From Ionaspis alba (taxonomy: Eukaryota), in NCBI GenBank assembly GCA_964255285.1, contig CAXUUL010000070.1, forward strand, positions 1-37,980: a stretch of DNA of 37,980 nucleotides, given 5' to 3'. The notes under the pieces were generated by a model. That model was not told the origin of the DNA and did not search any database. It saw nothing but the letters and a program-made list of their open reading frames with translations. Below, in pieces: positions 1 through 37,980 of the stretch. Numbering within the stretch: the stretch's first letter is position 1; each line of letters starts with the position of its first letter. The translations under genes were made by a program, and so were the position numbers.

Positions 1-250
1 AGTATATAGTTAATAGATTATTATTATATCCCACGACAATAGTCTATCTAAAAATTGATTTTAACAGATATCCTTGTACCTTCTATTTTTTATTAAAAAT
101 TACTAATATTATTATTAATTAATTGAATTTATAAAATTATCAAATATATTATAAAATAAAATAAATTGTTTTAAAAATAAATTTTATATCGCGATTTTTT
201 AATATAATCAATAATAATTTGTATTATTGCGAATATTTTATTCTTCGATT
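1..250. repeat. Extremely AT-rich block, probable RIP-degenerated repeat/transposon relic (truncated by window edge)
   Basis: Manual count gives 34 G+C in bases 1-240 (~14% GC), against roughly 50% in the genic remainder. TpA is abundant, CpA is scarce and several CpG are retained. Composition changes abruptly near 250. Confidence 0.55.
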
Positions 251-411
251 ATTGCCATGTGACCCAAACCCCAATAGCATGCCTGCCAAGCACCTAAGTG
301 AAAGCCACCTCAAGATAAGCTCTTGCTACAATTCGACCAATATTTGAGTGTTTTAACAGCTGATACAGGTCGCCGCACTCGCTATTGAGTAGCGGTACTA
401 CGACTTCAGGT

Positions 412-3107
412 TTACTTACCATTGCCCACTACCAACATTGGATCTTTACGGATACTCAACTCCGTTAAGCTGTTTTCGTGGGCAAGACTGAGGCCTTCCT
501 CGTTCGCAAGATGCAGAAGGCATATGAAGCAAAAGCTTGTCGAAATGTCGGCCATCGCCGGCGTAGGATAAACAGTCCGAAGATTGTTTATCACTTCTGT
601 GAACTTCAAATCTTCTTGCCTGCCATAGACGAAGGTGGGCTTTGGATCTGGAGATATAGCCCCAACGGATACAGTCTGTCCAAAGTCATTGAATGTACCA
701 GGGGGGACGAACTTCAGTGATCCTACCTTATCAAAGCCTATGCCCTTCCATAGTTCTTCCTTGAGCCGTCGGACATCAACCTTCTTCGCAACTTTGGCAT
801 AGTGTACGTATTCCGGCCGAAATTTCTTGCTTTGAGTCACCAGTTGGGCCCCGAAAGCACCTCCACGGTTCGTCATCACAGTTGGCGTAGCACCGTCCAC
901 ACCGAGTCTCATAGGATCCGGTGTACAATCATTGGTAGCGGAGAGCCCTTCGGGTACATCGACAAACTCATCGTCGTCGTCTTCTTCTAATGGCTGACCG
1001 CCAAAAGCCATGGCGTCATCCTGGAAAAAATTGGCATCGTATTGCCCAGGCACTGTACCGACTTCCAGAGTATCACTATTGGTGATAATTTCTTGATGAG
1101 CCCAAAACGTTGGACCGAGTACTCTATTGGAGCAATCTTTTCCGTCTCTGGTCGGGGTACTGTCCCAATTACGACCAGACCTACTGGTCGCACTGGCTAA
1201 ACGAGCCTTTGGTTTGAGGAACAATGGTAGGAGTTCTTGGGAACTAAAATGTTTGTCGTCCGGAAGGAGGTTTCTCGTTCTCGAATTCCACTGTGCTTTT
1301 GGTAATGAGATAGAGGACCTTGAGCTGGCTAAAGTGTAGATTAATCCTGCAACTGCGGGATCTAGAGATGAATTGAAGTTGATTTGAAATGGTTCGCGCT
1401 CTTTTCGTTTTGTTGGCATCAACGAAGATGATTTGGCTGTGTCTCTCATTCGCCGGATTCTCCAGTGTTCCGGCCCAGCCCATGTCTTCTTTAAAGCCTT
1501 ATCGAAATAGCTGAGGATGTCTTCATGCCTGTTGATTCCTTGAATTGGTTGCAGCGATATCTCGTAAGACTTTTTAGCCGGATCGAAATTGCCGAATCGA
1601 ACATCTTCTTCGGTTTCTCTGTCGTCTATTTCTCCTACGTACGTGCCATCGTGCATAATATCAGCGTGGTTCAATATAGCTTTTTTTGCCCACGCTTCGC
1701 CACCGTCTCCAAAATCAGCTTCTTTAGGTCCTACAACGTCGGCCAGGACTCCATCGTCGTCATCCTCGAAGCTATTGTCACCATCCAAAAAGAAACCCGA
1801 TTGGTCGCAAATAGAGTGAGTCGTGAGATGGTCACTATGTGATTCCGCGGCCTTCGGAGCTTCAAGAAACGGTATATCGAGCGTACTCAAGGGGTCCCCA
1901 AGGTCGAAACTCTTGAGTGATGGACACAAGTCCATTTCGTCTAAGGAAGTCAGATCGGGAATGAACCTCGAGCGTAAAGCCACCAAATCTAGCCAGTCTT
2001 TATACTCGATCGGAAGATCTTCCTCAACTAAGGAGTCTTGGGAAGCTACTAGAATCTTTCTCTCAGGATCGTCCGTGTAGACCATATCTCTCATAGCATC
2101 ATTTTGACGACCAAGCGATTCGATATTATCACTACTGTCGAAAACAACACGACCGTCAACATCGATTCCAAGATGATTAAGCAGTAGTCCCTTGGCGCCA
2201 CCTTCATCGAAATCTGCAGATGCTTTTTTGAAGAGGGGATCCACGGAAAACTCGAGATCAAATTTCTTGAGGTGTAACGGTGCAAATGAGGGTGCTAGAG
2301 TAGCCTCGGAAGATCTTTGGGCCTGTGTAGATCAGCGTTTTTATCCGAGACAGAGTATCTGAACAAGCACGTACCCTTCTTCTCATGCGTTTTTTGGTAC
2401 CGTCTTCATCTCCTTCCACGCCTTCCCCACCATCCTCGTCCGGCTCTTGCTCTCCTTCTCCACGCTTCTGTCGCTTGTTTCCACTGTCTGCTAAGCCACT
2501 CAACAGCTTGCCCGTTTCTGAGGCAACGCTGTCGACACGGCTGGTGTAGATCTTAACGCATCCATCCAAAGTGCAGCTAGCTTTTTGAAAGTTGACCCCG
2601 TCACCCTCTTTGAGCAGGGACATATCATGAAAATAATCAATCAAGGCGAAGTTCCAAGAATTAGTCGCATTGATCTTGTTGTCCGTAGCCATCTTCATCC
2701 ACTCCTCAAAATTAGCCAATATCGGTACGCGCTTCATCGGTGTCATTGATGTTCCAGCAACGATCAGTCCACCGTCACTACCGCTTTCCACCGTTCGAAG
2801 CTGCCGGTTCTGGGGAGTGCTCAGACCGCTACTGTCGGCACGATCATGGTTGTTTGTAGGGCGAAGCGGAGACGCTGCCGCCTTAATCTGATTCATGTGC
2901 AAATCATGCAAGACTTGGCGTGATTGGAACCGCACAGCTTTCTCTTGACGGTCATCGTTGAGGGGAATCCTGAGGACACACGTCTCGGTCAGCCTGAGCA
3001 ACTGAGGGAGGTTGTACGCAGATTGAAACGTACGTTACGGATTGTTGTTTCTGCGAGGAAACTCCGTCGCCCCGGATCTTGCGTGGAGGATTGGTCACAC
3101 GAGGCAT
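412..3107 (-). CDS. BRN1: Condensin I kleisin subunit (Barren/Brn1/Cnd2/CAP-H)
   Basis: Motifs FEEWMKMATDNKINATNSWNFALIDYFHD, NFQKASCTLDGCVKIYTSRVDSV, DPLFKKASADFDEGGAKGLLLN, WAGPEHW, YAKVAKKVDVRRLKEELW and ISTSFCFICLLHLANE. Exons 3107-3034, 2969-2375, 2322-727, 675-412. GT-AG introns 2970-3033, 2323-2374 and 676-726 (in-frame, 51 nt) all give a consistent reading frame. Confidence 0.95.
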
Positions 3108-3243
3108 TACAGCAATTTGGCGGAGAGCTCGACAATGAATAATTGCACAGGTCCGTAGGGAATGAGTGACTCTGTGACAGATTCATGCAATAGTGTATGG
3201 AGGGTAGGATTGCCACCTAGTGATTTGTTGATCAACATCACCT

Positions 3244-3268
3244 ACGCGTCGGAGAGTCCGGAACGCGA
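3244..3268. promoter_or_regulatory. MCB-like elements (ACGCGT at 3244-3249, ACGCGA at 3263-3268) in the divergent BRN1 / exchanger promoter
   Basis: One exact and one near-exact MluI cell-cycle box lie ~140-160 bp upstream of the condensin ATG. MBF targets in fungi include chromosome-structure genes. Confidence 0.45.
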
Positions 3269-3731
3269 CACCGGTCTCGGTAAATAGTGCACGTATGGCC
3301 AGGCGTTCAGTAATAGTGAGGCATCCCCAGGGCGACTTGATCTGCTGGAGCCTTTGATCATCTGTTGGTTGCTGACCTACGCATAAGTGACTTCGTGTAT
3401 GTACTGCAGTTGGGTCAACCAGCTCCAGATCGGCGCGGCACCGGTAGACTCGTTATCGTACTGCTTGTAATACCATATCCTAGTCCCTGCGTCATATTTT
3501 ACAAAACAGGATGGCTAGAATGCGCACGCTTGGCAGCGGCCTATGCTCTTGCGTAACCCTCTCACCTCCGAAACATCAGATGGATGTGCACAGGAATAGT
3601 AATACTCCCCTCTCGATACGTTACTTCTTCGCAATTCCAAGCCTCAGCTTGTTACTCATCGCCACTCTTCGCGGCATCACGAGAACCCACACTCTACCAC
3701 AATTACAACCACATGAAGATGCTCTCCAACT

Positions 3732-6700
3732 ATGCGCACGACTCCCCCAACCACGCCAGGAATCCAGCCGATGCGACCACGACCGGTCTTGCGACGCAAA
3801 TATTCTGCCCGGGCTTTCTGCATCTCTGTCTTGATCATGTGCTCCCTGGCTTCCTTCACTCTCCTGCTCTCTGGTCAGCATTCTCGGCTGGTTAGGGAGA
3901 GAAGCATTCTGCAACCTTCATCGCCACGCAATATCGACGTGATTGTGGAAAAACACGATGAGGCGGTAAGAGTGACGGCGCGATTGACCCTTTGACCTTT
4001 TAGCAAATGTTCTGACGGACCTTGACTGTAGTGCCGGCTGGTTCACAGCGTAGAGGACCAATGTGCCTTCGTCCGCGCAAACTGCCCAGATGAAGAAGCC
4101 GGCCTTTTCTCGTACCTACAGCTCTACTACTGCAAACTCCCTCGTCTCAAACCGCTTGCCTTCACTATCATGGTTTTATGGCTAAGCCTCCTCTTCAGTA
4201 CCATCGGTATTGCCGCGAGTGACTTCTTCTGCATCAACCTGAGCACGATCGCTGCAGTCCTTGGCATGAGCGAGAGTATGGCTGGCGTTACCTTCCTGGC
4301 CTTTGGCAACGGCAGTCCGGACGTCTTCTCCACCTTCGCCGCGATGAGCACGCATAGCGGGAGCATGGCGGTTGGTGAGCTGATCGGGGCTGCTGGCTTC
4401 ATCACTGCCGTTGTAGCTGGTTCCATGGCCTTGGTCAGACCCTTCCGGGTGGCGCGGAAGAGCTTTGTGAGGGATGTAGGCTTCTTTATCGTTGCCTCTT
4501 CCTTTAGCATGATCTTTCTGGCCGATGGTCATCTGCATTTTTGGGAGTGCGCTGTCATGGTTGCCTTCTACGTCTTCTACGTCGTCACCGTCGTGATTTG
4601 GCATTGGGTATTAGGCCACCGGCGGCGAAGGAAGGATCGCGAGATTGCTGCGCGATCCCAATTCATCGTGACCGATGAAGATGACATCGCCACCGAGCAG
4701 TCCTCGAGCAGTCTATTCCACCAGAGCCGAAGTCGAGGGGCTAGCCGAGGCACGATCGTCGACGACTTTGCGGCTCTGGAGGCGGGCGGATCAGCCTTCG
4801 AGGTTGAGGACGCAGATCAAAACGAGGACGACGAGACACGAGACCGGTGGATGGCTGAGATCAGCAGCAACATGAGACTGAAGCGCCCTCTTATTGGCGA
4901 TCGCCGCAAGACTGCGAATCCGATTAGACCGAGCCTTGTTGGTGCATTAGAGTTCCGGGCAGTTCTGTCATCCTTAAACAAAGTTCGAAATCATCAGAAT
5001 TCCCTCATCAGTCTCCGCAGATACTCGGACGATCCGACTTGTACCCTTGCTCAGCACCAGCACACATTTTCCACTGGGTCTGCTCCCAGGCCTGGTGCCT
5101 CTCCCGTGGACGCGCACACCGTCGTAGCGAGGGATGCTCGGCGCCTTAGCATTCAGCGTGAACACGATGCTAATCGAGTTCGTGCAGTCTCAGCCAACGA
5201 TGCTTCAAGACTACACATGGGATCATTCGCGATACGTGCTGCCACGATTCCCCAAACAGATTTGCTGGGACCAACTCCACCCGGTACGGCTGACTTAAGC
5301 ATACCATCATTCTCCGGAACGAACAGGGCTGGCGAGAATCGTGGCAGCTTGTCCGAACCCCTTTCCCCTAGTGTCTTGGTATCGGCTCCAATCGAACTTG
5401 GTAACCAAGCTTCAAGCCTACTACACTCGCCGAACGGTCCGTTGTCACAACATCTCGCTTCTCCACAGGATGAGGCTCCTGATTCTACAGGTGTCTACCA
5501 GCGTAGCGTGATCGCCGAGGGCTACTTTACGAATTTGCCTGAGCGTTCAACAGCACTGGGCAGCCGTCTTTTACCAGGTACGGCATGCTCTAGTCCGGCC
5601 ACGCCATTCCCACCTTACCACGACGATCCTAATCTCGTTCCCTCCATATCCAGGGTTCCCAGCATACGACTGTCTCCACCCAACATGACCTGTGAACCTC
5701 AATTTCCTGCTCAAGCCTATAATGACCTTCCCCAGAAGCCAATTCGTGGATGGCCTCATAGCGTGCTACCTCAGCCCAAGGTCTTAGCCTCTACTTTATT
5801 CCCGACTCTTTATTCTTGGCGAGACAAAAGCATCGGCGAGAAGATACTGGGTGTTGTCGCTGCCCCCAGTGTATTTCTACTTGCTATCACTCTACCAGTA
5901 GTGGAAAATGAGAAGGGAGAAGACGACGAACCGCCAGACCCTTTTAATCAAGGCTCGAGCCTGCTAGCTCCAGGTGATCTAGTTTCAAGTTCTTCCTTCC
6001 ATACCACCGTGGTTTCATCCCCCAAAGACAATGACCACAAGGTCGCCTACAGAGACTCCGAGAACGTCGACCGAGAGTCAACCTCTAGCAGCCACAATGA
6101 AAACCAGGTAGATGCCGATGCAATGGAGAACAATGCTGTGGACCACAATCATCCCGCCAGCCGACTCGCAGCCCATAATGATCAAATTGGACCGAGAGCG
6201 AACTCCTCGCTCAATGCTGATGGCCACTCAATCAGGCCTTCCAAGCCACCTCCCTCCTCCCCCGAAGATTGGAATCGCTGGCTGGTGTCCACTCAGATCT
6301 TTACAGCTCCTTTCTTCGTCGTCCTCGTTGTCTGGGCTAACAGTGATCCGAATCTTTCAATACGAAATCTGCTTAGATCCGGCCTCTACACTTTGGTTGG
6401 TTCCCTCGTGCTTTTTGCTTTCATGCTCATGACCACGAGCGCCTTTCGGCCACCCAAGTATCGATATTTCTTGTGCTTTTTAGGGTTTGTTGTTAGCATT
6501 GCTTGGATATCGACGATAGCCAATGAGGTCGTTGGAGTCCTCAAAGCCATTGGCGTCATTTTGGGCATTAGTGATGCTATATTGGGTCTCACCATATTTG
6601 CCGTGGGCAACAGTCTTGGAGATTTGGTAGCTGACATTACGGTGGCAAGGTTGGGATATCCTGTAATGGCGCTCAGTGCGTGCTTCGGGGGTCCGATGCT

Positions 6701-7004
6701 CAACATCCTCCTGGGTATCGGGCTTAGCGGGCTCTACATGACGGTTCGTGATAGCAATGGTAGACACGATCGGCATCCGGACCAGTCCATGAAGTACAAG
6801 CCGTATCAGATCGAGGTTCATGGGACTTTGATCATCTCCGGCATTGCGCTGCTCATCACGCTGGTTGGCCTTCTCGTTGTGGTACCTCTGAACAAGTGGG
6901 TGATGGATCGACGCATCGGATGGGGACTCGTGATACTTTGGTGTATAAGTACGATTGGAAATCTAGTCGTCGAGAGCACTGGTTGGAGTGGAGGCCATGG
7001 TTAA
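3732..7004 (+). CDS. Cation/calcium exchanger (Na_Ca_ex, CCX/Ecm27/Ycx1-like)
   Basis: Alpha-1 repeat AGVTFLAFGNGSPDVFS and alpha-2 repeat LGLTIFAVGNSLGDLVAD...ACFGGPMLN flank a long cytosolic loop. Exon 1 3732-3965 (RRKYSARAFCISVLI signal/TM segment), intron 3966-4031, exon 2 begins CRLVHSVEDQCAFVRANC in frame with ORF 4170-7004. Alternative start at 3771. Confidence 0.92.
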
Positions 7005-7331
7005 TATTTGTCGTTGAAGTGGTTTGCGTGTGATAGGATCGTGATCGTAACCGTGAGCGGGGAAGGGCCGTCAAATGCTACCCGTGCGTGATGGAATTGG
7101 ACCTGGAAACATGATTTGAGCGCGTTGCAGTCCGTAAAAATTAAGTGTGTCAGCTGGATCGATAGCTGTCCATCACTACCATCTGTACGACGCAGGAATG
7201 TGATCCGAGGATCAAGTTCCCATTCAGCCCTATCAGTCTCTCGCACCCACACACCATAATCACCTTGATACCCCGATCACCTCTAATCTCGGATAATTGG
7301 AAGTCACCTCTTGCCACTGCCACTCTCCAGC

Positions 7332-8707
7332 ATGCCTGGACCAGCGAGTACACTGCTCATCGAAGGCTCTTTCGAGGAGTTGACTGACGAGCTTGCCCAT
7401 TACATCGACGAGACTAGGAAGAAACAGGGCGAGGGAAGTGCAACTCAAGTCGAAGTCGCCTCATTGCTAGAGCAAGGACAAAAGGATGAGGCACTGAAGA
7501 AATTAGTGACGGCAAGCACTGCTCTCAGCTCCGCTCCGGAGAAAGGTATGTAGAACCTGTTGCAAAAGCAAAACTTGCCCTTCCACTTCTGATCTGCTGA
7601 AACATTCGAGAAGAATTTGTCGCGGCCTACAATCTCCTCGTGCATCTTGTGCGGCAGTCCCCAAATATCGACCGATTCCTTCCCAAAATATGTCAGAACT
7701 TGTCCGCGCCGATTGTATCGTCTCCATCCAACGGCCCAGGTCTTGCACTATCCGTGCTTACCACGATATTCAACATTCTACCCCTAGATAATGATACCCG
7801 CTACCACGTGTTCCTGAACATCCTACGTGTTGTCCGCGTCAGCTCTTCCTTTGATTTACTAAGGCCGCAGCTCAAGAATCTCGACCTGTGGGTGACTGAG
7901 TGGGAGACGGATGAAGAGGATCAGCGCAAGCTGTACCTGAGTATCGCCGAGGTCGCGGAAGATGCTGGTGAAATGGAGCAGGCTTATCAGTACCTCCTAC
8001 GAGCACTCCGAACATTCTCGGCAGAAGAGGTCGGTAGCAAGGCGGCACGGTCATTGTCAGTTAAAGCTCTTAAATCGGCCCTTTCGCATCCCACCCACTT
8101 CGACTTCCAAGACCTCACTGCACTCGATCCTGTCCAGGCACTCCGGAAGTCCGACCCTGTGTACTTCGAATTGCTGGAGATCTTCAACGCAGAGCTTCTG
8201 GACGACTACATCGATTTTAAGGACCAACACGAAGAATGGGTTGAGGAGCAAGGACTGGATGCATCTGTCCTCTACCGGAAGATGCGTCTCTTGACTCTCG
8301 CTTCTCTCGCGGCCTCAACACAGTCGCGATCCTTGCCCTGTCAACAAATTGCAAGAGCCATCCAAGTGCCGTCGGAAGATGTTGAAATGTGGGTAATTGA
8401 CGTTATCCGCGCCGGTCTCGTGGAGGGGAAGTTATCGCAGCTCAATCAAACCTTTTTGATTCATCGGAGTACTTATCGAGTATTCGGAGAAAAGCAGTGG
8501 ACGGAAGTGCAAGGACGACTGGACACATGGAGGAGTAGTCTGGAAGGAGTCCTTGTCATTGTGAGACAGGAGAGGGAAAAGGTCATTCGGGAGAAGGAGA
8601 AGGAGCTAAGGGACATGGAGTCGAAGATGCATATGGCCACAGCCGGCGGAATAGGCATGGGTGGTGGAAGAAGAGCGCAGAGGGACCACGATATAGGTGT
8701 CGACTGA
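7332..8707 (+). CDS. EIF3M: Eukaryotic translation initiation factor 3 subunit M (PCI domain)
   Basis: N-terminus MPGPASTLLIEGSFEELTDELAHYID. PCI domain RKMRLLTLASLA...VEMWVIDVIRAGLVEGKLSQLNQTFLIHRSTYRVFGEKQW. Intron 7546-7613 joins EK-EFVAAYNLLVHL. Confidence 0.93.
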
Positions 8708-9333
8708 ACACTTACTTCAGGTAAGCATGGCAATAACCAAGCTTGGGGCGTTCCGGCGCCAACATCGGTCGCGGGTAGATAGAACGATAGAAGCAATCTG
8801 AAGCACACCGGAATCTATGTATCTGCCAAGGGCAAATTGGCCTCCTTGCTCTGCGGTTCTGACAACAGCTGATGCAAAGATACACAAGATGTTCACTCAG
8901 ATATGCTCAGGCTATCCCAAAAGGCGACAGGTGCATGAGACCAATCCAAAGCAATCTGCGCCGCTCTGTTCCAACCCAAATGCAAGTCTCTGCTGACGAC
9001 AATAATAATAGGGGCCGCACTTATTACATTATTCATCACTCCGTCCTCTTGCTAGTAGAGATTCCCAGCTCTTAGTGTGGTTATAGTGCCTCTGCATGTT
9101 AATGCACGGGCCATATCGTGTAGCACCTTTCCTGCAAGACCCGTCGTACGCAAGCTTGCCAAGGTATTAACCTACAACGATGCAGGGTCAGCAGTACAAT
9201 TAGCATATTTCGTACCCATCGTGAACATATCATCGCGCAAACATTTCCCCGTTCATCACGTCTCCACACGACCTCTTTCGAGTCACAAAGTGGCACAAGC
9301 AAAGCAGCGTAAAACACACTCCTTAAAGCCGAG

Positions 9334-12300
9334 ATGTATTCGACATCTTCCTCTTTCCTCGGCAGCGGCAATAGTAGTCGACCGGGTGCACCCCAATATG
9401 GTCAGCCAGCGATTAGCAGCACGCAAAACCTTCAACAGCCCAACGGATTTCGAGGGCAGCATACAAGCCATGGGGGACCTCCGTTGCAAACGCAGTATGC
9501 TGGCCTTCCCGGTCACAGCCAGCTTAGCCAACAACATGAACCACAACAACCTCAATATACCGGATACTCTCCTGAGAGCCAGCCCTCATTTCAGAGCGCT
9601 GCTAGTCAACAAACAGTGCTACAAAGTAGTCCACAGGCTCTGCCTAATGTACTGTCACAAAGGACGGGGCAAACGTCGACCCAGATTGCACAATCATTTC
9701 AAGGCGTCGGGTCATCCACGCCTGCCTCAAACAAGACTCCTGCAACAGGTGTCAAGATCCCGAAAATTCGACTTTCATTTCTTACCGCACAAGACCAAGC
9801 AAAGTTCGAACAACTCTTCAAATCTGCCGTCGGCGATGGACAAGCTTTGGATGGCATGATGTACCAAGATCCGCTTTCCCAAGCTGCAGGCTAATAGAGT
9901 ACCAGGCGACAAAGTGAGAGACCTCTTAGTTCGATCAAAGTTGCCAGGTAGCGATCTCATGCACATATGGTCGGTCGATCGTATAAGCATGTTCTTTTAT
10001 CTTCTGACAGATCATCTAGGGTGTTGTCGGATACTACGAAATCAGGCCAACTACTCTTTCCTGAATTTGCGCTAGCCATGTATCTTTGTAATCTGAAGCT
10101 GGTTGGTAAAGACTTGCCACCGAGCTTGCCAGAGAGGATTGCGAACGAGGTTTCCAGTATGGTTGACATTATATCCTTTGGAGTGCCGGACGACCGTCCC
10201 CTGGCTGCTCCTCGTAGCAATGCACCAAGTTTTGGCCCACGGCCGCGAGGAACTGGTTCCCCGAAAATTCAGCAGCCACAGCCTCAGTCGTCTAACTCTC
10301 AGCTTTTGACACAGCTAGCAGCCCAGCCAACAGGCTTTGCATCTCAGTACATACCGCCCCAGCCTACTGGCTATCAGCAGCAGCAACAACACCAGACAAT
10401 GGCAGGATTACAAGCCCAGCAGTCCAGCTTTCAACCATCACAACAGACTGGATTGCAGCAGAACCCAGGTATGTCCGGATATGGAGGCCTCACAATGTCT
10501 GTCGCGCCAGTTCCCACGGGAATGAACTCTAACTATACGAAAAGCCAAGTTGGCGGTGGGGTACTTCCTCTCAATGCACAACCAACTGGAAGACCTGGAC
10601 AATGGGGACTGGTCAATGCTCCCGCCACTGGACTTCCCAATATTGAAGCATTGCAACAACGCATGATGCCGCAGCACGGGCGCGAGGGTGGTTACACAAC
10701 GCTGGGTCTGTCTGGCAGCGCCACCGTGCCATGGGCTGTCACCAAGGACGAAAAGAAGATCTACGATCATCTGTTCAAGGCGTGGGATGGCTTCAATAAA
10801 GGGTTTCTCGGTGGCGATGTTGCAATCGAGGTGATGGGACAATCCGGACTAGACAAATCCGACCTGGAAAAGATATGGACTCTCTCAGACCCCGGTAACA
10901 AGGGTAGATTGGACATGGATGAATTTGCAGTCGCCATGCATCTGATATATCGCAGACTTAATGGCTATCCTGTGCCGAATCGACTACCACCTGAGCTCGT
11001 CCCTCCTTCTACCAGGAATTTCGCGCAATCCATAGGGACAGTGAAGTCACTGTTATCTCAAGATGCAGAGTCCCGCAAGAATACAGGTGCATTCCTGCAA
11101 CCTCAGAAAACTGGCGTTAGCTATCTGAAAACTCATTCATTTCGGTCAGAATCTACGAGCAGACCCGGTAGCCGGAAGGATGCAACAGTGTTCCAAAACA
11201 ACGATGACGACGTGGGATATAAATCAAGTGCACGCCGTCGCTTGGGTGGAGGTGGTAGAACGCCTTCACCAAATCAACCGGTGTCTCCAAGATCAGAAAG
11301 CCCTGGTAGTGACCTGTCTATCGACCAATTACGGAAACGAGTTGGGGAAAAAAGGGTCCTACTTGACGCTATCGATTTTAAGGACGAAAACGTGGCCGAA
11401 GAGGACGATGAGCTCGATCGGAAGGATCGCCGCGAAGCCGAGGACCTTTACACCCGAATTCGTCGATTACACGAGGACATTAATAGTCATCCGAATGCAG
11501 TGCTGCGCAACATGGATTCGGAGGCCGAGCGAAGAACTCTGAAGCGCCAACTACAAGGGTCAAGCGATCGTATGCCCGAGCTCGCTTCAAACGTACGTAA
11601 GGTAGAAAGATCTATCGCTGACGTCAAGCTCGAGCTGTTTCGCTTAAGGGATGCGAAGAAGCACCCGCAGAGCGAGTCGAACATTATTGGTACTGGCCCC
11701 GGAGGCTGCATTACGGAAGCTGATCGACTCAAAGCCCGTGCAAAAGCAATGATGGAGCAGCGCTCGGCAACACTGACTGGTAGACCGGGTCCCACCAAAT
11801 CCGACGATGCATTATCATCGGCTTCAAAGCGACTGGAAGAGGAGAAATCCTCGATCACAGCGGAGAAGCAGAACAATGAGCGAATGATTCGGGACGTCGA
11901 AGAGAGTGTAAAAGAATTCTCAAAGGGTCTTGAAGAAAGCCTCAAAGAGGGGATGGGAAGCTCGGCTGAGACGCATGAAAAGCGGCGATGGGAAGATGGA
12001 TTGGGCGTGGAAGATGAGGTCAAAGCATTTATCTTCGAGCTTCAGCGTGCTAGCCATGCTGCAAGCATTCGGCACGAAGAGTTAGAACTTGTTCATACAT
12101 TCTAGGGGACAAAGCTGACATGCCACAGTTCTCATAGAGGGCGCAATGTCGGCAAAGCTCGGGATGCCTCTTCAGAGGCCGGCCAAAGTCGTGACAACAC
12201 CCCAACACGACGCAACAACCCAGCTAGTAGGATGGACAAGGCTCCTCGATCAATCACGAAACCTGGGAATTCCGGGACTTCCACATATTCATCGTACAAG

Positions 12301-13977
12301 ACTGCAGAGGAGAGAGCGGCCTTCATCAAGCAGCAGGCAGAGCAACGAATGGCCGAACGTCTTGCCGCTCTCGGGCTAAAACCGCCTACAAAGACTGGAG
12401 AGACCGCAAAGCAGAAGCAAGAGCGAGAGGAGACGGAGCGCGACGAGCGTATGCGCCAGGCGGAGGCAGAAGATGCCAAACGAGATCGAGAAAGAAATCG
12501 TCGGCTTGCCAGTGAACAAAATTCACCTCCACGCGAGGTACCCACAAATCCCAAAAAACCTCCACCTCCCCCTTCACGGAAGCAAAGGGCAACTAGTATT
12601 GGCCAGAAGCCAGAGGTACAGCGTTCGGACAATGAAGAAATTTTGCGGTCGAAGCCTGAGCAGCAAGGTAAAGAACAAACAATCAAGGTCCAACAAAATA
12701 TAGAGGAAGCGGAAATCAAAGGATTGGAGTACGTTATCATTCTAGTTATGTCTTACATGCAAAACGTGCTAACTCTGTCGTCAAGGGACAAGGCGGAACG
12801 CCAGGAAAAGGACCTGGCAAAAGAGCGCGATGCAGCTCAAACACGTCTGAAAGCTTTGGAGGAGCAGGTTCAAGCACGTAAGGTTGGCAAACTGGAAGAA
12901 AAGCGGAAGCGACAAGCAGCGGAGAAGGAAGCGAAAGAGAAACAGGCAAAATTGGCAGCACAACGTGCTGAACTTGAGGCTGCTAAGGAGAGAGAACGAC
13001 AGCTCCAGCTCGAGCTTGAAGGACTCGCAGAGCCATCCTCGGACGATGATGATCCTATGGAGAGGACCCCTCAGGATACCACGCCTACAAGTAGTCAGAT
13101 TCTGTCCATAGGAACCCCATCCACGATCCCCTCATTTCCTGTTGCGCCTCCAGTGCCTCCCACCTTGCAGAGAAAAACGGGTTCAAGCCCTACACGAGCA
13201 ACAGCATCCATGGCCCCGCAATTGTCAATGTACAGCAGCGAAACCAAGAATCCATTTTTCAAGAAACTGAGCCAGTCTAATGAATCGAGCTCGCAACCGA
13301 CGCCTCAGCCTACACCATCCATTACGTCTCCGAGCCCGAACGAGATCTCCACCAACCCGTTCCACCGTTTGACTCAGCAGGAGAATGCCGCTAGGTCGTC
13401 GCCCCTTCCGTCGTCAATACCGGCTGGGAGTCGACCGTCACGAGTGCGGCCAGAGGATGACGACTGGTCAGTGGTCGAATCGACCGAGGATTCTTCCGAT
13501 GACGCCGAGAGCGACGACAAGCCTACCGGTGGGAGTGCTAAGCAGCTTGCATCGATGCTCTTTGGGACAATGGCGCCACCACGTCCACTCTCGGCGATGG
13601 ATGAGAAAAAATCACCAACCACGCCTAGTGTAGATCATGCATCGAGTCCCGCAGCTTATTCGGCTGGACCGATTTTCGCACACGGAGAGCCGCCAGATTC
13701 CTTTGAACCACCGGCCGAGGCACCTCCCTTGCCTCTGCCCATGCCAGGCTCCTTGGGGCCGCCACCGGGTGCGCCACCACCTCCACCTATGCCCGGATCT
13801 TCGAGTGGTGGAGCCGCGCCTGTTGCGCCACCACCACCACCACAGACAGGCGCGGCCAGTGCGGTCCCATCTACGGTTGGCGCTTTGCTGGGGGAGATTG
13901 TGAAGGGCAAGGGCCTAAAGAAAGTGGAGACCAAGGACAGGAGCCAGTCCAGTGTTGCGGGAAGGGTCTTAAACTAG
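9334..13977 (+). CDS. PAN1: Actin cytoskeleton-regulatory complex protein Pan1 (EH-domain endocytic scaffold)
   Basis: QxTG repeats, EH1 ([25 protein letters not shown]...[24 protein letters not shown]), EH2 ([12 protein letters not shown]...[11 protein letters not shown]), coiled coil, NPF motifs, acidic DDDWS, polyproline and C-terminal WH2 ([21 protein letters not shown]). Introns 9854-9905 (GC-AG), 9970-10019, 12081-12128 and 12729-12785. Confidence 0.95.
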
Positions 13978-14324
13978 CGTTCGGCCGTCGTAGCGAATTC
14001 GTGCTGTAGGAGGTTTGACGGCTGAGGCTGTCGTAACACGGATACATAGCTGGCTGCGGTCGATAGGAACAAGCACTGAGAATTAATGGGACTGCCGATG
14101 CTGATTGAATTCTGCCGGCCGTGCTACTTTGGTTGAGACACCTTCTAGATTGCATCCATTCTTGTGAAGCTACCCAGTCTGCATTCACATAACGAAGTGA
14201 CATCTTCCCGCCTTGATGGCATCGGGTAAGGTAACAACACAATAAGACCGCGTCCAAGTTGGAAGGCCCGTTTCGTTCATGCCATTCAACAAAGAGTTCA
14301 TTGCCTTAATGCACCATACGATGA

Positions 14325-15323
14325 TTACTTGTCCACGCCATTGGTACCCTCCCCAGCCATTTTCCGCAGCTCCCATTCCTTGGTGAATTCGCGACTAAGA
14401 GTGCCGAGGTCGTTGACGAGATCGCGGCATGCTTGAACCAGAGCAGCACGAGGGGTGATATCGCCCGAGGTTTGAACTCTCAACTCAAACTTACTGTCCA
14501 TGGTATGAGAACTTGACGCATCTCTGGTAGAGCCGGAAAAGCAGGATTTTCATCGAGTGGGGCAAGCGGAGTACAGACTAACCTGAAAAGCGGATGAGGG
14601 ACTCGGTAACCGGCGAAGGTGACATGGTGGGATTGAAGGAGGCGGGCTCGGAGCAGGTTGCCAAGAGTGTGATCTTCCTTGTTAAAGGTGAAAAGAGACG
14701 AGGAGGGGATACCTGGCCGAGAGATTGGTCGTCAGATTCCGTTGAACAACAGGACGACAAGACTCACGAGTGTCGGCGGTCTCGGTGACCTTCTTTTCCC
14801 CGTCGCCAAGGAGGAAGAGCTCGAATCTGGACTGAACGTTATCTTCGGCTGAGATCCTCATGGTGTACGACAACTGGAGAGATGGAATCGGGGTCGACGT
14901 GATTTGCGAAAGGAAGGTTTGGGAAGGAAATTGGAGGTCAATTCAACTAGAGAAAATGATTCTGGTCGCCTTCGGAGCAATAGATCGTGAACAAACAGAT
15001 CTTGGTCAACCATTTTGAAGAGCCTAACCACCATCATGCAACTACAGAAAGAACGCGGCCGAGAAAGCTACTGATGTGGTGTTCCAAGCCGCGTCGACGC
15101 AAGTGAGACTCTACTGCGATGGTTCGGATGAACTACAGATCTCGACTGAGGCAAACTTCGAAACATATCCAAAATCTACCTTGGGCTCGGCAACAATATG
15201 GCGATGTGGTAGTGGTAAGTGAAAGCACCATATAACAAAGTTGCAGGATCGGCAGCGGCATATGCAATTGTGAACCAAAACATATAGTGAAGCTCTGGCC
15301 ACTGACCTGTCGGGAGCATTCAT
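14325..15323 (-). CDS. RPB11: RNA polymerase II subunit Rpb11 (~124 aa)
   Basis: Spliced product [113 protein letters not shown]. Exons 15323-15307, 14826-14768, 14712-14583, 14493-14325. Introns are 480, 55 and 89 nt. Confidence 0.95.
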
Positions 15324-15694
15324 ACTGCTAGGCCAGGCAGAAAGTGCTGGCAGTGTCTGAGCAGGATGGCGGGCGGGGGTTCAAGAACTTGAGGGTAATA
15401 TAATGATCATGGCATATAATTGATAGTCGTATACCAGATGCTTGGGTCAGAGCAGGAAGAGAGTGGAGCAAGCGGACGACTAAAATGAACGTAGAAGGCA
15501 AAAGAACGATGAGTTCTAGGATAGGTTGGGGAAGAAAAAGCCAAAAATGGGTGAAGTAGCAGATGCGACGTCGAGTGGTAGACTTGGCTGTGGACCAGCC
15601 GGGGCGGGAGGAATGAATATCCGCTCACGTGGCTTGGCCTCCCTTCTGCCCTCGGTCGGCCATCCCATTATTCCACCACGAACTGCCAGAGGAA

Positions 15695-15763
15695 GGCAGG
15701 GGAAGACAAGACAGGGGAAGACAAGACAAGGCGAGACAAGACAAAGCGAGGCCATGCAAGGCC
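15695..15763. repeat. Degenerate purine-rich tandem repeat, ~4 copies of a 15-mer built from GACAA/GGCAA pentamers
   Basis: Units ggcaggggaagacaa, gacaggggaagacaa, gacaaggcgagacaa and gacaaagcgaggcca are directly visible. Confidence 0.8.
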
Positions 15764-17077
15764 AGCGTGACGTTGGCTGCGCGTACTTCGCTAGTACGCA
15801 CACTCCGACTGACAGGGTGGATGCAGAGAAGACGTGCATGGAGACACTCTACCAAGTACGGAGATGTCGCCTCTCTATGATCCCACCACGCTCCTTTCGC
15901 TCTCTGCCTCCATCGATTCCTGCCTGCATGTATGGCACATGGATGTATACGTGCCTGACAGGCTTGCAGTGCCAGCGCTCCACTGAAGCACAGGAAATGT
16001 GCATGAGTCTCCCCACCCCTTCTCTGGCCCCACTCCTCCACAGTGCGGACGAAGGGTTGATGGGCATGTCTGTACCACTCCAACTCCTATGTGCTGTCCT
16101 ATCTGCTGTGCACTGCAGGTTGGCATCAGGTGCTCGAACGCCCACTTTATTCGATGCAGGGACCGGTCACATCGACCCTCAGACAATGGTCCATAATCTA
16201 TTCTTCTATTAACCTCTTCCCCCACCTCACAGCTCCCCTCGAAAGCAGATGCGCTTTTCCCTCAAACTTAACAACGTCTATCCGCAATCTGCTTCCAGGT
16301 TTACGCATCGTGCTTCTATTATTTACCGTTGTCACTTACCTCGACCTCGACTCCCCCACACATGGACAGTCTCTGTTCTTCTCTTGCGATGCGCTCGAAT
16401 GGGAAGTGGAAGACGGTGCCTCGATCTTGCTTCCCCTTCAGGTCCTGTGTAAGATCGAGGTCAAAAGTCACCGGTGCGGGTGGCTTGTAAGATCTAGATG
16501 TGGTAACCTCTATTGTGCTTCCATATTTGATCCTCGCCTTCGCAGCGTCGGTCTTTTCCCGAGAAAGAGGAGCTCGGTCGCCCCGTCATCAAAGAAATCG
16601 TCAGCACCATAGATTGTCTAAAGTTGTGATCCATGCCAAAGGAGATCCCATCTTCGTCAATGCTTTCCGTTTTTCGAAACCTCTACCCTAGTCTACTGCG
16701 CATATTGCTTTGTCTCCACACCAGGGGGTCTGCCCTGAGGTGACCGAGTTCAGCCCATGCCTGGCAGATGATGACCAGCATAAAATCTTGAGCAATGGAA
16801 TATTCCACGAACTGCGATCCTAGCAGATTTATGCTCGACACTGGAGGTGGCCTCTGCATTCGGAGCGCACAAGTGCTGTCACCCCGAACTCAGTACATGC
16901 TCACTAAAAGTACATCCCAGATAAATCCTCTTCACTCTGTCTCTGCACGATTTCCATTCATTCACTGTCATAACTAATCCTGGCTGTTCCTCAAAATTCT
17001 TGCTAATATAACACCGTTGTTGCAATCCCTGGCCCGTGTGAGCACCACTTCGTGCTCTTGCATCGTCTCAATTTCTC

Positions 17078-18703
17078 ATGATAGGATTTCTCATCATGTT
17101 TGTCTCCCCAGCCATCATGTTAGCAATAGAGCTTTTCCTGTTTGCCACACGGGTCACAGCTGCCAGAACTCCTGGTAGCTTCACCGTCATAGGATTCGGC
17201 AACCCCGTCGTAGTTGGACGTGAGGACCCAATCGTCAGTCCAGGCAGAGTTTCGGGCCATGTTCATACCGTCATGGGAGGCAATGCATTTGCTCCTGCTA
17301 TGTCTGACGATCAAGCCCTACGCCAATCGACTTGCACGACAAGCCAAGTCAAGAACGATCGCAGCAATTACTGGGTGCCGAGTCTATACTTTCACGCCTC
17401 CAATGGAACTTTTACTCCTGTCCAGGCAACACAATTTAACGTCTACTATGTGTATGTATGCGAGTGAACTTCTGCTGCCAAAATGTCAGTAACAAATCCC
17501 CTTTCAGCTTCGAACGATCAGACGATGAGATGGTTTCATTTGAACCAGGCCTCCGCATCGTGGTTGGTGATCCATTTCTCCGAACAAAACCCCAGAATGC
17601 TGGCTATAACATCGATCCTGCGAAGGGACCAATCCAGCCAATTCAGATCACTTGTCCAGGCTCAGGAGCATATGTTTCGCAAAATTCGGGTTCGGCAGAC
17701 TCTGGAGTTGGATTCCCGGATAGAGACTGCAATGTTCAAGGGACAGGATTACGTTACGACATCTATTTCCCGTCCTGCTACAACCCCGCAATCCCGCTGG
17801 CAGATTACAAGAACAACATGCAGTACTCCTCTAGCCAAGGCGCATCCTCTGGAAGCAAGAATTGTCCCCCGGGCTGGAAACACCACCCTCAATTGCACCT
17901 GGAGATTTACTGGAATGTACACGCTTTCGCTGATGAGTGGACCGAAGGGACAGAATCAAGTCCTTGGGTTCTGGCACAAGGCGACCCCACAGGCTATGGA
18001 CTGCATGGCGACTTTGTAAGTGGGTTCCTCGAGATACGGATATATTTCGGCTCTAGTGCATGAACTGATCGCTATATAGCTCAGCGGGTGGGATGTCTAT
18101 ACACTATCTACCTTGATTAAATCGTGCAATTCTGGAGACGCACGAGTCGACCGGTGTCCGTCTGTGCCTGGTGGCATCAATAGCAACATCGAGATGAATA
18201 CGTGCTCCATGGCCCCATCCGTGAAAGAACCTATCTGGGGTCTCCTTGACCGCTTACCAGGATGTAACGGGATCCAGAATCCGCCGGGCCCTGCCGTGCA
18301 GCAGGCTTCTTGTGGCGCTGTAACTGCCTTGAGCCAGCCGATAACTCAATTTACGGACGTAACAACCGAAAAGGGCTGGAAATACGTTGGCTGCTTCACG
18401 GACATGATCAATGGCCAACGTGTTCTGAGCAAAGCCAGCCAGAATGCCTACACCTCCACCATTGTTCCTGTCACGGTCGAGTCGTGCATCGACTTCTGTA
18501 GTCTCCGTGGCTACTCGATGGCTGGACTGGAAGATGGCATGCAATGCTGGTGTGATAACTCCATGAATACTGCCAATGGTAATGGAGGCTCCTCTGGGCT
18601 GTGTAATCTTCCATGCCGGTCAAACCCTAAGCAGATCTGCGGCGGTGCTCTGGGTTCCATGGGTGTCATTTCTGTTTATCAAAGATGTGACGGTTCTTGC
18701 TAA
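17078..18703 (+). CDS. Secreted DUF1996 + WSC domain protein
   Basis: Hydrophobic N-terminus. DUF1996 motifs REDPIVSPGRVSGHVHTVMGG, STCTTSQVKNDRSNYWVPSLY, IYFPSCY and GDPTGYGLHGDFLSGWD. C-terminal WSC domain WKYVGCFTD...TVESCIDFC...AGLEDGMQCWCDN...CNLPC...QICGG. Introns 17452-17507 and 18016-18079. The start could be a downstream Met (e.g. 17117). Confidence 0.9.
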
Positions 18704-19188
18704 AATGAGGGGTCCTCATCAATGTCTACCGGTCTGCGACACTGCGGAAGCTGGACCATGTTTTTTTGTCCTTGATCTCTAGTCTACGTCAAATACGATC
18801 AGGGGGCGAAAGTATAGGCATCGAAGGTAGCATGATGCCGAAAGTTATTCGTAGATTGTGGTCTTTTATTCCTTCGAGTAGGGCGGGGAGTCGTTGACGA
18901 GGTCGGATGAGGGTTGGAGTATGGAATAGCACGCAATCTCGCAATTGGAAATACTACATATTTTCTCCATTTCATCGTGCGGGACTCATCAACCACAATC
19001 CTTTGTCTCAACCAGGATGCTGGTCATCAAACAGTACATTCGATCTGCATAGTCATCCACTTATGGTCTCAAGCATCAAGGGTTCCCATTCACATCAAAT
19101 TGCTATGGTAGGATGCTGTGCCCTAGCGCTCTCTCACCCTGATCCCTCTTCTCCGCCCTGAGGCACGTTAGAAAAGCTCAGCCAGTCC

Positions 19189-20283
19189 TTAAGTTACAAT
19201 TGCGGTCTGCATGGGCAATCGCTCTAATTTGAAGCTGTAGACCCCGAACCCCCCTGTGCCTGTCATTTCCCAGACCTCCGTGACCTTGTACAAGCCATCG
19301 TAGCGGTAACCCTTAACGGGAGCCCCACGCCAGCAGCAGTTTGAGCCGCGGACAACCCTCACTGGTTTTCCAGTGGCACATGATACCAGTAGAGCCGCGT
19401 TGCCTTTGCTGAGAACCTGATCACAAACCCCTGAGGCTTGATCTTGCATTAGTCGTGCACTATAAAACACAGCCGCAAAACTGTCTTACGCTCATCCATT
19501 GTTGGCTTGGCCTTACACTTCGAATTTCCTGATGCTCTTCCACCTTCTCCGGTGTAGAACAAGCTATGGCCGTCACCGTCATCCTTATTATCCTGGTAGA
19601 CGCCCGACACGACGATTGAGTAGGCCCCGATGCCGAATTCCCCCAAAATGCCGTTCATGTAACCCCGGTGCACACACATCTGGTGGATGTCTACTCTGGT
19701 GTTGAACTTGTGCCCAACTGCAACGCCCTCGACGTGTCCGAACTGCTTGGCGCGCACCAAATCAGACCTTTTCACAGTAATAGGAGCCTTGTCAGACAAA
19801 TCGATAGACTTGACGAGATTGAAGGGGTCAAATACACCATAGGCGTCATGGCTGAACAAGAGGACTTTGTCTTTCCCTGCTGGTCGGTCGATGCCGCAGG
19901 TCAATTCATGGGTTGCCCTCATCAGCGTTAGGCAAGGCTCGACGACGCTTGGTATTACGTTGGCACTTCCGTTCAGGGCTTGTGTAGTCGCTGCTGGATT
20001 TAAACGTCTCGATTTTCTTTGCTGAATACCGATGGGGCAGGATAGTTTTCTTTTCGTACGAGGCTCCACGGAGGGCATTGGAGCAGATCTGGTCGCATCG
20101 GGTGGGCCATCTCTTGGAGCGAGCAACTCAAGGTCGTGAAGTACAATCAGACGCAGAGCAACATTATCAAGCCTATTGTATTCGCGTAAGTCCTTCGAGC
20201 GCAACTATTGGCTCTAAACGGAAATTTACGTACCGTCCTTGCTCGTACTCGGAGATGCTCATATCGGAAGCGAACTGGTCCAT
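19189..20283 (-). CDS. Stand-alone SRA/YDG (methylcytosine-binding) domain protein, ~324 aa
   Basis: SRA motifs FGHVEGVAVG, VHRGYMNGI, AYSIVVSGVYQD, LFYTGEGG, DQVLSKGNAAL, PVRVVRG, APVKGYRYDGLYKV and FKLERL. Exons 20283-20234, 20172-19490, 19430-19189. Introns 20173-20233 and 19431-19489 are GT-AG and frame-consistent; the second intron has alternative same-phase sites. Confidence 0.88.
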
Positions 20284-20881
20284 CGGAGCAAGTACCGAGC
20301 ATGAGAAATGAGAAGCTTCGAAGAGAAAGAGTAAGTAATAGATGAAGAAAGCTATGCAAAGAACGAACAGGTTGCTCGTCTAGCAAGTGCTGAGACTATT
20401 TGGCGTTCTCTTCTCTGTCATTGTGCCACACGTAGTAGAAGGGGACTGTGAGGTCCTATCAGCCCAACGCACGGACCACCTACGATACAGGGCAATTATC
20501 AAGAAGAACAACCGATATTGTCCTTGAGCAACGACCATCAGAAGTCGATGTACCTTTATTAAAACCACTCATATTTCAGCCAATCAACGAATCCTTGCCC
20601 AGACCAAGGCATCGAACTCTTGTCCTTAGTCCATGTACTGCTCCTAAGGCTGCCCATGCTGCAATTGCGTGTTGCCAGCCGAGATCGTCCAAATCAAGGA
20701 GGATCGCGAATCAAACCCAGAAACATATTGATGAATGCCTGTACTTGCAACATTATGCTCAGCACCAATGTTAACATGCCGGCAACGTCAAAGTGCTGCG
20801 CTCATGTCAATGCGGCCCGATATGAACGACGAAGCCCCCAATGCTACGACAGCAACGACCCCAGCAACGTCTGATATGTAC

Positions 20882-21428
20882 TCATGGTGTATTAATGGAA
20901 GGTCCGCCCCCCCCGGGGATGAGCTGCATAAGTCAGTGGAGGGACGAAAATCGTTGACTGGTACGAGATAGCGATACCATGCAGATGTTGTTGCCGTTGA
21001 GAAGAATTCTCGCTAGCTTGGTCTGGGAGCCAGAATAATCACTGTGCGAGAAGGGAGTAAGTTCCTGCATCATAGAAGATGTTACACAAATATACTAACA
21101 ATTCCGTCACATTCTCCAGGACCATGTCTAGGTGCACAATCAACACGAGAAAATATTCAGGAGATAGTGAAGCACTTACTAACGTAGTCATCAAAGCCCA
21201 ATAGAGTCCCGGCAAATTCTGGAGTAAAGAGCTTGATCAGCGAGAGCCCCGAGCATTAGGGAATATATGGAGATGCCACCTTTATCACCTTTCATAATCA
21301 CCCAGATCCGGGAACCAACGCATTTGTCTATCAGCTCTATCGATAAAGGGATTAGAGAATTGCAGCTGTGATGTGGCCCTAAGAGTTGGGAAGAAAAGCT
21401 TACCGAGAGGAAGTAGTTGTGATGCCAT
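20882..21428 (-). CDS. LSM5: U6 snRNA-associated Sm-like protein Lsm5 (84 aa, 6 exons)
   Basis: Spliced product [76 protein letters not shown]. Introns 21337-21403, 21219-21279, 21128-21179, 21042-21099 and 20924-20977. Exons sum to 255 nt. Confidence 0.96.
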
Positions 21429-21779
21429 CTTTGAGGTGGACTGCTTCAGATTGTTTGTTTGCAGACTGAATGATTTCAATAAGTTCTCTTGTCTTGAACT
21501 GTCCTTTGTTCAAAGAATATCTGTTCTTCCACGGACCAAATCGAGTTTGCGTGAATGGTTCAAAGAAGTCACATAGAGTGCAGAAGAGTATTCTGAGGAG
21601 TTGACGTTGATGATTTGCGCGGCCCGTCTATTTCTCCTTCTCCTAAAAGGTCACACTTCGCAAGGTCGCCCTATGACAGGGCGTAGTGCCGGGGGATTCT
21701 CCAAGGAATCGAGATTCGGACCTATCATTTTAACCGCCATGCGATGGGGGATTAGACGTCATGGAGGCGGGAGCTTGCT
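21429..21779. promoter_or_regulatory. Short bidirectional promoter region between LSM5 and the exonuclease gene
   Basis: The two start codons are head-to-head with 351 bp between them. Confidence 0.5.
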
Positions 21780-23873
21780 ATGAACTCGCACTCGAGGCTG
21801 ATTCGAAGCCGAATACGGCTTGATCTTCTCTATAGCCAAAATCGCCTCTCCTCGGTGACTGTTCGGACTCTGGCAGTCAATAACTCAGCATCAGCCATCA
21901 AGACCGGCGTCACACAAGAGAGGTATGGTGTAGCGTCTGCGATGTCTTCGGGCACCTGGCAACCGTATTTGGGAATCCAATTCTCCAGTCCTACCAACGT
22001 ACGAGAGCGTGATGTTCACCAAAACGCCATCCAGGAAAGGCTAAGGCACAAGTCGCATGTGGCAAATTGCAGCGTGTATGGCGAGTTTGGCAGCCATAAT
22101 GAGCACGGGAAGATCGAGCAGACACAATCTGCGTGCTCGCTACTTTCGAAAAGCTATGAGGATTATGATCCCGCATCGTTGTTGTCGTCACGCCTGTCCC
22201 AACCAGGAAAGTCTCGGACATCAAGCTCCCACAACTCTACCAAGTCCACTCTCTTAGACCTTGACCACAAGAGCGAATCCGCGCCTCGACGTGCTAGTCA
22301 GCGATCGGGGCTCTACTCGGGCCTCAGTCATCAAGATAGTACTTCATGCAGTGGATTACTTCCCACTAAGTCTATGGAATTCCACTCAAAATCATCTATA
22401 CCGTCGAAGCTATATCACACACGAGAACTTTCTCATGTATCGAGCTCGACTTTGTCCTACAGAACCTGTTCGCATGATGATGAGATCGATGATAAGCTCA
22501 TGTGTCTACTCCCAGGTTCGTCTAGCAACCCTGAGAAGTCTGGAGTAGAACAGTTACACTGTGGGGTTTGCAACGAGAAGTCTCAACAATCTCATCCGAG
22601 ACCTCCCGCGTCTTTGAAATTTCGGATACCGGAACCGTCGCTGAGAGACGCCATGCTGGCTTCGAAGAGCACAGGAGCCGCTTACTGGCGGTATTCGCTC
22701 TACGAGACTCCCACTGGTGACAGGGTGAAAGTCCACTACTGTAGAAGCAAAGAGACAGCTGAACGGATTGCCCGGCTTTTCTTGGATGAAGACGTGGTCG
22801 GATTCGATATCGAATGGAAGCCGCAGGCCAACGCCAACGATGGAATCAAGAAGAATGTTTCACTAATACAGCTAGCCAGCGAAGAACGAATCGCACTTTT
22901 TCATATTGCAAGATTCTCCAAGGGTGATACTGTTGACGACCTGGTGGTACCGTCACTGAAGACACTGATGGAGAACCCCAATATCAGCAAAGTTGGTGTA
23001 TCGGTTAAAGCAGACAGCAGCCGATTGCGTAAGCATATGGAAATTGATTCACGTGGTCTTTTTGAGCTCAGCCATCTACACAAACTCGTCAAGTTTTCGA
23101 ACGATGATGTCAAGAAAATAGACAAGATGCTGGTGTCGCTGGCGAAGCAGGTGGAGGAGCATCTGCAACTCCCGCTGTGGAAAGGGGATGTTCGATCCAG
23201 CGATTGGAGCGAGGAATTGAGCTATCAGCAGATTCAGTATGCGGCATCCGATTCCTACGCTGCGCTAAAGCTATACGATGTTTTGGAAGACAAGCGGAGA
23301 GGGTTAGATCCCGTGCCGCCCCGTCCCAAGCATGCGGAATTGAATTTACCCATCCGGCTCGCCAATGGACAGACAGTTGCAACCTACGATGAGCCAGACA
23401 GGGTCCTTGACATTACCACTACTGATACCAACGATTCGTCTGCCAGCATAGAAGAAATGGCTCGGAATTTCCTCAACATTGCCTTGGAAGATGGTGAACG
23501 GAAATCTCCAGACCCGCAGAGGATGAGTAGGTCACCGGGGACGATGTCCAAACCCCCCGAGGTTGTCCAAGCGGAGCAGTGGTTGAAAAATTGGCGTGCC
23601 GATCTGCCGGAAGGCTATAAACCACGAGCGACTCCTGCGTTCCTGCGTGCATATTCCCTGTGGTACCACCAAGCAAAAGACGTGCAAGGGACAGCGGAGT
23701 TATTGAGAGAGCCGCCCTTGCAAGCTTCAACAGTTGCAAACTACATTTTGGAGGCCGTTCGTATCGAGAAGCTACCGTTCGAGAAGGACCGTCTCAGAGA
23801 TGTCTTGAAGTATCTGCCTGGAGAGGTTGCAAAGGCGAGATACCAGAGCTTGAAGAAGGTGTTAGGTAATTAG
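21780..23873 (+). CDS. WRN/EXD2-like DEDDy 3'-5' exonuclease with C-terminal helix-turn-helix-like region
   Basis: ExoI VVGFDIEWKP, SLIQLAS, KVGVSVKADSSRL, SLAKQVEEHL and ExoIII SDWSEELSYQQIQYAASDSYA. C-terminal LRAYSLW...TAELLREPPLQASTVANYILEA. Single 697-codon ORF. Confidence 0.9.
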   Translation: MNSHSRLIRSRIRLDLLYSQNRLSSVTVRTLAVNNSASAIKTGVTQERYGVASAMSSGTWQPYLGIQFSSPTNVRERDVHQNAIQERLRHKSHVANCSVYGEFGSHNEHGKIEQTQSACSLLSKSYEDYDPASLLSSRLSQPGKSRTSSSHNSTKSTLLDLDHKSESAPRRASQRSGLYSGLSHQDSTSCSGLLPTKSMEFHSKSSIPSKLYHTRELSHVSSSTLSYRTCSHDDEIDDKLMCLLPGSSSNPEKSGVEQLHCGVCNEKSQQSHPRPPASLKFRIPEPSLRDAMLASKSTGAAYWRYSLYETPTGDRVKVHYCRSKETAERIARLFLDEDVVGFDIEWKPQANANDGIKKNVSLIQLASEERIALFHIARFSKGDTVDDLVVPSLKTLMENPNISKVGVSVKADSSRLRKHMEIDSRGLFELSHLHKLVKFSNDDVKKIDKMLVSLAKQVEEHLQLPLWKGDVRSSDWSEELSYQQIQYAASDSYAALKLYDVLEDKRRGLDPVPPRPKHAELNLPIRLANGQTVATYDEPDRVLDITTTDTNDSSASIEEMARNFLNIALEDGERKSPDPQRMSRSPGTMSKPPEVVQAEQWLKNWRADLPEGYKPRATPAFLRAYSLWYHQAKDVQGTAELLREPPLQASTVANYILEAVRIEKLPFEKDRLRDVLKYLPGEVAKARYQSLKKVLGN

Positions 23874-24244
23874 GTATCAGCATGCACTGCAAGATCTTGG
23901 GATCCACTGGATCGATAGGATGGTGAGAGTCCCGCATTCGCAGGGCATACGCAACCCCTAAATGCACAGAACAAGCCCATATTCAAGCTTAGACTAGATG
24001 TTACTTCGGAGGCACGGATATGTTCTTGATAGGATAGCCTGGTTTGAAATAGAGTCGAGAAGAGCTCTACATAAGTAAGTCAATCAAGTGCAAGTTTCCG
24101 AACAGAAGCTTGATGGTCGTAGTTGGAGCAGCCAAGAGCGACTATTTGCCGTTGTACTTGGGGTAGTAACGTCCATAGATTAGTTGTAACCATTCTCAGC
24201 TTTCCCCTCGCCTCAGAATCTCAGGATGCCCCCGATCATACACT

Positions 24245-24298
24245 TCTAGCCCTTTCGGGCTAGACTGTATTTTTGGAGAGAAATCCGAATTTCCAAAA
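24245..24298. repeat. Two adjacent short inverted repeats (hairpins)
   Basis: TCTAGCCC-tttc-GGGCTAGA (24245-24264) is a perfect 8-bp stem. TTTTGGA...TCCAAAA (24271-24298) has an inner GAAAT/ATTTC pairing. Confidence 0.6.
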
Positions 24299-24860
24299 TC
24301 GCGACGCTATCCGGGTCGGGTCTGATATATTCGAGATTAAAACGCACCCAACGACTGCATATATTGCTCTTAATTTGATTCCGCTCAAAGCGAAGTTTGT
24401 TGTTTTGAATCTATCTACAGGTACAAGACTGTTTAAGGATTGAACTATAAATGATATTGTTCATTAAACCTCGAAGTAAATCCATTTCCCCTTCCCCAGT
24501 CTGATGTAAATCTCAGAAATGCGCACAAATGTAGAATTGGGGATTATTGTTTACGCAGTAACCCCGTTCGCAGACTCACACCTTATGGACCAATTTCATG
24601 AACCGATACTGATCCGCTTCCTCTAAGACTCTGCCATTCTGAGGCCAGTTCTCAGCTTCCCCCTACCATTATTGTCCATATGATTCATCGTTGTTCGCGG
24701 GACCCGTTGGCTTTTCGCGGACTTGCTGCCTTGCGGACTGGCGGGTGAGGGGCAAGATAGGGGTCCAAAAAGGGTCCATCGGGTGGTGGCGTACTTGGAA
24801 AGTGTGACACTCGAGAGATTCATGCGTCATCAATCCAATCCTACGCCGGCACGCAGACGT

Positions 24861-24866
24861 TATAAA
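24861..24866 (+). promoter_or_regulatory. Putative TATA box of GH5 gene
   Basis: TATAAA lies ~140 bp upstream of the ATG at 25004. Confidence 0.4.
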
Positions 24867-25003
24867 TCTCTCAATCATGTAGACATTGCCTTACACCGCA
24901 ATTCGCATCTTTCGTCGTGTTGGTGCTGATAGTCTACCAGCATCTGTCTGTGTCAGAGCTGCAGTGACGACGTGTGATCATTATCTTCTTTCGACTGCAA
25001 AGA

Positions 25004-26089
25004 ATGGACACACCACTCTTCGAAGCTCCTCTTCGTGCGTCCGGGCGGAATATTCTCGATGCCGGGAATGTCCGGTTCAAGCTGGCCTCCGTCAACTGGT
25101 ATGGTGCAAGTGATGAGCTCTTCGTCGCTGGCGGTCTGGATGTAAAGCACCGGACCGCCATTGCGAGGCTCATCCGTCGCCTCGGATTCAACAGTGTGCG
25201 CATGCCATACTCGGACGAGTTGCTTTACGCCAACCCGGTCGTGGATCCGACCTTGCTGACAGCTAATCCGGATTTGGTGGGCTTGCGAGCTTTGGACGTA
25301 TTCGAAGCAACGGTCAATGCCCTGACGGAGGCTGGCCTCGCAGTCATTGTCAACAACCACATCACCCAAGCCAAGTGGTGCGACGGCATGAATCTCTGCG
25401 ATGCTGCCTGGAGCAACGATCATCTTGGTCCGTTCTGTCGAGTCCGTCAAACGGAAGAGCAGTGGATTGAGAATTGGATCACCATAATGTCACGTTTCGT
25501 TAGGAATCCTGGCGTTGTCGGGGCTGACCTTCGGAACGAGGTGCGTGGGCTTTGGGGCACGATGAGCTGGGCATCGTGGGCTACAGCGGCAGAACGTGCG
25601 AGCGAGAGACTGTTGGCTCTTCAGCCCGATTGGTTGATGATTGTCGAGGGGATTTCCTCGGCCAATGATCTGTCTGGCGCTCGAGATCGTCCGATCAAGC
25701 TCAGTGTTCCGGATCGAGTCGTCTACTCTGCTCATGTATATTCGTGGTCTGGCTGGGGCACTGGCAATCCCTTCAGCAAAAGATCGTATGCGAAGTTCGT
25801 GCATGCAATGCGGAAGAACTGGGCCTATCTTCTCGAAGAGGACATTGCTCCTGTTTGGATCGGCGAGTTCGGGGCGCCGAACGCACCAGGTGAAGGAGAT
25901 GAACATTACTGGAAGAACCTGCTCCGGTACCTCGAAGAAATGAACGCTGATTTTGGATACTGGGCTATCAACCCAAGGAAGCCCCATCTAAACGAGGAGG
26001 AGAGTTATTCGCTCGTCGAGGATGACTGGGAGACGGTCGTGGAGGACTATCGACTACGAGATATGCGACGACTAATGAAGCAAGATTGA
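25004..26089 (+). CDS. Glycoside hydrolase family 5 (cellulase-family), no signal peptide
   Basis: FKLASVNWYGA, LGFNSVRMPYS, VIVNNH, acid/base motif GADLRNEVR, VVYSAHVY, nucleophile motif PVWIGEFG and FGYWAIN. Intronless; first in-frame ATG at 25004. Confidence 0.92.
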   Translation: MDTPLFEAPLRASGRNILDAGNVRFKLASVNWYGASDELFVAGGLDVKHRTAIARLIRRLGFNSVRMPYSDELLYANPVVDPTLLTANPDLVGLRALDVFEATVNALTEAGLAVIVNNHITQAKWCDGMNLCDAAWSNDHLGPFCRVRQTEEQWIENWITIMSRFVRNPGVVGADLRNEVRGLWGTMSWASWATAAERASERLLALQPDWLMIVEGISSANDLSGARDRPIKLSVPDRVVYSAHVYSWSGWGTGNPFSKRSYAKFVHAMRKNWAYLLEEDIAPVWIGEFGAPNAPGEGDEHYWKNLLRYLEEMNADFGYWAINPRKPHLNEEESYSLVEDDWETVVEDYRLRDMRRLMKQD

Positions 26090-26700
26090 AAGCGACGTGC
26101 CTGATCCTTGGCTATACATGTCGTAGTTCTCCAGGTGATGCGGAGTTCGAACCGGCACCCTCGACCACTGGACGCGTCCATTGCCTATGCCACATGGATT
26201 GCTTCAGCAGCCAGTCTGACCACAAAGCATCTGACATTGAGACACGCAGTCGTATGGTTACCCAGCAGGCAAAGGTGGTGTAGAAAAAGTGCAGCGTTCG
26301 TGACGAGGTGACCAGACAGTGGTACACATGCTGCACCCTACGTGAAGGGCTCCTGTAACTGACATTACGCGAAGTGGATGGGGAGTTTCTAGTCTTACAG
26401 CAAGAGCTGCAGGAGTCACTGGTCAGACTAAGAGCAAATCGTAAGAAGAAGCACGTGACATGTTTCTCAGCTCTGAGGCTTCGAACATGGGAGATATGTA
26501 AGATCTTCAGGTTATATACCTTCCCTCATTCCCAGCGTGTATTGGTATAGATGAGGTTAAAACTGGGAATTAGATATCAATCACATTACGTCCAAAAAGA
26601 TGAACATTGATGATATTTTGAAGACCGAGGTGATCGATTGGTACATATTCTACTAAACAATATCGCTCTACTTGATATCGACTATATTGCCTCGTAGAAG

Positions 26701-27825
26701 TCACAAACGCAGCCTCAATCGGATAAGCCAGTATAAACACCCAAATGCCATCCCGCCCAAGTGCCCCAGGTGTCCTGAACACTCGCATGAATACTCAAAA
26801 ACTCAGGCTTCGAATGGGTTGTAATTCCTACCTATATTGAAAGCCAGCCCGTTGTTCTGAGCATAAATACTCCATACCGCAAAGCCCAAGGTAAGAATCC
26901 AATTCGACACTGGATATGGCTGCTAGAAGTTCAGTATCTTGAGATTTCAATGGACTAGAGCATCTTCAAGTCACTTACGATCAGGAGAAAGTACGATTTT
27001 GCTCGAGGGAACTGGCAAGAGAAAGCGGCACTCATGCCGAGCACACTGCCTGAGGCACCAATTAACCTCGCTTGTTGACCTTGTTGATCGCATCGTGCTA
27101 TTAACGTCGCCAGTGCACCACTAACACCTGACCCAATCCAGAGTGCAACGAATGATGGCACTCCATAGAGCCTCACTATCAGACGGCCGAAACTCCACAA
27201 ACCAACCATGTTCAAGGCCAGGTGACCAACCCCGAAATGCGTAAATGTGTACGTGAGCAACGTCCAGTATCGGCCTTGCTGCAGGTTTTGCACAGACCCG
27301 ACCAGATTCCGCAGGACGAATTGGATTGGAGTGACATTGTGAAGCTTGCGAAGCTGCTCCGATGCATACTCCTTATAGACGTAAACACCAACGCATGCTG
27401 CAATGGTGGTGCCTACGGTGACGTTGGCGGTAGTTTCGCCTCTGAATGACTGATTAAGGTAGGAACGGCGGCCGGACAGCGCATGGCGAGGAAACGGACT
27501 CGGTGAGCGCTGGAATCCGAAACGGAATCCCTGAAGAGCTGTATTAGAGTCGCCGGCCGACACTTCGGGAAGGGCAGAAAGAATCTGATACCAGGTTCTT
27601 CAGGACGGACTGTCTGATAAAGAGTGTCCTGTCCTGACCTATCAGCTTTCGAAGAGATGAAGTATTGGGGAGGGTCCAGTGGAGCTGACATTGATAGGAA
27701 CAGGAACAGCTCTTGCCGGAACAAGGGTTTCGTGGAGTCGTCAACAAGTACACATATCGTTTATTACAGCTATGAGGCTTTCTTGCAGATCTTAAGGCAT
27801 CTACAGCGGCCGGCCTCATCTGCAT
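26701..27825 (-). CDS. Rhomboid intramembrane serine protease, Pcp1/PARL-like (mitochondrial type)
   Basis: GRYWTLLTYTFTHFGVGHLALNM, catalytic GASG and catalytic His in IGHLGHLGGMAFG (exon 26774-26701). Introns 26775-26831, 26920(or 26923)-26978 and 27531-27591. The Arg-rich N-terminus from 27825/27819 is less certain. Confidence 0.85.
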
Positions 27826-28224
27826 TCATCATTGCCCACTCATATCTGGGAATGTTGATGCCCCCCGTTAGTGGGCCCTTGCTTCAGTGGTCCAATCATG
27901 TCTAGGCAGGCGGGTGCCAACATAAATGGTACGCCAAAAAGTGGTGTTCCCATAATTGCGCAGCCGGGTGAAAAGTTACGACGGGCAGGCTCCCCTGCTC
28001 AGGCATCTAAAATCTCCATTTTAGGGGACTTGAGAGGGTGACCCAGCTAAATATTTCATTTGAAGTACCACCCGCGTGCCAGGGTATGAGTCGTTCCTAG
28101 GGTTGTTTACTAGCCCCCTCCAGAAATACGTGAAGATTCCATTGCCGGTTGAAGCTTTCGTTTTTCAGCAACAGTTCCTCTTCATCAGTATCATCTGCCT
28201 TAGGCCGTAATTCTACCCGCTGAC

Positions 28225-30026
28225 ATGTCCAAACCGGTCTCAGAAGCGTCTGAGGATTTCGAATTCGTTGAGACTCCTGCTGCACCAACCTCGAATCCAC
28301 CAACCGTAGACTATGGAGTTCGAACCACTTCTGTGAGTCCGCCACGATAGTCAAGCGTTTGAAAACCCATTAAGGCACTAATTTATACCGGCCAATGAGT
28401 TTCATAGCTAATGGACCCCTTCTTGTAGTACCCAGCCATCAAGAATGCGCCACTGCCAGCCGATGCGTCGGGCAGCGAGAATTTCAACAATGTCTTGCTG
28501 TTTTTCCTCATCGGATTAGTCCCCGCCTACTTTGCTCGCAAGGTTGGTGGGGGACTTTTCACCTGGGGCTTCCTCTCCCTCTTCACCACTCTGCCTCTTC
28601 TGGTAGCTTTCTGGGCCATCGCCTCGCGCATTTCTCCAAGAAAGAATGAAAAAGTTCGTTATCCAGGACGACCTGTCGAACATTACCTGCATTTCAAGTC
28701 GGAGAGTGACCGTGCCAAATACTATGGCAAGAACAAAATTCCCATGGAGACATTCCATGAGATGTACTTCGACGGTGCTGTCGACTTCACGGGTGACGCT
28801 CTGGAGATAATGGAGTATAGACATGACTGGGCAAATTTCCGGTTCACCATCAGCCTGTTTCGATTCTTCCTTACAGGCATGATGCCAGAGGTCATCATGC
28901 ATACTCGCTCCCAAGGTACTATGCTTGAGCGCACTCTGCCACAAGAATTCCCAAGAATCTGACGTGGACAGATGAGGAGCAAGTACGCGACCATTACGAT
29001 CGTGGAGACGACTTCTACGGATGGTTCCTCGGGCCACGTATGATATACACCTCAGGCATAATTTCCGACATCAACAAGGAAGAATCTCTCGAACAATTGC
29101 AGGACAACAAACTGGCGATCGTCTGCGAGAAGATTAGACTAGAACCTGGCGAGACCCTCCTTGACATTGGTTGTGGCTGGGGCACTCTTACCAAATTTGC
29201 CAGCGTCAATTATGGTGCTCATGCAACAGGTGTCACACTGGGGAGAAACCAAACCGCCTGGGGCAATTCTGGGCTTCGAAAAGCAGGCATTGATGAGAGT
29301 CAGAGCAAAATCTTGTGTATGGACTATAGAGATATACCACTCCCCGAAGGCAGTTACAAAAAGATCACGTGTCTCGAAATGGCGGAACATGTAGGCGTGC
29401 GGCACTTTTCGTCTTTCCTATCTCAGGTGTACAACATGCTTGACGATGACGGGGTCTTCTTCCTGCAGATTGCCGGTCTTCGGAAATGCTGGCAGTACGA
29501 AGATCTCGTTTGGGGTCTCTTCATGAACAAATACATCTTCCCAGGCGCAGATGCCTCAACGCCCCTTGGCTGGTTTATCGACAAGCTGGAAAGTGCAGGG
29601 TTCGAGGTCAGGGGTGTCGACACCATCGGTGTGCATTACTCGGCTACGCTCTGGAGATGGTACAGGAATTGGATGGCAAACAAGGAGAAGGTGATTGCCA
29701 AATACGGTGAAAGATGGTTCAGAGTACGTGACATGTCTCGTAACCCATTCGATGCAGAAGAACCTGCTGACCATTCTCACCACCAGATATGGGAATTCTT
29801 CCTTGCGTACTCCACCATCATCTCTCGACAAGGCTCAGCGACTTGCTATCAGATCACTTGCGTCAAGAATATCAACTCTACTCATCGTGTTGAAGGAATC
29901 CAAAGCCAATTTGGCCTCCAAGGTGCTCTTGAAGCTTCCAAGGTCAATGTCGCAGCTACACGCGTCAAAAATGTCGCCGGGGAATTGGAAGGAAAAGTCA
30001 AGAGTGTACTGAAGTCCAATGGATGA
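28225..30026 (+). CDS. MTS1: Sphingolipid (glucosylceramide) C9-methyltransferase, CFA-synthase family
   Basis: N-terminal GVRTTSYPAIKNAPLPAD, two TM helices, HTRSQDEEQVRDHYDRGDDFYGWFLGPRMIYTSG, SAM motif LLDIGCGWGTL, CLEMAEHVG and FMNKYIFPGADAS. Introns 28333-28428, 28916-28971 and 29724-29786. Confidence 0.93.
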
Positions 30027-30834
30027 GTCGGGCTTGAGTCATCGAGTCACCATTCTTGTAAGTCATGATACTTAGCCGACGTAAGTGGGAGTTCCTGCGA
30101 GGTGAACAAGCTTGCAGGAAATCTTGTACATACTGGATGAACGAAGTGGAAGTTAGAAAGGCAAAGACGTGACCTCGAGCCGACTCAAAATATAAAGATC
30201 TAGCTAGTTCAACGTAAGCATTGCCTCCCGCGATTCGGTCTGTTATTGTCGTGCAACTGTCCAAATTGGTTGTCGGCGTCGGAATGATTTGCCTTTGCCC
30301 ATTGCCCATCCTGCATCTCCTATCTTCAGGAAAGTAGATCCCACCGTGGCCGTTCAATTCTAAATTGATTGCACCATTCTCGCAAACATTGCCATCCTCA
30401 TACTTTTCGCCTCTAGTCTCTTCGTCTGATCTACCAATGCCGAGAACATTGACAGTCTATCCAGCCTTGAGCCTGCCACATGTATCAGAGCTAAGTATAG
30501 CTCTGTTTTGATAAGCGTCCCTATGATTGAGGTTCTACCAATAATTTCGAAAGGAACGGGCTTTGCTGCAGCGGCGAATGATTAGGTCAAGCATTGGTGA
30601 GAGATTGTTCCATTTTGGAAAACAAGGGCTGCGACGCAGGAATTGACAGATTTTGAAGCTTTTCGCCGAGCCCAATGCATCGTGCGAAAATTGAGTAACG
30701 ATTGGGCTCAGAGCGTGTCGATAATGGATGATTCCTTTCGAAGCTCGAAGCACAGTCAGGCTATACAGTCCGCTTGTTGAAAGTCGATGGTGGGGATACC
30801 GTGGGCGTATGAAAATGTATGTCTTCCCACGCGA

Positions 30835-32891
30835 TCAGATATCCCAACTTGGCGCATACACATCCACCTTGGGCACAGCTTTGCAAGCCGTCTTCCCACT
30901 TTCGAGGAACGGCGTGGGCCCCGAGACATACACCCACATATTTCCTCCTCCTTCATTTTTGATTCCCTCAATCGTCGCCCGCATGTCGATCCGCTTTCGT
31001 CCTTCACCTGTGAGATGCGTTTGCACCTCCACTCCAGGCGAAGAAGCCAAGAAGGGCAGTTCCACCACATCGGAAGCTTTGACACTCCAGACTATTACGC
31101 AACGGTCCCAGGTCGAGGCCAGATTTGATGTGTGGGTGCAGCTACCGCCGCGACAGCAATTTTTGTTGTCGTACGACCCTGAGCGTTGGCGTTGTAGTTC
31201 AGTGAAGGCGCCGCCGATTGCGATGGCTCCGCTAATGCCTGTGCCAGCGACGAGACAGACAACGGTATCGTATCGATAAGGGTCAGCAGGAGAGAAATAT
31301 GGACCTTCCAGGCGGATCCCAATGTCGATCTTCGGATAGGTTGGTCGAGGTGAGCAGGGTGACAGGGGGCTGGTCTGGTCCTTTCGGGTGGTCGTGATTA
31401 CTTCGAGTGAGGAGGCTGAAACCGTCTGGGTTGGCGATTGGTGTTCCTTGTCTACGAGGTTGGCTAGCTTGTCAGTCCATTCTGTGCTTCGAAGCCGCTG
31501 TTCTTTGCTTCGGAACATTCGTGATAGTGAGAGGAAGCGGTTGAATCTTGTCACGTTGTGGAAAGTATTCGTCGTTGGCTGGCCTCGTTTTCGAAAGAGG
31601 AACTGAATGGGAAAATCGTCTTCGACAAGAGGCGTCGCAGCATTCTGAGCTGCAAGCGGAGTGATTGTAGTGAAGGGGTGAAGCTCTCGGATGGAAGACT
31701 CTGCGTGATGTATGTAGAAATATGCAACTGGTGACTTGCAAGAACAGCCCATGAGCCTTGAGCGGGGGAGAGGTACTTTCAGACTATTACCTCTCAGCAA
31801 TGTAGAAGGTCTCGGAGACACGAGTGTGCTTGCCTGTACCATCCCTTCCCAATCGTTGTTATTTCACCTTCAAGAACTCTCCTCAGCTCGTACAGGCGCA
31901 TACCCCAATCGAGGAACCACATGGCAAGTCCTGGAGCAGTACAATAGAACATCGTACTGGCATGGAGACAGATGATGACTACCATGACGATGCTAAGAAG
32001 ATGGGTAAAGTAAAATAAGTTGAAATGTTTGGATCGCACTTTAGGCAAAGTGGTAAGGAAGAGTGCCAGCATGATGGCAACCGCAACGAGTCCAGTGAAG
32101 ATCAGTGAAGCTCGCCAAATTCCGATACGAGTCAGATTACCAGGCCACGTCTCGTTGTAGAGATAAGTTGGATTCAGTACGGGTATTACCTGCCGGAGGC
32201 TATCAGACAATGACTGGAATACCGGAATCCAAGAGACGTAGACGAACGCATGGATGAGAACGAGAGTGAACAACGTATATGCCGTTAGCATGTGGTTTGT
32301 AAGTGTTGTTGCGACAGATAGCTTGAAGAAGGATGCCAGTGCGCTATGTCTCGAGATAGGAATTAGCACCATTCCCATGGTGATATCGCACAGGTGTCCT
32401 GTTAACGCGACAGCTGCCAGTCTTCGACCTCCGACAGTGATGCCGCCCTCATATCCACGGTCAACGAAGTACTCCCTCAGCCTAACCCACCAGATTCCCA
32501 CAGCGATTCCGTATAAAGCCACAATCCAGAGGATCATCAGGGTCCCACCTATTGTGAGACGTTTCCCGATAAGCGGTAGTTTTGTCCTCCGGATAGGTTG
32601 GTCAAGGACTTTCTGCATCTGCGGATGAAACGCTCGTACTGCCAGAAATGTGACGGATATAGAGATCCAGAAGTACCAGACTATCACGTGGAGTCTAGCT
32701 TGCAAGGGGAAAAGCCACTCCCCACAAGTCCCTGCAAAACAATAGTGGTTTGATCGAAAGGTCAAGCCGATCGAGAGGGAAAATGTTAAGACCAAGCTGC
32801 CTGCGAGCGGCCACAAACAGGTTCGAGGGGTGATGCGAGTACCTCTTCGAGGAACAGGAGAATCCTCGATGGATTCGTGCTTCGGGAACAT
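30835..32891 (-). CDS. Ferric/cupric reductase (FRE/NOX family) transmembrane component, ~668 aa
   Basis: Heme His pairs NHMLTAYTLFTLVLIH and THLLSIVMVVIICLH, FAD motif LHPFT, NADPH motifs LEGPYF and LVAGTGIS, and VYVSGP. One intron, 31784-31833 (GC-AG). Confidence 0.9.
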
Positions 32892-34056
32892 TGTCCAGTG
32901 CGATTGTCCCTCACGAAAACATCAAAACACAGGTCAGGATATGGAATCCAAATAATCATAGGTTGTGCGGGGGAACGAGGTGAGATGAACGGCGAGAGCA
33001 GAAGAGGCTGAGGGCCGACATGATGTGAGGAATAAAAAAGCAGGGCCAGTCTCGTTGGATCGACATCCTGGGCGGAGAGTGCGAGGACATGTACGCAACA
33101 TCAATCCAATGGTCTCGTACGGGCAACGCAAGAAGTGGACACCAGAGGCTTCGGAAAGCCCGCCGACCGAGTGAGCAGGCCACGCCTCTTGCCCTGTTAT
33201 CCTGGCATCTGCATCATTGCAAGAGGCAGCGCACTGTTGGTCAGAATTGCACAGTGATCATTGGTGCCCATCAATTGAACAGACACTGGACGGGCAAGAT
33301 CCAGACGCTTGTATTAAGACTAGGTTGTGGGGAGGGAGAGGGAGAGAGTGGTTGAAGGGGATGAGGGATTGGCCCAAAAAGGTCGTGGCCTTCGGATGCA
33401 TCTGGACCCTCGACGCCATGCTATGCCTGAACAGGACTGCGCTTGTCCCAAAGCAAGTTCTCGATCTGCACCACCATGCCTCCTCGGGTTGTGTAGACTG
33501 TCACCCTTCCACGCATTGTTATCTAATCTATCCGCACAAACGGGGGATGATCGATGTCGTGCCGTACGTATTGTAGTATCGGGATCTAGACGACCCGATT
33601 TCCAACGTTGAGCTCTGACATCCACGCATTCCATCACGATGATCGTCGAGCTCTGGCCGGCCGAACCATTTCGGTGCTAGTTCTGGAGGTGGACAAACCT
33701 GGAGTCCTGTCTTTCTTCAGGACTGACTCCTCAAGCGCGACTGACTTCCCTGTGCCTATGCTGTATTTTCTGTCGGCCACCACAATGTCACGAGAGTTTC
33801 CGGATATCGAGAGGAGCGCGAAGAGGGCAGCGGATGGAAAGCCATCTACAGTGCTGAATGATATCCTCCAGCGTTCTCGGATCAGGTTGAAGCATGACTC
33901 AGCAGAGCGCTCCAGGATTCCTGGGTCGCTCTAGGGTATGTTGGAGCACAACTTCTCAGCTGTCTGTGGGGCGAGAAATCCGTGCCGAGAAGAGGACTGC
34001 CATCTAAAACTCTGGATGATTCAGGTTGCACAGCTTTCATGAAGCACGCAATGTCC

Positions 34057-34835
34057 GCCTTCGAACTAGCTCGACGCGGGGCCGAGGTACCGTAAAAACG
34101 ATCAATAGCCTCTCAAACCGGCTCTTCTGATATGCTCAGTAGGTGGCAATTACATTCACGTCCTCGAGTAGCGAGATTTCTGCCAACGCACTCATCGCAA
34201 AAGTTGAAGCTCTAGAGAATGGTTCTAGGGCCATCAATGTTCGCCCAGATCTTCGTAAGGCCGAAACTCCGGGCCTTGTCCTAGATGCTACGCTTGCAGC
34301 TTTCGCGAAAAATCTGCAACACGAAACCGAATCGATGGGCGTTGACATCCTCGTGAACAGCGCCGGCTGTGAGCTTGTGAAGAACCTCGATGATCTCACA
34401 CCCGTAGACTAGGCTTTCGTTTACGATCTCAATGTCCGTGGAACCTTCCTGATGACACAAGCTGTTCTTCCACAACTTCGAAGCCCCGGACGGATCATCA
34501 ACATCAGCTCTGTCGGAGCCCGGTCAGTTTATGCAGGACTGTCGCTATACTGCTCCTCCAAGGCAGTCATGGAGGGGTTCACCCGATCCTGGGCAGCTGA
34601 GCTGGGTCCAGCTGGTCATACCGTCAACGCCGTCAGCCCTGGACCAATTGAGACCAAGATGATCGAGAAGATTCCATTAGCTATTGTCGATATGCAAAGG
34701 AACCAAACACCGGTGAACCATCGACTCGGAACTGTAGATGATATCGCTCAAGTAGTGGCTTTCCTGGCCAAAGAGAGTGGCCGCTGGGTCTCTAGTCAAG
34801 TCATCTCTGCATCTGGAGGGTGGGCTATGTACTAG
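34057..34835 (+). pseudogene. Short-chain dehydrogenase/reductase (3-oxoacyl-ACP reductase-like) pseudogene
   Basis: AFELARRGAE | intron 34087-34142 | VAITFTS...DILVNSAG...TPVD*AFVYDLNVRGTFLMTQ...IINISS...YCSSK...VNAVSPGP. In-frame TAG at 34410-34412 with no flanking splice signals. No TGxxxGIG motif upstream. Confidence 0.85.
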
Positions 34836-35206
34836 GCCGATGAGTAGACTGGCGGCAACATCCAGGACGACTGAGCATTATCTGTGATCCACCGTAGTCG
34901 AAATACAAGATGAGCACGAACCTGGATTGAACTTTTGAGCAATAGTTCGCTTGAGCTTCTCACGGGACAGTGTATTCTAGGTCCCGTGATTGCGTGACTT
35001 CGTGTTGATACTGGAATGTTCTTGGACGCGTCAACTCACTGACGTCATTGCATTTCCTAGAATCAAGGCGTTTCCCTACCCGATCGCTGCCATCAAATCA
35101 TCAGGATCTTCCAGCGATGCCAGCTTACTTATTGGAGATTGAATAACCCCATCATACTAGTGTCAATTACTAAAATTTAAGCTGCAACCTATCAACAAAA
35201 TCGATA

Positions 35207-35762
35207 ATGCCTTTGGCGAACCTTAAGCAATCCACCAATAACTCCAGATCTCTAATCCCAAAGACCCCGAAATCGAGGTTCCCAACCTCATCACCCGTCT
35301 CGGGTCTCTTTTAGAGTACGCTGGACACCCCACCCCAAGCATCATAGTCCTTCGACTATCAATATCGCAAACCCTAGGCTAACCTACATTTCGTCCACCG
35401 CAGAGCCCTAGGAAATCACCCCCCCCTGTTCAGGCGCAACGGACCCCCCGAATTCTCCCAACAACGCCCACTTCTGGGTCTGGACTTTCGCCCACCAGAC
35501 CCGCCATAATCCGACCCAAATTTCCATATCTGCACTTGTAGCCAAGGAGAAGAAAGCGGTAGACGAGTTCAAGGATGCTGTCGGTCAAATCCAGATGTGT
35601 CGGATGATGATCTGTGATCACGGTGGGGACATGCTGCGCATGATGACCATGGGCGCGCCTCCTGTCGATTTCGGTGAGGTGGCGCGCGAGAGGCGGAAGT
35701 TGCGGTGGGTGATTGGGATTGAGATGATGGGTGGTGGGATTAAGGTTTTGCACTGGGACTAG
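35207..35762 (+). pseudogene. Frameshifted gene for a small fungal hypothetical protein (not in ORF track)
   Basis: Exon ISNPKDPEIEVPNLITRLGSLLE, intron 35316-35403 (GTACGC...GCTAAC...CGCAG), then ALGNHPP, a C8 run at 35419-35426, and in the shifted frame a stop-free CSGATDPPNSPNNAHFWVWTFAHQTRH...KAVDEFKDAVGQIQMCRMMICDHGGDMLRMMTMGAPPVDFGEVARERRKL...HWD*. 5' end uncertain. Confidence 0.6.
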
Positions 35763-36263
35763 AGATCTCATGAGTAAGTTGGGAAGGGAAGTGGAAGTGG
35801 TCGTCTTAGACTCGAATCACTGGGCTGGGGATTGTGAAAGCTTCTGGGATTAGATATATCATTCAAGCCGGTATATAATGTCCCTACATGACACATCGTC
35901 GGGTTTCTTTCTCTTAGCTGGATGACCGCCCTGAGCAGTGATTGTCAACACTATATCTATCCTTGGATCATCTAATTGCTCATCGTTGTTCATTTTCCTA
36001 CTGATCGTCTCTGCCATGGTTGAGTTCAGGTGGCAATGGAGTCGATGTTTCTGGTGTTACTTCCTTATATGCAACGCAACGGGATTGCCCTTAGCCTACG
36101 CTATCAAGAGCTGCACGACTATCCAGGGTTACCACTCGAAAAGTCATGCCCGTATTCGACGCAAGCTCATCATGCAGGCAAGCTTTAAAAAGCTGGTAGA
36201 GCGTAGAAAATCTTTCTTGAAATCTCGTCGAATCCTGAACTTTGGATAATGTTCATTACTCCT

Positions 36264-37726
36264 TCAATCATAATCGAGCTTGTCATGATCGCTGTGGTAT
36301 TCGCCGAGCAGAATATCATCTGGGGCTGGACCACGATTTGTGCGTACTAGCAACGTATTAGTTGTGTATGTGTGTGTATGTGTGTTCCTGCACGAAGCTG
36401 CACAACCCACCCCATTCTGTCTCTATACGGAAAAAAATCCACATCCATCTCCTTAGGACTTCCAAAACCTCCATAACAAATATCACACCCTCAAGATCGT
36501 TGAAATGGTCGAGATGCGGCGATAGTTTCAGGCTCCACGTGCAACGTAGCAATAGATCTATTAATATGGCTCCATAATACATTTCCTTGGCATGGAAATG
36601 GGTATGCCGACGCAGACCCCAAGAGTGTTCAGGATCATTGCGTTCTTGGGGAGAAGAGAACAGAGTGAGATCCCAATCTCTCGCCACGTCCCAATAGAAG
36701 GAATAGACAGAGTTGACGAAAACAAAGAAGAGCCTAGATTATAATGTTGAGCAGGATCCCTAGTGTGTAGGCAGAGCACAACTAACCATAGTCGAAAGAG
36801 ACCGGTCTCAGACATGCCAATCTTGGTAGGATCATAGCCCCGCTGAAGCGCACTGAGGATAATAACAGGAAAGACACTCGAGTACTTCAGAGCATTTGCT
36901 AAATGCTGACCGCCCCAACCCGAAGATAGAGAGCCCCAGGGCTGGTTGAGGCTTCTCCTAACCCTCAGATATTCTATGAAGCATTGTCGTAGTCGTATCA
37001 AACTGGGAATACTGATGATGAGGGGCACGAGATACGCGCCTCCACACCCACGATCTGGCTTGGCCGTGGAAGAGTATTTGCTGGAAAGAAACATACACGC
37101 CGACACGAACATATCTCCTAGCACCTTGCTATATGAGGTAAGGGCGTCCGCAAGAAGTATATCGCCAAATTTACCATCCTGCCCTTCCGCAATTCCACCA
37201 ATGCTGACTCTTTTCAATGTGGAAAGGAATCGATACCGGCCGGCTTTGGACGTATACTGTAATGGCAGAAGGAACAAGAGGACCAGGAGGAAGAGGTAAG
37301 CTTGAGGAAGGATATCCCATGCAAGAACAAGGGACGCTTGTCCATGAGTGATGGTCCAGAATAGGAGGAGGGAAACAACCAAAGGTATGGATACGAGTGT
37401 CGCAAGGCGATACGTTCGCAAGTGGTGAGAAGGACCGGTGGATGTTGTTCGATTTGGATACTTGATGAGGCAAGCCACATCCTGGAATTACATCAGCTCC
37501 GAGTATCTGGTGAAGTTGGATAGGTAGTTATGGCATACAATTTTGAGGATTGAAAGGTAATGCAAATTGAGTGCCCATGCCCAGACACCTGTGCTAGTCA
37601 GAACCAGTTCGAAGGCAAGTAAGCGCAAGGCATACCGAGAACCAGAATGACAGCAACTCTGTATGGCAATGGCAAGATCAAGCTGAATTTGTCGAGTTCA
37701 GGCTCGGCGGCGGGATCCCCATCCAT
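36264..37726 (-). CDS. ERD1: EXS-family protein Erd1 (ER retention / Golgi phosphate transport)
   Basis: LILPLPYRVAVILVLGVWAWALNLHYL, KFGDILLADALTSYSK, IRLRQCFIEY, HLANALKYSS, YSFYWDVARDWDL, DLLLRCTWS and LEVLRRWMWIFFRIETEW. No SPX domain. Introns 37589-37635, 37482-37538, 36734-36786 and 36347-36410. Confidence 0.92.
36363..36385. repeat. Imperfect (TG)n microsatellite in last ERD1 intron
   Basis: tgtgtatgtgtgtgtatgtgtgt, just 5' of the branch point on the transcribed (-) strand. Confidence 0.7.
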
Positions 37727-37980
37727 TTCGTAGACATGCCCAAAACTTTGAGGACGGCCTCAATCTAGAATGGCGTAACGGAAAGAAGGAGATAAGTCCT
37801 ATTAAAGGTCCTCTATCATCCTAGAAGTGTCCTCGACGCGATGTGCCAGATCTGAGAGTCGCTGAAAAGCGAACACGTGCTTCAGCACCGTGGGAGGGTC
37901 ATATGCCGAGACTGGGAGATTCGCTGTTCCTGGTAGGGCTGTTCAGGGCTGCGATCGGTCCAATATTGGTTGCATCAACG

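Follow-up and report, generated by a model that had tools for sequence, protein, structure and literature searches.

The minus strand of Ionaspis alba contig CAXUUL010000070.1 carries, between positions 20283 and 19189, an intact three-exon gene for a protein that combines a single SRA domain with a two-part N-terminal module, namely a helix motif followed by the short motif R-x-S-x-R-L. Judged from profile searches and motif spacing, this two-part module is common to SRA-only proteins and to the N-termini of fungal and animal CMR1/WDR76, where its parts are spaced alike. We tentatively propose that the protein is an SRA-only reader whose WDR76-type module may dock LSH/MUS-30 at flipped methyl-cytosine. 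As such it would be a candidate adaptor, a reading that we consider plausible rather than probable.

Gene structure and SRA domain

The window analyzed in our study is a stretch of 37,980 nucleotides of this contig, and all features of the gene lie on the minus strand. We regard 20283-19189 as a real gene with predicted splicing. Its two introns, of 61 and 53 nt, both have GT..AG borders, and joining the exons by their coordinates with a script gave a coding sequence of 981 nt that is in frame and encodes 326 amino acids with a single, terminal stop. Exon 1 (20234..20283, 50 nt) begins with an ATG at 20283, and a further ATG at 20262 lies in the same frame. It encodes residues 1-16 and two bases of Arg17, and with them the opening half of the helix motif (S-E-Y-E-Q-G-R). 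It is followed by intron 1 (20173..20233; 61 nt, GTACGT...AG, phase 2), which is predicted with comparative support. Joining exon 1 to exon 2 restores the motif [S/T]-E-Y-E-x-x-R-x-x-N-[I/V], which is uninterrupted in SRA-only relatives such as P0006, P0012 and P0023. If intron 1 is retained, the frame of exon 1 reaches a stop at the intron end, and we found no upstream ATG in the frame of exon 2 that would keep the helix motif. Exon 2 (19490..20172; residues 17-245 in part) encodes the second helix half, a basic segment, the RKSRRL motif, a middle beta element and the first half of the SRA domain. Intron 2 (19437..19489; 53 nt, GTAAGA...AAG, phase 1) has a CTAAT branch-like site, and exon 3 (19189..19436) encodes the second half of the SRA domain, residues 245-326, with a TAA stop at 19191-19189. 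The first-pass annotation had already placed an intron at 20173-20233, and this gene model holds in coordinates and sequence, with a joined frame that is open up to the terminal stop under the predicted splicing; the second intron was not spelled out there. Contigs from two sequencing runs, X1 and X2, cover the gene. X1 was one identical 14-kb piece, unspliced, and X2 comprised four short low-depth pieces without joints, one of them crossing intron 1 unspliced; both are DNA-like and therefore silent on splicing and expression.

The SAD/SRA domain (Pfam PF02182; 19207..19742, about residues 161-320) is split by intron 2. Exon 2 matched the SAD_SRA profile with 67.4 bits (profile positions 2-76) and exon 3 with 82.9 bits (positions 59-148) at a cut-off of 30.7, so that the two halves jointly span positions 2-148. 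A stand-alone SRA architecture had been claimed before and was borne out, as the Pfam search of the 326-aa protein found SAD_SRA alone and no SET, RING, PHD, nuclease, WD40 or zf-4CXXC_R1 domain. The N-terminal 160 residues contain the helix, the basic motifs and the short beta element and nothing else. Matches in the PDB were the SRA domains of UHRF1, UHRF2, SUVH4/5/6 and TagI, with E 6.8e-13 for exon 2 and UHRF1 and E 1.8e-14 for exon 3 and SUVH4.

A functional SRA pocket, as known from UHRF1 structures, has two stacking aromatic residues and an Asp that reads the cytosine edge, and the N-K-R finger of UHRF1 occupies the space that the flipped base has vacated. In the alignment with mouse UHRF1 (2zkd_A) the pocket sequence A-G-G-Y-E-D-D is changed to S-G-V-Y-Q-D-N in Ionaspis alba, with G replaced by V and D by N. 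The finger S-G-N-K-R is changed to S-G-N-S-K, which keeps the Asn and replaces the Arg by Lys. The two stacking tyrosines are unchanged, and so are the H-R-G core and the T-G-E-G-G-R turn. Moreover, the family alignment has an Asn at the pocket Asp position in the relatives P0013, P0017 and P0035 as well. The protein thus resembles UHRF1, UHRF2 and the plant SUVH proteins in its SRA domain, its pocket tyrosines and its finger Asn, but differs from them in the substitutions described and has neither an E3 ligase nor a SET domain. The UBL, tandem Tudor, PHD and RING domains that canonical UHRF1 carries beside its SRA domain are all missing.

The N-terminal module and its distribution

The coding region of the helix motif (20121..20259, residues 9-34) is interrupted by intron 1. 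In the spliced protein the helix, which is amphipathic, follows the pattern [S/T]-E-Y-E-x-x-R-x-x-N-V, then L-x-x-L-x-L, and it aligns gap-free to SRA-only relatives. The expression [ST][ED][YF]E..R had two matches in the window, counted over 75,956 positions in six frames, and one of them is exon 1. Besides, the spliced N-terminus was the top match of both helix profiles among the 1,151 six-frame ORF pieces of the window, and none of 2,000 shuffles of it reached the real score. The helix is followed by an RTKRK basic cluster (20046..20060, residues 55-59), which aligns with a K-K/R-R-K cluster of the relatives and may act as a nuclear localisation signal, and by the RKSRRL motif (20001..20018, residues 69-74), an exact R-K-S-x-R-L. 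In the family alignments (A3 and A4) at least 90% of the rows agree in the R, S and R columns of the latter motif. Both the RTKRK segment and RKSRRL had been noted in the first-pass annotation and are present as described, now aligned to relatives. A middle element (19821..19868, residues 119-134), a hydrophobic strand followed by D/A-x-G-x-F/Y, aligns across the family.

Structure models of the relative P0023 suggest which of these parts are ordered. The helix equivalent was predicted to be helical over residues 6-24 (pLDDT block means 78-92), the equivalent of the middle element was modelled as two strands (132-137 and 143-145, block means 78-93), and the R-x-S-x-R-L region came out disordered (pLDDT below 50). 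A two-copy model of P0023 residues 1-45 scored 0.04 against a mark of 0.32, a value that counts neither for nor against self-association. We found no Pfam family for the module. A PDB search with both module profiles returned chance-level matches only, the best being a nucleotide phosphatase at E 0.048, and a search of the ESM Atlas with P0023 residues 1-75 gave no usable match.

A word-indexed homologue search with exon 2 returned two matches. A full HMMER scan returned 723, 14 of which had E<=1e-10; the closest relative among the sequences searched was 41% identical. We then compared N-termini by means of two profiles, for each of which candidates were chosen by shared words and 8,000 were scored. 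The first profile (A1), built from SRA-family N-termini alone, gave 15 matches at E<=10, comprising 12 SRA proteins, one protein without a Pfam domain (P0160, E 1.7e-5) and two WD40 proteins (P0161, E 0.079; P0162, E 0.62). P0161 bears the name 'DNA damage-binding protein C...', which we take as CMR1, and CMR1/WDR76 was the sole other Pfam-annotated family found with these SRA-family seeds. The helix profile (A2) gave 91 matches, namely 47 WD40, 14 SRA and 2 Myb-like proteins and 28 without a Pfam domain, and all WD40 matches bearing a source name were CMR1 or WDR76 from fungi, plants, a coral and a fish. Some Myb-like proteins and SRA-only proteins from other Pezizomycotina also have the module, and the E-Y-E, R, N-I and N of the helix recur across fungi, plants and animals.

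The likeness to Cmr1/WDR76 had been put forward in the first-pass annotation, together with the suggestion of an HMM built from CDCA7/Cmr1 helices. In a reciprocal search we scored 158 sequences with an HMM of 42 non-redundant WDR76 helices. Twelve SRA proteins matched at E<0.01, the best at 2.7e-9, although the WD40 helices used here are enriched for likeness because the search that yielded them used a profile with SRA helices in it. The spliced Ionaspis alba protein matched at E 7.7e-3 among the 158 sequences, and its unspliced ORF gave no match. The distance from the helix to R-x-S-x-R-L is 56 residues in Ionaspis alba, counted from the helix Tyr, 49-70 in the SRA family, 52-62 in nine WD40 proteins and 70-72 in the Myb-like proteins. 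In the plant WDR76 matches the helix is present, and a regular expression did not find R-x-S-x-R-L. Profile matches in both directions and the kept spacing indicate that the Cmr1/WDR76 likeness is real and spans the whole two-part module. In yeast Cmr1, Neurospora WDR76 (NCU09302) and human WDR76 this module comprises [S/T]-[E/D]-Y-E-x-x-R-x-x-N-I-x-x-N-x-x-x-L with R-x-S-x-R-L 52-62 residues further on. However, CMR1/WDR76 proteins carry a WD40 propeller, whereas the Ionaspis alba protein carries an SRA domain and has no WD40 match; it has the module in common with the family and is not a member of it.

The helix of the Ionaspis alba protein itself is a diverged example, as the first-pass annotation had cautioned. 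The WDR76-only profile scored it with 8.9 bits and aligned only its first 12 residues (residues 10-21), the second conserved Asn is replaced by Arg, and the L-G-L end has Glu instead of its G. The seven best SRA-only proteins, which include Geoglossomycetes proteins, reached 22.9-29.6 bits with the same profile. Since both the helix and the pocket have diverged, the activity of the protein may be weakened or altered.

Proposed docking of LSH and alternative readings

A possible partner of the module is indicated by what is known of WDR76. In Neurospora, MUS-30 and WDR76 co-purify reciprocally, which agrees with the association named in the first-pass annotation, and equivalent interactions have been reported for yeast Cmr1-Irc5 and mammalian WDR76-LSH (PMC4714748, available text). 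HELLS is likewise listed among the WDR76 interactors in the accessible part of a further study (PMC11331135). We suggest that the module may be a portable docking element through which different domains that read chromatin or DNA attach to a single shared partner. Given the co-purification of WDR76/Cmr1 with LSH/HELLS/Irc5 in Neurospora, yeast and mammals, this partner would most likely be the LSH/MUS-30 ortholog. The Ionaspis alba protein would then bring this partner to DNA whose methylated or hemimethylated cytosine is flipped into the SRA pocket. For Arabidopsis it has been proposed that DDM1 may depend on further methylation readers (PMC12718391, available text). Nevertheless, WDR76 has other partners, among them SPIN1, CBX proteins and histones (PMC11331135, accessible part), so the module could dock elsewhere. 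Moreover, the Neurospora LSH homolog was described as dispensable for DNA methylation in the available text of PMC4714748, and a link to LSH therefore need not concern 5mC.

The proposed adaptor is comparable to CDCA7 in its logic alone, in that both combine a known or putative reader domain for methylated DNA with an N-terminal helix. CDCA7 has a zf-4CXXC_R1 domain, a sensor of hemimethylated DNA, whereas the Pfam search found none in the Ionaspis alba protein. To our knowledge, targeting of LSH/HELLS/DDM1 is understood for CDCA7 only, and we know of no CDCA7 in most ascomycetes. The N-terminal helix of CDCA7 (HLBH) may resemble the Ionaspis alba helix, a putative likeness put forward in the first-pass annotation. 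None of the 106 matches of the two word-based searches (15 and 91, from 8,000 candidates each) carried zf-4CXXC_R1 (PF10497). The HLBH binds the CC2 helix of HELLS (PMC11343034, available text), which agrees with the binding of HELLS that the first-pass annotation had invoked as background. In the accessible part of an eLife coevolution study CDCA7 was absent in five Pezizomycotina species of the panel (PMC10538959). Our literature search found no publication that connects the N-terminus of WDR76 with binding of HELLS or with the helix of CDCA7, with most subscription journals lying outside this search. A broader claim would be that the module serves quite generally as a docking code for LSH/HELLS/DDM1, in use in WDR76/CMR1, SRA-only proteins, some Myb-like proteins and, following the first-pass annotation, CDCA7, and that the SRA-only protein of Pezizomycotina acts as the methyl-DNA adaptor for LSH, recruiting it to chromatin that is methylated or RIP-mutated. 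Taken as a whole, we consider this claim rather unlikely.

Alternatively, the module might be a general element for chromatin or nuclear targeting and not a dock specific to LSH, which would leave the protein as a plain nucleosome-tethered reader of 5mC or hemi-5mC. The K/R cluster would then be the nuclear localisation signal, R-K-S-x-R-L would be a nucleosome arginine anchor or touch DNA, and the helix would bind histones or some other shared factor. Such a role would fit the presence of the module beside reader domains that are unrelated to one another (WD40, SRA and Myb-like) and the predicted disorder of R-x-S-x-R-L, which is usual for short linear motifs. Furthermore, cross-links of WDR76 to the histones H2B, H3 and H4 have been reported, and the N-terminal part of WDR76 was modelled beside SPIN1 and the nucleosome (PMC11331135, accessible part). 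However, the helix motif is highly specific, and the same polar residues across fungi, plants and animals suggest one defined partner surface; nor does any of our computed results indicate a contact to histones. We regard a general targeting role as somewhat unlikely, although it is the alternative that fares best.

A second alternative is a role like that of Cryptococcus Uhrf1, in which the SRA-only protein reads hemimethylated CG and aids DNMT5 or DIM-2 as the maintenance methyltransferase; the module would serve that pathway and not LSH. According to the available text of 10.1101/149385, Cryptococcus Uhrf1 has an SRA domain without the Tudor and RING domains of human UHRF1, binds hemimethylated DNA and parallels H3K9 methylation in promoting Dnmt5-dependent 5mC; the first-pass annotation had cited this pathway in agreement with it. 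The Ionaspis alba protein is SRA-only and without Tudor and RING in the same way. The eLife study, in its accessible part, notes fungal UHRF1 homologs without a RING domain, and three of the ten Ascomycota of its panel (Saitoella, Taphrina and Uncinocarpus) have a UHRF1-like protein, with DNMT4 in three of the three, DNMT5 in two and HELLS in three (PMC10538959). On the other hand, a role of this kind leaves the module in WDR76 and Myb-like proteins unexplained. It is compatible with docking of LSH, and we consider it unlikely.

Finally, the gene might encode a paralogue in the course of divergence or decay that has hardly any function left or none, perhaps poorly expressed, whose helix and 5mC pocket have drifted, as the low helix score, the G to V and D to N changes and the few close relatives would suggest; we consider this improbable, since the frame is open over three exons with canonical splice sites, both tyrosines, the H-R-G core and the turn are kept, the D to N change recurs in relatives and the first helix half is identical to P0006 in 8 of 12 residues (by eye) against 41% over the matched stretch, with R-K-S-x-R-L exact.

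Implications for fungal SRA-only readers

Compared by description, the Ionaspis alba protein shares with Cryptococcus neoformans Uhrf1 (CNAG_00677) and with RING-less fungal UHRF1-like proteins a single SRA domain and the lack of Tudor, PHD, UBL and RING. It differs from UHRF1 by its pocket substitutions, and the helix and R-K-S-x-R-L module is absent from the description of the Cryptococcus protein in the available text (10.1101/149385). We regard the Ionaspis alba protein as a variant of the known SRA-only reader. Whether Uhrf1-like adaptors act in other fungi is unknown according to the accessible part of a 2026 review (PMC13297926). The module shared by WDR76 and SRA-only proteins is a testable candidate for the LSH-binding surface of WDR76. 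Moreover, it is a candidate for a second, SRA-based route from DNA methylation to the remodeler. If the module docks elsewhere, it would still be a short linear module, so far undescribed, that three families of readers have in common.

Gene structure and SRA domain

On the minus strand (20283-19189) three exons encode a predicted protein of 326 aa. Exon 1 starts with the ATG at 20283, provides an open frame of 50 nt and ends at a GTACGT donor (20233); intron 1 (20233-20173) closes with an AG acceptor at 20173, directly followed by the long open frame of exon 2 from 20172. A second intron of 53 nt (19489-19437, GTAAGA...AAG) with a CTAAT branch-like site interrupts the coding sequence of the SRA domain. 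Joined by coordinates, the three exons give 981 nt in frame with a single terminal stop; if unspliced, the exon-1 frame terminates at the end of intron 1. Re-reading of the sequence upheld the coordinates and the N-terminal peptide of 33 residues given in the first-pass annotation as well as its RTKRK and RKSRRL motifs, and SAD_SRA is the sole Pfam domain of the protein, in line with the reported absence of SET, RING, PHD and nuclease domains. That annotation had described intron 1 and left intron 2 implied.

Pfam SAD_SRA was matched by exon 2 (profile positions 2-76, 67.4 bits) and exon 3 (positions 59-148, 82.9 bits) at a cut-off of 30.7. Among solved structures, exon 2 matched UHRF1 SRA domains (E 6.8e-13) and exon 3 matched SUVH4, SUVH5, SUVH6 and UHRF1 (E 1.8e-14 to about 1e-7). 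Three motifs of mouse UHRF1 are altered in the window protein, where A-G-G-Y-E-D-D reads S-G-V-Y-Q-D-N, F-T-Y-T-G-S-G-G-R reads L-F-Y-T-G-E-G-G-R and S-G-N-K-R reads S-G-N-S-K. In terms of residue roles in the UHRF1 structures, the two stacking tyrosines and the Asn of the finger remain, Asn takes the place of the cytosine-reading Asp, and Lys that of the finger Arg. Three relatives also have Asn at the former position, and the Glu of T-G-E-G-G is common to most of the family. Binding of a flipped cytosine by this domain is plausible.

Around the gene lie housekeeping genes of an ordinary fungal kind (condensin Cnd2, Na/Ca exchanger, eIF3m, EH-domain protein, DUF1996 and WSC, 3'-5' exonuclease-domain protein, GH5, rhomboid, CMAS-type methyltransferase, ferric reductase and EXS), and no sign of a mobile element was found among the neighbours in the window. 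A DNA_pol_A_exo1 3'-5' exonuclease open frame of 705 aa (21756-23873, plus strand, E 3.9e-20) is transcribed divergently to the SRA gene, at a distance of about 1.47 kb from the ATG of that gene. Just downstream of the gene, on the opposite strand, two adjacent open frames (17440-18703, plus strand) carry DUF1996 (E 1.1e-33) and WSC (E 7.5e-19); both probably form a single gene, divided by an intron, whose product is a secreted or wall protein.

The N-terminal module and WDR76/CMR1 proteins

A full HMMER scan of exon 2 against 1.84 billion representatives yielded 723 matches at E<=1e-3 and only 14 at E<=1e-10, which marks the window protein as a diverged member of its family. Several of the closest matches (P0006, P0007, P0012 and P0023) begin with an unbroken [S/T]-E-[Y/F]-E-x-x-R-x-x-N-[I/V] and continue with a K/R cluster and then R-K-S-x-R-L. 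In the alignment with relatives, the start of window exon 2 forms the second half of the helix, the first half comes from exon 1, and RKSRRL lands on R-K-S-x-R-L. Moreover, the pattern [ST][ED][YF]E..R occurs twice in 75,956 six-frame window positions, one occurrence being exon 1. The continuous motif of the relatives, the alignment and the rarity of this pattern together lend intron 1 good comparative support, short of proof. Contigs of two sequencing runs are unspliced here and resemble DNA. P0014, P0015 and other SRA-only relatives start at R-K/R-S-x-R-[LI] and lack the helix; since the helix of the window gene is split by an intron, these may be models or ORF calls missing a short first exon rather than truly helix-less proteins.

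Profile A1, made solely of eight SRA-protein N-termini and the first part of window exon 2, was run on longer proteins, with 8,000 candidates scored and a cut-off of E<=10. The 15 matches comprised 12 SRA proteins (seven seeds and five new ones, including proteins of Geoglossum, Glutinoglossum and Trichoglossum), a 218-aa protein without Pfam domain (P0160, E 1.7e-5) and two WD40 proteins. This search is free of seed circularity, and its E-values for the WD40 proteins of Fibroporia (P0161, 0.079; listed as 'DNA damage-binding protein C...', taken as CMR1) and Mortierella (P0162, unnamed, 0.62) are marginal on the scale of 5.8 billion sequences. The helix-only profile A2, whose 12 seeds include P0160, P0161 and P0162, gave 91 matches: 47 WD40 proteins, 14 SRA proteins, two Myb-like proteins and 28 without Pfam domain. 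The WD40 matches originate from Mortierellomycota, Basidiomycota, many plants, a coral and a fish; every one with a source name is called CMR1 or WDR76, and 46 of the 47 contain the motif pattern, the exception being an N-terminally truncated entry.

For the reciprocal test, an HMM of 42 non-redundant WD40-protein helices, which were gathered with an SRA-containing profile and are thus enriched for likeness, was applied to 158 sequences, made up of 155 SRA-search proteins and three window forms, and found twelve SRA proteins at E<0.01 (top E 2.7e-9). With this HMM the spliced window protein reached 8.9 bits (E 7.7e-3); its unspliced ORF was not matched. Besides, R-x-S-x-R-L follows the helix Tyr after 56 residues in the window protein; eleven further SRA proteins have 49-70, nine WD40 proteins 52-62 and the two Myb-like proteins 70-72. 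Because of the searches with both profiles, the reciprocal HMM and the spacing, we consider the likeness to Cmr1/WDR76, put forward in the first-pass annotation, to be real; it extends to a two-part module, more than a short helix. The predicted window product combines a sole SRA domain with an N-terminal module of the WDR76 type.

The helix of the window protein is itself weak against the WDR76 profile (aligned over residues 10-21 only), with Arg for the second conserved Asn and L-E-L for the L-G-L end. The nearest relative, P0006, is 41% identical within the matched stretch; the second half of its helix has diverged to a similar degree, and by eye the first half agrees with the window protein at 8 of 12 positions. 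The first 45 residues of the window protein outscored 2,000 of 2,000 own shuffles with WD40-only (12.8 bits, shuffle maximum 9.2) and SRA-only (13.1 bits, maximum 8.4) helix profiles, and the helix was the top match among 1,151 six-frame ORF pieces of the window at an E of only 0.056.

The relative P0023 (Geoglossum simile) was modelled with AlphaFold2 from a 22-row family alignment (mean pLDDT 70.6). Its model contains a helix at residues 6-24 (pLDDT block means 78-92), a disordered basic cluster and R-x-S-x-R stretch (below 50), a conserved middle element of two strands (132-137 and 143-145; block means 78-93) and the SRA domain at high confidence. The middle element, a hydrophobic strand and then D-G-T-F/Y-E between the basic motifs and the SRA domain, corresponds to residues 119-134 of the window protein (19821-19868, minus strand) and about 125-147 of P0023; P0012 lacks it.

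Distribution of the module

Named relatives carrying the module belong to Lecanoromycetes (Lignoscripta), Geoglossomycetes and Sareomycetes. RING-less SRA homologs of fungi are already known (PMC10538959, Figure 4 legend). Supplementary file 1 of that study lists UHRF1 for three of ten Ascomycota (Saitoella, Taphrina and Uncinocarpus reesii), and Neurospora, Pyricularia, Aspergillus, Penicillium and three yeasts have none. Two short SRA-only spider entries named 'E3 ubiquitin-protein ligase UHRF1' (P0051, Caerostris darwini, 317 aa; P0053, Stegodyphus mimosarum, 227 aa, partial) contain the module, with a diverged helix and R-R-S-x-R-L. The architecture may accordingly be older than fungi; alternatively, the two sequences may be contamination or fragments.

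Both Myb-like matches are DNA-binding proteins of Mortierellomycota (P0199 and P0212) with the same helix internally, at 122 and 174, and R-T-S-N-R-[IL] 70-72 residues past it; they thus join a third reader domain to the module. Many of the 28 A2 matches without Pfam domain (P0160, P0163, P0164, P0171, P0175, P0178, P0195 and others) begin with a near-consensus helix. Some may be WDR76 gene fragments, and P0175 and P0195 have sub-threshold HRDC matches.

Possible partners of the module

In Neurospora, reciprocal co-purification and a genetic interaction connect the remodeler MUS-30 (LSH) with WDR76, and the pair has been reported for yeast and mammals as well (PMC4714748). Human WDR76 interactors likewise include HELLS (PMC11331135). 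A literature search that took in few subscription journals returned no description of the shared module and no mapping of the LSH-binding region of WDR76. We tentatively favour the view that the module is a portable docking element with a single partner, LSH being the likeliest. The module could instead be a general nucleosome or nuclear-targeting element, which we regard as unlikely. Somewhat less probable again is a Uhrf1-like helper of DNMT5 or DIM-2, a role compatible with the LSH reading. Cryptococcus Uhrf1 has an SRA domain without Tudor and RING and binds hemimethylated DNA (10.1101/149385). Least probable is a drifting, weakly functional paralogue.

The N-terminal helix of CDCA7 binds the CC2 helix of HELLS and recruits HELLS to hemimethylated DNA (PMC11343034). 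CDCA7 has a zinc finger, whereas the window protein lacks it and is therefore not a CDCA7 family member; it may still act in a comparable way. No zf-4CXXC_R1 protein was present among the 15 A1 and 91 A2 matches, a blank that is weak evidence since either search relied on shared words and was limited to 8,000 scored candidates; none was found at a loose threshold in 20 proteins either (the two Myb-like ones plus 18 for which no Pfam domain is listed). The module profiles matched no PDB chain. If the module is a dock as we tentatively propose, the window protein would couple SRA-based DNA reading to the module's partner.
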